Assembly: GCA_963818475.1 (NCBI GenBank)
Contig: CAWFSF010000003.1
Span: 1-64,000, forward strand
Direction of reading: 5' to 3'
DNA from: Nitrospirota bacterium
Lineage (GTDB): Bacteria; Nitrospirota; UBA9217
Length of the DNA stretch: 64,000 nt
The position numbers and the translations under genes are program-made. Numbering within the stretch: the first letter of the stretch is position 1; every line of letters starts with the position of its first letter. Below, one piece after another: positions 1-64,000 of the stretch. The notes beneath the pieces are model-generated. The model saw only the letters and a program-made list of their open reading frames with translations. It searched no databases and was not told where the DNA came from.

Positions 1-799
1 CCTTTCGAACTGGCTCATGGGTTTTCTATCTTCCAACTCATCCTCGATGCTCTGCTTGGCATTGGATTTATACGTTGAGTGCTTGTCCAAATAGACACTC
101 TGTGGAATGCCGTAGCGCTTGATATACCGCTTGAAGCTATCCATGGCTGGCATGGTCCCCTCATAATCATAAAAGCGCCCATACACCGTTCCTGTGGCAT
201 CATCGATATATCCCATTAATACGCTCTCAGGACCCCGGCCTTCGAACCAGGCATGATGGGAGCCATCCATCTGGAGCATTTCACCAAAATGATGCTTCCT
301 CTCGCGCCATTGCCGGTGCTTTCTACCCTTGCGCTTCTCGTAAGGGATGCTTTCCTGATTAAGCCATAGACGGAGGGTTTCGTCGCTTAGCTTGATTTCA
401 TGAACATCAAGAAGCTTCTCGCAGGCAAAGGTGGGGCCAAAATCACTGTATTTCTCCCGATACAGCTTGAGTGCCTTGTCTTTTGCCTTCTGAGGGAATC
501 GACGATTCGAGGTTTTGCCGCGGGATCGGTGACTGATGCCGTCGTCTCCCTCCTTCCGTACTCGTTTGAGTATCCGTCGAATCTGCCTGCTGCTCAAGCC
601 TACAAGTTCAGCAGCTGTCTTCTGCGTGATCCTTTTATCCAATGCTTGGTGGATAATGTGCAGTCTTTTTGTTTCTCTCCTGCTCATAGTGATCATGTCC
701 ATTTCTGTCACAGTACCCTCCAATTACATCAGGGTATTGTAACTTAGAATAGGACATTTCTACTTTGGGAGAATAGGACATTATCATTTTGGGAGTACA
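1..799 (-). mobile_element. IS1202-family (ISNCY-type) insertion sequence, copy 1, cut by the window start; transposase 5' part at 1..723
   Basis: Matches 1427..2225 at an offset of 1426 (ORF track gives identical translations); ends in ...AGGACATTATCATTTTGGGAGTACA at 799. Confidence 0.9.
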
Positions 800-815
800 C
801 GATATCGGAGGGTAT
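800..815. repeat. 16-bp target-site duplication CGATATCGGAGGGTAT between IS copies 1 and 2; repeated at 2226..2241
   Basis: The same 16-mer is read directly on both sides of IS copy 2. Confidence 0.9.
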
Positions 816-2225
816 TGTCAACCCAAAGTAGAAATGTCCTACTCTTACCAAGATAGAAATGTCCGCTTTTAGGAAGCAATTGGAAATTGTACATTTGCTC
901 TGCGGAGTCTCTTCCATGGATGATCTGATGGTTGATACCGACTTGTCGGTTTCTTATTGACTGCCGGTGTTTTAGGGTTTTCTTTCGCTGGCCGTGTTTT
1001 GATCTCCCGATATGTTAATTCCAAGCCCCTGTGAGTGATATGCAGAGATCCATCGAGTCGTTCTTCCACTGCGACCTTTTGAGTCTTTATAGCGTCTTTG
1101 ATCTGGTACAGTTTGCCATTATAAGCTATGGTGAAATCGTTCCGTAGCGTACGCTCCTCTCGAATGCAGAAGATCTTGTCGAGTTCCCTTATGGATAGCG
1201 CGCGTTGGTGTACATCGGCTGCAGAAACGGGTTTTACCTTGAATTTCGCATTGTATATTGGATGATACTTTATCAGGAATTCGTTTGCCTGCACAACACT
1301 GTTTACCCTGGCAAGCCTCATCTCTTTAACCAATCGATCCTGGAGCGTTCGAAAACTTCTTTCTATCCTGCCTTTTGCCTGGGGTGAATTCGCATGGATG
1401 ACCGTTACCCCGAGTTCGGTTAGACTCCTTTCGAACTGGCTCATGGGTTTTCTATCTTCCAACTCATCCTCGATGCTCTGCTTGGCATTGGATTTATACG
1501 TTGAGTGCTTGTCCAAATAGACACTCTGTGGAATGCCGTAGCGCTTGATATACCGCTTGAAGCTATCCATGGCTGGCATGGTCCCCTCATAATCATAAAA
1601 GCGCCCATACACCGTTCCTGTGGCATCATCGATATATCCCATTAATACGCTCTCAGGACCCCGGCCTTCGAACCAGGCATGATGGGAGCCATCCATCTGG
1701 AGCATTTCACCAAAATGATGCTTCCTCTCGCGCCATTGCCGGTGCTTTCTACCCTTGCGCTTCTCGTAAGGGATGCTTTCCTGATTAAGCCATAGACGGA
1801 GGGTTTCGTCGCTTAGCTTGATTTCATGAACATCAAGAAGCTTCTCGCAGGCAAAGGTGGGGCCAAAATCACTGTATTTCTCCCGATACAGCTTGAGTGC
1901 CTTGTCTTTTGCCTTCTGAGGGAATCGACGATTCGAGGTTTTGCCGCGGGATCGGTGACTGATGCCGTCGTCTCCCTCCTTCCGTACTCGTTTGAGTATC
2001 CGTCGAATCTGCCTGCTGCTCAAGCCTACAAGTTCAGCAGCTGTCTTCTGCGTGATCCTTTTATCCAATGCTTGGTGGATAATGTGCAGTCTTTTTGTTT
2101 CTCTCCTGCTCATAGTGATCATGTCCATTTCTGTCACAGTACCCTCCAATTACATCAGGGTATTGTAACTTAGAATAGGACATTTCTACTTTGGGAGAAT
2201 AGGACATTATCATTTTGGGAGTACA
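816..2225 (-). mobile_element. IS1202-family (ISNCY-type) insertion sequence, copy 2, complete, 1410 bp
   Basis: 25-bp imperfect terminal IRs TGTCAACCCAAAGTAGAAATGTCCT / TGTACTCCCAAAATGATAATGTCCT, reiterated subterminal AGGACATT motifs, long TSD and a single transposase ORF. Confidence 0.9.
869..2149 (-). CDS. DDE (rve/IS481-related) transposase with N-terminal HTH, 426 aa
   Basis: Motifs QMDGSHHAWFE, YIDDATG, YLDKHS and SPQAKGRIERSFRTLQDRL. Confidence 0.92.
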   Translation of the reverse strand: MEGTVTEMDMITMSRRETKRLHIIHQALDKRITQKTAAELVGLSSRQIRRILKRVRKEGDDGISHRSRGKTSNRRFPQKAKDKALKLYREKYSDFGPTFACEKLLDVHEIKLSDETLRLWLNQESIPYEKRKGRKHRQWRERKHHFGEMLQMDGSHHAWFEGRGPESVLMGYIDDATGTVYGRFYDYEGTMPAMDSFKRYIKRYGIPQSVYLDKHSTYKSNAKQSIEDELEDRKPMSQFERSLTELGVTVIHANSPQAKGRIERSFRTLQDRLVKEMRLARVNSVVQANEFLIKYHPIYNAKFKVKPVSAADVHQRALSIRELDKIFCIREERTLRNDFTIAYNGKLYQIKDAIKTQKVAVEERLDGSLHITHRGLELTYREIKTRPAKENPKTPAVNKKPTSRYQPSDHPWKRLRRANVQFPIAS

Positions 2226-2282
2226 CGATATCGGAGGGTATGTCTGAGGGGTATTTTGCGAGTTTACCGGGAATACAGAAGC

Positions 2283-2403
2283 TAATGCAAACGAATTAAA
2301 TATTGTTACATCCAGGAAAGTCCCCCCTCGCCCAACCCTCTCCCCGCTGGGGAGAGGATAAAGGTGGGGCAAATCAGTAACGAATCTAAATGCGTTTGTA
2401 TTA
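2283..2403. repeat. MITE-like element: ~27-bp imperfect terminal IR enclosing a GC-rich CCCTCTCCCC..GGGGAGAGG palindrome
   Basis: TAATGCAAACGAATTAAATATTGTTAC pairs imperfectly with GTAACGAATCTAAATGCGTTTGTATTA; inner hairpin at 2322..2370. Confidence 0.55.
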
Positions 2404-2438
2404 ACCTGATGTGTTATAGAAAGACAACTACGCCGAGT

Positions 2439-4375
2439 TCAATCCCGGAACGACATCTTCAGTTCGTACATGCCGCCCTCGGCCCGCTTCTCGATGATGA
2501 ACCCCATCTTCTCGAAAAGCTGGAGCATCTGCCGGTTCTCCATCAGCACCGCCGCGGTGAATCCGAGGAGACCCTGCCTTCCGCGCCAGGTACGTGATGT
2601 AGGTGAGCAGCTCCTGCGCCGATGCCCTTGCCCTGGTGGTCGTCGCGCACCACGAAGGCGACCTCGGCCGTGTGGGTGTTCTCGTCGATCATGTACTGCG
2701 CCATGCCCACGATCATCTCCTTCGTCCTGCTGTCCTGGACCACCGCAAGGATCACCATCTCCTTCGGTGTAGTCGATCACCACGAAGGGCTGGAGCCGGT
2801 CATGGTGCATGTCGGTCCGCGTGGAAACGAACCGCTGGTACATGGAGTCGTTCGAAAGGGAGTAGAAAAAATCCTTCAGCAGCGGCTCGTCCGAGAGCTT
2901 GACCGGCCGCAGCAACAGCCGCAGCCCGGTGCGCGTGGTCTTGTAGGCCTCGAGCTCGTCGGGATATTCTCCCTGCACGCCCGGGATGAAGGCCTGGTCG
3001 CTGTAGATGAGATTCCGCTTCTTCGCCTCCTCGATCAGCCACTGCCGGAACTTGGGGTGGGCGATGGCGATCAGGTCCATGGCCCGCTCGCGGATGTTCT
3101 TGCCGTGCAGGTAGGCGATGCCGTACTCGGTCACGACGTAGTGGATGTCGCCGCGGGACAGCGTCACGCCGGCGCCCTTCCTTCAGGAACGGGGACGATC
3201 CGCGATACGGTCCCCTCCTCGGCCGTGGACTGGATCGCCAGGATGGTCTTGCCGCCCTGGGACAGGATGGCGCCGCGCATGAAGTCCGCCTGGCCGCCGA
3301 TGCCGCTGTAAAAGGTCTTGCCCGAGGGATTCGGCCGTGGCCTGGCCGGAAAGGTCGATCTCGAGCGCGCTGTTGATGGCGGTCATGTTCTTCTGGCGCG
3401 CGAGCACCGTGGGATTGTTCGTATAGTTCACGGGCCGGAACTCGATGCCGGGATTGTCGTGGAGGAATTCGTAGGTGTCCTGCTTGCCCATGCAGAAGGC
3501 CGCCACGGTCTTGCCGCGGTTCAGCTCCTTGCGCGAGTTGTCGATGACCCGCTCCCGCATCAGGTCCACGATGCCGTCGGTCAGAAGCTCGGTATGCACA
3601 CCGAGGTGCTCCTTGTTCTTGCAGATGGGCGAGGATCGCGTTCGGTATGCTGCCGTAGCCCACCTGGATCGTGTCGCCGTCCTGGACGATGCGCGCGACA
3701 TAGTTGCCGATCTTCTGGGCGATGTCGTCGGCCACCGTGTCCTCGAACTCCAGGAGCGGCTCGTCGCAGGGCATGATGAAGTCCACGTCCTTGATATTGA
3801 TGAAGGTGTCGCCCAGCACGCGGGGCATCCGTGCGTTCACCTGGGCGATGACGAGGGCGGCGTTCTCGGCGGCGGCCTTCACGATGTCGACGCTGATGCC
3901 GAGGCTCATGAAGCCGTGCTCGTCCGGCAGCGACGTCTGGATCAGCGCCACGTCCACGGGCACCAGCTTCTTCTGGAACAGGCCGGGCACCTGGGAGAGG
4001 AAGATCGGCGTGTAGTCCGCCAGCCCCTGGTTGACCGCTTCGCGGGTGTTGTTGCCGATGAAGAAGGAGTTGTGCCGGAAGGTCTCCTTGAACTTCGCGT
4101 CCGCGTAGGGCGCCACGCCCAGGGTCCAGACCTGCAGCAGCTCGGTGTCGAAGAAGGCCTTGGGATTGGACGTGACATAGTTGATGAGCGCGCTGACCAG
4201 GTACTGCGGCTCCCCGCACCCCGTGCCGATGAAGATCCGGTTGCCGGGATGAATGATTCTTGAAGATCCGCTCCTCGGTCGGGAACTTCTCCGGGTAGAG
4301 CGCCTTCATGATCTCCAGTTGTTTATGCAGTTCTGCATGGCCACGCTTTCGCACCTCGTTACGACGAACTCTCAT
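2439..4375 (-). CDS. Acetyl-CoA hydrolase / 4-hydroxybutyrate CoA-transferase family protein fused to a C-terminal GNAT domain; several frameshifts
   Basis: Pieces in different frames: IFIGTGCGEPQYL, DYTPIFLSQVP, DGDTIQVGYGSIPNA, INSALEIDLSGQ, VVTEYGIAYLHGKNIRERA, then GNAT AEVAFVVRDDHQGKGIG. Confidence 0.85.
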
Positions 4376-4548
4376 TGCTGAGTATAGCAAAAAACCGGTC
4401 TTTCCGTTCACACTAGTTGCTTCCGTCTCGGCCCCGGGGATGCATACCCTGAAATTACCCTGACCGGGTCATTGACGCATAGCTGCTCTTCCAGTAAAAT
4501 CGGCATATATCAGAGAGATAAGCGCATCACAGCACCAGGGGGGGCCGA

Positions 4549-4917
4549 ATGGAAACCGAGCGGGTCAAGTTCATCACGCACCACGAAAAAGAGATCCTGT
4601 TTCTCGATTTTTCGAACACGCTGCCGCATGAAGTATTGCAGACCATCGAAGTCGCCAAGCGGGTGATCAGCGCCAGGCCGGAGGGTTCCATCCTGACCCT
4701 GACCGACGTAACGAACGCCCGGTTCAATGATGCAGTGAGCGATGGCCTGAAGAAGTTCACGGCCCACAACAAGCCCTATGTGAAAGCCGGTGCCGTGGTG
4801 GGCGTCACGGGCCTCAAGCGGATCATCTTCAGTGCTGTCCTCACCTTTTCCCGGAGAAACCTCGAGGCCTTTGATGACATCGAACAGGCAAAACACTGGC
4901 TGGCGAACAATAATTAG
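4549..4917 (+). CDS. SpoIIAA/STAS-like small alpha/beta protein, paralog 1
   Basis: ILFLDFS...AVVGVTG...FDDIEQAKHWL pattern; clearly similar to the next gene. Confidence 0.65.
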   Translation: METERVKFITHHEKEILFLDFSNTLPHEVLQTIEVAKRVISARPEGSILTLTDVTNARFNDAVSDGLKKFTAHNKPYVKAGAVVGVTGLKRIIFSAVLTFSRRNLEAFDDIEQAKHWLANNN

Positions 4918-5013
4918 CGGCCAACGCCTTACAAAGTTCTTCTCATGCTGATTCCGGTTGTGCTATAGTGTCATTCCGCCTGAGAACAGGCACGAGCACA
5001 CTTGGAGGCAGGG

Positions 5014-5373
5014 ATGACACGGGTTGCATTCATCAAACATAGCGACAAAGAGATCCTCTTTCTGGATTTTTCGAATTGCAGGCCCGATGACGTTTTCCCG
5101 ATCATTGACGAAGCGAAAAAAGCCATCTGCACGCGCCCGGAAAACAGCGTGTTTACGCTTACCAACGTGACCAACATGCGTTTCGACGAGCGCGTAAGCG
5201 AACGGATGAAAGAGTTCACCATTCACAATAGACCGTACGTCAGAGCAGCAGCGGTCGTTGGTGTTGAGGGCGTTAAAAAGATCATCCTGAGTGCCGTCAT
5301 GCTGTTCTCCAAGCGGAAATTCCACACCTTCGACGACCTTGAAAGCGCGAAAAACTGGCTCGTCACCAATTAA
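5014..5373 (+). CDS. SpoIIAA/STAS-like small alpha/beta protein, paralog 2
   Basis: KEILFLDFSN...AVVGVEG...FDDLESAKNWL; GGAGG RBS before ATG 5014. Confidence 0.65.
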   Translation: MTRVAFIKHSDKEILFLDFSNCRPDDVFPIIDEAKKAICTRPENSVFTLTNVTNMRFDERVSERMKEFTIHNRPYVRAAAVVGVEGVKKIILSAVMLFSKRKFHTFDDLESAKNWLVTN

Positions 5374-5482
5374 GACCGGCGTCAGTGAGCGCGCGATCAG
5401 GGACGGAAAAAACCTGCTCTCTGCTCCGGCTTCCGACTTTTCTTCCCTTGACCCTTCGTTGTTTCTCAACTACACTTACACC

Positions 5483-7598
5483 ATGCTTGACGCCCTGTTT
5501 ACTCCCCGCTCCATCGCCGTCATCGGCGCTTCGCAAGACCCCAAAAAGGTCGGCTTCGCAATTCTGAATAATCTTAAAAAATTCAACTTCACGGGCAGGC
5601 CTCTACCCGGTCAATCCCGCAGGCGGCGAGATCCTGGGGCTGACGGCGCTATCCAAAGATCGCCGACATCGGCAGGGAGATCGACCTTGCGGTCATCGTC
5701 ATTCCCGCCAAATTCGTGCCTGCGTCGCTCCGGGAATGCGCGGCAGCAGGCATCAGGTCTGCCGTCGTCATCAGCGCGGGATTCAAGGAAGCGGGCAAGG
5801 AAGGAACGCTGCTCGAAGAGGAGCTGAAAGCGATCAGCAGAGAGCGGAACATCCGCATCCTGGGGCCCAACTGCCTGGGGCTGATCAACACCGCGAACAA
5901 CATGAACGCCACCTTTGCCGCGGACATGCTGCCGCAGCGGCTCCATCGGATTTTTCTCGCAGTCCGGCGCCATGGGCATCGCCATCATGGACTGGGCCAT
6001 CGGGAACGAGGTCGGCTTCTCGAAGTTCATCAGCCTCGGGAACAAGGCCGATCTGTCGGAGATCGACTTCATCGAATACTTCATGGACGACCCGGAAACG
6101 AGCCTCATTCTCGGCTATATCGAGGACGTGGTGGACGGCAAGCGGTTCATGGAGGTCGCCCGGAAGGCCACAAAGGTGAAGCCCATCGTCCTGCTCAAAT
6201 CCGGCGGCACCGAGGCCGGAGCGCGAGCAGCCTCGTCCCACACCGGCGCCCTTGCCGGCTCCGACGTTGCCTTCGACGCGGCCTTCAAACAGACCGGCGT
6301 GGTGCGGGCCCAGGGCGTGCAGGACCTCTTTGACACGGCCATGGCCTTTTCCGAGGGAAAGATCCCCGCCGGGAACGGCCTGCTCGTGATCACCAATGCC
6401 GGCGGCCCGGGCATTATCGCGGCTGATACGGCCGAGCGGCTCGGCATTGCGCTCCCGCACATGACCAGGGAGAGCATCACGGCCATGGCGCTCAAGCTGC
6501 CGCCCAATGCCACGGTCTTCAATCCCGTGGATGTGATCGGCGACGCCACGTCGGAGCGCTATGCAGCCGTGCTCGAACAGGCATCGAAGGACCCCAACGT
6601 GGACGGCATCCTCGTCATCCTTACGCCCCAGGCCATGACGGACATGGAGAAGACCGCCGATGCGATCATCGCGACGGCACAGACCACGGACAAGCCGATC
6701 ATCACGTCCTTCATGGGAGAAAAACGGGTGCGTCCGGCCATCGACAAGCTCAAGGACGCGTCGATCCCCAACTTCTCCTACCCCGAGCTCGCGGTCAAGG
6801 CCTTCAAGCGGCTGGCTGACCAGCAGGCCTGGAAAAATGTGGTCCCGGAGGAGCTTTCCACCTGCTGGTATAATTTCGATGCTGCTGCCGAGACCGTTTC
6901 GTCCATCCTGAAGCAGGGCATCTACCAGGTGGGCGAGGAAGAGGCCATGCAGATCCTCACCTACTACGGGTTCCAGTTCCCGAAGCACGCTGTCGCCCGG
7001 ACCTCTCGTGAAGCCGCCGAGCAGGCTGCCCGGATCGGCTTCCCGGTGGTGATGAAGATATTATCGCCCGACATCCTGCACAAGACCGACGTGGGCGGCG
7101 TGCGCGTCAACGTCAAGACCGCGAAGGAGGCGGAGGAGGCCTTCACCGACATCACGACCAACGCCCGGCGCATCATGCGCGATGCCTTTATCAAGGGCGT
7201 GATGATCAGCGAAATGGTCAAAGGCGGCAAGGAAGTGATCCTCGGCGTGACCTATGACCGCACCTTCGGCCATATGATCATGTTCGGCCTGGGCGGCATC
7301 TATGTCGAGGTGCTGAAGGACGTGTCCTTCAGGATCGTGCCGGTGGCGCGGCGCGACGCCGTGGCCATGGTGAACGAGATCAGGACCGCTGGCGCTTCTG
7401 CGCGGCGCCCGGGGCGAGCGGCCGGCGGACATCGATGCCATCGCAAGCTACATCGTGAACCTCTCGTGCCTCGTGTCCGACTTCCCCGAGATCCAGGAGC
7501 TGGACGTGAACCCGCTGGTGGTGATGGAAGAAGGCGCCATGGCGCTGGACGCGAGGATCATCTTTGCAGGGCAGGGTCAAGGGTCAAGTAGCAAGTAG
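5483..7598 (+). CDS. ADP-forming acetate-CoA ligase (fused alpha-beta, ATP-grasp); frameshifted
   Basis: SIAVIGAS, ILGPNCLG, SQSGAMG, AASSHTGALAG, ITNAGGPG, HKTDVGGV, FGLGGIYVE and ELDVNPL across three frames. Confidence 0.88.
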
Positions 7599-7602
7599 CA
7601 AG
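7572..7602. repeat. Heptamer tandem repeats (CAAGGGT/CAAGTAG) upstream of the four-helix-bundle gene
   Basis: CAGGGTCAAGGGTCAAGTAGCAAGTAGCAAG; complementary tract at 8080..8172. Confidence 0.7.
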
Positions 7603-7611
7603 GAGGAACGA

Positions 7612-8007
7612 GTGTCAGATGCACTGAAAAATGAACCAAAGGGATTTAGAACGCTTACTGCGTGGAAAAAAGCTTACGAGTTGACGCTTGACGTTTACCG
7701 GCTATCAAAAAAATTTCCCCGGGAAGAAATCTACGCACTGACATCTCAACTTCAGCGAGCTGCGGTTTCAGTTCCTGCAAATATCGCAGAAGGATACGAA
7801 CGAAATCATCGAAAAGAATATCTCCAGTTCCTGTTCATCGCAAAGGGTTCATTAGGGGAAGTTGAAACCTATCTCCTGCTGGCAAGAGATCTCGGCTACA
7901 TGACCGAGAATGAATACTCTACAGCAAGTGCGATCCGGGAAGAGACAGCTCGCATCATCAAAGGACTTATTAGGGCAGTGGAAAGACGAACGGATAGTTG
8001 CAAGTAG
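7612..8007 (+). CDS. Four-helix-bundle protein (23S rRNA intervening-sequence / bAvd-like family)
   Basis: FPREEIYALTSQLQRAAVSVPANIAEG and FLFIAKGSLGEVETYL; AGGAGG RBS with GTG start. Confidence 0.92.
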   Translation: MSDALKNEPKGFRTLTAWKKAYELTLDVYRLSKKFPREEIYALTSQLQRAAVSVPANIAEGYERNHRKEYLQFLFIAKGSLGEVETYLLLARDLGYMTENEYSTASAIREETARIIKGLIRAVERRTDSCK

Positions 8008-8172
8008 CAAAGGGAAAGCAGCAAGGAAGACTAAATGCCGCGAACAAGATCAAACAAAAAGTTCCGGGTCTTGTTTCCTTCCTACATGCTACTTGACACT
8101 TGACCCTATCTCTTTTCACCCTTGCCACTTGCTACTTGCTACTTGACCCTTGATTCTGGATACTTGACCCTT
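8000..8172. repeat. Heptamer tandem repeats (CTACTTG/ACCCTTG) downstream of the four-helix-bundle gene
   Basis: CTTGCCACTTGCTACTTGCTACTTGACCCTTG and related units, the reverse complement of the upstream tract. Confidence 0.7.
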
Positions 8173-8188
8173 TATTTTAGGAGGCAGC

Positions 8189-9250
8189 ATGATTCCCATC
8201 TTAGTAGCATCCAACACCGGCTACGCCGGCAGAACGTTCATCTCCCTCGGCATTGCCATGAAGCTCATGGACATGGGCCACACGGTCGGGTTCATGAAGC
8301 CCATCGGGACCGTGCCGATAAAATCGGGTGACAGCGTATATGATGCCGACGCCCTGTTCATCAAGGAGGTCCTGGAGCTGGACGAACCGCTCGAGACGAT
8401 CACGCCTTTTATGCAGACCTACGAGAGCCAGACGCTGCTGTACCAGGGGAAGATCAAGGACGCGCAGAAGGATGTCCTGGCGGCGTTCAAGTCATTAAAG
8501 AAGAAGGACTTCGTCATCATCTGCGGAGGCGGCGACTTTTTTGACGGTTCGCTTCTCGGGCTCGATACGCTCTCCCTTTCGGCCGCAATAAAAGCGCAGG
8601 TTCTCATGGTCGAACCCTGGCGCGGCGATGATTCGGTGGACGCACTCTTCGGCGCGCGCACCCTCCTGGGCGACCGCTTTGCCGGCGGCGTACTGAACAA
8701 GATACCGGCAACCATGCTGGACCATATCAAAGAGACCGTGAAGCCGTTCCTGGAGCGAAAAGGCGTGCCGGTCTTCGGCGTGATCCCCAGGGACAAGTTC
8801 CTGGAGTCCACGACCGTGGCCCAGTTGAACGAGATCCTGAACGGCAAGGTGCTCTGCTGCGAGGACAAGCTCGATGAGTTTGTGGAGAACTTTCTCATCG
8901 GCGCCATGGATGTGGACAGCGCACTCAATTATTTCCGCAGGACGCCGAACAAGGCCGTGATCACCGGCGCCCACCGCTCCGACATACAGCTTGCCGCGCT
9001 GGAGACCTCGACAAAATGCATCATCCTGACCGGCGGGTTCCAGACCAACGAGGTAGTGCTCGGCAAAGCGCAGGCGCGCGGCGTTCCCATTCTGTCCGTG
9101 TCGGACGACACCTTCAGCGCCATCAACAAGATCGAGCTCCGCATGGGAAAAACGAGCATCCGGGAAAAGAAAAAGATGACCCGCATCAGGGAGCTGATCA
9201 GCGCCGGATTCGACATGTACGGGTTCTTAAAGAAACTGGGCAAGGTCTAG
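8189..9250 (+). CDS. Phosphotransacetylase N-terminal-like (BioD-like + DRTGG) protein
   Basis: N-terminal degenerate P-loop (TGYAGRT), GFMKPIG, VITGAHRSDIQLAALE and CIILTGG. Confidence 0.85.
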   Translation: MIPILVASNTGYAGRTFISLGIAMKLMDMGHTVGFMKPIGTVPIKSGDSVYDADALFIKEVLELDEPLETITPFMQTYESQTLLYQGKIKDAQKDVLAAFKSLKKKDFVIICGGGDFFDGSLLGLDTLSLSAAIKAQVLMVEPWRGDDSVDALFGARTLLGDRFAGGVLNKIPATMLDHIKETVKPFLERKGVPVFGVIPRDKFLESTTVAQLNEILNGKVLCCEDKLDEFVENFLIGAMDVDSALNYFRRTPNKAVITGAHRSDIQLAALETSTKCIILTGGFQTNEVVLGKAQARGVPILSVSDDTFSAINKIELRMGKTSIREKKKMTRIRELISAGFDMYGFLKKLGKV

Positions 9251-9254
9251 GAAT

Positions 9255-9362
9255 ACTGTAGCAAGCAGCATGTAGCAAGGGGCAAGGGTGGACCCGGGCT
9301 TTCCTGACTACTTGCTACTTATCCCTTGCTGCTCGACCCTCGACCCCTGGTACTCGATCCTT
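9255..9362. repeat. Self-complementary heptamer repeat tract of the same family, without an ORF
   Basis: TAGCAAGCAGCATGTAGCAAGGGGCAAGGG followed by CTACTTGCTACTTATCCCTTGCTGCTCGACCC. Confidence 0.6.
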
Positions 9363-9413
9363 CAGAAGGAGGATTGGACAGCGCGACGAGCGTGGTGCAC
9401 GCTTACGATAAAT

Positions 9414-9514
9414 CTTTGACACGGAAGAGGCTGATAAAGGCTATGATAGCGGCGGATACAGCAAGGCCTTATCCGGATTTTTCATAATTTAATCCGCCCT
9501 GATCCGTGTCAAAG
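9414..9514. repeat. Intergenic palindromic element (TTTGACACGGA...TCCGTGTCAAA family)
   Basis: 12-bp terminal IR; related copy at 13065..13202. Confidence 0.6.
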
Positions 9515-9560
9515 GTCCTTTTGCCTGTTTTATGTTTCGCCCAGCTGGAAATGACATCAT

Positions 9561-10370
9561 ATGTCCAGATCAATGACGCTTCCCATCGTTCAAGTTGACG
9601 CTTTCACCGACCGCGCCTTTTCGGGCAATCCAGCTGCGGTTTGCCTGCTCGACGCGCCGCGCGAGGACGGCTGGATGCAGAACGTGGCGCGCGAAATGAA
9701 CCTGTCCGAGACGGCATTCTTGATAAGACGCGATGATGGTTTTGATCTGCGCTGGTTCACTCCTGAGGTAGAAGTGGATCTCTGCGGCCACGCAACTCTG
9801 GCAAGCGCTCATGTGCTGTGGGAAGAGGAGATCCTTGACAAAAAAGAACCTGCGCGCTTCCACACCCGGAGCGGGCTCCTCGCGGCGACCAGAAAGGATG
9901 GATGGATCGAAATGGACTTTCCTGCTGAGCCGCCAAAGCCGGCCATAGCCACTCCGGCACTGAGCAGGGCACTCGGAACGACACTGGTCTCCATTGGCAA
10001 GAACCGTTTTGATTATCTGGTGGAGCTCGAGTCGGAAGAGGTGCTTCGCAACCTGCATCCGGACCTTGCTTTGCTCAAAACAATCCCTGCCCGCGGTGTG
10101 ATCGTCACCTCAGTGTCCGATTCGAAGGACTATGACTTTGTCTCCCGCTTCTTTGCGCCGGCTGTCGGGATCGACGAGGACCCCGTCACTGGCTCTGCCC
10201 ACTGCTGCCTCGGCCCCTACTGGCAAAAACGGCTCAAGAAGGACTCCTTCACCGCTTATCAGGCTTCTGCCCGCGGCGGCATCGTGCGCCTGAGCATACA
10301 GCGTGACCGCGTCATGCTCAGCGGACAGGCGGTCACGGTCCTGCGTGGAGAACTGCTGGACCTGCGGTAA
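9561..10370 (+). CDS. PhzF family isomerase
   Basis: QVDAF..FSGNPAAV, NLSETAF, EVDLCGHATLA and EDPVTGSAHC. Confidence 0.93.
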   Translation: MSRSMTLPIVQVDAFTDRAFSGNPAAVCLLDAPREDGWMQNVAREMNLSETAFLIRRDDGFDLRWFTPEVEVDLCGHATLASAHVLWEEEILDKKEPARFHTRSGLLAATRKDGWIEMDFPAEPPKPAIATPALSRALGTTLVSIGKNRFDYLVELESEEVLRNLHPDLALLKTIPARGVIVTSVSDSKDYDFVSRFFAPAVGIDEDPVTGSAHCCLGPYWQKRLKKDSFTAYQASARGGIVRLSIQRDRVMLSGQAVTVLRGELLDLR

Positions 10371-10381
10371 AGGAGAACATC

Positions 10382-11167
10382 ATGCGAAAAAAGACTGCGC
10401 TCATCACCGGCGCATCAGGCGGCATTGGATATGAATTCGCCAAACTGCTTGCAATGGACTGCGGCACCCTGGTTCTGGTCGCGCGCAGCGTAGACAAGCT
10501 TGACGAGATAAAAAAGGAGCTCGAAGCCGGTGCTCCCGTGAAGATAATGGTCATTCCCGAAGACCTCTCCTTTACCGGCGCTGCAGACCGGCTCTCGGAG
10601 AAACTGGAAAAAGAACAGATCACGGTGGACATCCTGATCAACAATGCAGGCTTTGGCGTCCACGGAGCATTTGTTGACCTTGACTGGCAATGCGAATCGG
10701 ACATGATCGCCGTCAACATCACCGCGCTGACGCGCTTGACCAGGCTCTTTGCAAAAGGCATGGTCGCGCGCAAAAGCGGCAGGATCGTGAATGTGGCATC
10801 CCTGGCCGCATTCGTACCCGGGCCGTTCATGGCGGTCTATTATGCTACGAAAGCATATGTGCTCTCTTTTTCAGAGGCGCTCGCGAACGAACTGCAAGGG
10901 ACCGGCGTCACGGTTACCGCTCTCTGCCCGGGCCCTACCACCACCGGATTTGCATCGACGGCGGGCGTGGAGCGATCAAGGCTCTTCAGGTATTCGAGGC
11001 CGGCGTCGTCAGCGGACGTTGCGCGCTATGGCTACGAAGCCATGATGAAGGGAAAGGTCGTGGCTGTTCACGGCACGCTGAACAGGCTCACAACCCTGAG
11101 CCTCAGGACCGCTCCACGAAAGCTGCTTCCCGCCATCGTACGATGGCTGCACTGGTCTGCCCCCTGA
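10382..11167 (+). CDS. Short-chain dehydrogenase/reductase
   Basis: TGASGGIG, LINNAGFG and YYATKAY. Confidence 0.93.
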   Translation: MRKKTALITGASGGIGYEFAKLLAMDCGTLVLVARSVDKLDEIKKELEAGAPVKIMVIPEDLSFTGAADRLSEKLEKEQITVDILINNAGFGVHGAFVDLDWQCESDMIAVNITALTRLTRLFAKGMVARKSGRIVNVASLAAFVPGPFMAVYYATKAYVLSFSEALANELQGTGVTVTALCPGPTTTGFASTAGVERSRLFRYSRPASSADVARYGYEAMMKGKVVAVHGTLNRLTTLSLRTAPRKLLPAIVRWLHWSAP

Positions 11168-11211
11168 CGCCTGGACCTCCGTCCTGCCACTGTTGTGCCC
11201 CTGCTTTTTGT

Positions 11212-11242
11212 ATTCCGCATTCCGCAATCCGAATTCCGCAAT
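11212..11242. repeat. Heptamer tandem repeat (ATTCCGC) x4
   Basis: ATTCCGC ATTCCGC AATCCGA ATTCCGC AAT. Confidence 0.6.
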
Positions 11243-11284
11243 GGTTCTTCTTGACACCCCCGGGCATTAATGATACTTTTCGCC

Positions 11285-12157
11285 ATGCTTGTTTATCTCA
11301 ATGGGCGTTTTGTACCAAAAGAAAAAGCAGTTGTATCCGCCTTTGACCACGGCTTTCTTTACGGCGACGGCATCTATGAGACCATGCGCGCTTACCGGGG
11401 GACGATCTTTGAATTGAGACAGCACCTCAGCCGTTTGAAGCACTCGGCTGCCGCCATCTCGCTTAAACTTCCCTTGCCGATAGAAAAGATCGCCGAGGCG
11501 CTGAACCGTTCCGTTCAGATCAACAAGCTGCAGGATGCGTACATCAGGCTCCATATCTCGCGCGGGCCGGGAGAGATCGGGCTGGACCCGGCATTGTGCA
11601 GCGCTCCGACCATGATCATCGTGGCAAAAGCGTTTCGCGACTATCCTGCAGAGCACTACAGCCGCGGCGTCAGGGTTGCTTTCGTCAAGACCCGGCGCAA
11701 CCATCCTCTTGCCGTTTCTCCCTCCATCAAGAGCACGAACTTCCTGAACAACATTCAGGCCAAGATCGAAGCGATCAGGGCAGGAGCTTATGAAGGCATC
11801 ATGCTGAACTGGGAGGGCTATGTCGCGGAAGGGACCATCAGCAACATCGCCATGGTCAAAAAAGGCATCTTGTACACGCCGCACGTAAAGACCGGCATAC
11901 TCAAGGGCGTAACACGCGAGCTGGTGCTCCGCCTGGCGAAAAAGAAGCATATTCCGGCCAAAGAGACCCTGCTCAAACCGCGGGATTTCCTGGCTGCTGA
12001 TGAATGTTTTATCACCAACACCACCATGGAGATCATGCCCGTTACCAGGATCGGCCGCAAGATCATCGGAACGGGCAGGCCGGGGCCGGTCACCGCTCTG
12101 CTGAGCCAGGCGTATACCAGGGAGGTCCAGAGATGTATACCGATGCAAGCCAGCTAG
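11285..12157 (+). CDS. Class IV PLP aminotransferase (branched-chain aminotransferase / aminodeoxychorismate lyase family)
   Basis: DHGFLYGDGIYET, IKSTNFL, EGTISN and GILKGVTR. Confidence 0.9.
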   Translation: MLVYLNGRFVPKEKAVVSAFDHGFLYGDGIYETMRAYRGTIFELRQHLSRLKHSAAAISLKLPLPIEKIAEALNRSVQINKLQDAYIRLHISRGPGEIGLDPALCSAPTMIIVAKAFRDYPAEHYSRGVRVAFVKTRRNHPLAVSPSIKSTNFLNNIQAKIEAIRAGAYEGIMLNWEGYVAEGTISNIAMVKKGILYTPHVKTGILKGVTRELVLRLAKKKHIPAKETLLKPRDFLAADECFITNTTMEIMPVTRIGRKIIGTGRPGPVTALLSQAYTREVQRCIPMQAS

Positions 12158-12807
12158 CCCAGCTCATCGACCACACCCTGGTGAGGCCCGACGCGACCTT
12201 GACCGACCTCGAGCGGACCTGCGCCGAGGCAAGGAAGTACGGATTTACCTGCGTTGTGGTGAACAGCTCCTATGTCGCCCGCGCCAAGGAGCTGCTGAAC
12301 GGCACGCTGATCAAGGTCTGCGCTGTGGTCGGCTTCCCGCATGGCGCATCGACGACAACGGTCAAGATCGTTGAAGCCATGGAATCGATGAAGAACGGCG
12401 CGTCCGAGCTCGACATCGTCGCGAACATCGGCATGATAAAATCGGGCAAGTTCGACTTTGTCGAGATCGACATCAAGAACGTCCTCGCCCTGACCCCCCA
12501 GAAGGTCCATAAGATCATCATCGAGACCGGCCTGCTCACGCCCGAAGAGATCACCCGCACCTGCCAGATCGCGGCAGCAGCCGGAGCCGAGTTCGTCAAG
12601 ACCTCGACAGGTTTCGGTCCGCGCGGCGCAACGGTCGAGGACCTGCTGCTCATGCGCAAGGCTGTCGGCTCCCAGTGCCGCATCAAAGCCTCGGGCGGGA
12701 TCAAAGACCTGGCAGCACTGACAAGACTTGTCGAGGCAGGAGCTGAACGCATCGGAACGAGCGCAGGCGCGGCGATCATGGAAGAGTATCTGAAAAAAAG
12801 CAGGTAA
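12133..12807 (+). CDS. deoC: Deoxyribose-phosphate aldolase
   Basis: IDHTL, VVGFPHG, FVKTSTGF, IKASGGI and RIGTS. Confidence 0.95.
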   Translation: MYTDASQLAQLIDHTLVRPDATLTDLERTCAEARKYGFTCVVVNSSYVARAKELLNGTLIKVCAVVGFPHGASTTTVKIVEAMESMKNGASELDIVANIGMIKSGKFDFVEIDIKNVLALTPQKVHKIIIETGLLTPEEITRTCQIAAAAGAEFVKTSTGFGPRGATVEDLLLMRKAVGSQCRIKASGGIKDLAALTRLVEAGAERIGTSAGAAIMEEYLKKSR

Positions 12808-13064
12808 ACACAACACACCCTGGATCCCTCGAAATTCCAATATGATAATTTCTAAAAAAATCTCTTCAGTCCTGGTCAGCGCGGGAAGTCAATTATTCTC
12901 TTCGCCATCACCATCGCATGCGTCATACTGCTCGGCATGCAGATCAACCGCGGGATCGTCACGTCCCGTATTGTAAAACAGGGGCAGATCGAAGCAGGGT
13001 GGAAACGTCAGTTGAGGTGGGGCAGTGCGGAATATGCGGCAGGTACCTTTAGATCTTTTTCAGA

Positions 13065-13202
13065 ATTTGACACGGATAAAAGCGGATAAGAGCCGGATAA
13101 CTACCGATTTTTTTGCAGAGGCTTAAACCTTTTGGTTATAGAAGTGTCTTCTGTTTTTATCCGCTTTTATCCGAGGTTAATCCGCTTCTTCCGTGTCCAA
13201 AT
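13065..13202. repeat. Intergenic palindromic element with periodic CGGATAA / TTATCCG units, between convergent genes
   Basis: TTTGACACGGATAAAAGCGGATAAG...TTATCCGCTTTTATCCG..TCCGTGTCCAAA. Confidence 0.6.
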
Positions 13203-13276
13203 GCTTTTTTAGGCTCATCAACCCTTGGCAGAAGTAATCGGCTATTTCCGCGCCAACGCTTCGGATTGTCCGTCCC

Positions 13277-14890
13277 TTAAGACCTTCTCACCACCAGCAG
13301 CAGCCAGACAAACAGGACACCCGCTCCTGCAGCGGTCCAGGCGCTTTCTACCGGATAATGGTTGAAGCGCAGGAGGAGAGCGCCGGCGCCGAGACCGGTC
13401 GTCAGCATGGCAAGGATGAACCCCTTGCCGATGCGATAAATGTTGCGGAGCTCGCGCACGACATCCTCTGAGGTGATCTCTACGCGCGTCTCTCCCCGGC
13501 CCGTCGTTACCAGAAAGTCAGCAAGCAACTTCGGCAGTTTTCCGAGCGCACGGACGGAGGTGCCGGCCTGCTGCAGGATCCCGGCCGCGGAGTATTTCTC
13601 TGCCGTGATGAACCGTTTGGCAAAAGGCGCGGCGATCTCGATGATGTTCGTTTCCGGATCGAGCTGCGAACCCAGGCCGTTCAGCATGCCGACCACCCTG
13701 CCGAACAGGATGAAGTCGTTCGGGATCTGGATCGAGGGGCTCAGCCGAAGCGCCTCCATGATGTCGTTGCCGATCTCCTCGATGTCCATGGCTTTGAACG
13801 CCGAGGGCGAGATATCGCGGTACTTCTGGAGAATGCGGTCAACGAACTGGACCAGCGGCTGAATATCCTGGGTCAGCGGAATGAACCCCATGTCCACCAG
13901 CGCGCGGACCAGTCCCCGGCTGTCGCGGTCAACGACAGCGCTGAAGGCACGCCGCAGCCCGTCGCGCTTCGGCCCCGAGATGCGGTCCACCATGCCGAAA
14001 TCCACCAGGATGATCTCCGGGCCGGGAGTGACGAAGAGATTGCCGGGATGGGGGTCGCCGTGGAACAGGCCGTCGCTGAAGAACATCTGGGCATAGGCTT
14101 CGGCAAGCGTGCGCGCGATCTCCTTTCGGTCGATCCCCTGCCGGTCGATCTCGTCGAAATCCGTGATCTTGATGCCGGCGAGATATTCAAGCGTCAGGAC
14201 CTTGGACGTGGTGAAGGGCCAGTACACGAGCGGGATCCTGATCTTCGGGTCGTCTGCGAAGTTCCGGGCAAAGGTCTCGGCGTTCTTCCCCTCCTGGAGA
14301 TAGTTCAGCTCCTCCAGGATGATGCGCGAGAACTCGGAATAGATCACGTCGATATTGATATGGCGGTAGATCACGCGGAGGATGCGGATGACGAACTTGA
14401 GGGTGCGCATATCCACGGCGATCACCTCATCGATGCCCGGATACTGGACCTTGACCACGATGCAGTCCCCGTGGCGCAGGCAGGCGCGGTGCACCTGGCC
14501 GAGCGAAGCGGAGGCGATGGGCGTCTCATCAAAGGACGAAAAGACCTCGCTCATGGGCCCCAGTTCCTCGGTGACCCGCTGGACAATATCGCTGAACGGC
14601 GCGGGCGGAACCTGGTCCTGCAGCTTTGAGAGCTCGTTCGTGTACTCTTCAGGCAAGATGTCGACGCGGGAAGAAAGGAACTGGCCGATCTTGATCAGTA
14701 CGCCGCGCATCTTGATCATGCGCTCCCGGAGCAGGACGGCATTCTTTGCATGAAGCTGCTTGAGCCGCTCCTGTCTGAGGCGGGGAGCGGCAAAGGTGTT
14801 CCTGAGCCCCAGGAGCTTGTAGCTCAAGAGCACGCGCAGGAAAAGGAGAACGCCCTGGATGAATCTGCCCCGGTAGTTCGTTGAGTGCAT
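13277..14890 (-). CDS. AarF/UbiB/ABC1 atypical kinase family protein
   Basis: IKIGQFLSSRVD, ASASLGQVHRA, VVKVQYP, FHGDPHPGN, DFGM and C-terminal TM helices. Confidence 0.93.
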   Translation of the reverse strand: MHSTNYRGRFIQGVLLFLRVLLSYKLLGLRNTFAAPRLRQERLKQLHAKNAVLLRERMIKMRGVLIKIGQFLSSRVDILPEEYTNELSKLQDQVPPAPFSDIVQRVTEELGPMSEVFSSFDETPIASASLGQVHRACLRHGDCIVVKVQYPGIDEVIAVDMRTLKFVIRILRVIYRHINIDVIYSEFSRIILEELNYLQEGKNAETFARNFADDPKIRIPLVYWPFTTSKVLTLEYLAGIKITDFDEIDRQGIDRKEIARTLAEAYAQMFFSDGLFHGDPHPGNLFVTPGPEIILVDFGMVDRISGPKRDGLRRAFSAVVDRDSRGLVRALVDMGFIPLTQDIQPLVQFVDRILQKYRDISPSAFKAMDIEEIGNDIMEALRLSPSIQIPNDFILFGRVVGMLNGLGSQLDPETNIIEIAAPFAKRFITAEKYSAAGILQQAGTSVRALGKLPKLLADFLVTTGRGETRVEITSEDVVRELRNIYRIGKGFILAMLTTGLGAGALLLRFNHYPVESAWTAAGAGVLFVWLLLVVRRS

Positions 14891-14982
14891 ACTTGATTAT
14901 ACCAGATAAGAAGATTGAAGGGTATCAGTCGAAACCGGAAAAACGAAATCAGAAACACCTGAAGCAGAATTGCCTGCCATGA

Positions 14983-16224
14983 CTACGTAAATATCCCGAT
15001 CACCGCGCCGGTCATGCAGGTCGCGAGCGTGCCGGCGACCAGCGCCTTCATGCCGAGCCCCACGATCTCGTCGCGCCGCTCCGGCGCCAGGCTGCCGAGC
15101 CCGCCGAGCAGAATGCCGAGGCTGCCGAAGTTGGCAAAGCTGGAAAGCGCATAGGTCATGATGAGGCGGCTCCGGGGGTCCAGCGCTTCCGCCGGGAGCC
15201 TGGCCAGTTCAAGGAAGGCCAGCAGCTCGTTCAGGATGGTCTTGGTGCCCATGAGGTAGCCCGCCGTCTGCGCCTGGGGCCAGGGAATGCCGAAGAGCCA
15301 GACGACCGGGGCCATGACGAAGCCGAGGATCCGCTGGAGCGTGAGCGGTTTCCCACCCAGATCCGGCAGCAGCCCGACGATCAGGTTCGACAGGTATACC
15401 AGAGCTACCATCACCACGAGCATGGCGATGATGTTCAGCAGCAGGTGCAGTCCGTCCATGGTCCCCTTCACCACAGCGTCCATGGCGCTGGTCGCGGTCT
15501 GCGTCGGCGCCAGGCTCCCCGAGGTTTCCTCTCCCGTCTCAGGCACCATGATGCGCGCGATCGTGATCGCAGCTGCTACGTGGATAAAGGACGCGATCAA
15601 GATATGGCCGAGCGGGTCGGGGATCACGCCGGTCAAAAAAGCGGCATACAGGACCATCACGGTGCCGGCGATGCAGGCCATGCCCACGGTCATGAGCGAA
15701 AAAAGCTCGCTCCTGGTCATGCTCCGGAGATAGGGCTTGACCAGCAGCGGCGCTTCGACCATGCCGAGGAAGATCGTGGTGGATGCGCCGAGGCCGAGCG
15801 CGCCGCCGATGTTCATGGTCTTTTGGAGAAGGAACGAGAAGGACCGGACCACGACGGGAAGGATCCTCCAGTAAAAGAGCAGGCCCGACAAGGCCCCGAT
15901 CACGAGCACGAGCGGAAGCGCCTGGAACGCAAGGATGAAGTTCGACCCCGGGTCGGTCAGCATGAACGGGGGAGTGCCGCCGCCGACATACCCGAACACG
16001 AAGGAGGTGCCCGCCTTGGTCGCCGATTCAAGGGCCAGTACGGCCGTATTCAGCAGAAGAAAGAATTTTTTGAAGAAGGGGACATACAGAAGGATGGCCG
16101 CGATGCAAAGCTGTACCGCAACACCGATAAGCGCGGTGGCATACTTGACGCTTTTTCTGTTCTCGCTGATGAGCCAGGCGATCCCGGTGAACACCGCGAG
16201 GCCGAGCAGTGGTTGAAAGAACAT
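14983..16224 (-). CDS. nupC: Concentrative nucleoside transporter (NupC/CNT family)
   Basis: GTSFVFG, FLGMVEAPLLVKPYL, GTKTILNE and YALSSFANFGSLGI. Confidence 0.9.
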   Translation of the reverse strand: MFFQPLLGLAVFTGIAWLISENRKSVKYATALIGVAVQLCIAAILLYVPFFKKFFLLLNTAVLALESATKAGTSFVFGYVGGGTPPFMLTDPGSNFILAFQALPLVLVIGALSGLLFYWRILPVVVRSFSFLLQKTMNIGGALGLGASTTIFLGMVEAPLLVKPYLRSMTRSELFSLMTVGMACIAGTVMVLYAAFLTGVIPDPLGHILIASFIHVAAAITIARIMVPETGEETSGSLAPTQTATSAMDAVVKGTMDGLHLLLNIIAMLVVMVALVYLSNLIVGLLPDLGGKPLTLQRILGFVMAPVVWLFGIPWPQAQTAGYLMGTKTILNELLAFLELARLPAEALDPRSRLIMTYALSSFANFGSLGILLGGLGSLAPERRDEIVGLGMKALVAGTLATCMTGAVIGIFT

Positions 16225-16414
16225 GACGACTCCTCTCCTTTTGTCAGCCCGCCGAATGCGCGCCATTATGGCATGTGATTAAATATTTTTCAATTCAAAA
16301 GAACGGGCTGGTGCTTCAGCAGGACGGAGCGGGAAGGGACGAACCGCAAAGCTTTGGGTTTGGCATGAACGCAGGCGAGCTGAAAAACGACTGTCTTATT
16401 GCCAATAATAAAGC

Positions 16415-16443
16415 TTGACTTCCTCGCGCCAACGTGGCATTAT
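16415..16443 (+). promoter_or_regulatory. Sigma70-type promoter of csp
   Basis: TTGACT-17 bp-CATTAT. Confidence 0.5.
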
Positions 16444-16476
16444 TACTTTCAGAAGTTCCGGATGTACTTGTAGGGA

Positions 16477-16513
16477 AACCACAAAGACAGATCGACTTTG
16501 TGGTTATTTTTTT
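16477..16513 (+). promoter_or_regulatory. Terminator-like hairpin in the csp 5' leader (CCACAAAG..CTTTGTGG + T tract)
   Basis: 10-bp stem followed by a T run; the same stem recurs at 16981..17012. Confidence 0.55.
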
Positions 16514-16558
16514 GGTCCTTGTCCGTCGCTTCAATTCACGAGAAGGAGGTAGCTCATC

Positions 16559-16759
16559 ATGGAAAATGGTACGGTAAAGTGGTTCAATGATGCCAAAGGT
16601 TTTGGCTTCATTACCCGTGAAAAAGGCGGCGATGTGTTCGTGCATTTTGGCGACATTCAGGACAGCGGCTTTAAGTCGTTGGCCGAAGGCCAGCAGGTGC
16701 AGTTCGACGTTGTCGACTCGCCCAAGGGCCCCAAAGCAGCCAACGTTGTAAAGCTCTAA
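16559..16759 (+). CDS. csp: Cold-shock protein
   Basis: [15 protein letters not shown] and DVFVHF. Confidence 0.97.
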
Positions 16760-16778
16760 GCTTATTGCTTGAACTTTG

Positions 16779-16813
16779 AAGCAGGCCCTGTTCGTTCAGG
16801 GTCTGCTTTTTTT
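16779..16813 (+). terminator. Intrinsic terminator after csp
   Basis: AAGCAGGCCCTG-TTCGTT-CAGGGTCTGCTT followed by a T run. Confidence 0.8.
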
Positions 16814-17042
16814 ATTCCTTGCTTTCCCGCAGGCTTCACGCCCCTCCGGCCCTTTCTCCGTCCCTCTAACAGACAGCAGACGCACTGTTGTCCCTGTTCC
16901 TGGAGGCAAAACAACTGTTGCTATTGCTCGTGTAAAGTGCCATTATATATAGAATAGTTAATTCAGCAATAAGAGCTCATGCCACAAAGAAAGGCGCTTT
17001 GTGGTTTTTTTTGTTTTAGGCGTGAAAAACTGAGGAGAAAAA

Positions 17043-17423
17043 ATGCGGTATAAACAGAGCTACAAGGAAAAGAAGGAACTGGAGAGGGCCGCCATGGCCG
17101 CTGCCGGACTTGTTTCAGAACGCTATGCCGGGGTTTCGAACATCGAACTGCAGATGACCTATTACCAGCGCGGCCTGCGTCCGGTCCTGATGACACGCAC
17201 GCTCACTTTTTTGCCCGCCAATTATGCCAGCTTTCACATAAAATGTTTGCATGAAGGTTGCACGGATGGCGGCTATGACCTTGCCCCGGTGGTGAAAAGC
17301 CTGACGAACTCCCGCAAGAAAACGGTCAAGGGAAAGATCTTTTGTCATGGAACGAACGATACCGTCGGCCACGCAAGCATCGCCTATGAGGTCAATATCC
17401 AGTACTGCAACCCTGATAAATAG
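17043..17423 (+). CDS. Hypothetical protein, possible Zn-binding (C-x4-C..C..H)
   Basis: GAGGAG RBS, plausible composition and KCLHEGCTDGGYDL motif. Confidence 0.7.
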   Translation: MRYKQSYKEKKELERAAMAAAGLVSERYAGVSNIELQMTYYQRGLRPVLMTRTLTFLPANYASFHIKCLHEGCTDGGYDLAPVVKSLTNSRKKTVKGKIFCHGTNDTVGHASIAYEVNIQYCNPDK

Positions 17424-17587
17424 AGCTCTGCCGTTGTGCCTCCTCCGCCGGGCTCTGTGCCCCGGCACCTCAACATCCGCTACTGGCAGGATCCGCCGAC
17501 CATTCGGCTCCAGTCAACGTCCTCTGCCGCTGGGGATTAATAGGTACTATTAACCCTCACCAGGTCTTAACGCCGAAGACAGTGCGA

Positions 17588-17770
17588 GAACATCCATGCA
17601 GGTCTTCTGGCTCTCCCCTCGCTGCCTGCCTTCCCAACCAAATTAAAGGTCAGTGGCATGTTCTGGCAGCAATTATGGCCCAATGCTTCCGGGCCGGGAT
17701 ACAGCGGCGGGTCCGCTCCCGATTTTAACGGGATTCCCTTCGCCTGGATGTGGTCGATATGTGGATGCTT
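17588..17770 (-). ncRNA. Cobalamin riboswitch
   Basis: Minus strand reads AGGGAATCCCGTTAAAATCGGGAGCGGACCCGCCGCTGTA...GCCACTG...GGGAAGG...GAGCCAGAAGACCTGC (B12 box); P1 is AGCATCCA/TGGATGTT. Confidence 0.9.
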
Positions 17771-18294
17771 TTAACATAGCCGGACCTGAAAAGTCAAAGT
17801 GTTTTTGCTGGTCCGCTGTCAATAGATGTCAAGCCCATTTCCGTCGGCAGTTAAAGGAACTACCGAAGTCTGAGCGTTCCATCAACCACGCCAACGCCGG
17901 AAGAGCGAAGGAATGCTCGGACCGTATATACCGGACACTTGTTTTTCCGACCCCGCCGGTATTATTGACTAGAGTGAAAACCGGTGCTATGATTTAAATA
18001 GGATAGCGTTTGTCCTGTAATGTCGGGTCATCCTCGTGTAAAACAAGGTCGGGCCGAGACCGGCGAACCTGGTGACGGATCCGGAAGCATGGGCTCCATA
18101 CCTGCGCTTCCCACTCTCCACGGGAGGGTGAAAAAAAACATCGGCTCCATACCGGTGCCTACCCCTCTTCGTCCGCCGGTTTTTCATTTCAGGCAAAAGT
18201 AAAACATGAAAACGGTGACGACGGAACATGATGCCTTCGAAAGAGGGATCGACCTTTTCAATCAAAGCGGATACTTTGAGAAGAAGGTATTGTT

Positions 18295-18810
18295 ATGAAA
18301 CAGATAAAGGACATCATCTGGACCCGGCTCCTGCCTGATAAAGACAGGACGATCGACGCGCAGGAATGGACAAAGCACGGCGGCAAGTGGATCGTGTTCG
18401 ACAGCGAGGAGCGGATCAAAGATCTCGTCGGCAAGCTCGGGCCGCACATCGACAATGGAGAGATCGAGAGCGCAAAGTATTGGAACGGAGACCCCAGCGC
18501 CGTCAACGTCTATTCCCTGGATCGCGACCGCATGAAAACCCGGCAGATATTAAAGAAGCTCGGCGCGAGATACGTGCTGGTGTGGGAATACGATTACGCC
18601 TGGGACAAAAACCTCCGTGCTCCCCTCACTTTCGCCTATTCCTGGTTCTCGAAATTCAGGACCATCCTGCAAAGCCGCGGCCTGGCAGGAACAGCCCGCC
18701 TGGCGCGTGATGTATTGAGGCCGAAACCGGGCGCTGTAACAGAGCAGGAGAAACGGCATGACACACGGGGACAAGTTGAAGGCAATCAAAAGGGCAACGG
18801 TCATCTATGA
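18295..18810 (+). CDS. Hypothetical protein resembling DUF1917 (eIF4E-like fold)
   Basis: Spacing of GKWIVF...G.IESAK...VNVYS.D...ILKKLG resembles DUF1917; the match is by eye only. Confidence 0.45.
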   Translation: MKQIKDIIWTRLLPDKDRTIDAQEWTKHGGKWIVFDSEERIKDLVGKLGPHIDNGEIESAKYWNGDPSAVNVYSLDRDRMKTRQILKKLGARYVLVWEYDYAWDKNLRAPLTFAYSWFSKFRTILQSRGLAGTARLARDVLRPKPGAVTEQEKRHDTRGQVEGNQKGNGHL

Positions 18811-19168
18811 CGGTACCTGTCCCATATGCTCGAAGACGGTAGCGTGGATGGAAGAACATGAGCAGGCTGGTTCTTTCGAGATGCTGCCCTGCCAGTCCGA
18901 GTCGCTCGGAAAACGGTTCCCTTCTGTGGACCCTGACGCGTGCATGCGCGCCATGCACGTTGTGCTGCCCGACGGAGCGGTCCTGGCCGGCGAGCAGGCA
19001 CTACCGGAGATTTTCAAGAGGCTCAAACGGCTTTACTATGTTTCCGCCCTTTTCAAACTGCCGGGAGTGATGCCCCTGTCCCGCGCATTCTACCGGTGGT
19101 TCGCGGAACGTAGATACCATATTGCGGATGTTCTTCATATTGGAATGAATGAACGCAAACGGAGATAG
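18758..19168 (+). CDS. DCC1-like thiol-disulfide oxidoreductase (DUF393)
   Basis: VIYDGTCPIC and FYRWFAERRY. Confidence 0.88.
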   Translation: MTHGDKLKAIKRATVIYDGTCPICSKTVAWMEEHEQAGSFEMLPCQSESLGKRFPSVDPDACMRAMHVVLPDGAVLAGEQALPEIFKRLKRLYYVSALFKLPGVMPLSRAFYRWFAERRYHIADVLHIGMNERKRR

Positions 19169-19411
19169 AACCCGCCGGGGCATTCGATGCGGAAGCGCCG
19201 GGCCTTGAAGCGACCTATCATACAAAAGGCGGCAATTTCCATGGCAATCCCTCTCTGAAGGGATGGTTGGTCTTGGCCGGCCGCGGAAAACGGCCATTGA
19301 CTGCCCACCTTGAAAGAAGTATATTACCCGTGTAAGAGGATTGATTAAGTCCTGTTTAGATATGCGAAAGAGGACAGACGAAAGGTCATCCCGGAAAAGG
19401 GGGGACAGAGT

Positions 19412-19681
19412 ATGTCGAAGTATTTGATTGCTTCAAGGCACGAGCCTGCGGATTGTCTGCGCGCCCTCGACGAAGAGTTGGCGAAGGGGCCGGGCATGCT
19501 GGATAAGTTCGTCTACGGATGCAAGGATGGCGACCACGTCGCCTATGCGATCGTGGAGGTGAAGACCCTGAGCGATGCGCTTGCGATGCTTCCCGGCTTC
19601 CTGCAGGAAACGGCATGCATCACCAAGGTTGACAAGTATACTCCGGCGGAGATCAGGTCTTTCCATGCACAAGCTGCATAA
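19412..19681 (+). CDS. Small hypothetical protein (His/Cys motifs HEPADC, GCKDGDH)
   Basis: Upstream TTGACT/TTGAAA..TATATT promoter-like sequence and a purine-rich RBS. Confidence 0.7.
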   Translation: MSKYLIASRHEPADCLRALDEELAKGPGMLDKFVYGCKDGDHVAYAIVEVKTLSDALAMLPGFLQETACITKVDKYTPAEIRSFHAQAA

Positions 19682-19746
19682 CGTGTTTATCATGGGAACG
19701 TGTCGAGGGTTGATAGTGCCCGGCGTGTAAGAGAGGTCAATTGAAA

Positions 19747-19865
19747 TTTGCCACCGAGGTAACGGAGGCAGAGAAGAAAGTCAAGAGCTGGAGGAAAGGC
19801 GCTTGCCGTAGATCCCGTAGCAAAGTAAATGGATCTCCTCTGTGCTCCGGGAACTCAGTGGCAAA
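19747..19865. repeat. Intergenic palindromic element (GCCACCGAG...CTCAGTGGC family)
   Basis: TTTGCCACCGAG pairs with CTCAGTGGCAAA; related to 38248..38325. Confidence 0.55.
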
Positions 19866-19917
19866 GATTTTAACAAATAATCCGAGCGGAAAACGGGATT
19901 GGAGTGCCACATGCCAA

Positions 19918-20048
19918 CGGGCTGTTGCCCAAACCCAATTTTGTCTCCCTGAACGTAGTGAAGGGTCTCCCATCACGTTGTAAATACGAGATTCTTCGCT
20001 GCGCTCAGAATGACATTTTAGTCGTAAAGTCATTTGAGCAACGGCCCG
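19918..20048. repeat. MITE-like element with 16-bp TIR enclosing a REP-like pair
   Basis: CGGGCTGTTGCCCAAA / TTTGAGCAACGGCCCG; inner TGTCTCCCTGAACGTAGTGAAGGGTCTC / GAGATTCTTCGCTGCGCTCAGAATGACA. Confidence 0.6.
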
Positions 20049-20363
20049 CCAAGACGCGACCCTCCTATGGGGTATCTGAAGTTCAATGGCGCGAAGAACA
20101 TCTTCGGGTCATTTTTTTTCGCGACGCAATGCGTGCATCAACGTCCCCTCCCAGTCACCCAGTTCAACCACCCTACAGACTGATATTTCAAGGCCCCAAA
20201 GAGGTCCCTCCTGCCCCTCGGAGAGGACGCATGGCCGATATTTACGGACAGAAGAGAGCTCGTAATGAGAAACGGATGAAAGGCTTTTAAAAGCAGGAAA
20301 TGGAGTGTTGAAGGTTGCAGGATTTGGCGCGTGTTTCGTGACCTTATGGGTTCGCTACAGGAG

Positions 20364-21305
20364 CTACAGCGTCCGCATTTTCTTTTGCGCCACAAACGCT
20401 AATCTACTCCAACCGAGCCTGCCGAATACGCGAGCAAGCACTTTTATGGTATGTCGCTGCATTCTTCTGAATTCCTCGAATTTCGGATTTTTCCCGAGAA
20501 GCCTGTGGGTTTCGATATAATCATCAACCAGATGGGAGGCTGAGATAATGTTCTTCGGAAGCGCCTTGGAGCCGACCGCTGCGATCAGGTTTTTCCATCC
20601 CGGTTTGCCAAATACCCTGTCCAGGACTTTCGGTGTATGGCACTGGGTTAAATATTCACTGATACTCGGACGCCTGCCGAGCGCTTGCTGGAGCTTGAGA
20701 AAGTCCTGAATGAGGTGTTTCGCGCTCAAAGACCACGGCCTTGACCCCCTTTTATTATTTTCGTACGTTACGAACCCTCGCCAGGCGTTCTCTCCGAAAC
20801 GATATTTAAGGTCCTTGAGGGAGTATCCCGAGAGTTTTTGATACTGTGCAAAACTCGGCGCTTTTCCCAGCTGCCTTCTGAGATCGCGAAATGCGCTCAA
20901 CATCATGGCCTTTGTCGGGCCTTTCCGCTTGCGCGTTTTCGGCTTGCGATAGTCTCTGACGGATTTAAGCAGCTTGTCCCAGCCGCCGAACAATCTGCTT
21001 AACGTGGCAGTGCTGCAGCACTGTTCTTCAAATTCCTCGAGGGAGGGAATTCTTCCGAGTTCGGCTTTCAGGCGTCGGTAGGAGTTTTGGACGGAGTCTC
21101 TGGTAAATTTGGGATAGGGCTTCGCGCCGACAGTTTTGAGGAAGTTTCTCCATCCCGGTCTTCCGAAAATACTTATGAGCAAGGTAACGCTGTGACAATT
21201 CTTCGCATATTCCGCGCAGGAGGGTTGTCTCTCCAGTTTTCGTTCGAGGTCGCGATAATCCCTGATGAGATGCTCCTCGGTTATTATTGACTTGTAAGTA
21301 CTCAT
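20364..21305 (-). CDS. Protein of five tandem homing-endonuclease-associated helical repeats; no nuclease domain seen
   Basis: Five ~60-aa units of pattern L..LG+.PS..EY....S...L...FG..W..L. Confidence 0.8.
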   Translation of the reverse strand: MSTYKSIITEEHLIRDYRDLERKLERQPSCAEYAKNCHSVTLLISIFGRPGWRNFLKTVGAKPYPKFTRDSVQNSYRRLKAELGRIPSLEEFEEQCCSTATLSRLFGGWDKLLKSVRDYRKPKTRKRKGPTKAMMLSAFRDLRRQLGKAPSFAQYQKLSGYSLKDLKYRFGENAWRGFVTYENNKRGSRPWSLSAKHLIQDFLKLQQALGRRPSISEYLTQCHTPKVLDRVFGKPGWKNLIAAVGSKALPKNIISASHLVDDYIETHRLLGKNPKFEEFRRMQRHTIKVLARVFGRLGWSRLAFVAQKKMRTL

Positions 21306-21323
21306 TTTCCACTCATTCCGGAT

Positions 21324-22619
21324 TCAAGTCAGGCCCTCGAAGCTGTCGAACAACCGGGGCGCCTTTTTCTTCAATAAACACACGGGACAGCCACCCCGTT
21401 TGTATCGGTCGATGACCGGTTCGCGCAATTCATGTCCCTTCTCGCACTTCCACCATATCTGCCTTCGCGAATAAGGCAATACGTCCTTCGGCGTCCATGA
21501 CGCATTTTTTGCCGGATGCCATTCCCGGGTAAGCCGGGGCCCTTTGATCTCGAGGCTGTTCTTCCTGTCGGGTCTTCTCCCTGAGCAATAAGGACATCCC
21601 CTCCCTCCGCTCCTGTGGCTGAGAGAATCTTCCCACTCATGACCCTTCCGGCAGGTCCACCATACTTTACGAGAGGAGAAGGGCATCACATCCGTTGGGG
21701 TCAAAGGGGCGTTTTTCCTCGCGTGCCATTCCTTTGCAAGATTCGGCTTTACGGCCTGAAGACAGTTTTCCTCATTTACCCACTGACCCGCGCAATACGG
21801 GCATCCGTTGCCGCCGGTCCTGCTCGCGATAACAGCCGCCCATTCATGCCCTTTCCGGCAGAGCCACCAGGCTTTTTTGCCGGACCTTGAAGTGACATCC
21901 GCCGGCGTCCAAGGAGCGTTCCTGGTCGGGTGCCATTGCCTGGCAAGACCGGGGTTTACCGTCCGAAGGCGGTTGTCCTTACCGACCTTCTTCCCTGCGC
22001 AATAAGGACACCCTCTCCCCTTGTTTCTTGCGCGAACCGGAATTTGCCATTCATGCCCTTTCCCGCACAGCCACCACACTCTTTTGACGGAGCCGGGAAC
22101 GATGTCCCCCGGCATGAGCGGTGCATTCCTCGTGGGATGCCACTCCCGGGCCAGATCGGGCCTCAGCGTCTGAAGACTGTTGCCATTGTCCACCCGCCTC
22201 ATCGCGCAGATGGGGCATCCACAGCCGTTATTCCTGTTGTATATAACAGCAGCCCACTCATGACCCTTCCGGCAGGTCCACCATACCTTCTTCCTGACGG
22301 ACGGCATCACGTCCTTCGGCGTCAAGGGGGCATTCTTCGTCGGGTGCCACTCTTTTGCAAGCTCCGGGTTTATCGCCTGGAGACAGGTGTCCGGGGTAAC
22401 CTTCCGTCCCGCGCAATAGGGGCATCCTCTGCCACCACTGCTCCTGTCGCATATCGCGGCCGTCCATTCATGGCCTTTCTTACAGACCCACCAGACTTTT
22501 TTATTGGAACCCGCGGTCACATTCCTCGGCGTGAGCGGCGCGTTCTTCGTGAGCTGCCACTCTCGGGCGAGCTTCCCGTGTGTTTGAGCCAGCGTAGGTT
22601 TAGCGATTTTCTTCATCAT
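21324..22619 (-). CDS. Protein of six tandem DUF4379-type zinc-ribbon repeats; no nuclease domain seen
   Basis: Six ~69-aa units of pattern LAREWHPTKN..TP.DV...S.KKVWW.C.KGHEW......R....GCPYC. Confidence 0.88.
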   Translation of the reverse strand: MMKKIAKPTLAQTHGKLAREWQLTKNAPLTPRNVTAGSNKKVWWVCKKGHEWTAAICDRSSGGRGCPYCAGRKVTPDTCLQAINPELAKEWHPTKNAPLTPKDVMPSVRKKVWWTCRKGHEWAAVIYNRNNGCGCPICAMRRVDNGNSLQTLRPDLAREWHPTRNAPLMPGDIVPGSVKRVWWLCGKGHEWQIPVRARNKGRGCPYCAGKKVGKDNRLRTVNPGLARQWHPTRNAPWTPADVTSRSGKKAWWLCRKGHEWAAVIASRTGGNGCPYCAGQWVNEENCLQAVKPNLAKEWHARKNAPLTPTDVMPFSSRKVWWTCRKGHEWEDSLSHRSGGRGCPYCSGRRPDRKNSLEIKGPRLTREWHPAKNASWTPKDVLPYSRRQIWWKCEKGHELREPVIDRYKRGGCPVCLLKKKAPRLFDSFEGLT

Positions 22620-22638
22620 GTAGTTATGGCGGCTTTCT

Positions 22639-22709
22639 CTGGTTCAGGCTGCAAACCTGAACCACACGTTAATGAGTCGGTTCAATCAGCATGATTGAAC
22701 CAGCAGCGG
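22639..22709. repeat. 71-bp double-hairpin REP-like repeat, copy 1
   Basis: GGTTCAGG..CCTGAACC plus GGTTCAATCAGCATGATTGAACC; direct copy at 24840..24910. Confidence 0.8.
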
Positions 22710-22770
22710 CAACATTCAAGACACGACCCTATAGGCTTCCGACCCTATAAGCTGAGGGCCTGTTAAGCCT

Positions 22771-24234
22771 TTACAAGCCCGGGCTTCCAGTAAGATAGGC
22801 CGCAGCCGCTTCCGCGGCCTTGGCGCCGGAATTGATGCAATCGGGTATGCCGACGCCGCCGTATGACCCACCCGCAAGGAACATGCCGGGGTGCTGCGCC
22901 ACGCGCTCATTGATCTTCTTCAGGCGATCGAGGTGTCCGATGGTGTATTGAGGCATCGCCTTCGGCCACCGGAATATCCACGTGCGCACCGGCTCGGCGT
23001 CGATCCCCATGATGTCTCGCAGCTCGACTTTCACTATCTTCATCATCTCCTCGTCGGACAGGAACGCCCGATCCTCCGTTCGAGCGCCCCCGAGAAATAC
23101 GCGAACGAGCGCATAATCGTCATTTGGCACGCGCCCGCTCCACTTGGTCGAGCACCAGGTACAGGCCTTGATTTTATGCCCCTCACCCAGCGGAACGAGA
23201 AACCCAAAGCCCTTGAAATCATGTTTTACGTCGCTTCTGCGATACGCGAAGGACACGGTAGCCGACGAGACTTGCGGTATTTCATTTAATACAGAGGAGA
23301 GTTCTCCGTCGATATTGTCGATCATGGCTGCGGTATCATACGAGGGCGAGGCGAGAATGACCGCATCGGCTTCCTTCGTCGTTCCATCGGCCATCCGGAG
23401 TTTGTAGGTGCTCGTACCATCCGCGCCTTTGATCTCTTCAACCATGCGCACGTCGGCACCGACAACTATCTTGTCTTTATCGAGCGCCTTGTAAACCTCG
23501 TCTACAATATCCTGCATGCCGCCCTTGAAGGACATATGCAGCGTTCTTTTCGAGGCCGGGCCTGAAGCGCCGGGAGTTGCACCGTGTCCCGGGGCCTTAA
23601 ATCTGCTTTTCATGGCAACGATCATCCCCTTGGTAAGGCTTCCATATTTCTGTTCCGTGTCGAGCAGCAGGGGAAAGGTGGCTTCGAGGCTCATGGTGTC
23701 CGGATCGCTGGAATAGATGCCGGCAACGAGCGGATCGGCGAGCCGGTCAAGGCATTCCTTTCCTAAACGCCGCTTCACGTAGCTCGAGAGCGTCTCGTCG
23801 CCGGGCTTCTTCCTGGGGATGAACAAATCCATGGCCATGCGCAGTTTGCCCGGCCAGGAGAAAAGGTTGGTGGTAAGAAAGGGCAGGAACTTGGTGGGAA
23901 CGATCAGCATGACCCCGTCAGGCAGCTCGCGCAGTTTATTCTTGACGAGAATGAAGGTCTTTTTCAACTTGTCGTTGCTCGTTATTAATTTATTGTCGCA
24001 ATGGAGCTTTCTCGCCAGCTCGAATATCGAGGGCTTGGTTGAAATAAAAGAGTCCGGTCCGCCTTCGACGACAAAACCATCATGTGTGCGCTCTGTTTGA
24101 ATCTTGCCCCCAAGACGGGAGCTTTTCTCAAGAAGTATATAATCGATATCGACACCCGCGCTCTGGGCTGCCTTAATTGCATACGCCGCCGAAAGACCGG
24201 TTATCCCGCCGCCGATTATGACCACTTTTTTCAT
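22771..24234 (-). CDS. hemY: HemY-type protoporphyrinogen/coproporphyrinogen oxidase
   Basis: IIGGGITGLSAA, EGGPDSF, GFGFLVP, AMPQYTIGH and GVGIPDCI. Confidence 0.93.
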   Translation of the reverse strand: MKKVVIIGGGITGLSAAYAIKAAQSAGVDIDYILLEKSSRLGGKIQTERTHDGFVVEGGPDSFISTKPSIFELARKLHCDNKLITSNDKLKKTFILVKNKLRELPDGVMLIVPTKFLPFLTTNLFSWPGKLRMAMDLFIPRKKPGDETLSSYVKRRLGKECLDRLADPLVAGIYSSDPDTMSLEATFPLLLDTEQKYGSLTKGMIVAMKSRFKAPGHGATPGASGPASKRTLHMSFKGGMQDIVDEVYKALDKDKIVVGADVRMVEEIKGADGTSTYKLRMADGTTKEADAVILASPSYDTAAMIDNIDGELSSVLNEIPQVSSATVSFAYRRSDVKHDFKGFGFLVPLGEGHKIKACTWCSTKWSGRVPNDDYALVRVFLGGARTEDRAFLSDEEMMKIVKVELRDIMGIDAEPVRTWIFRWPKAMPQYTIGHLDRLKKINERVAQHPGMFLAGGSYGGVGIPDCINSGAKAAEAAAAYLTGSPGL

Positions 24235-24315
24235 CGTTACCACCTTCGCGTTCATTCGCAATATCTTCCGGATTCAACGGATCCGGATAACGAATGGCTC
24301 TTGCTTTATTTTTTT

Positions 24316-24498
24316 TCACAACGCAACGGGTGCATCAACGTCGCCTCCTGCTCCCCTTGCCATTCTAACCGAATACAGGCTGTAGCGTTTGGTAGGGTAT
24401 AACACCAAGATAAAAGACGTGTATAACCATATAAAGGGCACCTCCAGAGCTATGATTAATGTTTCGACGACCTTTTCAAGCAATTCATGTGGTCCCAT
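24316..24498 (-). pseudogene. Probable truncated remnant of a nucleotidyltransferase-like partner gene
   Basis: Start overlaps the end of the 72-aa gene; plausible N-terminus (ELLEKVVETL) then degenerates. Partner identity is recalled, not verified. Confidence 0.3.
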
Positions 24499-24703
24499 GA
24501 AGAAATCTCCTAGCCACTTCTCCTGCGACTTTTTTATCGTCCCATTCCGGGTGAGTTTTCCGGAGGTGAACCGTCAGCATCGTGTGAGACGACTCCCACA
24601 TGGTAAAGCCGATCTGTATCCGCTTGCAGGGCCTCTTTCGCTTCAGGATTTCCGCCATTGCATCGTCCACAACCTCAATCTGTCCGGCATCCAGTCTGAT
24701 CAT
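24485..24703 (-). CDS. Small hypothetical protein (antitoxin-like, HPEWD...EVARRF)
   Basis: GGAGGG RBS; compact helical 72-aa ORF. Confidence 0.65.
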   Translation of the reverse strand: MIRLDAGQIEVVDDAMAEILKRKRPCKRIQIGFTMWESSHTMLTVHLRKTHPEWDDKKVAGEVARRFLHGTT

Positions 24704-24839
24704 CGTCCCTCCTGCTCCAACCTTTGCTCATTCTCATAAGTTTCGGGGAAACCCAGTGGCTTTGAAGTCATGACAGCGGCAGTACGGTTACTTTTTTCCG
24801 GCACCCGGATTCTGCGGCGGCTTCACAGGCACTCATTCG

Positions 24840-24910
24840 CTGGTTCAGGCTTACAGCCTGAACCACAGGTTAATTAGTCGGTTCAATCAGCATGATTGAC
24901 CCAGCAGCGG
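24840..24910. repeat. 71-bp double-hairpin REP-like repeat, copy 2
   Basis: Near-identical to 22639..22709. Confidence 0.8.
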
Positions 24911-24994
24911 TTATGCGCCGTAGAACATCTCCTTGGCGATCCTGTTTGTCATGCGTCCCTGAGCCCCGAGAGACGATTATCTGTCGCTATCCTT

Positions 24995-25057
24995 ATGTAA
25001 CTTGAGTTACATTAATTTCACGCTATGTAACTTAATCATCTTAAAGTTACATAGCGT
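24995..25057. repeat. Two adjacent palindromes built from four ATGTAACT half-sites
   Basis: ATGTAACT-TG-AGTTACAT and ACGCTATGTAACTT-N10-AAGTTACATAGCGT. Confidence 0.7.
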
Positions 25058-25078
25058 TCAGCACATATGACTTTATTT

Positions 25079-26251
25079 TTATTCCATAATCTTTAGGATA
25101 TCTTTGGCTACGTACATTCTATTTCGCTGTTTGTCCTCCAATAGTTTCACAACCCTGAGTTTTTCAAGCCCCTGGAGTGCCTTCATGGCGCCTTGATGGC
25201 TCACCTTGAATTTTTTGGCAACCTCTGGAGCAGAAATAATCGGCTTTTCGAACAAGGCGTCCGTAATACCGAGGACTAAGCCGGACACGCGCTTTTGTTC
25301 TTTCAGTTTTGCACGCCAGACCAGCTGCAAGTCTTGCAGTTCTTTTGCTCTGCCGATTGCGTCCCTGGACTGCTCGGAAACGCCTTGGAGGAAAAACAGC
25401 AACCATTCCTTCCACGCACCGCGCCGGCTGACATCAAGTAGTCGTTCATAATATATCCGCCTGTTTCGTTCAAAAAATGCGCTGAGATATAAGAGCGGCA
25501 GCGGCAGAAGACCCCAGCTTGAGAGCAGGATGGAGATCAAAAGACGCCCGATCCTGCCGTTTCCGTCGATAAAAGGATGGATGGCCTCAAATTGATAATG
25601 AATGAGTCCAATACGGACCAGCGGGGGATAGGTCTCGTCGGCGTGAATATACTTTTCAAGTTTATCAAGACCTGCGGACATTTCAGAAGCAGCCGGTGGT
25701 ACATACGTGGCGTTATTCAGAGTACAGCCTGCCGGTCCGATCCAGTTTTGCGACCTGCGAAATTCACCCGGTGTTGCATGGCCTCCACGCACACCCTTCA
25801 TGAGATGCTCGTGCATCTCGCGCATGAGCCGAAGGCTGACCGGAAGCGTCTTCAAGCGTTTCATCCCATATTCCATCGCAACGACGTAGTTATGGACCTC
25901 TTTGACGTCGGATTCCGGTATCGCGGCCCCTTTGCCCGCGAGCGGCGCTTGTCCGGCTTCGTAAGCATACAATTCCGCGATATCTGCCTGTGTCCCTTCA
26001 ATCCGCGAAGAGAGCACGGCCTCCCGGTGAATAAAGGGCCGGATCAGTAAATGGGGATTCGGCATAGCGCGGCCGAGTCCGGCCAGCTCGCCAAGACTGC
26101 GATCGGCATCGGACAACGCACGGATCAGCTCATGGTCGAAGGCAAGCTCCGGCGGCAGAAGATAGGGATTAAATGACCAGTATGCTGTATCGCCTTGACC
26201 GGCTTTTATGATTTTTCCAGACGAGCTTTTTCTGAATTTTTCTATGTCCAT
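25079..26251 (-). CDS. Fic family protein with C-terminal HTH
   Basis: Catalytic HPFIDGNGRIGR and N-terminal inhibitory SSRIEG motif. Confidence 0.93.
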   Translation of the reverse strand: MDIEKFRKSSSGKIIKAGQGDTAYWSFNPYLLPPELAFDHELIRALSDADRSLGELAGLGRAMPNPHLLIRPFIHREAVLSSRIEGTQADIAELYAYEAGQAPLAGKGAAIPESDVKEVHNYVVAMEYGMKRLKTLPVSLRLMREMHEHLMKGVRGGHATPGEFRRSQNWIGPAGCTLNNATYVPPAASEMSAGLDKLEKYIHADETYPPLVRIGLIHYQFEAIHPFIDGNGRIGRLLISILLSSWGLLPLPLLYLSAFFERNRRIYYERLLDVSRRGAWKEWLLFFLQGVSEQSRDAIGRAKELQDLQLVWRAKLKEQKRVSGLVLGITDALFEKPIISAPEVAKKFKVSHQGAMKALQGLEKLRVVKLLEDKQRNRMYVAKDILKIME

Positions 26252-26447
26252 AAAAATCTCCTCAAAGCTGGCTCGTTAAAAGTTATGCACCGTAAGAACC
26301 AACCTCCCGAAAGTTGTCCGATAAAGATGTCGCGTTTCATTGTCATTCTACCCGACCTACAGGCCCGGCCTTGCCCTCATCCAGCACGTATCTCACTTTT
26401 TTCAGCAGGTCCTTCGAGGTCTCCGTACGAACCAACGAAAGTTGGTC

Positions 26448-27548
26448 CTATTCTCCTATCATCGAATCCCACCATTTTAAAAGTGTATTACGCACAATAT
26501 ACTCAAAAGTATGCAAGTTGATAGGCGTGTCCTTTGCCAACCAAATACCCCCTCTGGCCTTAGTTGCCAGGCCAGTGGGCTTCTCAGAATATGCCTCCGT
26601 AATTCGAAAGGGCGGCTCGCACATGGGTTTGGGAAATGGAGTGCCTCCATGTAATGCTATAGAGCGCCAATTGTAAATGGTTTTCAACGACTCCCTAACA
26701 TACTCCCTATCCCAAGAGTGTTGAAAACCAATCGGCGGACGATCGAGAGGTGGCTCAGGTAAAAACTCCAAAACAAAATCTACGAATTTTTTTGTGGCTC
26801 CCATGTGGTCTGCGATTTGCTTCGCTACCTGCTCGACTAATTGCTGCCCACCCGCATTTCTTAGAATTTGTTCTAATACCGGGCTCTCCTTCTTAGAGCG
26901 CCAGTGTCCAGCAGCTGTTTCCAGCGCGGACACAAGCATCAACCATGTGAGTTCAGGTTCAGCTTCGGCAATCCACACCCCGTCTTGATATTGCCTGGCT
27001 GCTCTAACCAATGCAGCAGCACCACCGGGCGTGAGTAGTGGAAAATTTTTGAAGGGCGTAGCCATATCTAACGAATGTTCGCCCAATACCCGGGGCAAAA
27101 TAACCGACATCCGCGCAGAAGAAGGAAGTACGGGGTTGCGACCTATTTCATGCTCTGTTGGTTCTCCTCTGGGGTCTCCCTTTGGAAGAAAATGGCGAGT
27201 GTAACCGCCGGACTTAAGCCTTATGCCGAGACACAGTGCCAATAATGCAGCAATTTCGTCGTTGAGAAGACCCCCGTGATACCATTGAAAGTCAGTTTTC
27301 TCGAACCACGAGGTGTCGTGTTGGTACTCGACATGATACTCCACTCTAAGCACTATTGAAGGGGCAAGAGCATGTCGCGATGTTATGGGGACGGTATTCA
27401 AAAACAGATAAGGCCCATAACCAGATGTAAGCTCGCCGACTATGTGAGCGTCTGTGAATAAGGGATATTCATACGTTTCGTACGAGGGAGCACCATTTAA
27501 ATGCGCTTTCCAGTTGTCGAATGCGAACGGTCCTTGTTGCCTAGGCAC
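26448..27548 (-). CDS. HEPN-like (ApeA-type architecture) protein, putative RNase
   Basis: LMLVSALE followed by IYNWRSIALHGG (RxxxxH); lower GC than flanks. Confidence 0.6.
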   Translation of the reverse strand: MPRQQGPFAFDNWKAHLNGAPSYETYEYPLFTDAHIVGELTSGYGPYLFLNTVPITSRHALAPSIVLRVEYHVEYQHDTSWFEKTDFQWYHGGLLNDEIAALLALCLGIRLKSGGYTRHFLPKGDPRGEPTEHEIGRNPVLPSSARMSVILPRVLGEHSLDMATPFKNFPLLTPGGAAALVRAARQYQDGVWIAEAEPELTWLMLVSALETAAGHWRSKKESPVLEQILRNAGGQQLVEQVAKQIADHMGATKKFVDFVLEFLPEPPLDRPPIGFQHSWDREYVRESLKTIYNWRSIALHGGTPFPKPMCEPPFRITEAYSEKPTGLATKARGGIWLAKDTPINLHTFEYIVRNTLLKWWDSMIGE

Positions 27549-27697
27549 GAAGATTCTCCACTAATATTTGCAGGAAGCCTCAAGAGGATAATATACAGAT
27601 TGATTCATTATAAATGATAGCGTTTTTTAGGATTCATCGACGCCATCTACGAACATGCACATTTGTTGAAGATCAATAAGTCACTTCAGTCACAACG

Positions 27698-28645
27698 TCA
27701 CCTTCGTGGTCCGTGCATCTCTCGATACTTTTCAGTTGTATTCTCCTGATATAAAAGAGGGATAACGGTATCCATCGCAATTCGGTACGCAATATTATGA
27801 AGTAACAGAGCGTCCAGCTCAAATCGCCCATGGTCGTCCGGATGCCAAGCGTCTCTTCTTTTTGCTGAATGGTGATGCAGGTAACCTCTAAGCTTAACCA
27901 TATGCTCGATAATCTCTTCGGCAGTTTTGTTTTTAAATTTTTGCAGAAAACGGCCATAATGATTGGTGCCGATCATTAATTCTGAATCTGGACCTCTTAA
28001 TATTTTCTCAATGCAGTTTCTTAAAGGCGTTGATTTTTCAAAAACCTCCTTGACTGCTTGGTTCTTCGTCTTGCCCTCACCGAAAAAACTTTCAAGAAAA
28101 AAATAATAATCATAAAAAGCTTCTATGTATCTCTCTTCAGATATGTCTATCAGCCCTTTACGAAAAAAACTTAACGACGTTTCCACTTCTGCAGCATCAT
28201 CAGCAGCGATTATACTCCGTGCTAACAAATCAAAAGGCAAGAAGGGTAGGTCAGAAGCATTCATCTCTCCACGATGGGTTTCAAATCTATCAATTTTTAA
28301 TTTTTTCTTTTCTTCTGCATTCTCAGGAAGCCATTCTATTTCAAAATTTTTTAAATCAACAGAGTGAAGGCCGAATACTGACAAAAGAACTTCAATTGCA
28401 CGTACTTCTTTTTGAACAAATAGAAAACAGGGAGAAGGAACGTTTATGTGAGTTTTAACTCCTGCGGTAGGGTTTTCAATAACCACTGGAATATCACCAG
28501 CTTCATTAGCCGGAGCTGTAATCATTAACTGGCTGATCGTTTCATTCTCGGCAACAAATTGAAATTCTAACCCTCTTGTTTTAATCGGCTTTAAATCTGC
28601 AACCCTTATTTGACCGTGAACCTTGAATTTATATCTGCACTTCAT
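27698..28645 (-). CDS. HEPN-like protein, putative RNase
   Basis: YYFFLESFF followed by KLRGYLHH (RxxxxH); AT-rich. Confidence 0.5.
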   Translation of the reverse strand: MKCRYKFKVHGQIRVADLKPIKTRGLEFQFVAENETISQLMITAPANEAGDIPVVIENPTAGVKTHINVPSPCFLFVQKEVRAIEVLLSVFGLHSVDLKNFEIEWLPENAEEKKKLKIDRFETHRGEMNASDLPFLPFDLLARSIIAADDAAEVETSLSFFRKGLIDISEERYIEAFYDYYFFLESFFGEGKTKNQAVKEVFEKSTPLRNCIEKILRGPDSELMIGTNHYGRFLQKFKNKTAEEIIEHMVKLRGYLHHHSAKRRDAWHPDDHGRFELDALLLHNIAYRIAMDTVIPLLYQENTTEKYREMHGPRR

Positions 28646-28841
28646 CTTTTTACCTTACATTCAGTTTATTACACAATCGACTTCAAACCTCTTGTGTCGC
28701 CTATTGAAACTCGCAAAAATAATGAAGTTCACCCGCCTACGCGCTTAGCGGGGACTGTGTGTCTCTTTTTGTCCATATGATTCCTTGTTAGCTGTGTATA
28801 TGCAAATACTGGGTGGAGTTTCTGCCCAACATTCTTCCGAG

Positions 28842-29906
28842 TTACTCCAGTAATTCTATCCCTTTGACACTATCCCGATGACGCTTGCCATTGATGGCCA
28901 AGCAGATACCGCAATAATTACATTGCCTGGCATAGATTCCGGCAGGATTCGGATTGCCAAAAACCATATGACTACCAGAGAAGTCTTCCAACTTTCCGAC
29001 ACCACAGGCGGGGCAGTAGTCAAACATATTTTCGATTGGCGGGTAACCACGCATAATGAGTCGCCGAACATGATTATATGCCGTGATGGCCTCCTGTGCA
29101 CTACTCCATCTATTTGCCGAATTATGTCTGATTGTTCGAGAAAAGATATGATGAAGATGCCACGTATCTGGGTTTAGCGGAAACATTTTGGGCATAGACT
29201 TCGCAGTGAACGCTGGCTTTTCTCTTGAAAAGGCACGCTGGCCCGTAACAGCCGACCACAAGATTTTACCAGCAGAGTAAAGATCAGAGTTGATGCCTAT
29301 ATTTCCAGTCGCTCCGGATTCGCACTCTGGTGCCATGTAGTTAACTGTGCCAACACCCTCATCCGTAAGAGTAATGGTTTCGTTTCCTTCGACTTGGCAA
29401 ATACCAAAATCGATAACTCGGATAGTGCCATCTGGGACCATGAGGACATTCGCAGGACTCAAATCTCTATGAACAACTACAGGATCGTTCTTTTCACATG
29501 CCAATATCGCGTCTGCGAGCATGCGGAATAGTTCGAGGGCTTGCACTGGATCACAATAAAATGGATTGTTAGCTGCGCCAAGGATACTCTGCAGCGGCGT
29601 TGCACCCTCAATTGACTCCATCACATAATAATGAAATTCGTCCTCGCCCGAGGATGAATCAACAACTTTAATTATATAGGTGTGTTGAATGCTTTTGATA
29701 GCAGTTAACTCACGATAGAATCTCTCATAGGCTTGACGTGGTTTCCCTTTAGCAAGCCCTTTGAGCGCGTATTTCCCCTTGTACTCGCCCAAGGAATCTT
29801 CTACCTCTTGAATTTGCGCCTGTCCGCCTTCTCCAAGGGTTTTCCCTGTGGGTTTCCATCTGAGTTCTTTTGGTATTTTCATATATCGCTTCCTTCTTGA
29901 ACTCAA
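28842..29906 (-). CDS. Hanks-type Ser/Thr protein kinase with C-terminal zinc ribbon
   Basis: GEGGQA, ALK, HRDLSPAN, DFG, GTVNYMAPE, DLYSAG; CPACG..CNYCG. Confidence 0.9.
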   Translation of the reverse strand: MSSRRKRYMKIPKELRWKPTGKTLGEGGQAQIQEVEDSLGEYKGKYALKGLAKGKPRQAYERFYRELTAIKSIQHTYIIKVVDSSSGEDEFHYYVMESIEGATPLQSILGAANNPFYCDPVQALELFRMLADAILACEKNDPVVVHRDLSPANVLMVPDGTIRVIDFGICQVEGNETITLTDEGVGTVNYMAPECESGATGNIGINSDLYSAGKILWSAVTGQRAFSREKPAFTAKSMPKMFPLNPDTWHLHHIFSRTIRHNSANRWSSAQEAITAYNHVRRLIMRGYPPIENMFDYCPACGVGKLEDFSGSHMVFGNPNPAGIYARQCNYCGICLAINGKRHRDSVKGIELLE

Positions 29907-32900
29907 GACTCACTTGAATGTTGAACTATATTTCGATCTTCATCCGTCATTCCATATAACCCATACACAGTCTCGTCAATCTTTTCATCCGTCACTGCAA
30001 TCTCACGTTCGATCTTTTCGCGTTCTGCGGAGGGAGGCAGAGCGGCTTTCTTTTTATGGAGCTCGCGCATGCGGTCTACGAAAGAGACAAGCTTGTCGTG
30101 AATGGCTTTCTCAGACGGGTTATTGAAGTCGAGTGTGCGGATGGGCAATTTCTCAAGATATTGTGCAAAAAATCTTAGGTACCCCCCGCGATATGCAGCG
30201 AAGGAGTTTTTATAAAAGAACGTCATCAAGGCGGAATTCAGAATGCCGAGGAGGTATTTGTCATCGCTACATATAATATACGTTGTATTGGCCGAATAAT
30301 ATCTGCCATCTTGATCCAGCACAAAATTTCCTCTTACCGACATGTCCGGCAGCATTATCTTAGGCTTTTCAAATTCCTCATAATAGTCAACTGTATCCTG
30401 GATCTCAAACCATTTATATGAGCCAGGCTTACGTCCGTGCCATTCGCCACCCTTCCAATCTGCTGGTTTAGGTGTAAGTTGCTTTTTAAAGAGAAAAAGA
30501 TGCTTTTCAATTGATGGATATTTTTTGAGATCAACTCCACGTCGAGTAAAGATTAAGTAGCTATCGGCATCAGTTATCTCATAGCGTTTGATATCCCTCC
30601 CAACGAGAAACGGCTTTATAAGATCGGCACTCTTGGAGTCTTCCTTTATGAGCCGTCTTTTAGTTGCAGCATCTATGACAAAAGCTTCGTTAAGCCCTGT
30701 TTTAATGCCATACACGATTTTATCATTTACATACTTCCCTAACGGAATGCCAATACCTTGCAATCGGGTCAACAGCGCTTGGGACGCCTCGTTCACCAAT
30801 GACCACCCATCATCGTTAAGCGCGGCTTTATTAACAGTATAAGAGCTTTCGCTCACATAGTCGGCAAGGTCGTTGAATTCAAGTGTCTTTACCTGCGTAG
30901 CGGAAAACTTGTTTGCTGCGGCTCCCTTGCGGATACGGACGATGCACGGATAAGTCGTTGCCGTCTCGAATACCGGCAAATCACCGAAATCAGTGATTTC
31001 TTCAATCCGCTGTTTCTTCATCCATTTACGAAGTGACTCACCGTAATTGGCCCGCATCCACTTATTGGCAACGATATAGCTGAAGAGACCATCTTTCCTG
31101 AGCAGCGACACACCCTTCTCAATGAAGTATGCATAGAGATCGGCCGTGCCGTGATAAACCTCATAATGCTGCTGAAAGTAATCCTTGAAATCGCCGAGCA
31201 GCTCCTGCCTTACATAGGGCGGATTGCCGATGACCGCGTCGAAGCCGCCGTTCTCGATGATCTCACCGAAGCCGGCAGTCTTGGAGGTCCAGTCAAAGGG
31301 ATTGATGCGGGCTTTGTCTTCGTCTGTCCAACCCCACTTCGAAGCATCCCCCTCACCTCTGTCCTCTCCCACAGGGGGCGAGGATGGTTTTAAGTGCAGG
31401 GAAAGCGAAGGTGAGGCTTTGCCCCTCCCCTTGTGGGAGGGGTGCGGGGAGGGAGCGTCGAAGATGTCATACCCGACCAGGCTGTTGCCGCACTTGATAT
31501 TATTGCCGAGGGCCGGGAGAAGATGCTGCTTCCTCGGCAGCAGGCCGCGCTCCCCTTCGAGCGCCTTGAGGTACAGGCTCATCATCGTGACTTCCACGGC
31601 CTGGGCGTCGATGTCCACGCCGAAAAGGTTGTTTCTGAGAATATTCGCCTTCTCTTTGAGCGGCAGGGCCAGGTCGTCGGGGTTCACCTTTGTGTAGATA
31701 TCCAGAAAAAGGGTCTGGGCGTCTTTGGGGTGCTCCCGGTAGTAGCGGAGATGATAGTCGATGAGGTATTGATAGGCCCCGAGCAGGAACGAGCCCGAAC
31801 CGCAGGCCGGGTCGAGGATCTTTATCTTCTCGATCTGCTTCGGCGTCTTGCCCTCGATAAGCTTACCCACGGTGTTCCTGACGATATAATCGACAACGAA
31901 CTTCGGCGTATAGTAAACGCCGCCCGCCTTCTTTACCTCCGGCTTTTCCTCAACCTTCACGCGCTGGGGCGTGACGCGGATGGTGCTGCCGAGATAACGC
32001 TCGTAGATGCTGCCTAAAAGCTCTACGCCGATGGCGTCGAAACGGTATCTTGTCTTGGGGAAGTAGAGGTTGTCGATGATGTCCGAGAGAAGATCGGAAT
32101 CAACGTCCACGCTCTCGCATGCGTGCGGCTTGAAGATGTCGCCGTTCAGGTCGTCGTTCACCTCGCGGAAGAGGTCAACAAGCGCAGGCATCATGGACTT
32201 GCGCTTCCCCTCTTCCCTCCATTGCGCCACAATCTCCCAAAGCTCCCGCTCCGGCCTGATCTTCCGGTCTTCGGCAATGCGGATGAAAATGATGCGGTCG
32301 AGCAGCTTCTGGACCACGTCATTCAGCACATGGACGTCGAGGTCGTGATTTCGCTTGTTGATGTCCTTGGCAAGCTCCGTACGCCACCCGGTCAGGTCTT
32401 CGAGGAAAGACTTGTCCGGCGGGATTCTGAGGCGTTTGCTCTTCGGGTCCCGGGGAAGCAGCGCCTCCAGCGAACCCGCCGTAACACGCTCTTTCGAAAG
32501 CTCCCAGAGCTTCTCGATGTTGGCGAGAAAGTCCGTGTATTTGAAATTATAGAGAAGACCTTCCTGGGGATATTTCGGATTCGGTTTGAGCGAAGCGTCG
32601 AAGAGCTTGAACTGTTCAAAATCGGTGAGGATGACGAACTGGACTTCCTTGGTCGACCATGCGTAGGTTTTTGCCTGCATGATATGGTTCACATCGTCCA
32701 GCGGCACCCACGGGGCCTTGGCTTCGACGAAGAGTTTGGTGCTGCCGTTTATGCGGAAGTTGTAATCAGGGCGAAGGGATGTTTCCGGGGAAAGCTCGAC
32801 GATCACGTCGCGGTCATGGGGCGGTTTGTGGGCCTTGTTCTCGATGTCCCAGCCGAGGGCGTCGAAAAAGGGATTCAGAAAATCGATGCGTACTTGGGCT

Positions 32901-32995
32901 TCGGGATAGCCCTTCTGGAGGTAGTGGTTTTTGTCCTGTTCGAACTTCGAGACTAAGGAGCGCAGTTTTTCCCGGAATGAGTCGATATCAGCCAT
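29903..32995 (-). CDS. Type IIG restriction-modification enzyme (endonuclease + N6-adenine methyltransferase + TRD)
   Basis: RPDY...FVEAK nuclease, GGVYYTP, ILDPACGSGSFL, FDAVIGNPPYV and TaqI-like C-terminus. Confidence 0.92.
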   Translation of the reverse strand: MADIDSFREKLRSLVSKFEQDKNHYLQKGYPEAQVRIDFLNPFFDALGWDIENKAHKPPHDRDVIVELSPETSLRPDYNFRINGSTKLFVEAKAPWVPLDDVNHIMQAKTYAWSTKEVQFVILTDFEQFKLFDASLKPNPKYPQEGLLYNFKYTDFLANIEKLWELSKERVTAGSLEALLPRDPKSKRLRIPPDKSFLEDLTGWRTELAKDINKRNHDLDVHVLNDVVQKLLDRIIFIRIAEDRKIRPERELWEIVAQWREEGKRKSMMPALVDLFREVNDDLNGDIFKPHACESVDVDSDLLSDIIDNLYFPKTRYRFDAIGVELLGSIYERYLGSTIRVTPQRVKVEEKPEVKKAGGVYYTPKFVVDYIVRNTVGKLIEGKTPKQIEKIKILDPACGSGSFLLGAYQYLIDYHLRYYREHPKDAQTLFLDIYTKVNPDDLALPLKEKANILRNNLFGVDIDAQAVEVTMMSLYLKALEGERGLLPRKQHLLPALGNNIKCGNSLVGYDIFDAPSPHPSHKGRGKASPSLSLHLKPSSPPVGEDRGEGDASKWGWTDEDKARINPFDWTSKTAGFGEIIENGGFDAVIGNPPYVRQELLGDFKDYFQQHYEVYHGTADLYAYFIEKGVSLLRKDGLFSYIVANKWMRANYGESLRKWMKKQRIEEITDFGDLPVFETATTYPCIVRIRKGAAANKFSATQVKTLEFNDLADYVSESSYTVNKAALNDDGWSLVNEASQALLTRLQGIGIPLGKYVNDKIVYGIKTGLNEAFVIDAATKRRLIKEDSKSADLIKPFLVGRDIKRYEITDADSYLIFTRRGVDLKKYPSIEKHLFLFKKQLTPKPADWKGGEWHGRKPGSYKWFEIQDTVDYYEEFEKPKIMLPDMSVRGNFVLDQDGRYYSANTTYIICSDDKYLLGILNSALMTFFYKNSFAAYRGGYLRFFAQYLEKLPIRTLDFNNPSEKAIHDKLVSFVDRMRELHKKKAALPPSAEREKIEREIAVTDEKIDETVYGLYGMTDEDRNIVQHSSES
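31348..31453. repeat. GC-rich palindromic element inserted in frame in the R-M gene
   Basis: CCCCTCACCTCTGTCCTCTCCCACAGGGGGCGAGG...CCCCTCCCCTTGTGGGAGGGGTGCGGGGAGGG; same family as 2322..2370. Confidence 0.7.
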
Positions 32996-33092
32996 GGTAC
33001 CCCTTGGCGCAAAGGATAGGTTCCATCGCCGCATATCATAGCATCAAACTCCCGGATACTGAAGTTCTTTTTGATCAAGAAGCATCACAGCG

Positions 33093-33443
33093 TCATTTGG
33101 AAGAAAAGGTCTTCAGCAGATCAATCACCGCTTTTTTGGTTTTCCTGGACTTGATACGCCGGTAGAGCCGCAAAAGCTCCGTTTCATCCTTCGGCGCTTT
33201 TCCGTAAGCCGCCGGGGCTTCCGCTACGGTTTCCGTTGCTGGGAAAAAAAGCGTTATTGGCACATTGACGGCCTTGGCGATCTGCTTCAGCCTTTCCACG
33301 CTGATATTGTCGCTGCCCTTTTCGTACTTCTGCACCTGCTGATACGAAACACCGATCAGCTCAGACAGCTCCATCTGGGTCATGCCGCGCGTTTTTCTTG
33401 CTTCCTTGATCATCTGCCCGATGCGCCTGTTGTCGAATTTCAT
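33093..33443 (-). CDS. XRE-family HTH transcriptional regulator
   Basis: GMTQMELSELIGVSYQQVQKYEKG. Confidence 0.9.
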   Translation of the reverse strand: MKFDNRRIGQMIKEARKTRGMTQMELSELIGVSYQQVQKYEKGSDNISVERLKQIAKAVNVPITLFFPATETVAEAPAAYGKAPKDETELLRLYRRIKSRKTKKAVIDLLKTFSSK

Positions 33444-33558
33444 GCCTGTACTTTAGGAAAAATCGCCGCAAATGTCTATCAACCCATGGTTGTATTATTA
33501 TATTGACTGACACAACCGTGAGTGGCATAATACGGTACTTCTATCTGGGGAGGGGGAA

Positions 33559-33912
33559 ATGAAAAACACGAAGACCGTTCTTGTTATCGAGGATGCCCGG
33601 CTGCTCAGAGAACTGTTGTGCGGTTTACTGGAGGCCAACGGCTTTGAAGTGCGGGGCTGCAAAGACGGGGTGTCGGCGCTGGAGGCCGCGGCGGAAACCA
33701 CTTTCCACGTCATTATTACCGATTACCGAATGCCGAACATGAACGGCATTGAAGCGACAAAACACCTGCGCAGGCGGTTTCCCGCATCAATTATCATCGG
33801 CGTAAGCTTTGACGACATGGAAAAAGCATTTCTCGCTGCAGATGCGGATGCTTTTTTACTGAAACCATATCACCCTGAAGATATTTTGAACCTTATGACC
33901 ATGAAAAGATGA
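33559..33912 (+). CDS. Single-domain response regulator
   Basis: VLVIED, ITDYRMPNMNG and FLLKP. Confidence 0.9.
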   Translation: MKNTKTVLVIEDARLLRELLCGLLEANGFEVRGCKDGVSALEAAAETTFHVIITDYRMPNMNGIEATKHLRRRFPASIIIGVSFDDMEKAFLAADADAFLLKPYHPEDILNLMTMKR

Positions 33913-33938
33913 TGGGGTTTCTGACTTGAACGATCGGC

Positions 33939-35423
33939 TCAGGCCTTCGCCACGCGCACGAGGGTGTTGTTCTCGTTCAGGCCGTCGATGATGGCGCCGA
34001 GGCCTGCCATGTTCCGGAGGTAGTTCAAGGCGTCCTGGGAGATCTCTTCTCCCGGGACCAGGAGCGGGATGCCCGGGGGATAGACGGTCACGATCTCGGT
34101 CGAGACCCGGCCGATAGAATCGTTCACATTCACGAGCTCGCTGTCGGAATAGAAGGCGTCGCGCGGGGTCATGGCAAAGCGGTTGTCCAGCACCGGCGGG
34201 TGGACCTTGTCGAGCGGCAAGAGCGCGCCCTGCAGACCGGTCTCGGCGGAGATCACCTTGAGCGCCTCCACAAGCCGGTTCAGGTCGTCCTGGCGGTCGC
34301 CGATCGAGACGATGACGAGCACATGGAAGGGGTCGGCCATCTCGACCTGGATGCCGAAGCGGATGTTCAGCAGGTGGGAGACCTGGTAGCCCGACAATCC
34401 CAGGTCCGCCACGGTGATGGTCAGCTTGGTCACGTCCATGTCATGCATGCCTGCCTGTTTTGCCTGGTCCTTGGTGAAACAGGTGATGCCCGGTATCTTG
34501 TTGATCTCGGCGCGCGCTTCTTCGGCAAACTTGATGGTCCGGGTCAGGAGCTTTTTGCCTTCCGTGGCCATCTGCATGCGCGCCAGGTCGAGCGAGGCCA
34601 TCAGGATGTAGGAGGGGCTGGTGGTCTGAAGGAGCTTCAGGGTGTTCGTAACATCGTCCAGGTTGACCCTGCCGGCGTTCGCATGGAGCATGGACGCCTG
34701 GGTCATGCCGCCCACGATCTTGTGCGTGGACTGAACGCACATGTCCGCTCCGGCCTCTAAGGCGCATTTGGGAAGCTTGGGATGAAACTTGAGGTGCGGA
34801 CCGTGCGCCTCGTCCACGAACACCAGAAGACCCTTGTCGTGGGCGTACGAGATGATTGTTTCGATGTCCGCGCAGAGGCCGTAGTAGTTCGGACTGGTGA
34901 TCAGGAGCGCACGCGCTCCGGGATTGGCGTCAACCGCTGCTTTGACCGTTTCAAAGGTCACGTTCAGGGTAAGCTTGAGGTCGCGGTCGAATCGGGGCTG
35001 GAAGAAAATGGGAGAGGCCCCGCTCATGATCAGCCCCGTAAGCACGGACCGGTGGCAGTTCCGGGCGATCAGGACCTTGTCCCCCGGACCGGTGGTGGCA
35101 GCCACCATGGCATGGTTCCCGACCGTGGTGCCGTTCACGAGGAAAAAGGAGCGGTCAGCGCCTGCTGACTTGGCAGCCAGTTCCTGGGCTTCCTTGATGA
35201 CTCCCGTGGGGTTCTGAAGCGAATCGACCTCGTCCAGGGTAGTGAGGTCGATGGAGAAGACGCGCGGCCCCACGAATTTACGGAACCGGGTGGCAATGCC
35301 TTTGCCGCTCTTGTGCCCGGGCGTATGGAACGAGACCTTGCGGCTTTCGGCAAGGTTCACCATTGCGTCGAACAAGGGAGTGCGGAACTGCTCGTCCTCG
35401 GGTTTGTTGGGAGGGGGGGTCAT
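33939..35423 (-). CDS. Orn/Lys/Arg decarboxylase (probable arginine decarboxylase)
   Basis: SFHTPGHK, VDEAHG, QSTHK, TTSPSY and YPPGIP; in the operon with speD-speE. Confidence 0.9.
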   Translation of the reverse strand: MTPPPNKPEDEQFRTPLFDAMVNLAESRKVSFHTPGHKSGKGIATRFRKFVGPRVFSIDLTTLDEVDSLQNPTGVIKEAQELAAKSAGADRSFFLVNGTTVGNHAMVAATTGPGDKVLIARNCHRSVLTGLIMSGASPIFFQPRFDRDLKLTLNVTFETVKAAVDANPGARALLITSPNYYGLCADIETIISYAHDKGLLVFVDEAHGPHLKFHPKLPKCALEAGADMCVQSTHKIVGGMTQASMLHANAGRVNLDDVTNTLKLLQTTSPSYILMASLDLARMQMATEGKKLLTRTIKFAEEARAEINKIPGITCFTKDQAKQAGMHDMDVTKLTITVADLGLSGYQVSHLLNIRFGIQVEMADPFHVLVIVSIGDRQDDLNRLVEALKVISAETGLQGALLPLDKVHPPVLDNRFAMTPRDAFYSDSELVNVNDSIGRVSTEIVTVYPPGIPLLVPGEEISQDALNYLRNMAGLGAIIDGLNENNTLVRVAKA

Positions 35424-35575
35424 GGCGTTCTATCAGTATTGTACCCGAAGCAGGAGAAATCCGCTTCAAAAGCACAGGGAGCTGCTCCAAAAAAATGAGG
35501 CGTACAGGAGTTAGTACGCCGCAGTCAGAACTTGATCCGCAGCACCATGCTGCAGTTTGGCTTTGTGCAAAGCCG

Positions 35576-36496
35576 CTAATGATAGGTGAAGAGCGGTGCA
35601 TTATCCTCGATGATCTTCGTCTCTTCCGCCATGGCCTTGCGGATGTGCTTCGGCAGAGAGTACATCCCCTGGTTCGTGATGCCGTCGTAGTACCGGTTCT
35701 CGCCCTTGATCCGCTTTTTTATCATCTCGTCCACTTCCTGGGGAGAGAACTTCCTTGGATCGAGGTTCTTCGATGCCAGGGTGAAGCCCCAGGGAAGGCC
35801 GAAGGACGGGATCGAGACCGCATAGGGTGCGACAACGGGGAAGACCGCGTTCAGGGTCTTGTCAACCGCCGTGAAGTTCAAGAGCTGGTGCAAAGCAGTG
35901 GTGCCGGCCTGGAGCGAGATGGTGCCGTCCGGGCTTAAGCGCTCTTTCACGATCTCGTAGAACTCGCGGGTGTACAGGAGGTACGCCGGACCTTCTTCCA
36001 CAGGCTCGGAGATATCGATGATGATGACGTCGTAGGTGTCGGTCGTTTCCTCGAGATACTTGCGAGCATCCATGTACCGGAGGTCCGTCCGCGAATCGTC
36101 AAAGGCACCCTGGTGCCACTCGGGAAGCAGTTCCTTCGACTTTTCAACAACTTCCTGGTCGATGTCCACCATCATGCAGTACTCGACGCTCTTGTGGCGC
36201 AGAACTTCTCGGAGCGTTGCACCTTCGCCGCCGCCGACAATGAACACCCGCTTCGGGTTTGGATGCGTAAGCATGGCCGGATGGACCAGGCCCTCATGGT
36301 AGATGAACTCGTCGGTGACGGTGGACTGCATCTTGCCGTCGAGCACCAGGCACCGGCCATAGCTCCCGCTGTCCATGATCTCCATCTTCTGGAACTTGGT
36401 CTGGCTCGCATACTGGATCATCTTGATGCCGTGGATATGCCCCTCGTCGGGGCTCGTGTACTCAATGAACCACTTGTTGCTCTTGGGCTCTATCAT
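35576..36496 (-). CDS. speE: Polyamine aminopropyltransferase (spermidine synthase)
   Basis: LVLDG, DEFIYHE, VGGGEGATLREV and YDVIIID. Confidence 0.95.
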   Translation of the reverse strand: MIEPKSNKWFIEYTSPDEGHIHGIKMIQYASQTKFQKMEIMDSGSYGRCLVLDGKMQSTVTDEFIYHEGLVHPAMLTHPNPKRVFIVGGGEGATLREVLRHKSVEYCMMVDIDQEVVEKSKELLPEWHQGAFDDSRTDLRYMDARKYLEETTDTYDVIIIDISEPVEEGPAYLLYTREFYEIVKERLSPDGTISLQAGTTALHQLLNFTAVDKTLNAVFPVVAPYAVSIPSFGLPWGFTLASKNLDPRKFSPQEVDEMIKKRIKGENRYYDGITNQGMYSLPKHIRKAMAEETKIIEDNAPLFTYH

Positions 36497-36894
36497 GCTG
36501 AAACCAATTCTCCCTGAACAACCGGTTTATGCGGAAGCTTTTCGTTGCCGAGGATCCCCCTCTTCATTTCAACCATGGAGGGGCTCTTTGACTGGAATTT
36601 CTCGATGAGGTAGTCTGCGGCGACCCTGGGGTCGATCAGGTCTCCGCAGGTGAAGACGTCGACTGCGGCGTAGCCGTATTCCGGCCAGGTGTGGATGGCA
36701 AGATGGGATTCGGCGATGACCACCATCCCGCTGATGCCAAAGGGGCTGAACTCGTGGAAAGCGACTTCAACAATGGTCGCCTTAGCCTCAAGTGCTGCAT
36801 TTTTTAGTGTTTCCCGTACAAACTCTAGGCTGCCTAGTGTTTTGGGGTTGCAATCCTTTAATTCCAACAACAGGTGAGTTCCTAGTGCGTGCAA
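36493..36894 (-). CDS. speD: S-adenosylmethionine decarboxylase proenzyme (TTG start)
   Basis: IAESHLAIHTWPEYGYAAVDVFTCG. Confidence 0.95.
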   Translation of the reverse strand: MHALGTHLLLELKDCNPKTLGSLEFVRETLKNAALEAKATIVEVAFHEFSPFGISGMVVIAESHLAIHTWPEYGYAAVDVFTCGDLIDPRVAADYLIEKFQSKSPSMVEMKRGILGNEKLPHKPVVQGELVSA

Positions 36895-36900
36895 CCTGTT

Positions 36901-37030
36901 TACCTCCTTCTCAGCCCGCTTCGCAAGCTTCCCGAGGTCATCGGGATCTCAGCAGGACAGCCTCCCGATCTCTCGAGAGGGCTCGTTGACCAAATCCAAT
37001 CCGCCTCGACTTCTGACGGGCCCAGATACT
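36901..37030 (-). promoter_or_regulatory. Structured 5' leader of speD, candidate cis-regulatory RNA
   Basis: Nested stems GCCCG/CGGGC, CGAGG/CCTCG, ATCGGGA/TCCCGAT plus small hairpins next to the AGGAGG RBS; TTGACA promoter near 37070. Confidence 0.5.
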
Positions 37031-37569
37031 GTAAAATTTGTAATGTGATTTATCAAAATTACGCTTCTTTGTCAAGAATAAAATGGATCTCGCTTCATTT
37101 TTTTCGCGCGAGACGCGAGAACGACCCCGACACGACTCCCAGCGGAGATTTTTGACTTCGCATCGCGGTCACGGCACGGTTTTTGTCGTCGATTTTGAGG
37201 CTTCGACCGGGTGACGACCGTTCGCTTTTCTTTGCATGAGCGAGCGACGTCGCGCGAGCGTCAGAAGAGAGAGCATTTTCTCCTCTCATGAGTGCGAGAT
37301 CTCGTCTGGTGAACGCTAAAAGACCTCCTCACGAAGCCGCGCTCGACGCTCCATACACCCTTTTCCCTCCCCTGAGCTCCCGTCGACCTGTCTCGCGTCC
37401 ACCACGCCGACCATTTCATCAAAAAACACTTTACATCTGTCTTAGATAGTTTTAATATTGTGCCTTAAATCGGCGGTCAACCGCCGAAGAGCCGGATGAG
37501 CACCGGGGTTTCACCCTGACCGCTGTCGTTATTTCGGCACCTGAACTCAGTTCTGGAGGTTTTACCCGC

Positions 37570-38224
37570 ATGTCTGCCAAAAAGTTCGTTGAGATCGGCT
37601 CGGTGCTCGTCAATCCCGAGATCTTCACCCGCCCCTACACCTGCGACGTGGTCGGCTATGACTGCAAATCGCAGTGCTGCTACCGCGCCTGCATCGTGCC
37701 GGAGCACGAGGCCAAAAGGATCGAGGCGAACTTCGACGACATCCTGTCTTATCTTAGCTCAGAGAACCGGGACGTGCTCAAAAAAAACGGCACGATCCTG
37801 GCGGACTGCAAAAAACAATGCCCCAAGGGCTGCGAGATCCACGACGACGAGGCCCAGGCCATCAAGCGGGCCTTCGGAGGCAAGGAATTCCGCTGCGTCC
37901 TGATCCACAACAACATCTGCTGCCCTGCTCTACACCAACAAGGAAGGGCTCAAGTACTGCGCCGTGCATACCTATGCCATGGACAAAGGCCTGGTCTGGG
38001 AGGAGTACAAGTTCGCCGACTGTGTGCAGTATCCCCTCGCTTTCTACACCACCGGGGAAGGCAAGCAGGTGCTCTCCATCCAGGACACTCCCTATCTGGA
38101 CCACATCCCGTGCATGAAAAGCCCGAAGGGCGACCCCATGTACAAGAGCCTCAAGAAGACGATCGAGACCTACCTGGGCAAGGATTTCTACAAGGAACTG
38201 GAAGCCTACGCGAAGAAGAAGTAG
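37570..38224 (+). CDS. Cys-rich DUF3109-like protein; one frameshift near 37925
   Basis: CKSQCCYRAC...CAVHTYA...KFADCVQYPL across two frames. Confidence 0.6.
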
Positions 38225-38247
38225 CGGGATATAGCAAGTCGACTTTA

Positions 38248-38325
38248 ACCACAGAGGCACAGAGGACACAGAGAAAATCCTTTTATTTCAAGATGCCTTT
38301 CTCCGTGACTCCGTGCCTCCGTGGT
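38248..38325. repeat. Intergenic palindromic element with 9-bp periodic CACAGAG / CTCCGTG units
   Basis: ACCACAGAGGCACAGAGGACACAGAG / CTCCGTGACTCCGTGCCTCCGTGGT. Confidence 0.7.
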
Positions 38326-38367
38326 AGATAATCTTTTGTCCTTCGGTGGTTGATGTACACCTAACCT

Positions 38368-39139
38368 ATGGGAAACCTCTTCCTCAGCTTTACCATAGCC
38401 ATTTCCGGCGCGATCGGTCTCGTAGTTCTGAGTGGTGTTTTCAACCTCGAGAACTACACCAGCAAGACATTACCGCTCATTCCGATCCTCTACGCCATCG
38501 TCTACGAGGTCCTGGAACACAACAAAAAGGGCAAGGGTAAGGTCGTTCAGGCAACCCGGGAGAAGACAGAGGTGAAGGAGCGCGGAGCGCTCGCCGCCGA
38601 ACCGCTCACCTTCGGCAAAACTCGTCGCAGACGTGGGCGTCATCTTCATCATCAAGTTCTCCGTCGAGATGTTCCTCCTGGCGCTCTTCCTCCGCTTCAG
38701 CGGCCAGGCCTTCAGCGAGGCTTACGGCACGTTCTCCATCGATACCGTGGGCAAGCTCCTCCGGGGCGATCACCCCTGGCTCACGGGGAACGAAGGCATG
38801 TACCTGCTGGCTCTTATCGCGCTCATCACCTGCCTCCTCTCCGGCCTTTGGATCGGGTACACATCGAAAGGGATGGCCATCCTGGAAGGCGTGCTCGCCG
38901 GGGCCGCGGTCACCGTGATCATGGCCATGACCAACATGCTCACCCTCTACCGCAAGCTGGAAGAGGTCACGGTCCAGTTTGCCGATTCCCTGGGTTATGT
39001 GATAAGCGCGGGATTTCTGGTCGGGATCGCGCTCCAGGTGCTGCTCTACGGACTCTGGAGCGGACTGGTGCAGCGCGGGAAGAACGAACGGGCGCGGCTT
39101 GCGGCTGTTGAGAAAACAACGAAGAAATCCAAAAAGTAA
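38368..39139 (+). CDS. Multi-pass membrane protein; one frameshift near 38620
   Basis: Hydrophobic segments continue from ORF 38368 into ORF 38633..39139. Confidence 0.7.
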
Positions 39140-39234
39140 TTCTCCTCCTGGGCCTCACCGTACTGCTAGCCTGAATAAAACTGACGGCTTAACTCCTGCG
39201 GCATCTTGTTCGATGAGGGTGGGGAACACGGGTA

Positions 39235-39708
39235 TCATATACCGGCAGAATTCGTGCGTTTCTTCAGAAGCTGTCTTAACCGGACGGCATGTTCGTTCGT
39301 ATCGGACTTCAGACGCTCGATCAGGACCCGATGTTCGTGCGATTCGGCTGAAAAGTGGTCAAGGACCTTTCGTTCTATCAGGGATTCTTCGATGCTGGCC
39401 GCCAATGAAAGCGCCTTGAGAAGCGTGAGGGTGCCCTGTGTCTGGACGAAGATATTCTCCACATAGTTGACGAACGAATTCACCGTATAGGTGCGCGTCT
39501 TGTCTTCATTGAACATGAGCTGTCCCGCTTTCACCTTATCGGTGAAATATTCGATCCACTGCGCATGCTTCAGCTCTTCGTTGTGCTGTTCCATGAAAAA
39601 ATCCGCCTCCTCAGGAAACTTTATCGCGAGCCACCGGTACAATTGAGCGAGTTTGAGTTCCAGTCCTATGAACAGGGAAAGCATCGTCGTCTGGTAATCC
39701 TTGATCAT
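39235..39708 (-). CDS. Ferritin/rubrerythrin-like protein
   Basis: Four-helix pattern E..LAQLY, EELKHA, IEES and DTNEH. Confidence 0.7.
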   Translation of the reverse strand: MIKDYQTTMLSLFIGLELKLAQLYRWLAIKFPEEADFFMEQHNEELKHAQWIEYFTDKVKAGQLMFNEDKTRTYTVNSFVNYVENIFVQTQGTLTLLKALSLAASIEESLIERKVLDHFSAESHEHRVLIERLKSDTNEHAVRLRQLLKKRTNSAGI

Positions 39709-39820
39709 CTATTGTCCCCCTGTCAACGACAGCCCGCGGGGCCACTGCGGAGCTGCCGTTGAACAATTCCTCCCTGCGGCATCCCGCAGGGAGAAGCTTA
39801 CGTCTAAAATCAGGAATACC

Positions 39821-41302
39821 TCACCTGATCCCCTTCGGTGTATCCTTTCTGTGCTGCTGCGAAATATAGTTGGCCGTAAAAATGTATTCGTCGATGTAAT
39901 CCCGTTTGCCGTCGCCGTTGAGATCGAAACGGGGCGCTTTTGCGGTCCCCTGTTCCTTGAGGAACAGCTTGAAATCCGCCTCCGTCAGTTTGCCTGACGA
40001 CCGGTCGATATTGACATCCATCGGTGGGGCTACGGTCAGAGGCATTACGCTCAGCTGATGGCCCTTCGGCAAGATGACCGCTGATTCCCATGTCCTCTTG
40101 TCCGGCAGCAGCTCCGCGACCCATTGGTTTTCCTTATTTGTCAGCGATACCAGGCTCACGCCCTCAAGGAGGAAATTATTATTCTCGCCCTTTGAATCGA
40201 GCTCAATGATCATTTTGACCGTCGTCTTGCCGTCGGAGAGAACGAGCGGCGGGTCCTGAGGCATCATGTCCGTCTTAAACAACGCAATGAGTGACTCCGG
40301 CGTTTTTTGTCCCTTATATTCCCGGAACTTTTCCAGGATGCTTTGGTAAGCCGGAACCTTCTTCTTTTCGGGCTCGTGGATCCTGATATCAGGTTTTTCA
40401 GCCTTGGCGACCGTCACGCGCTCCTGTTCAGGAGCTTGTTCCTTCTCCGGCTGAGCTCCCTCAGGAGCAGGTTTCTCCCCGCCCGGCTGAGTCGTCTTGC
40501 CTTCGGTCGGAAGGGTTACGGGAACGAGCAGAACGCCGGCACCCGTTGTCCCGCTCGAGGATGCGTCTTGTGAAGATCCCGCTGTCGAATTCTCTTTCTG
40601 CTGCGCAGGCGCATTGGTACTGCCGCCTGTGCCGGCGGTTTGGGCTGCGCTGCCTCCCTGCGCTTCGGCGCCCGTCTGCCCTCCGGTGTCGCTGTTCGCT
40701 GCCCCGTCACCGGTCTTCATCGCGTTCACGAAGCTGGAGGAGACCGGAACGGTGCGTCCCTGCTCCGATAAACCCGAAGCCGACAACGACCTGATATCGG
40801 CCCCGGTGCTTTTCAGCCGGGTAAAGGATACGGTTGCGACGGTGCCGTTGCCTTTGATCTCCGAGGTCCGGACAATGGCCAGGCGCATGGTTCCTGGTTT
40901 CGATACATTTACTGCTGAAAGGGCTCCTCCCACCAGACCTCCCTGCGTGATCTTCGGACTGGAAACGGATGAAGGATCGTAGTTGACCGTAATGTCCAAG
41001 CCGGACAGTCCGGAGAGATCATTGCCCTGGATCACATACGCGCTGTCCGAGGCCGGAGTCATAATGACCGCGCCGGAGGCAGCAAAAGCTCCGTGCGCTG
41101 TCAGGAATGTCAGTACCAGTGAGATACAAGCCGTTACTAATCCGTCGGGGTCCCAGGCGAGAACATGGTCCGGTCCGATGATAAACGTCGGTCCACTTTG
41201 CGCAAGCAATGCTGCACTTGAGCGCTCCGCCTGAATCAAAAGCTTCTCGAAGACGAAAGCGGTGTGCCGTTCTTTTGTGACATCCGGTCTGAAGAGCAAC
41301 AA
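39821..41302 (-). CDS. Exported cohesin-domain protein with low-complexity linker and C-terminal dockerin/EF-hand-like motifs; true start uncertain
   Basis: GLDITVNYDPS..GTMRLAIV..GTVATVSF; DLNGDGKRDYID. Confidence 0.65.
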   Translation of the reverse strand: MLLFRPDVTKERHTAFVFEKLLIQAERSSAALLAQSGPTFIIGPDHVLAWDPDGLVTACISLVLTFLTAHGAFAASGAVIMTPASDSAYVIQGNDLSGLSGLDITVNYDPSSVSSPKITQGGLVGGALSAVNVSKPGTMRLAIVRTSEIKGNGTVATVSFTRLKSTGADIRSLSASGLSEQGRTVPVSSSFVNAMKTGDGAANSDTGGQTGAEAQGGSAAQTAGTGGSTNAPAQQKENSTAGSSQDASSSGTTGAGVLLVPVTLPTEGKTTQPGGEKPAPEGAQPEKEQAPEQERVTVAKAEKPDIRIHEPEKKKVPAYQSILEKFREYKGQKTPESLIALFKTDMMPQDPPLVLSDGKTTVKMIIELDSKGENNNFLLEGVSLVSLTNKENQWVAELLPDKRTWESAVILPKGHQLSVMPLTVAPPMDVNIDRSSGKLTEADFKLFLKEQGTAKAPRFDLNGDGKRDYIDEYIFTANYISQQHRKDTPKGIR

Positions 41303-41363
41303 CCCGTAACCCGACCAACAGGGTCAATCCTGAAAACCCTAAACGTCATATCCCTTTTGTTAT

Positions 41364-42137
41364 TCATTCTCCATCAGGAAATCCAGGCATGGTTTTGCGC
41401 AATTGATACGCGTTCCATTCCTCAAGAGGGATGTCTTTGGTCGAATAACCTCCAGCCGGCGCCTCCGGCCCGAGGGCTACGCACCTGACAGCGTACGTTC
41501 CATTTTTGCTGATCCGTATCGACGGCATCTCAATCTGGAGATCGCTGTTTTCGAGCAGACTCACCGTCCCGTACCCGCCCAGAGGCGAGAATTTGTAGCC
41601 CCCCGCCCTCCAGAAGAGCGAGAGTTCAGCCTCCGTAGGCAGCGCCCAGCAGCCTTTCGGTTCCACCTCCGCACAGAACACTTTGGCGCGACCGAGATCA
41701 GGAGGAGACAGGCTGCTTTCGATCTGCAGCATGTCGGTCCAAGCAAGTCCACCCTGTTCGTCATACCAGCCGGTGATTCCGACTGCTGTTCGGAACGATG
41801 ACCACTGCCCTGACAATTTTTCTCTTGCCGAAAAGGCAAGCCGCCCCGAAAACCTGGCAGCCAGCTTCTGCTGGAACGCTTCTTTTTGTTCGTTCTTCAT
41901 GGACTGCTCGAGTTGGATTCGTTCACTTTTCAGCTCGTGCAGCAGGATCTCGCCGGGAAAGGTGAAGCCTCCGTGAATGGGAATCGGGTAAAAGAGTGAA
42001 AGGAGCCCGATGGTGAGACCGGTCACGAGCAGCGCCTTGCCCATGCCCCGCTTCTTCATCCTCCGGAAGACGCCGACCGTAACGGCGGTGACGACGAGTA
42101 AATAGGCGCCTAAAAAGATGAGGAAGAACATGGGCAT
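41364..42137 (-). CDS. Membrane-anchored DUF1566 (Lcl)-like protein
   Basis: Two N-terminal TM helices; AKVFC..WALPTEAEL..VRCV. Confidence 0.55.
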   Translation of the reverse strand: MPMFFLIFLGAYLLVVTAVTVGVFRRMKKRGMGKALLVTGLTIGLLSLFYPIPIHGGFTFPGEILLHELKSERIQLEQSMKNEQKEAFQQKLAARFSGRLAFSAREKLSGQWSSFRTAVGITGWYDEQGGLAWTDMLQIESSLSPPDLGRAKVFCAEVEPKGCWALPTEAELSLFWRAGGYKFSPLGGYGTVSLLENSDLQIEMPSIRISKNGTYAVRCVALGPEAPAGGYSTKDIPLEEWNAYQLRKTMPGFPDGE

Positions 42138-42300
42138 CGTTTATCTCAAAACAACGATTGAACCTGACATTAAAGCACCAATCGAAACAACCTCAAGCGA
42201 GTGATCAAAGCAGACCGGATGCGACGCCTTTTTGGTCCGGGTTTTCATAAGAACACAGGGTGAGGTCCTTTGTTATGGTATCTACCCATGATCCTCAGGG

Positions 42301-42789
42301 TTAGGATACGCGGCGGGCGCCGAGGAAATGTTTTTTCCAGTAGGGATCGTCGAGGCTGTCCTCGCGCACGTTCTTGCCGCTGCTCGTCGCATGCACGAAC
42401 CGGCGATTGCTGGTGAAAATGCCGACGTGGGAGTATTTCTTTCCGGACTGGTCGAAGAACAGGAGGTCGCCTTTCCGCATGTCGCGCGACAGGATCGGCA
42501 CGGTGCGCTGCATGAGCGGTCCTGTTCCATGCGGCAGGTTCATGCCGGCGGCAAGATAGCTGTAGCGCACGAGCCCGCTGCAGTCGAAGCCCTCGGGGCT
42601 TTCGCCCCGGTACTGATAGGGCTTGCCGACCATGGTGAGGGCAATGTCCGCCGCCGTATCAGCCGCAGCTGCGGAGTATGCTCCAGCCGGTCGCGGCGGT
42701 GCTGCCACGCACCCGGAGACCAGGCCGATGATGAGCCACAAAGCTCCTGCAAACGCATACCACCTCACCATCTTGCTGCCTCTCTTCAT
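42301..42789 (-). CDS. NlpC/P60 (C40) peptidase lipoprotein
   Basis: Lipobox VSGC, GFDCSGLV, GDLLFF and HVGI. Confidence 0.92.
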   Translation of the reverse strand: MKRGSKMVRWYAFAGALWLIIGLVSGCVAAPPRPAGAYSAAAADTAADIALTMVGKPYQYRGESPEGFDCSGLVRYSYLAAGMNLPHGTGPLMQRTVPILSRDMRKGDLLFFDQSGKKYSHVGIFTSNRRFVHATSSGKNVREDSLDDPYWKKHFLGARRVS

Positions 42790-42823
42790 GTATCTCATCC
42801 TCGCCCGGCCGCCCCTCTTTCCA

Positions 42824-43945
42824 TCACACATAGGTCGGCGGCGCATCCTTGTAGTGGTCATAGATCTTCTCAAAGGACTTGTGCGTGTCCTCGAATACTT
42901 CGAGAACCTTCGGGTCGAAATGATGGGGACCCATGCGCTCATTTCCCTTGACCATGATCCGGTACGCCATGATGTAGTCGAAGGCAGGCTTGTAGGGCCG
43001 GGTGCTCCTGAGCGCATCATACTGGTCGGCAAAGGCCACGATCCTTCCTTCGATCGGGATCTCCTCGCCTTTCAAGGCGCCGGGATACCCGGTCCCGTCC
43101 CAGCGCTCGTGGTGATTGATCGCCACCCGTTCCGCCATCTGGAGAAACTCGGAGTGGGACCCCTGCAGGATCTTTCCCCCTATGGTCGTATGGGTCTTGA
43201 CCAGGGCAAGCTCCTCAGGCGTGAGCGAGCCGGGCTTCAAAAGGATATCTGACGGGATGGCGATCTTCCCGATGTCATGCATCGGGGACGCGTATTTTAT
43301 CGTTTCCACCTTGTCCTCGGACCATCCAAGTTCGCGCGCAATGTGAGCACAGCACAGCCCGACCCGCTTGACATGCGCTGCCGTGGCCTCATCCTTGTAC
43401 TCGGCCACGATGGTCAGCCGGAAGATCGTGTCCAGATAGCTCACCTTCAGTTTTCGCTGCGATTTGACGATGTCCTGCAGGGCAGCATTGAGCTCGGAGG
43501 TCTTCTTCTCGGTCTCGGCCGCGAGGCGTACTGCGTGGTCTTTGAGAAAATCCTCAAATTCCTTGATCCGGAGAAGGTTCCTGGTCCGGATCATCACCTC
43601 GGTGCTGTCTACCGGTTTGGTCAGAAAGTCGTTCGCCCCGGCTTCGAGTGCCTTGAGCTTGGAGGCCTTGTCGTCAAGCGCCGTCATGACCAGGATCGGA
43701 ATGTGCCGGGTGTCGATGTTGTCCTTCAGCATCCTGCAGACCGCGTACCCGTCCAGCTCCGGCATCATGATGTCGAGAAAGATCAGGTCCGGATTGAATT
43801 CCACAGTCTTGAGGATGGCGTCTTTGCCGTTCTTCGCCGTATCGAACACGCAGGACAGGCCCTTCAGGATCGCCATGATGAGCCTGAAGTTCTTCTCCTC
43901 ATCGTCAACGATCAGGATCCTCGGCTGCTTGCTCGCTTCCGTCAT
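42824..43945 (-). CDS. Response regulator with HD-GYP phosphodiesterase domain
   Basis: Receiver (ILIVDD, DIMMP) plus HDIGK and [11 protein letters not shown]. Confidence 0.93.
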
Positions 43946-46131
43946 GTTCTCTCCTTCTCATGCACACTGGCATTTCGCGGGATCGTGAAACTGAAGCAGG
44001 CGCCCTTGCCGGGTTCACTCTCCACCCGGATGCTGCCCCCGTGCAGCTCCACGATCTTTTTACTGAGGTGGAGCCCAAGCCCCGTGCCCTCGAATTTTTT
44101 CGTCAAGGAATTGTCGAGCTGCACGAACGGTCGAAAGAGCCTCCGGCATTCCTCCTGCGTCATGCCGATGCCGGTGTCCGTAACGCTAACTTCGACGAGG
44201 TCAGGGGCCGGGGCCTGGCCGTTGACTCTCCGCGCGCTGATGCTTACGCGCCCCCCGGCGGGCGTGAACTTCACCGCATTGGCGAGCAGGTTCAGGGCGA
44301 CCTGCTTGACCTTCGTCTTATCCGCCGTGACCAGCTCGACATCGTCGCTGATCTCCGCGGCCAGGCTGAGCCCCTGCTTCTGCGCCCGCTCCCGAAACAG
44401 CGAAAGGCTCCCTTCGAGGAGCTCTTTCAGATAGAAGTCGTCAAGATCGAGCTCCATCATACCCGCTTCGATCTTCGACAGGTCCAGGATGTTGTTGATG
44501 ATCCGCTGCAGGTGCTTGCCGCTCTCCCAGATGTCCTTGAGATAGAGCTCCTGGTCCGGCGTGAGCGGCCCGCTTGCGCCGTCCCGCAATATCTCGGAAA
44601 AACCGATGATCGAGTTCAGCGGCGTCCGGAGCTCGTGGGACATGTTCGAGAGGAAGTCGGACTTTGCCTTGTTCGCGGCCTCGGCGACCATCCGCGCCTC
44701 CTCGAGCTCCCGGGTCCGCTCCCGCACCTTCGCCTCCATCTGTTCATAGAGCGTGGCGTTCTCGATCGCCACGGCGATGTGGCCTGCCAGGACCTCGAGG
44801 AAATCGATGTCGATGGGCGAATAGGGCTCTCCGCTTTTTTTCTGGCCCAGGGTCAGCACGCCAAGCAGTTGGTCCATAAAGAACAAGGGGAGGACTGCCG
44901 CGGCATCGATGTCCCTCAGGTATCCGACGATGAACGCGGACCCCTTTTCCCGGCGCTCCGCCTCGAGCTCTTCCCGGATCAGGATCTTCCCGGTCAGGGT
45001 GAGCCGCTGGACCAGGTCGCCTGCCAGGGACAAATTTTGCCCGACCCGCTCCTGCATATCGAACCCCTGCCGCAGCCGGTACGACCCGTCCGCGGCCCGC
45101 AAAAAGAGGCAGACGCTTTCCACCTCCAGGTTCTTTCTCATGCTGACGATGATGAACGCCAGCAGCTCGTCCAGGTCAAGGAGCGTGGAGATCGCGTTGA
45201 TCGAATCCCGCAGCACCTTCTGGTAATCGTACTTGTTCCGCACGACCCGCTGCCGGACCCACTCCGCCACCGTGCGGCTGAACCGGGTCCCGAAGAACAT
45301 CAGGCCGACGATCGGGAGCGAGACAACGATGGCGGCTATTGCACCGAGGGAAGGCTCCAGCAGGGTGAACAGGATGACGTGCATCCCGATGAACAGGACC
45401 GACAAAAGCACGGCCGTCAGCATCCGGAAGATGACGAACCGGATGTCGAACAGCCGGTGACGACTGACCGCGTACGCCGCAAGAGCGACCCAGGGAAGGC
45501 TGAAGTAAGAGCTCAGTCCCGGCTCGAGCGGGGAACCGCCGACCAGGGGCAGAATGCCCGCGATCAGCGTGCCGCCGGCGGCGAAAATGAGCATGCCGTG
45601 GATGAAGTAGCCAAGCTGTACCCGCTTGATCCCGCTCACCTGCCGTCTGAGCCGGAGCAGTTCGAACATCCCCCAGAAGAGCTGGACGATGCCGAGGAAC
45701 CGGAGCGGTTTGGCGAGAGGGCCGGACCGGTCGACATAGGGGATCAGCGCATAATTGCCGCTCTCGATCAGGGCAGTCGACACGCTCACGCACAGAACGA
45801 TGGTCCAGAAGGGATAGAGCACGTACCCGACGATGCGGGCCGCCCGGCTCTCCTCGTCCCTGAGAGAGAAGGCGAACTGCAGTGCCGCCGGTATCATCAG
45901 CCACCCGACCCAACTGGCGCGGGCAAGGAAGGTGACGTCCCGGCCAAAGGACGCGAGGACATACATGAGGCCCGTGAGCAGGGCGAAGGCGCCGGCGAAC
46001 AGGGAGAAAAGCGCCACGGACCTGTTCACGGGGCTGCGCAGCCGGTTGTGCCTGAACAACGCGGTCCCCAGCAGGATCTCGAAGGCCGCGATGATCAGGA
46101 GCGGATAGCCGATGATTTCAAACAGGTTCAT
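43942..46131 (-). CDS. Multi-TM sensor histidine kinase with GAF domain
   Basis: N-terminal TM bundle, [22 protein letters not shown] and GTGLGL. Confidence 0.93.
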
Positions 46132-46302
46132 GCTGCATCCCCGTGGGCCGGATTTCTACCGCCGGGCATTGGCGTTCCGCGTCAGCCCGTGCGTCGGTCT
46201 GAAGCAGAGTAGAACAGATTGTACCACAATATTGCGCTTCTGTAATCAAAAAGAGCCAGAAAACCCCTTGACCCCTCTTCCCTGCCCTGCTATATTCCCC
46301 CC

Positions 46303-48223
46303 ATGAAACATACCATTACCTTCGTCCCGGACAACGTCACTGTCACGGTCGACGACAACACCAATCTCTTCAAGGCCGTGAAATCCGCGGGGGTCTACGT
46401 GCTCTCGTCCTGCGGCGGCAAAGGCAACTGCGGCAAGTGCAAGGTCGTGGTCAGGGAAGGCACGGTCGAACCCGGCAAGTCCCGCTCGTACCTCTCTGCC
46501 GAAGAGATCGAACGCGGCTACGTGCTCGCCTGCCATTCAAAGGTCAAAAGCAGCCTGGTCGTCGAGATCCCGCAGGAATCGCGCATGCAGGCGAAGCACA
46601 AGATCGCCACCGGCGCAAAGACCGACGAGCTGCTCGATCTCATGCGCAGCGCCGGCGGGTGCCTGGAGTCCCGCATCAGCCGCGTCTATCTCGAGATCGA
46701 TCCGCCCACCATCGACGACAATATCGCCGACTACGAGCGGCTCCGGCGGGCCGTGGACAAAGAGGGCTTTGACGCCTCGCACCTCCACATGAGCCACATG
46801 ATGCTCTCCAAGCTCGCCCATGTGCTGCGCGAGGGCAACTGGAAGGTCACGGTCTCCCTGTTCAACGTCACCGCGGTGCTCGAAGTGCTCGACATCTTCC
46901 CGGGCGACGCGACGAAGACGCGCTACGGCGCTGCCGTGGACATCGGCACCACCACCGTGGTCGTCTACCTCGTGGACCTTACGAACGGCCAGATCGTCGG
47001 CACGGCCTCGACCTACAACAGCCAGGTGAAGTGCGGCGACGACGTGATCACGCGCATCGTCTATGCCACGGAGCGGAACGGGCTCAAGGAGCTCCAGGAC
47101 CTGGCCGTGGGCAACATCAACACCATGCTGGCGGACCTGGCCGAGAAGAACAGCATCCCCCCGGGCATGATCGACTACATGGTCGTGGCCGGCAACACCA
47201 CCATGATGCACCTCTTCTACGGCATCGACCCGCAGCATATCCGGGAAGAGCCCTACATCCCGACCGCCACCTTCTTCCCGATCATCCGGGGGAAAAGCGT
47301 CGGGTTCCAGTTCGACCCGCAGACCATCATCTACTCCATGCCGAACGTGGCAAGCTACGTGGGCGGCGACATCACCTCGGGCATCATGGTCTCGCAGATC
47401 CACAAGCAGGACAAGGTCTCGCTCTTCATCGACATCGGCACCAACGGCGAGATCGTGCTCGGCAACAAGGAGTGGCTCGTGACCGCGGCCTGCTCGGCAG
47501 GCCCGGCCTTCGAAGGGAGCGGCATCAAGTTCGGCATGCGCGCCATGGAAGGGGCCATCGAAGAGGTGGAGATCGACCCGAAGACGCTATGAAGTGAACT
47601 TCCGGGTCATCGGCGACGTGAAGCCCATCGGCGTCTGCGGCTCGGGCATGATCGACGCCCTGGCCGAGATGTATCTGTCGGGCGTCATCGACCAGAAGGG
47701 AAAGATCCGCGAGGAGATCGGGTCCAAGCGCATCCGGCGGGGAGAGAGCGGCCTCGAATACGTGCTGGCCTGGCGGGTGGAAAGCGCCATCAACAAGGAG
47801 ATCGTGCTGACCGAAGTGGACCTGGACAACCTGATCCGCGCCAAGGGCGCTATCTACGCCGGCTTTGCCACACTGCTTGCGCATATGGGCATGGGCTTCC
47901 ACGACATCGAGAAACTTTACATCGCCGGCGGTTTCGGCAGGTACATCGACGTGGAGCGCGCCATCACCATCGGCATGCTGCCCGACCTGCCGGTCGAGAA
48001 GTTCCAGTTCCTCGGCAACACGTCCATCATGGGCGCCTACTATGCGCTGCTCTGCGACCGCTTGCGGCACGAGGCCGAGGAGATCGCGAAGAAGATGACC
48101 TACGTGGAGCTCTCGGTCTCGCGGAGTTTCATGGACGAGTACATGTCAGCGCTGTTTTTGCCGCACACGAACCTGGATGCGTTCCCGACGGTGAAGAAGG
48201 AGCTGGAGAAGAGGAAGAAGTAA
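46303..48223 (+). CDS. Reductive activator of corrinoid proteins (RACo; 2Fe-2S + ASKHA/DUF4445); frameshift near 47590
   Basis: CGGKGNCGKC, DIGTTT, DIGTNGE, ACSAGPAFEG, CGSG and IAGGFG. Confidence 0.9.
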
Positions 48224-48251
48224 CTCACAACCACATACTGCTGAAACACTT

Positions 48252-48292
48252 ACAGGCTGACCGGTTACTTTCGGTCAGCCTGTTGTATTTTT
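48252..48292 (+). terminator. Intrinsic terminator
   Basis: ACAGGCTGACCG-GTTACTTT-CGGTCAGCCTGT followed by a T-rich tail. Confidence 0.75.
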
Positions 48293-48358
48293 GATCGATT
48301 CTGCAACCGTGTTCACAAACAACTCAACGGCGGGCTACGAGAGGAACTGTTGCAACTA

Positions 48359-48454
48359 TCCCAACGATTGCGCCCTTTCTAAACCACATTCGCACACTCC
48401 TTCACTGTTGCCCAGCAGCGAGCTACCCGAATTGGATTGAGCGCCAGGTTAGAC
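48359..48454 (-). other. Degenerate attC-like site
   Basis: Minus strand GTCTAAC (contains the cassette gene stop) CTGGCGCTCAA ... GGGCGCAATC GTTGGGA; central pairing is weak. Confidence 0.4.
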
Positions 48455-48862
48455 CTTTGATCTATTGCGCTTGATGATCTTTTCACGAAATTTTCGCGCT
48501 GCCTCCCGTTCGAACCAAAGCAAACTGATCCACAATTTTTGTCGTTTCGTGGTTATGCGATATTCGTGCGGCCCGTGCAATCTGTCTGCTGGATATCCAA
48601 GACGCTCAGCGTTTTCAACTTTTATTATTTCTGAGTAGGTGATCTCAATAGTACGAATCCATCCATCATAGCGAAATACATGGTCACCAAATGACATTTT
48701 CCTGTTGTACAATCGAGCTACGGCTGCAATAACAACGCAAACGAGTATTAGCATCGCGAAATATTCTCGCATGTAGAAAAGGCTGCAAGTTGCAAGTAGA
48801 AACAGGGCTGTAAGGCCATGCCCGAATAGGCCAACTGCGTATAGGTTTGCTCTGAAGGTCAT
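48449..48862 (-). CDS. Cassette-borne hypothetical membrane protein
   Basis: AT-rich, two TM helices, starts 7 nt after an attC. Confidence 0.7.
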   Translation of the reverse strand: MTFRANLYAVGLFGHGLTALFLLATCSLFYMREYFAMLILVCVVIAAVARLYNRKMSFGDHVFRYDGWIRTIEITYSEIIKVENAERLGYPADRLHGPHEYRITTKRQKLWISLLWFEREAARKFREKIIKRNRSKV

Positions 48863-48868
48863 ATTATT

Positions 48869-48927
48869 GCCTAACGCGCGGGTGTAGGGCGCGGGTCACA
48901 GCGACCCACACGACCCGCTGGTTGGAA
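48869..48927 (-). other. Integron attC site (59 bp)
   Basis: Minus strand TTCCAAC CAGCGGGTCGTGTGGGTC GCTGT GACCCGCGCCCTACACCCGCGC GTTAGGC, an imperfect palindrome with AAC/GTT cores. Confidence 0.75.
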
Positions 48928-48974
48928 TCATCATCGAGTCGTTGCTTTATTCTTCATGGACTGCAAATTTATGT

Positions 48975-49457
48975 TTACAGTGGGGCTTCGTCGATAAGGG
49001 ATAGTGCGCGGTTGAGCACTGAAGGGGTGAGGCGGAAATGCACCCGTTCGATGATTTGGGCTATAATGGGACGCACCTCGGAAAGAAAACCCTTCCGCTT
49101 TGCCAAGATGAGCAAGCCCAGTGTGCCAATGACTTTAAGGCCAAGCTCGTCTGCGATTTCCCGAGCCTGTTTGTCATCTAAAATAATGCCTTGTATACCC
49201 CGTTCCAACGCGAGGGCAATCGCTTCGCTTTCACCTGCATGGAGGTTCAATTTCAAGAAACGAACGGGCATTTCGGCAGCAATCGGTTCAACGCGGATGA
49301 ACGGAGGCAGTTCCACAGTAACTTTCGCTGCCGTGCCCATAACTTCGTCACGCACCGAGACAGGGATGATGACCGTATCAAATAAGTGTTGCATGAGGTC
49401 AAGACGATCCACGGAGGAAAGGGCAATGAGCGGCGAGGAGTCGCTGACGACTATCAC
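48975..49457 (-). CDS. PIN-domain toxin (DUF3368 type)
   Basis: VVSDSSPLI, LHAGESEAIALA, ILDDKQAR and GTLGLL. Confidence 0.9.
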   Translation of the reverse strand: MIVVSDSSPLIALSSVDRLDLMQHLFDTVIIPVSVRDEVMGTAAKVTVELPPFIRVEPIAAEMPVRFLKLNLHAGESEAIALALERGIQGIILDDKQAREIADELGLKVIGTLGLLILAKRKGFLSEVRPIIAQIIERVHFRLTPSVLNRALSLIDEAPL

Positions 49458-49708
49458 CGGAAAGAATCCATGTTGGCGAGGTCACGGTCAAGCTCAGCGT
49501 CATCATAATTCAGAAAGACGCCCTCGTCTTTCAGCACCTGCATAAACTCCATCCTGCTTTTGCCGCACAGCTCGCAAGCCTTACCGATGCCCAGAGCGCC
49601 TTTTTCATATAATTTCACGGCTAACAACTTCATAAGGTCGCTCGGGAGTGTCTTTTCAGGAAGCTTGAGTGAATGTAGCACCGAATCGGGTATGGTAAGC
49701 GATAACAT
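49454..49708 (-). CDS. UPF0175-family antitoxin
   Basis: LAVKLYEKGALGIGKACELCGKSRMEF; stop overlaps the toxin start; own promoter TTGACG-17-TAAACT near 49746..49774. Confidence 0.85.
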   Translation of the reverse strand: MLSLTIPDSVLHSLKLPEKTLPSDLMKLLAVKLYEKGALGIGKACELCGKSRMEFMQVLKDEGVFLNYDDAELDRDLANMDSFR

Positions 49709-49854
49709 GACTATGACCTCCTTCAGCTTGATTTTACTATAAGACAGTTTACCCGCAAAGGCCAACAGCGTCAAGTGCTATTGGGCTTGCGGAGTCACTT
49801 TAGTCGTTTTCACTCCTCAGCGGAAGAAGTTTTCAATGCGTTGACGTCATGCAG

Positions 49855-50304
49855 CTATTGACATAACTCAATTTGGCTTCTTAACTTCACCAATTCCTCA
49901 ACCGCAAAATAACACCTGTAAATCTTCGGATAAGCTTTTGAATCGAGTATAATGTTTTTTGTTTGTTTATCAGGGGCTGGCTGCAGTATAAAATCTGGTT
50001 GAACTGTGAGGATAAGTCGTCTGTTATCATTTATTGAGCTCATACCATTCATCCAGCCCCATTGCCCTTCAATAGTAAATTTATAAACACCATCGATTTT
50101 CCATTTTCCGTTAATCGTTCGGCCACTAAAAGAGAGTGGGCCAGAGTCAAAGGAACCATCAGATGAAAAACGATAATAAGAGGAACCATCCGTAAAAACA
50201 AATTGGCCTTCCTTTTTTATAATGTCTAGTGCATTTGGATAAGTTTCTCCATTAGCGAAATGGGGCAAAAATATGATTAAGAGTAACAACAAAAACTTTT
50301 TCAT
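49855..50304 (-). CDS. Secreted hypothetical protein, AT-rich, cassette-like
   Basis: Signal peptide MKKFLLLLLIIF; abrupt drop in GC. Confidence 0.75.
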   Translation of the reverse strand: MKKFLLLLLIIFLPHFANGETYPNALDIIKKEGQFVFTDGSSYYRFSSDGSFDSGPLSFSGRTINGKWKIDGVYKFTIEGQWGWMNGMSSINDNRRLILTVQPDFILQPAPDKQTKNIILDSKAYPKIYRCYFAVEELVKLRSQIELCQ

Positions 50305-51362
50305 TTTTCACCTTTGCTGTAGCAGGCAAGAAACTGACGACAGGCGGCAAGTTTCTCCTTGCGGCAGCGATTGCCCAGAAGGCCGTAATGTCTGATTTTC
50401 ACGAACCGGTCAGGAAGGACGTGAAGGAGGAACCGCCGGATGAACTCCTCGGCTTTCAGGGGCATGATTTTGGTTTTGTTCCCGTCCGCGTAGTCGCGCC
50501 ACCGGAAAGAGACTTCATCGTCTTCGAACTTCATAATTCGGTGATTGCTGATCGCGATCCGGTGAGTGTATCTGCCGAGATACTCCAGAACGTCCTTGGT
50601 ATGCTTGAAAGGCGTTTTGCAGTAGACGACCCAGTTCTTCTTGTACAGGTTTGAGATCAGGGCATTAAAGGCCCCCGGCGACGCAAGGTGGCTTACGGCG
50701 CCGGGGTAAATGAGTTTGTTCTCAGCACGGAACTTTTTCAGATAAGCGATAAACTTCCCTCGAAAGAGCTTCGACATCACCTTGACGTGGACGAAGAAGT
50801 CCTTCTTGCATGACTTCCATTTCCGCCCGTCACGGGACAAGCCCCCGCCGGTCACAATGTTGTGGAGATGGGGATGGTCCATGAGGTTTTGTCCCCAGGT
50901 GTGCAGAATACTGATAAACCCGATCAGCGCTCCCAGGCGCTTTGGGTTCGCCGCAAGCTCCAGCAGGGTTTCTGAAACAGCCTTGAATAGAATCCCATAG
51001 AGGGCGTTCTGATTCCGGAGCACAAGGGGATTGAGAGTGTCGGGGATGGTGAAGACGACGTGGAAGTACGGTATGGGAAGCAGGTCCTTTCCCCGGTCTT
51101 CGATCCACCGCTCTTTTTTGAGGAACTGGCACTTGGGGCAATGACGGTTTCTGCAGGAGTTGTACGAGATCACCTTTGTGCCGCAGTGCTCGCACTCATC
51201 CACATGGCCGCCTTGATCGACGGTGCGGCAGGTCTCGATCGATCGCATGGCGCGAAGACGATTTAGGGGCATGGGATGAGCGTGGCGGTAATCAGGACCG
51301 TACCGGCGAAAGATGTCGGCAACCTCGAGCTGTCGGCTATCCCGCGTGAACACGGCGGACAC
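50301..51362 (-). CDS. IS91-family (Y2/HUH) transposase with N-terminal Zn-binding domain
   Basis: YNSCRNRHCPKC, HVVFT, LHTWG..HPHLH, YLGRYTHR, RFLLHVLP and RHYG. Confidence 0.92.
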   Translation of the reverse strand: MSAVFTRDSRQLEVADIFRRYGPDYRHAHPMPLNRLRAMRSIETCRTVDQGGHVDECEHCGTKVISYNSCRNRHCPKCQFLKKERWIEDRGKDLLPIPYFHVVFTIPDTLNPLVLRNQNALYGILFKAVSETLLELAANPKRLGALIGFISILHTWGQNLMDHPHLHNIVTGGGLSRDGRKWKSCKKDFFVHVKVMSKLFRGKFIAYLKKFRAENKLIYPGAVSHLASPGAFNALISNLYKKNWVVYCKTPFKHTKDVLEYLGRYTHRIAISNHRIMKFEDDEVSFRWRDYADGNKTKIMPLKAEEFIRRFLLHVLPDRFVKIRHYGLLGNRCRKEKLAACRQFLACYSKGEK

Positions 51363-51374
51363 CGCGTGCGCTGG

Positions 51375-52232
51375 CTACGAGGTCTGTGGAGGATTTGAGA
51401 AGGGATCTGAGTCCAGCGGGCTCACAATCTTTGAAAGGTGCTTTTTGCTCACGTGAAGGTAGATGGTGGTCGTTCTTACCGACGCATGGCCCAGGAGCAG
51501 TTGAATATAGTGCAGATCAGCGCCCGCCTCCAGCAAGTGCGTGGCGAAACTGTGCCGGAGCGTGTGACAGCTTACGGGTTTCGTGATACCGGCTTTAGTT
51601 TTTGCTCGCTTAAACGCAACCTGGATATAGCTGACAGAAACGTAGTGCTCCGGATTTTCACCCGGGAAGAGCCACTGTTTGGGATGGTATTTTTTCCAGT
51701 AGTCCCGGAGCGTTTCCAAGGCAACTTGCGACAAAAGGGTGTATCGGTCCTTCTTCCCTTTGCCCTGATCCACGCGTATTAGCATGCGGCTGCTGTCGAT
51801 GTCCGTGATCTTAAGCCGGGCGGTCTCGCTCGCCCGGAGTCCTGCGGAGTATGTCACCATCAACATCACGCGCTGCTTCAGGCTGGGTGCGGCTTCGAAT
51901 AAGGACAGCACCTCGTCCCGCTCGAGAACGATGGGAAGTGTTTTGGCGCTCTTTGGATAGGGAATCCTGTCCATCACCCAACCTTTGCCAAGCGTTGTCT
52001 CGAAAAGAAACCTCAGCGCGCTGTAGGTTATCTTCAGGGTAGATTGGGATACTTTCTTGTCCCGGACGAGGTAGAGCAGGTACGCTTTGACATCTCCGTC
52101 TTCCAAAAGGTTGGGCGGCTTTTTGAAATGGCGTTCCATGTCGCGCGCCGCCCGGTGATACAATGACTGCGTCTTTGGGGCCAATCCCCGAAGCACCATG
52201 TCGCCTTGCATCTGTTCTTTGTACGTCTCCAT
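51375..52232 (-). CDS. Tyrosine recombinase (XerD/IntI-related, no IntI-specific insertion seen)
   Basis: GLRASE, GKGKKDR, HTLRHSFATHLLE and LLGH...TTTIY; 285 aa. Confidence 0.92.
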   Translation of the reverse strand: METYKEQMQGDMVLRGLAPKTQSLYHRAARDMERHFKKPPNLLEDGDVKAYLLYLVRDKKVSQSTLKITYSALRFLFETTLGKGWVMDRIPYPKSAKTLPIVLERDEVLSLFEAAPSLKQRVMLMVTYSAGLRASETARLKITDIDSSRMLIRVDQGKGKKDRYTLLSQVALETLRDYWKKYHPKQWLFPGENPEHYVSVSYIQVAFKRAKTKAGITKPVSCHTLRHSFATHLLEAGADLHYIQLLLGHASVRTTTIYLHVSKKHLSKIVSPLDSDPFSNPPQTS

Positions 52233-52592
52233 TGCACAATCTCCTTCCGCTGAATAGAAATTCCAACGGCATGACGCCGCTGGTGTTGCGAAAGAAGATT
52301 GTAAAATGACTGGGATTGAGTTGCAAGATTTTGGGGAAGTAATTTCGAATGAGACTCGTGCGATGGGATTACAGCGAAAAGCAGCGGAAAGTGAAAAGCA
52401 CCGCCGCGTAGCGGCTTAGTTCAACAAGTTATTGACTATCCCCTTGTTTTTAGGTCTTTACTATGGGGGATAGTAAAGCACGGATTTCCGTTCTTTACCA
52501 GTTTAGCAATGAACATGCCAAAGCTCTCGAATTAGTATGCATGACTATATGCTTGATCTATGTCGATGTCAACGAAACCGATGGGGTAATTT

Positions 52593-54002
52593 AGTCAACC
52601 CAAAGTAGAAATGTACCTACTCTTACCAAGATAGAAATGTCCGCTTTAGGAAGCAATTGGAAATTGTACATTTGCTCTGCGGAGTCTCTTCCATGGATGA
52701 TCTGATGGTTGATACCGACTTGTCGGTTTCTTATTGACTGCCGGTGTTTTAGGGTTTTCTTTCGCTGGCCGTGTTTTGATCTCCCGATATGTTAATTCCA
52801 AGCCCCTGTGAGTGATATGCAGAGATCCATCGAGTCGTTCTTCCACTGCGACCTTTTGAGCTTTATAGCGTCTTTGATCTGGTACAGTTTGCCATTATAC
52901 GCAATGGTGAAATCGTTCCGTAGCGTACGCTCCTCTCGAATGCAGAAGATCTTGTCGAGTTCCCTTATGGATAGCGCGCGTTGGTGTACATCGGCTGCAG
53001 AAACGGGTTTTACCTTGAATTTCGCATTGTATATTGGATGATACTTTATCAGGAATTCGTTTGCCTGCACAACACTGTTTACCCTGGCAAGCCTCATCTC
53101 TTTAACCAATCGATCCTGGAGCGTTCGAAAACTTCTTTCTATCCTGCCTTTTGCCTGGGGTGAATTCGCATGGATGACCGTTACTCCGAGTTCGGTTAGA
53201 CTCCTTTCGAACTGGCTCATGGGTTTTCTATCTTCCAACTCATCCTCGATGCTCTGCTTGGCATTGGATTTATACGTTGAGTGCTTGTCCAAATAGACAC
53301 TCTGTGGAATGCCGTAGCGCTTGATATACCGCTTGAAGCTATCCATGGCTGGCATGGTCCCCTCATAATCATAAAAGCGCCCATACACCGTTCCTGTGGC
53401 ATCATCGATATATCCCATTAATACGCTCTCAGGACCCCGGCCTTCGAACCAGGCATGATGGGAGCCATCCATCTGGAGCATTTCACCAAAATGATGCTTC
53501 CTCTCGCGCCATTGCCGGTGCTTTCTACCCTTGCGCTTCTCATAAGGGATGCTTTCCTGATTAAGCCATAGACGGAGGGTTTCGTCGCTTAGCTTGATTT
53601 CATGAACATCAAGAAGCTTTTCGCAGGCAAAGGTGGGGCCAAAATCACTGTATTTCTCCCGATACAGCTTGAGTGCCTTGTCTTTGTACCTTCTGAGGGA
53701 ATCGACGATTCGAGGTTTTGCCGCGGGATCGGTGACTGATGCCGTCGTCTCCCTCCTTCCGTACTCGTTTGAGTATCCGTCGAATCTGCCTGCTGCTCAA
53801 GCCTACAAGTTCAGCAGCTGTCTTCTGCGTGATCCTTTTATCCAATGCTTGGTGGATAATGTGCAGTCTTTTTGTTTCTCTCCTGCTCATAGTGATCATG
53901 TCCATTTCTGTCACAGTACCCTCCAATTACATCAGGGTATTGTAACTTAGAATAGGACATTTCTACTTTGGGAGAATAGGACATTATCATTTTGGGAGTA
54001 CA
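52593..54002 (-). mobile_element. IS1202-family element, copy 3; transposase (52646..53926) frameshifted; 20-21-bp TSD
   Basis: Near-identical to 816..2225; CGAAACCGATGGGGTAATTTA at 52573..52593 and 54003..54023. Confidence 0.9.
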
Positions 54003-54187
54003 CGAAACCGATGGGGTAATTTAAGGGTAATACAACGGATACGGATTGTAACATGAGAGGTTTCGATGAAGTGCAACTTCAATGACTTCAGGAAGAACTG
54101 ACCGCCGCACGTTTTTCCAAAAAATTTGGAAAAGGCGTCAGGGAGGTCAAGGGAGCAGTTCAATTCCGGCTGCTGATTTCTCTACCA

Positions 54188-55087
54188 TTAATAGCTGTAT
54201 CTTAGTCCCAGGCTGACGATATTATCGGTAGTGTTCGTGCCCGGCACGTTAGAATCGCTTGCCTGGTGGCCGTACTGCGCGTCCACAAACCATTTTTCCA
54301 GGAAATTATGTTCCAGACCGACTGATACCGTGTTGGCGGTCACCTTGAAATCCGAAGGCTCGTCATAGCTCCGAGCGAGGTAACTATACCCGAGAAGGAC
54401 CGTCGTTTTCGGCAGGACTACATACCCGGCCCAGATGCTGACCGCGTTGCCGCTGTAGCTGAAAAGAGCGGAATCCGCATGGTCCTTTTCGTATACGTAA
54501 CCTTCCTTCAACCAGAACAACGCACTCAACTTCTCCTTAAGCGTGAGGGACGCACCGTAAGCGGTACTGTCGCGCTGTGAATCGCCGAATCGTTTGAGCA
54601 GTCCGTTGACCGCGACCCTGGCTGTCACCATCTCGCCGAACCCTTTATTGAGCCCGGCGCTCAATCCGCCGATCGTGGAATTGAACTCGGTAAAGCTGCT
54701 GTAGGACGTGCGTTCCGCGCTCCCGGTCAGGAACAGGGACGTGGCCTCTGCGATCATCCTGGATGCTCCCAGGTCCGCGAAGAGCACGACCGATGTATCA
54801 CTGTTCGACGTCGAACTCGATCCGGTATAGGAAGGCCCCATCGGTCCCATTACCCCGGCAACACCCATCATCGATCCCCCGGTAGCACCGGGCATGCCTG
54901 CGTAACCGCCGCGCTTGTCGGACAGAAGTCCCACAACGTTATCTTCGTAGACCCCTTTGATCGCTGCATTATAGTAGATTTCCGCGTGCACGGCAGGCGT
55001 GAAAAGAACGTTAAGGATTACAACGAATAAAATAATTGCAAACTTTTTCGGTGATCGATGGGCTCGCATAGAGTGTTCCTCCTGCAT
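54188..55087 (-). CDS. Outer-membrane beta-barrel protein with a Met/Gly-rich loop
   Basis: Signal peptide, alternating beta strands, C-terminal LGLRYSY; GMPGATGGSMMGVAGVMGPMG. Confidence 0.75.
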   Translation of the reverse strand: MQEEHSMRAHRSPKKFAIILFVVILNVLFTPAVHAEIYYNAAIKGVYEDNVVGLLSDKRGGYAGMPGATGGSMMGVAGVMGPMGPSYTGSSSTSNSDTSVVLFADLGASRMIAEATSLFLTGSAERTSYSSFTEFNSTIGGLSAGLNKGFGEMVTARVAVNGLLKRFGDSQRDSTAYGASLTLKEKLSALFWLKEGYVYEKDHADSALFSYSGNAVSIWAGYVVLPKTTVLLGYSYLARSYDEPSDFKVTANTVSVGLEHNFLEKWFVDAQYGHQASDSNVPGTNTTDNIVSLGLRYSY

Positions 55088-55143
55088 TGTTCACGAATGA
55101 CATTTTTTTGGCCGAATCTGTCATAAGTATAGCAGAGCACAAT

Positions 55144-55180
55144 AAAAAAACAGGCAGCTGCAACAGCGTGCAACTGCCTC
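55144..55180 (-). terminator. Intrinsic terminator
   Basis: Minus strand AGGCAGTTGCA-CGCTGT-TGCAGCTGCCT followed by G and T7. Confidence 0.7.
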
Positions 55181-55214
55181 TTATATCACCTGTTCATGTG
55201 CACACCCTGTACTG

Positions 55215-55895
55215 CTACCGTCTCGAACCTCCCATGCCAGGCCCGGCGCCTGACCCCATTCCAGGGCCGTGGTCCATGCCCGAATCGGTGCCCATGTGGT
55301 CACGGTCGCGTGTCGTGTCCCGGTCATGCTGCATGGTTCTGTCCCGGTCCATGGTCCGCGTCGCGTTTTCCGCGGCCTTGTCAGGAGCGGTCCCGGATTT
55401 TATCTCTCCGGCGTAGGCATTCGTTGCGGCGGTGATCCTGCCGGCTTGGACCCCTTTGTTGATCCCGTTTGACATTATTTGCGACGTCTTGTCAGCCGGT
55501 GCGCCGGCTGCCACGGTCTTGCCAAAGGTGTTCGTCATCTGCACGGTTTCGCGCGCGTTGTACTTGTGCTCTAATGCATCCGCAGCGACCGCGGCCGCGT
55601 CTTTCTTCGCGCCTCCTGCTGTTTCTATGGATCTGGCGATCTCGGCAAGGTCTTTGCCTTTGATTCCCTGGTTGATGGATGCTTCAACCACGCGAAAGGC
55701 GTGCTCAACAGGCACACCCTTGTCAACGAGGCCCTGGAGCGTGGCTGTTGCCTGGGAGTGGTCTTTGGCATCAAGCTTCTTTTCCGTGGACTGCTTATCG
55801 ATATTTGCCCTTGCCTCATCCAGGGTAAGCGCAAACGTCGTTGCTCCGAAGATCAGAATGCTTCCCATCGCAATTACCATCAATATTTTTTTCAT
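55215..55895 (-). CDS. Exported helical-repeat protein with Met/His/Gly-rich tail
   Basis: Signal peptide; repeated GVP.E/GAP.D units; tail HMGTDSGMDHGPGMGSG. Confidence 0.75.
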   Translation of the reverse strand: MKKILMVIAMGSILIFGATTFALTLDEARANIDKQSTEKKLDAKDHSQATATLQGLVDKGVPVEHAFRVVEASINQGIKGKDLAEIARSIETAGGAKKDAAAVAADALEHKYNARETVQMTNTFGKTVAAGAPADKTSQIMSNGINKGVQAGRITAATNAYAGEIKSGTAPDKAAENATRTMDRDRTMQHDRDTTRDRDHMGTDSGMDHGPGMGSGAGPGMGGSRR

Positions 55896-55924
55896 GTCGT
55901 TCTCCTTAAAGGTACAGTCTCTTC

Positions 55925-56842
55925 TTACCGCTTTCCGCCCATGCCGCCCATTCCTCCCATACCGCCTGAATTCGGACTGTGCATGGATCCTGCTCCCGGT
56001 CTTTCCTGCATGTCATGCATCATCTCCCCCCGCTCCATGCGGGAGTTCATGTTGGAAACGACCTCGTTCATCGGGCGATTCTTCCTGAGCTCGCCCACCA
56101 TGTAGCGCTCCATGGTCTCCAGGTCCCGTTCGGAATAGCCCTTGTCCACGGCCGTATGCACCATCTTCGCGGACTGTTCGGCAGTCATGCCGCTGCCCAC
56201 AAAGGTGGTCATCGTATCCACTGCCCGGTTAAACAGTCCGATCGATCCTTTCCGGTCCTTCACTTTTTCGCCCGTCTTCATAACAGCATCCTGCGGGATC
56301 GATTTTTCCAAAGCTCTCGCCACCGCTTCAACTGCATCATCCGATCCTCTTGCACCTGTTGGTCGTATGCCCCCTGTCTCGAGCTTGCTCACGATCGGCC
56401 TGGCTGCTGAGAGGTTGTCGGAAAGCCGCTGGGTAGCACCAACGATCTTCTCTGCAGGCACGCCTTTGGCGAGCCCCTGTTCCACCCGGTCAAGGACGGG
56501 TCGTACCGGCAGGTTCTGTTCCTTTGCCCTGGTTGCGGTTTCAAGGAATTTTTCGACATGCCGGCTCTCTATGCCCTGTTCCAGCCCGCGGGTGATGATG
56601 ATGGAGACATCCTCGGCAGGAACGCCCGCTGCCACTGCCCGGTCGGCTTTTGTCAGGATACCGGACTTCGATTCCCTCGAGAGCTGGGACTTTTCGACTG
56701 AAACCCGAGCGGCTTCGAGATGCTTTGATCCCGCCTCTTCCGCCCTGGCGCATGGCGGTGCTGTCAGAATTGCTGCTGTAGTCAGCAGCAGAGCAGTAAG
56801 GATCTTGAGAACGGCCTTCGTCATTTGTTTCTTCCTTTTCAT
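55925..56842 (-). CDS. Exported helical-repeat protein with Met/Gly-rich tail
   Basis: Signal peptide; GVPAEDV/GVPAEKI repeats; tail MMHDMQ..GGMGGMGGMGG. Confidence 0.75.
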   Translation of the reverse strand: MKRKKQMTKAVLKILTALLLTTAAILTAPPCARAEEAGSKHLEAARVSVEKSQLSRESKSGILTKADRAVAAGVPAEDVSIIITRGLEQGIESRHVEKFLETATRAKEQNLPVRPVLDRVEQGLAKGVPAEKIVGATQRLSDNLSAARPIVSKLETGGIRPTGARGSDDAVEAVARALEKSIPQDAVMKTGEKVKDRKGSIGLFNRAVDTMTTFVGSGMTAEQSAKMVHTAVDKGYSERDLETMERYMVGELRKNRPMNEVVSNMNSRMERGEMMHDMQERPGAGSMHSPNSGGMGGMGGMGGKR

Positions 56843-57498
56843 GTCCTGACCCTCATCACGGCATTTCTATTTCCGAAGCCATCGTCCCGGTAAGTTTCCG
56901 CATTCGGGTCGGTCACCCATGCCTTTCCGTCCACAACGAACATATAGCTGTGTTCCCCCGGTTGCAAGGGTATGCTGATGGTCCAAATTCCGTTTTCCTG
57001 TTTCGTGAGCACGTGTGTGTCGGTCTTCCACTTATTGAACGTGCCTGCGACCGCGACGTGGTGAGCTTCAGGCGCATGCAGGTTCATGGTCACCGTCACG
57101 GCCTGTTCCTGCTGCCGGACCACCGCGGTTTCTATTGGTACGTTCCGGGTGCGAACAGCAAGCGTGAAAACAAGAGCGAAGAGCACCGCAGCCGCAATTG
57201 CTGTGGCCATGTTCCACCTGAGCACCCGGCCCTTGAGCACGAAATCCCGCATGCGCCTTCCCATGGTCGCTTTTCTCGGTTGCAGCCGCCGCATGACCTC
57301 TGCGGTAAAGAAAGGGGGCGCTGCTATCCGCTCGCTCGTCTCAACAGCCCGGACCACCTCCCTCAGGCTGTCGAATTCTTCTTGCAACACAGGATTTGCC
57401 GTGACCTGATCGATCAGTGCCTTCTTTTCATCCGGTCCGAGGTCCCCGTCCAGCAGCCGGTGAATGATTTCCCTATCGAGTTCTTTTTCATCTTTCAT
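56839..57498 (-). CDS. Putative transmembrane anti-sigma factor with extracytoplasmic CBM48/AMPK-type glycogen-binding domain
   Basis: N-terminal IHRLLDGDL anti-sigma-like segment, one TM helix, VAVAGTFNKW..G.HSYMFVVDG..W..DP..DDGFG..N. Confidence 0.82.
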   Translation of the reverse strand: MKDEKELDREIIHRLLDGDLGPDEKKALIDQVTANPVLQEEFDSLREVVRAVETSERIAAPPFFTAEVMRRLQPRKATMGRRMRDFVLKGRVLRWNMATAIAAAVLFALVFTLAVRTRNVPIETAVVRQQEQAVTVTMNLHAPEAHHVAVAGTFNKWKTDTHVLTKQENGIWTISIPLQPGEHSYMFVVDGKAWVTDPNAETYRDDGFGNRNAVMRVRT

Positions 57499-58055
57499 AA
57501 CGTGACCCCCATCCCCTCCAGCAGCTTCCTGAGCATCTCTCTTCCCCGGTGCGCCCGTACTTTGAGAGCGCTGACGGAGACCCCCAGGGAATCGGCGATC
57601 TCCTGAAAATCGAGCCCCTCGATATGCTTCAGGATGATCACCTCGCGGTAGTCAGGGGGCAGCCCGTTCAGCGCTAGCTGGACCGCATCCCCGCTCTGGC
57701 GGCAGGAAGCGGCCTGCTCCGGCGAGCGGTCCGGCCCTGCGACATATTCGCAGATATCATCCACCGGCACGGTCTCCCTGGTGGCCCTGAAATGATCGCG
57801 GCACTTGTTGACCACGATCCGGTACAGCCAGGAAGAGAACCGGGAATTGAACTTAAAATCCCCGAGAGCGTTGTAAGCGGCAATGAAGCTTTCCTGCGCC
57901 ATATCTTTGGCCGCATCCCCGTCTCCCACCATCCGGAAAGCGATATTGTATGCCATGTTCTTATAGGAGTCCATCAGCACGGCATATTGGTCGCTATCGC
58001 CGGCCAGGACCTTCCGGATGATCGCGTATTCTTCTTTCACTCTGTCTGCACTCAT
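57495..58055 (-). CDS. ECF RNA polymerase sigma factor
   Basis: AKDMAQESFI, FSSWLYRIVVN and EIADSLGVSVSALKVRAHRGR. Confidence 0.93.
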   Translation of the reverse strand: MSADRVKEEYAIIRKVLAGDSDQYAVLMDSYKNMAYNIAFRMVGDGDAAKDMAQESFIAAYNALGDFKFNSRFSSWLYRIVVNKCRDHFRATRETVPVDDICEYVAGPDRSPEQAASCRQSGDAVQLALNGLPPDYREVIILKHIEGLDFQEIADSLGVSVSALKVRAHRGREMLRKLLEGMGVTL

Positions 58056-58066
58056 GTAGCACCTAT

Positions 58067-58093
58067 TAGACGATGGTCGCGCGAAAAGGTTAC
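58067..58093 (-). promoter_or_regulatory. ECF-type promoter upstream of the sigma gene
   Basis: Minus strand GTAACC-15 bp-CGTCTA. Confidence 0.7.
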
Positions 58094-58458
58094 TGCCCGG
58101 AAAGTTCTTCTCCCACGAGAAGAACGGAATTCTTCCTGCCGAACCCGTCGTCAACTTCGGGCACAGCGGGGTCCGGCTGCCAGTCTTTTTCGTTTATGAC
58201 GAAGAGGTACTCGTACCGCCCCTCGGCAAGCGGGAGAACTATGCTCCACAAGCCGTTTTTATCCGGTCCGGACAAGCGGTCTTTCCGGGTGTCCCAGGCA
58301 TTGAAACTCCCGGCAATGGCGACGCTTGTTGCCTTCGGCGCATACAAGGTGAACGAAACTCCTTCTTTCGTCATCTCCGGACCCGGATGCTTCGGTACGC
58401 AGGCCGCGAGCAGCGAGCAAAACAACATTGCCGGAATTATGATCAGGCATGGTTTCAT
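58090..58458 (-). CDS. Lipoprotein with a stand-alone CBM48/AMPK-type domain
   Basis: Lipobox LAAC; VAIAGSFNAW, GRYEYLFVINEKDWQPDP and DDGFGRKNS. Confidence 0.85.
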   Translation of the reverse strand: MKPCLIIIPAMLFCSLLAACVPKHPGPEMTKEGVSFTLYAPKATSVAIAGSFNAWDTRKDRLSGPDKNGLWSIVLPLAEGRYEYLFVINEKDWQPDPAVPEVDDGFGRKNSVLLVGEELSGQ

Positions 58459-58563
58459 CGTTTTTTGAAATTTACTCTACTGCTATGATAGCGCCCATGC
58501 CTTGAGGTCGCAAGGCTAATTCATCTTTTGATGACGTTTAAGAAAAACCGGTGGACAAAACAG

Positions 58564-58591
58564 CGGCAGCCGGACCTTTATCCGGCTGCCG
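58564..58591 (-). terminator. Hairpin / probable terminator after the Met-rich lipoprotein
   Basis: CGGCAGCCGGA-N6-TCCGGCTGCCG. Confidence 0.6.
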
Positions 58592-58642
58592 TACACTTAC
58601 GTGAATTGAACAGGATACTCCCGGGAACAGCGCAAGGCCGCC

Positions 58643-59557
58643 TCAGATCGTCCCATTGGTCGTGGTCAGCCGGCTGATGAGCGCCTGCATGTCGGTGGCC
58701 GTCAGCCCTGATTGATTCATGCCTGAGCCCAAAAACGCTGTCATGGCATTCCCCAACCCGCTGGTACCTGCCGTCGACTGCATCATCGTCCCGCCGCCCA
58801 TCATGCTCATTCCGCCGCCCATCGTGATCTGCGTGCTCCCCATCATGCCGTTCATGGTACCGTCGGTGGCATCGTCCATCATTGCGGTCACTATGCCGGA
58901 AGAATCCGGCATTCCGAGGGTCTGGGCTAACTGCGTCATGGCAGCAACGGTCATTCCATAATTTCTCATGTCCTGAGTCGCCCCGGCTCCCGATCCGGCA
59001 ACGAGCGGATTCATCGGCGTCGTGTGGAGAATATCATTGACCATGAAATAATGACCTACTGCCGTGTTCGCGGCTTCACTGTTCGTTGCGGTCATGCCGC
59101 TTGCCATGGTGCTTGCCATTGCCTGGGCCATGGAAGTAAGCGGGGTCACCTGAACTCCGGTCATGGTGGCATTGCTCGCCATCATTGGAATAAGGGCCGT
59201 CATCACGTCATTCGCTCCCATGGGCATCACCGAACCTGTTGCCTCGTCCGTATAGGTCCCGCCGCTCATCAGCAGCATGACCGGACCTGTATAATTATCG
59301 ATGTTCATGCTGAAATTGCCCTGCGTGTCCGTCGTTGCGCTGGCCAGCATAACGCCTTTGGCGCCGTTGTTCACGGCATATGCCATCACCGTACCGCCGC
59401 TCACCGGGCCCTTGACTGCCGTCCCGCTGATCATCCCGGAGCCGGTCGTACCCGGGGTAGTCACACTGCCGCCGCCCCCGCCGCCGCACCCAAAGAGCAT
59501 GAACAGAGAACCGATCATAAGAACGAACACTGCCTGGCTTTTTTTGAATATTTTCAT
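58643..59557 (-). CDS. Very Met-rich lipoprotein
   Basis: Lipobox LFGC + G6; about 39 Met in 304 aa by hand count; GAGGAGG RBS. Confidence 0.85.
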   Translation of the reverse strand: MKIFKKSQAVFVLMIGSLFMLFGCGGGGGGSVTTPGTTGSGMISGTAVKGPVSGGTVMAYAVNNGAKGVMLASATTDTQGNFSMNIDNYTGPVMLLMSGGTYTDEATGSVMPMGANDVMTALIPMMASNATMTGVQVTPLTSMAQAMASTMASGMTATNSEAANTAVGHYFMVNDILHTTPMNPLVAGSGAGATQDMRNYGMTVAAMTQLAQTLGMPDSSGIVTAMMDDATDGTMNGMMGSTQITMGGGMSMMGGGTMMQSTAGTSGLGNAMTAFLGSGMNQSGLTATDMQALISRLTTTNGTI

Positions 59558-59630
59558 TTCAGACCTCCTCAAGTCTATACCCGAATTGTTATTGCATGAT
59601 GGCAATGATCTTTTTGCATCATTCCGAGAT

Positions 59631-59657
59631 TAGACGAAAGCAATCGAGAAAGGTTAC
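59631..59657 (-). promoter_or_regulatory. ECF-type promoter upstream of the Met-rich lipoprotein
   Basis: Minus strand GTAACC-15 bp-CGTCTA, same boxes as 58067..58093. Confidence 0.7.
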
Positions 59658-59703
59658 AGCCAGGACTCTTTTTTTTCCGAACGCCGTTCTAGCCATGCTC
59701 CGG

Positions 59704-59731
59704 GTAACTTTTTCATCGTTTTTTCCGTCTT
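59704..59731 (+). promoter_or_regulatory. Divergent ECF-type promoter
   Basis: GTAACT-16 bp-CGTCTT upstream of the ORF at 59768. Confidence 0.5.
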
Positions 59732-59767
59732 ACGGTAAGATCAATAACACTTGAGGTTTGGAACACT

Positions 59768-59998
59768 ATGAAAAGAAGGATTATCGTAATACTTTTTGCC
59801 GCCGCTCTATCAGTCCCAAGCTATGACTGCCGGCTCACGAGTCTGGATGCGTTACCGACGGTGAAGAAGCAGCTGGAAGCGAGAGGGAGAACAGAGGGGA
59901 ACTGCGAATTACACCTACAATTCTGCACAGCCGATATTGTAACTAGAGCATGCCAATTGTATCCTGCACATGAACGACGAGTTGAGCCCACGCCGTAG
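59768..59998 (+). pseudogene. Probable truncated exported-protein gene
   Basis: GAGG RBS and signal-peptide-like start (MKRRIIVILFAAALSVP), then runs into an attC site. Confidence 0.35.
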
Positions 59999-60026
59999 AG
60001 CTCAGGACTCGAATGACTCGTTATAC
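59969..60026 (-). other. Integron attC site
   Basis: Minus strand GTATAAC GAGTCATTCGAGTCCTGAGCTCTACGGCGTGGGCTCAACTCGTC GTTCATG; contains the cassette gene stop. Confidence 0.7.
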
Positions 60027-60809
60027 CTTTATCGATTCAAGTTCTTTACGAGCGTATTCGAGAATAAGATTATCTCGTGCTACGCCATTCAACTCCGCAA
60101 AACTGCCGTCAGGGCTATTACCTTCCCACATGTAACACCATGCCATCAAGCCATCAGGATGGGAAAGAGGGTCGATAACTTTTAGATGTATCAAGTGAAT
60201 TCCTTGATCAGGGCTGATCGCTCCATTAACAATCGCTTTGCAAATATAGTGAAAATAATCCATTATCATTCCATCTTGGCTTAGCTGAGGAATCGATAAC
60301 TCGTGAAGAGTGGCTTCAAAATACTGAGGGATGTCTTCACGATCAGCAGGGAGGTTTAGCCCAGCAAGAATTCTTAGAGAAGGAGAATCAAGATTATATT
60401 CGAGAGCTTTGACCGCCCACTCGGTAAACTCTTGATCAGAAGCATCCTGTGCCCACCGTCTGATCAATAAAATCTTTAAGCCATCTTTGATACTAGTGGG
60501 TAACTTGACCTCGTCTTGCCATTTCTTAATATCAGTTTTCTCTTTATCCAGAAGTTCGTTCAGGTACTGTTCGGTCCGTATTCTGTTTATAGGTTGTTCT
60601 TTAAGAAATTCTTCCCGGATTTTCGCATTACTATGAAATGGCCGTCTTAGTGGATGGAATCTCATGTATAAAGCCCATGCAAAACCAAGAATCAGTACAG
60701 ATCCAAAATATATAGCGTGATAAGCAAGACTATTCGGAAACACCACCTGTCCTAATTTCCAGGCTATCAATACAGAAAGACATATATATAGAGTTAATCG
60801 TTTAGGCAT
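60021..60809 (-). CDS. Cassette-borne hypothetical membrane protein
   Basis: AT-rich ORF lying between two attC sites. Confidence 0.75.
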   Translation of the reverse strand: MPKRLTLYICLSVLIAWKLGQVVFPNSLAYHAIYFGSVLILGFAWALYMRFHPLRRPFHSNAKIREEFLKEQPINRIRTEQYLNELLDKEKTDIKKWQDEVKLPTSIKDGLKILLIRRWAQDASDQEFTEWAVKALEYNLDSPSLRILAGLNLPADREDIPQYFEATLHELSIPQLSQDGMIMDYFHYICKAIVNGAISPDQGIHLIHLKVIDPLSHPDGLMAWCYMWEGNSPDGSFAELNGVARDNLILEYARKELESIKV

Positions 60810-60822
60810 GGCGGAAATAGGA

Positions 60823-60881
60823 ATATAACGACGAGTTGAGCCCCACGCCGTAGAGCGCAGGACTCGAATGCATTGTTATTT
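60823..60881 (-). other. Integron attC site, near-identical to 59969..60026
   Basis: Minus strand AAATAAC AATGCATTCGAGTCCTGCGCTCTACGGCGTGGGGCTCAACTCGTC GTTATAT. Confidence 0.75.
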
Positions 60882-60885
60882 GGCA

Positions 60886-61302
60886 CTATGCTTCGCCGTT
60901 GATAAATACATCAAAGAATTTGTTTGCAATAAGATCGTATTTAAGTTGAAAGAAGCAACCACCGCCATCGTGGACAAGGACAAAATCTTTGCTTAAATTT
61001 ACGCCTTTGGGGTTGTGAAGACTGCAAAATGCATTGATGTAAACAAATTTACGTCCCTGTTCTTCTTGTCCTTGATACTGAAGACGGTAGGTGTTCCATT
61101 TTTTGAGCGATCTTCCAAAGACCTTCTCTTGCGATTTCATATATGGCTCAAGATGTATTTTAATTGTTGAAAGAATTTTGTCTGAGGGGTTCCACGTTCC
61201 GCCGTCAACCTTTGTCCAAGAATTTTCTTCGGCATTAGCGAGCCTGAGCAACAGCACTGGTATTATAAAAACCAGATATTTAGTTCTGCTTGAGATAATC
61301 AT
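60886..61302 (-). CDS. Cassette-borne secreted hypothetical protein
   Basis: Signal peptide, YINAFC..DGGGCFF; bounded by attC sites. Confidence 0.78.
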   Translation of the reverse strand: MIISSRTKYLVFIIPVLLLRLANAEENSWTKVDGGTWNPSDKILSTIKIHLEPYMKSQEKVFGRSLKKWNTYRLQYQGQEEQGRKFVYINAFCSLHNPKGVNLSKDFVLVHDGGGCFFQLKYDLIANKFFDVFINGEA

Positions 61303-61311
61303 ATTTTCACC

Positions 61312-61389
61312 ATATAACGTTCGAGCTCACCCGCCTGAGAAAGTGGGCGTAGCCCGCTGTAGCAGGTCGGGTGCAGCGCATTGTTAGGT
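61312..61389 (-). other. Integron attC site (78 bp)
   Basis: Minus strand ACCTAAC AATGCGCTGCACCCGACCTG...CAGGCGGGTGAGCTCGAAC GTTATAT. Confidence 0.85.
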
Positions 61390-61505
61390 TGCTGTGTCAT
61401 GCCAGTTGAGTGGGACGGATTACGGCGAGCGAGTCCATGAATTCGCTGTCTGCCTTTCCGGTGAAATGCATTGTCGGCTTCCGGCACAGGCCGAGCCTTC
61501 GTCTG

Positions 61506-62798
61506 CTATTCCGGTTCGCGACAAAGTCGCTCGACCCGCTGCGGATAACTGCTCCAATCCGGGACCCTGACATCTTGCCCTCCGTACTTATTTCCCAGCG
61601 CGTTCGCCGCTGTCCAGATGAGCCTATACGGAATGGGAGCTTCCAACATCTCACGCTCGCGCTTCTTCGCCTCAAGCTCGGCCTGAAGCTCGCGCTTCTT
61701 CGCTTCGTCATAGATGCTCACCTTGGCCAGGACCAGCTGACTCAGCACGGCGCGGTCGGCGTCCATCATCCGACCGCCGGGGCACAGACGCGCCTCGACG
61801 TGCTCTTCAAGCCTTTCCAGCAACAGCGGGATCACTTCTTCGTTTACAACACCCTGCTCATTCAACCCGTGAGGGGCGAGCTGCCTGGAAAAGTTGCCGG
61901 GCTCGAGCGCATCCCAGATCAGCTTGGTATTGATATTCGGAATGGCGTACCCAGTGAAATGCCGTTCAATCAGCGTCCGCAGCACCGCGCGGTCCGGCTC
62001 GCTCAGAGGTTCGTTCGCTGCGATTTGTGCGGAATCGTTCACGCCCTTTGCCAGGCCGGCGATCCATCCGGAACGTCTGGCAAGATAACCGCTCGGAGGC
62101 TCTTGCCGCCAAGGATAGGTCCATCCTGTGCCCCAGATGCGTTCATGTTGTTGTTCAGCGAGTTCCAGTATCACGCCAAGTCCGCCGGCTCCGGCTTCAC
62201 GACCCACGGCCTGCCCTGCTGAGTACTCCTGCTTCCAAAAATGCTCTTCCGTGTTTGCGAGAACGAGGAAACCAGGAAGCAGCGCCACCTGCAAGGCCAT
62301 CCATGCGGTGACCCAACCCGGCCAGCGCCGGCCCTGGCGCATGGCCCGGTACTGCGCGAGCGGAGCGATGACGATGAAAGGCAAAAATACCGCGCTGGTC
62401 ATCAAGAGCACGACCAGCGACGCCCCACCCGGGGCCCCTTTGAAGAATCCTGCTCGTTCGCTGGGAGAAGCGGCTAAGCCGAGGAGGAGAAAGATCACCA
62501 CCAGGGCGACGATGAGCCCGCCGACGAGAGCCGCCCGGTAGCGAAAGATCTTGGCAAACAAAGCCACGTCAACAATCACGCCATACGCGACGGTCAGCGC
62601 GAAGGCCAGAAAGAATCCAATCCCTTCCAATCGCATCTGGCCGTAACTCGCATGTGCGGCGGAGGCAAGCGCACATGAGGCCAGGAGGAAGAAGGCTGGC
62701 GCGTACCACCCTGCTCGAGACCGACGAAGACAGTTGCCACGAGATTGGCCCACGACAGAGCGTAACCGTCTGTCTTCGGTACTGAGGAGACGTGTCAT
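61506..62798 (-). CDS. Cassette-borne multi-TM hypothetical protein, GC-rich; probable start at ATG 62798
   Basis: ATG lies 5 nt after GTTAGGT (62804..62810); several TM helices then a soluble domain. Confidence 0.65.
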   Translation of the reverse strand: MTRLLSTEDRRLRSVVGQSRGNCLRRSRAGWYAPAFFLLASCALASAAHASYGQMRLEGIGFFLAFALTVAYGVIVDVALFAKIFRYRAALVGGLIVALVVIFLLLGLAASPSERAGFFKGAPGGASLVVLLMTSAVFLPFIVIAPLAQYRAMRQGRRWPGWVTAWMALQVALLPGFLVLANTEEHFWKQEYSAGQAVGREAGAGGLGVILELAEQQHERIWGTGWTYPWRQEPPSGYLARRSGWIAGLAKGVNDSAQIAANEPLSEPDRAVLRTLIERHFTGYAIPNINTKLIWDALEPGNFSRQLAPHGLNEQGVVNEEVIPLLLERLEEHVEARLCPGGRMMDADRAVLSQLVLAKVSIYDEAKKRELQAELEAKKREREMLEAPIPYRLIWTAANALGNKYGGQDVRVPDWSSYPQRVERLCREPE

Positions 62799-62893
62799 GA
62801 GCAACCTAACGTTCAGTGGCATGGGCACCTCAATGTGTCCCGCAAGTGTCGGCTTTCGGCCACAACCAGACCCTCGGCGTACCTCGGCCATGA

Positions 62894-63190
62894 CTACCAT
62901 CTCATTGCGGCCAGCAGCCAGATCAATCCGGCCAGTAGCGCCACGTTGATACCCAAGGCGGACCAGGCAAGCCAGGAGCGACGATCGGCGCGCCAGGCGA
63001 GTCCTCCCAGTAAGGTGCCGGTCAGGAGCAAGACCAGTGCCCAGGTGAGCGCGAAGCCCAAGGCGTTGAAGCCAGTGAAGTCGTCGCGGAACGTGAATAT
63101 ATGCAAGCGCAACAGCAGGAACATCACGGGCAAACCCGCCGTCGCAACGAGCGACAGGATAGCGAAGATTTGTGCGCGTGTGCGATTCAT
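62894..63190 (-). CDS. Small three-TM hypothetical protein
   Basis: GGAG RBS and hydrophobic helices. Confidence 0.65.
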   Translation of the reverse strand: MNRTRAQIFAILSLVATAGLPVMFLLLRLHIFTFRDDFTGFNALGFALTWALVLLLTGTLLGGLAWRADRRSWLAWSALGINVALLAGLIWLLAAMRW

Positions 63191-63206
63191 CTCCGAGTGC
63201 AACTTT

Positions 63207-63273
63207 GGGAACGTTGGTTCTTAGAGTGCATTGTGAGGGACATAAATAAAGCACCGTAAGAACCAACGTTCCC
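63207..63273. repeat. Perfect 17-bp inverted repeat with 33-nt spacer
   Basis: GGGAACGTTGGTTCTTA / TAAGAACCAACGTTCCC. Confidence 0.8.
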
Positions 63274-63602
63274 TATTTTGCCCTTCCTCACGCGGAGACT
63301 ATTAAATCAGTGCCAAGCTATGACTGCCGGAACGAATGCCATGACTGCCCATCACTAATGACCTTAATCCCGATGGGTGACTGGTGCAGTGACAACTGAC
63401 ATTTAAACCGAATGAAACTGCAGCAATGGTACGGATGAAGATAACGAAAAGCTCGGCGAGAAACGTCCGTTTCTAGCCACAAGATAGCTTTTTTGCTTGA
63501 CGGTGCCCTTTAAGTGGGTGATCCTAAAGACTCCAAGGCAATAGGAGTTTCTCGCGTAAATAGGTTTATCATTTAAAATTCCAACAAGGCTAGAACGTCG
63601 AC

Positions 63603-63998
63603 CTATGCTGTCCCTTGATTTTTATGTTTATTGAGATTCATTTCAATCCAGAGGTGATGAAGCGCGAGTCTCTTGCCTTTTACGCTTCCGACCCTGCTAT
63701 GAACCGACTTAGAAATTGCAACTCCGTTGAGCGAATCTTCTTCAAAGGTATCTAGCTTCTCTCCATCGCTCCAATGGCAGGTATCTTCAAATACTCCTTG
63801 CGCAAACTTTGCGATCCAATCATTAATCTGGCTATGCCATTGGCTTAACGAGCATTTTTGAACATAGCCGACCAATGCGACGATATTATGATCACCTCCA
63901 TGCAGTCCGAGTTTGAATCGTTGGATCCCCCCGCTAACTTTGTCTTTTCCACCAGAAACATATTCTTTTTCTCGGTCGAGGGAAGGAGCGGGAAGACG
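63603..63998 (-). CDS. C-terminal part of a hypothetical protein, possibly restriction-endonuclease-like; runs past the window end
   Basis: Frame is open to the window end: RLPAPSLDREKEYVSGG..GGIQRFKLGLH..VGYVQ..HHLW. Confidence 0.5.
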   Translation of the reverse strand, partial: RLPAPSLDREKEYVSGGKDKVSGGIQRFKLGLHGGDHNIVALVGYVQKCSLSQWHSQINDWIAKFAQGVFEDTCHWSDGEKLDTFEEDSLNGVAISKSVHSRVGSVKGKRLALHHLWIEMNLNKHKNQGTA

Positions 63999-64000
63999 TT

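Follow-up and report, generated by a model that had tools for sequence, protein, structure and literature searches.

Genes A and B of the window (the whole stretch of DNA analysed, 64,000 nucleotides) are both intact and under purifying selection, and together they do not form a conserved operon, system or obligate pair; on balance, the two are judged to be separate, nuclease-free nucleic-acid-binding arrays that probably act by binding alone. Homing, restriction and other defence nucleases use modules of both types for aiming; here, as in many relatives, the modules stand alone, and each array most likely represses or occludes a long, specific stretch of DNA by occupying it, in the manner of the domesticated endonuclease CapR. 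For both proteins we infer DNA as the ligand, sequence specificity and action by occupancy, and nuclease-free DNA reading is plausible. An earlier note on this DNA had proposed a pair of genes reading DNA without a nuclease; the nuclease-free part of that idea stands, given intact arrays and relatives in nucleic-acid enzymes, while the conserved pair does not. A and B are unremarkable representatives of large families that lack characterisation (the B profile has 2,344 relatives at E ≤ 0.001, and 7,999 or more candidate proteins matched A), and the locus offers a clean and intact case whose recent history can be read, but by itself it reveals no new system.

Architecture of the two arrays

The two genes, their repeat units and the spacer between them are as follows.

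21324-22619, minus strand: gene A, 431 aa, six tandem DUF4379 treble-clef zinc units (open-reading-frame list and Pfam)
22404-22571, minus strand: A unit 1 (DUF4379), 76.4 bits
22197-22361, minus strand: A unit 2, 75.3 bits
21990-22154, minus strand: A unit 3, 74.9 bits
21783-21947, minus strand: A unit 4, 73.7 bits
21576-21740, minus strand: A unit 5, 76.7 bits
21378-21533, minus strand: A unit 6, the distinctive terminal unit with the pattern ..V[IV]DRY..GGCP.C..PRLF (profile match and alignment)
21306-21323, minus strand: 18-nt spacer between A and B; with the TGA stop of A, homologous to the ancestral leader of B
20364-21305, minus strand: gene B, 313 aa, five HNH_repeat units, each modelled as a four-helix HTH-like module (open-reading-frame list, Pfam and AF2)
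21120-21284, minus strand: B unit 1, helices 10-59 of the AF2 model, boundaries from the unit alignment
20952-21107, minus strand: B unit 2 (AF2 model and unit alignment)
20742-20918, minus strand: B unit 3 (AF2 model and unit alignment)
20559-20729, minus strand: B unit 4, better conserved among orthologues than any other unit (orthologue alignment, AF2 model and unit alignment)
20367-20546, minus strand: B unit 5, with which B ends at residue 313 (AF2 model and unit alignment)

Regarding gene A, the reading frame and repeat number given in the earlier note (431 aa, six repeats) were exact: DUF4379 (PF14311) matches in Pfam with 375.7 bits (cut-off 24.5, E 7e-115) over six stretches, and a profile search of the genome returned six matches at the gene, of 58.9-76.7 bits. 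The units, mutually 33-64% identical, keep a strict 69-aa period, with one step of 70 aa, and are preceded by about 9 aa and followed by a short tail, so that the array tiles the whole protein and leaves no space for a hidden nuclease. Judged from sequence, the zinc-ligand pattern C-x3-H ... C-x2-C is present in all six units with its 24 ligands kept, and these ligands are invariant across an alignment of seven relatives; for the unit that the earlier note named a zinc ribbon, the Pfam term is treble-clef zinc finger. Most of the pattern of unit 6 is common to the A-like proteins of loci L012 and L040 and to relative P0138. In the Pfam library, whose CapR model (PF21817) was present and matched relative P0137, no CapR match was found for A at E ≤ 1.

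The most variable part of A is the patch of seven residues after GHE[W/L], and the patches are identical to the variable segments listed earlier. Different units agree in the patch at 0.28-0.29 identity, and units of the same index in orthologues at 0.35-0.40; the corresponding scaffold values are 0.50 and 0.57-0.60. A thus has the conserved scaffold with a hypervariable patch in each unit that is expected of TALE- or C2H2-like arrays; a strong unit-specificity of the patches across orthologues was also considered and was dropped, the measured signal being modest. Variation in repeat number, suggested earlier as a check, was found among the relatives of A (5-10 units in the best 120 homologues) but not among B orthologues, which are fixed at five.

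Regarding gene B, the 313-aa frame and its five helical repeats were likewise recovered, with five HNH_repeat (PF18780) stretches in Pfam (107.6 bits, cut-off 26, E 4e-31) and no HNH catalytic domain match. The AF2 model of the whole chain has five four-helix units at pLDDT 83, with an inter-unit geometry that is not fixed (pTM 0.32), and a single unit was modelled at pLDDT 95.9 and pTM 0.81. B keeps its length and five units over about 40 orthologues, down to 36% identity, and its units, constant in number and each conserved at its own position, are unlike a shuffling code. A search with tblastn of B against phage records gave no match.

Among the top 50 chains returned by VIA-align for a single B unit, 24 were titled as TetR/AcrR-family, and the unit superposes on the N-terminal DNA-binding regions of these regulators (6a4l_A, 2hyt_A) over 54-55 of 57 residues, with rmsd 2.2-3.4 A, sequence identity of 4-24% and Z of 5.0-6.9, values below 8 being middling by the tool's own note and possibly reflecting a mere common helical arrangement. 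Foldseek returned no match at E ≤ 0.001 for the whole chain (pdb) or for a single unit. The confidently modelled unit bears a middling resemblance to the HTH domain of TetR regulators, a likeness of fold and not membership; unlike TetR/AcrR regulators, B has no ligand-binding domain and carries five tandem units instead of one per chain.

The absence of a catalytic domain from both genes, as claimed earlier, was confirmed in four libraries: no catalytic family matched A or B in Pfam, NCBIfam, PHROGs or PADLOC (nuclease families at E ≤ 1). In PADLOC-DB 2.0, gene A matched PDC-M01B only (15.6 bits, E 0.002, no passing stretch) and gene B gave no match. Both proteins are, as had been stated, very basic (pI 10.07 for A and 10.38 for B). 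The closest relatives of A, and likewise those of B, are array-only, and therefore neither gene shows a sign of being a decayed nuclease; with A fully tiled by its units, the possibility raised earlier, that the nearest homologues carry nucleases lost here by decay, is not borne out. For B, dN/dS is 0.31-0.43; for A, dN is about 0.3 with dS above 1.8 (saturated).

Regarding relatives and fused partners, A-like DUF4379 units occur in 69 phage records, in genes annotated as GIY-YIG, HNH or T5orf172 endonuclease. A same-genus genome encodes a protein of three DUF4379 units with GmrSD_N and HNH, genome G024 one of six DUF4379 units whose HEPN match is weak, at 27.8 bits for a cut-off of 28.4, and other A-like genes lie beside Fic or toxin-antitoxin genes or are fused to defence effectors. 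By unit-HMM coverage, an extra stretch of 84-164 aa is present in 52 of the 120 best A homologues and missing from 68, a result that overturned the view that nearly all A relatives are array-only; the closest relatives of A (P0048, P0138, P0164) lack it by the same measure. Twenty homologues with the stretch were sampled, of which three matched HNH_3 and one DUF559 above cut-off, and eight gave weak matches to Vsr-type families. Of 86 scanned B-profile relatives, 71 have no extra domain and 14 carry a ResIII helicase, Mrr_cat, HNH or DUF559; DUF4379 was found in none of the 86, and a DUF4379-like motif in none of 145. It was therefore too strong to say, as the earlier note did, that endonucleases usually go with both repeat types, array-only proteins making up 71/86 of the B and 68/120 of the A relatives.

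Neighbourhood and recent history of the locus

Upstream of A and B the window contains the following genes.

22771-24261, minus strand: flavin amine-oxidase family gene (Pfam Amino_oxidase, E 3.4e-54)
24485-24703, minus strand: Rv0078B-related antitoxin-like gene (comparison with orthologous loci)
25079-26251, minus strand: SoFic-type Fic defence gene (PADLOC SoFic, E 1.3e-117; Pfam Fic_N and Fic)
28842-29906, minus strand: PD-T4-6-like Ser/Thr kinase (PADLOC, E 3.8e-38; Pfam Pkinase)
29903-33034, minus strand: type IIG restriction-modification enzyme (PADLOC REase_MTase_IIG, E 4.9e-194)

B is the terminal gene of this type IIG restriction-modification/PD-T4-6/SoFic defence island. Its orthologues typically terminate type IIG restriction-modification islands, and in other genomes deletion remnants of the type IIG enzyme orthologue lie directly upstream of B. 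The amine-oxidase gene, which we take to be protoporphyrinogen-oxidase-like, is part of the apparently inserted segment of about 3 kb between the Rv0078B-like gene and B. Promoter-like and terminator-like matches around A and B were no commoner than in shuffles. The two genes may be co-transcribed.

A was inserted next to B recently. Comparison with the DNA of orthologous loci shows that a segment of about 3 kb, of which A is part, was inserted between B and the neighbour that ancestrally lay upstream of it: at L019 and L020 the Rv0078B-like region abuts B, and in the window positions 24371-21327 lie between them. In L020, a homologue of the Rv0078B-like gene with 97% identity stands about 250 bp upstream of B. 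The segment, absent from the orthologous loci, carries both A and the oxidase gene; its breakpoint falls within the last codons of A, blastn homology with L019, L020, L022, L024 and L025 reaching window positions 21326-21329, and the alignment of orthologous loci places the stop codon of A in the ancestral leader of B. On the preferred reading, A was dropped into the leader of B as an almost ORF-sized piece, within a local rearrangement of about 3 kb.

Two elements, each present in two copies, mark the same region.

22639-22712, minus strand: hairpin element of about 74 nt, with two hairpins, GGTTCAATCA..TGATTGAACC and GGTTCAGG..CCTGAACC
24840-24910, minus strand: the other copy of this hairpin element, with 90% identity, 5' of the Rv0078B-like gene, as in L020
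20111-20151, no strand assigned: 41-nt direct repeat, copy downstream of B, the copies being 88% identical
24308-24348, no strand assigned: 41-nt direct repeat, second full-length copy, upstream of the amine-oxidase gene

The genome has only these two copies of the hairpin element, and the one at 22639-22712 ends about 20 nt before the ATG of A. The two 41-nt copies bracket the block of oxidase, A and B, and are the only full-length copies in the genome, with a 23-nt partial match at C3:119761-119783. A has a GC content of 57.8% and B one of 50.3%, against 54.9% in the genome; measured to the nearest relatives, dS is saturated in the case of A and 0.38-0.64 in that of B.

The spacing of 18 bp between the genes is as reported in the earlier note, and the pair is single-copy in its genome, all of the strong DUF4379 matches (six) and HNH_repeat matches (two) lying at this locus. 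One further weak DUF4379 match was observed on contig C6. Among 401 genomes of the phylum, DUF4379 occurs in nine and HNH_repeat in 68, and the adjacency of A- and B-type genes in two (G000 and G200). An A-like neighbour is found at one of 15 other full-length B orthologue loci, L012, where the order is reversed and B is followed by the A-like gene with an ATGA stop/start overlap; the two genes do, then, meet elsewhere, a possibility to the contrary having been named in the earlier note. No A is present at L019, the locus of a 78%-identical B orthologue, and of the 11 further DUF4379 loci that the phylum sample contains, 10 have no B neighbour. DUF4379 is absent from genomes G103, G115 and G119 (100, 97 and 97% complete), all with B-family genes, those of G103 and G115 being full-length orthologues (67% identical) and that of G119 36% identical. 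The suggested comparison of co-occurrence across genomes, like the recent insertion of A, thus speaks against the two genes as one modular system, and the adjacency in the window is largely an accident of local rearrangement.

Genome G161 is a doubtful third case of adjacency: its A-like gene lies on a contig of 2,695 bp, another contig starts with a B-like gene truncated at the 5' end, and no sequence overlap joins the two contig ends. Structure prediction of an A and B complex scored 0.00 in two runs against a mark of 0.32, which is evidence neither way. Literature searches on DUF4379, PF18780/HNH_repeat and PF14311 found no description of an A-B pairing, in agreement with the earlier note, which knew of none.

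Known systems and alternative readings

The nearest described relatives of A are homing endonucleases with zinc modules, which according to one source (PMC12350094) combine CapR, DUF4379 or DUF723 modules, described there as related aiming domains, with a Vsr/EDxHD, GIY-YIG/T5orf172 or HNH nuclease. Like them, A consists of tandem treble-clef units of about 60-70 aa from the same Pfam family, and their array parts are 45-59% identical to A; unlike them, it has no nuclease and lies outside any intron or intein, on a bacterial chromosome beside a defence island. A second source (PMC8096241) describes CapR, from the PLE satellite of Vibrio cholerae, as a domesticated zinc-finger domain that stems from phage homing endonucleases and has no nuclease; it binds a specific double-stranded DNA site and represses it, Cys-to-Ser changes abolishing the binding. 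A is likewise a nuclease-free zinc module of homing-endonuclease ancestry in a defence-related setting, with six modules against the single one of CapR. Both module classes, a zinc finger and HNH_repeat, are joined in haloarchaeal plasmid HNH endonucleases such as WP_004060446.1 (Haloferax mediterranei pHM100), where HNH_repeat matches at E 5.5e-61 and HNH_2/HNH also match; in contrast to A and B, these are single polypeptides with C2H2 fingers, three HNH_repeat units and the nuclease.

That A and B form a true functional pair, as a composite reader of one long site or as partners that bind each other, serving as sensor, regulator or immunity factor of the island or of cassettes of TED and transglutaminase genes, is unlikely, although A- and B-type genes come together more frequently than expected by chance. 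With both families rare in the phylum (9 and 8 of the 401 genomes sampled), two chance adjacencies would be unexpected, and the two known ones differ in order (A-B with 18 nt in the window, B-A with the ATGA overlap in L012). The L012 pair stands just upstream of transglutaminase and TED fragments, and contig C15 of G200 has two tandem paralogous cassettes with a B-like gene in one slot and an A-like gene in the equivalent slot of the other; the haloarchaeal endonucleases join both module classes in one chain. Such repeated meetings fit some functional kinship and are not explained by two independent proteins. Against a pair stand the 14 of 15 other full-length B loci that lack an A-like gene, the three near-complete genomes with B-family genes and DUF4379 nowhere, the 10 of 11 other DUF4379 loci without a B neighbour, the absence of DUF4379 or its motif from the 86 and 145 B-profile relatives, the lack of an annotated HNH_repeat neighbour in three plasmid records examined of the 133 that match, and the recent rearrangement that produced the adjacency in the window. 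The view of A-relative neighbourhoods outside the phylum comes from those three annotated plasmid records.

A role of A-type arrays as regulators or accessories of CARDB/TED and transglutaminase envelope cassettes, the copy in the window being displaced and acting in trans, is distinctly unlikely. Four of the 11 other DUF4379 loci directly follow a CARDB/TED (α-macroglobulin-like) gene, and in three of the four a giant transglutaminase-core gene comes next, the contig of L040 ending first. At two of them, L040 and L042, the overlap with the CARDB/TED gene is 4 nt and the A-like gene is followed by one of the Xre-type HTH class. Three TED/transglutaminase cassettes are present in the window's genome (C2, C5, C6), none with a DUF4379 gene of its own, and the terminal unit of A is mostly common to the L040 cassette copy. 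The association was, however, seen in three genomes only, all from a single bacterial family; A-like genes elsewhere lie by Fic or toxin-antitoxin genes or are fused to defence effectors, no such cassette occurs in the three plasmid records examined, and the position fits equally well a selfish insertion into a variable multi-copy region.

It is highly unlikely that A and B are functionless, decaying remnants of selfish homing endonucleases that lost their nuclease. Nuclease-bearing relatives do lie near A, with array parts 51-59% identical where Vsr-like stretches are embedded, and the near ORF-precise insertion of A is as seen with free-standing homing genes; but both frames are intact, A keeps 24 of 24 zinc ligands, with dN of about 0.3 against saturated dS, and its units tile it without a trace of a degraded nuclease, and B is stable in length and in its five units over about 40 orthologues at dN/dS 0.31-0.43. 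Least credence is given to A as an RNA-binding protein (an RNA chaperone, a ribosome-associated or an anti-RNA-phage factor) instead of a DNA reader. The sole solved DUF4379 proteins found by sequence similarity are trypanosome mitoribosome assembly factors, mt-SAF33 (6sga, E 2.3e-8) and 6yxx_E2, both in assembly intermediates; mt-SAF33 is bound to the immature h22/h23 region of 9S rRNA (PMC8784144), which makes RNA a live alternative ligand for A, and one DUF4379 relative has the weak match to HEPN, an RNase-type domain. The fused partners of DUF4379 are, however, mostly DNA nucleases (GIY-YIG, HNH, Vsr/DUF559-type, GmrSD), and the related CapR domain binds double-stranded DNA (PMC8096241).

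The preferred reading of A and B as separate nuclease-free arrays bears on thousands of bacterial and plasmid genes that are catalysis-free arrays of these two module types; literature searches found no binding experiment for array-only DUF4379 or HNH_repeat proteins. Should such arrays by themselves bind long specific DNA sites, they would offer programmable DNA recognition a scaffold that is natural and compact, and sites in mobile and defence DNA would be widely regulated or blocked in this way. It seems quite improbable that array-only DUF4379 and HNH_repeat proteins are, beyond this, interchangeable, mobile, ORF-sized aiming cassettes that enter leaders and island slots as programmable site-occluders, A and B cooperating on a composite target where they meet; their roles could then be, for example, immunity against cognate array-nucleases or repression in defence or envelope cassettes. 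Array-only like A are the plasmid genes annotated as 'zinc-ribbon domain-containing protein' in Bacillus, Rhodococcus, Streptomyces and others (133 records), which come from other phyla than A and, among the rows listed, share 35-51% identity over 79-99% of it; in the three records examined the A-like genes are solitary, amid integrases, IS elements and HTH regulators.

Tandem-repeat composition of A and B and of their relatives

The two genes under study are:
21324-22619, minus strand, gene A, ORF of 431 aa
20364-21305, minus strand, gene B, ORF of 313 aa

Comparison with Pfam revealed six stretches of DUF4379 ("probable treble clef zinc finger"; 375.7 bits) in A and five stretches of HNH_repeat ("homing endonuclease associated repeat"; 107.6 bits) in B, and no catalytic family was detected in either protein by searches of NCBIfam, PHROGs, and PADLOC; the PHROG matches of A are to phage endonuclease families, in their repeat portion. 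ORF calls and domain searches agree with the earlier note, which had described two ORFs 18 nt apart built of tandem repeats without a catalytic domain. The units of A, which have a 69-aa period and pairwise identities of 33-64%, cover the entire protein and all keep the pattern C-x3-H ... C-x2-C; the pI is 10.07 for A and 10.38 for B. A profile search of the 4.66-Mb genome detected one copy of the A-B locus. The sole other DUF4379-like match in this genome is a weak one (28.6 bits) to one partial unit in a 241-aa open frame on another contig (G000:C6:766175-766258).

Regarding the fold of B, the whole-chain AlphaFold2 model (39 orthologues) has five four-helix units (pLDDT 83) in an inter-unit arrangement that is not fixed (pTM 0.32), and a model of a single unit, from an alignment of 70 single units of the window and 13 orthologue loci, reached a pLDDT of 95.9 and a pTM of 0.81. 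Foldseek returned no match to this unit at E <= 0.001. Among 48,161 chains searched with VIA-align, the top matches were the DNA-binding domains at the N-terminus of TetR/AcrR-family proteins (6a4l_A, Z 6.9, rmsd 2.9 Å over 55 residues; 2hyt_A, Z 6.7); such titles occur in 24 of the 50 matches listed, and all of these align to the N-terminal 60-90 residues. Since Z values below 8 are middling according to the tool's own warning, the modeled unit is read as an HTH-like fold and not as a TetR/AcrR family member.

When 1.84 billion representatives were searched with the B profile, 2,344 relatives scored E <= 0.001. Among the 86 of the best 150 that were domain-scanned, 71 contain HNH_repeat only (up to 22 units), one has no match, and 14 have an extra domain (ResIII helicase in seven, Mrr_cat in four, HNH in two, and DUF559 in one); DUF4379 was detected in none of the 86. 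Five HNH_repeat-only proteins (P0169, 1313 aa; P0175, 1188 aa; P0180; P0181; P0207) have 15-22 tandem units without other credible domains and would, from their sequences, be very long arrays of HTH-like modules. The build behind the family name is that of haloarchaeal plasmid proteins, which combine a C2H2 finger, three HNH_repeat units, and an HNH domain in one protein, whereas B has HNH_repeat units without HNH. The orthologous family of B is narrow, with 44 proteins of nearly all ~310 aa and 36-97% identity; Nitrospirota account for its sole named source and for every genome record, and B is present in eight of the 401 genomes of the phylum sample, all of one family.

Array-only proteins of 5-10 units also make up 68 of the 120 best homologs of A; the other 52 contain 84-164 aa not covered by the unit HMM, often mid-array. 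Scanning 20 of these 52 detected HNH_3 in three and DUF559 in one above cut-off, Vsr-type families (MTES_1575, DUF559) below cut-off in eight, and no match in the remaining eight. The earlier note had considered that A might have lost by decay a nuclease still carried by its closest homologs; this was not borne out, as the nearest relatives are all array-only (P0048, 94-95% identity; P0138, 67-68%; the A-like genes of loci L047, L012, and L040), with nuclease-bearing relatives only slightly more distant. A-related units, two to four each, also occur in 69 phage records, in genes annotated as GIY-YIG, HNH, T5orf172, or "endonuclease". In a genome of the same genus, a 1,097-aa protein (L045:7543-10836; G230:C8) combines three DUF4379 units with GmrSD_N (DUF262) and a C-terminal HNH, and its domains suggest a type IV restriction-like enzyme aimed by zinc modules; the gene adjoins DUF4917 and DUF488 genes. 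Six DUF4379 units occur in another protein, of 619 aa (L046:5561-7420; G024:C60), whose C-terminal stretch weakly matches HEPN_RiboL-PSP (27.8 bits, cut-off 28.4); if this match is real, the zinc-module array would be coupled to an RNase or have RNA as its target. By sequence, the only DUF4379 proteins of solved structure that were found are mitoribosome assembly factors of trypanosomes, one of which is described as sitting on immature rRNA (PMC8784144).

Adjacency of A and B and its origin

Thirty loci were fetched, of which 15 distinct ones besides the window hold a full-length B orthologue (L021 repeats L010). An A-like gene adjoins B in only one of them, L012, where B comes first, in contrast to the window, and the two genes overlap at an ATGA. 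At L019, the closest orthologue with context (78% protein identity), neither the 1.6 kb upstream of B nor the 2.7 kb downstream contains A. A 4,460-bp metagenome contig with both genes (B 97% and A 94% identical) comes from a near-identical strain. Across the 401 genomes, HNH_repeat was found in 68 and DUF4379 arrays in nine, and the two are adjacent only in the window's own genome and G200; DUF4379 was not detected in G103, G115, and G119 (100, 97, and 97% complete), which all carry B-family genes (full-length orthologues of 67% identity in G103 and G115; 36% in G119). Thus the pairing put forward in the earlier note does recur once, in L012, but is far from conserved, and the adjacency is not a conserved operon design.

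Comparison of the window with orthologous B loci by blastn showed conservation of B together with 21-24 nt of its leader, homology stopping at 21326-21329. In L019 the sequence directly upstream of the leader corresponds to window positions 24372-24421, beside the Rv0078B-like gene, and in L020 that gene (97% identical) lies 250 bp upstream of B; the window thus has an extra ~3.05 kb, from 24371 to 21327, which carries A and the amine-oxidase gene along with one copy each of the 41-nt repeat and the 74-nt two-hairpin element. The elements concerned are:
20111-20151, copy of the 41-nt direct repeat downstream of B, 88% identical to the other copy
22639-22712, two-hairpin element of ~74 nt preceding A
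24308-24348, other copy of the 41-nt direct repeat, the two copies flanking the block amine-oxidase gene, A, and B
24840-24910, second copy of the two-hairpin element, 90% identical, upstream of the Rv0078B-like gene

The 41-nt repeat, with two full-length copies in the genome and a partial match of 23 nt elsewhere on the contig, outside the window, looks like the scar of a local rearrangement. The two-hairpin element has only two copies in this genome but also precedes the Rv0078B-like gene in L020 (L020:5382-5450), and so occurs in two genomes; its hairpins have common GGTTCA...TGAACC arms, and it may act as an operator or attenuator. At the junction, the TGA stop of A and the 18-nt spacer align with the ancestral B leader, and the tail of A (..PRLFDSFEGLT) therefore departs from that of the A-like proteins of L040 and L012 (..PRLFETA). 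The genes also differ in GC content (A 57.8%, B 50.3%) and divergence (B, dS 0.38-0.64 and dN/dS 0.31-0.43; A, saturated dS and dN ~0.3). Given the extra segment, the junction, and these differences, the tight spacing is the product of a recent rearrangement.

A-like and B-like genes in transglutaminase cassettes

Of the other 11 DUF4379 loci in the phylum sample, four have an A-like gene placed after a CARDB/TED (α-macroglobulin-like) gene (L040, G161:C350; L042, G111:C12; L043, G200:C4; L044, G200:C15). In L040 and L042 these genes overlap by 4 nt, and an Xre-type HTH gene comes after the A-like gene; a giant transglutaminase-core gene then follows in three of the four loci, the L040 contig ending before that position. 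Such cassettes, whose proteins are giant and apparently secreted, start with a CARDB plus TED/terpenoid-cyclase-like gene, followed by a small "slot" gene and often by an Xre-HTH gene, and end with a transglutaminase-core protein, which also has M23, NlpC/P60, or CHAP domains, and an unknown protein of ~297 aa; the slot gene encodes a DUF4379 array, except in one case where it encodes an HNH_repeat protein. G200:C15 has two cassettes in tandem, with a 150-aa B-like slot gene in one and a 520-aa A-like gene in the other. The window's own genome has three cassettes without a slot gene (C2:546-560 kb, C5:282-292 kb, and C6:1631-1641 kb).

After the B-A pair of L012 come fragments of transglutaminase and TED, additional A-like fragments, and an IS, and in G182 an A-like gene comes after a Fic gene whose DNA is 91% identical to that of the window. 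Together with the shared slot, these contexts suggest functional likeness or common niches for the A-like and B-like families, and they are the main support for A and B being a functional pair; this is nevertheless improbable, the pairing being far from conserved and the tight spacing in the window stemming from recent rearrangement. We lean, by a modest degree, toward A and B being independent array proteins with an ancestry as aiming modules of homing or restriction enzymes, each of which would bind without cutting, as CapR does. Homing endonucleases with three to five CapR/DUF4379/DUF723-like domains and an EDxHD/Vsr nuclease are described in PMC12350094; CapR is reported as a single nuclease-free domain of that kind, which binds and represses a specific phage promoter and whose cysteines are essential for binding (PMC8096241), whereas A has six DUF4379 units, likewise nuclease-free. 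Both proteins belong to large, named, uncharacterized families, and two features stand out, namely that A-like and B-like genes can occupy an equivalent slot and that A was inserted in a near ORF-precise way.

Defense-island context of B

B orthologues sit at the end of restriction-modification islands, and upstream of B, seven of the 15 loci carry a type IIG or MmeI-family gene or what is left of one:
L013, MmeI_N fragment
L020, 590-aa enzyme
L022:754-1005 and L023:5731-5982, 83-aa N-terminal remnant of the window-type type IIG enzyme
L024:2-99, 98-nt 3' remnant of the window-type type IIG gene
L025:195-659, 154-aa fusion of the N-terminal ~88 and C-terminal ~54 residues of the type IIG enzyme
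L027, full MmeI enzyme and MmeI_C fragment

Compared with window positions 29903-33034, L022, L023, L024, and L025 carry type IIG deletion remnants directly upstream of B, which represent a decay series of one restriction-modification gene at one chromosomal spot. Besides two unknown genes, the island upstream in the window comprises the type IIG enzyme (E 4.9e-194), a PD-T4-6-like kinase (E 3.8e-38), and SoFic (E 1.3e-117). The two unknown genes, at 26448-27548 (366 aa) and 27698-28645 (315 aa) between the kinase and SoFic, had no match in Pfam or PADLOC and may be unrecognized defense genes. A close homolog of the 366-aa protein (E 5.5e-108) is encoded beside a restriction-modification gene in L020.
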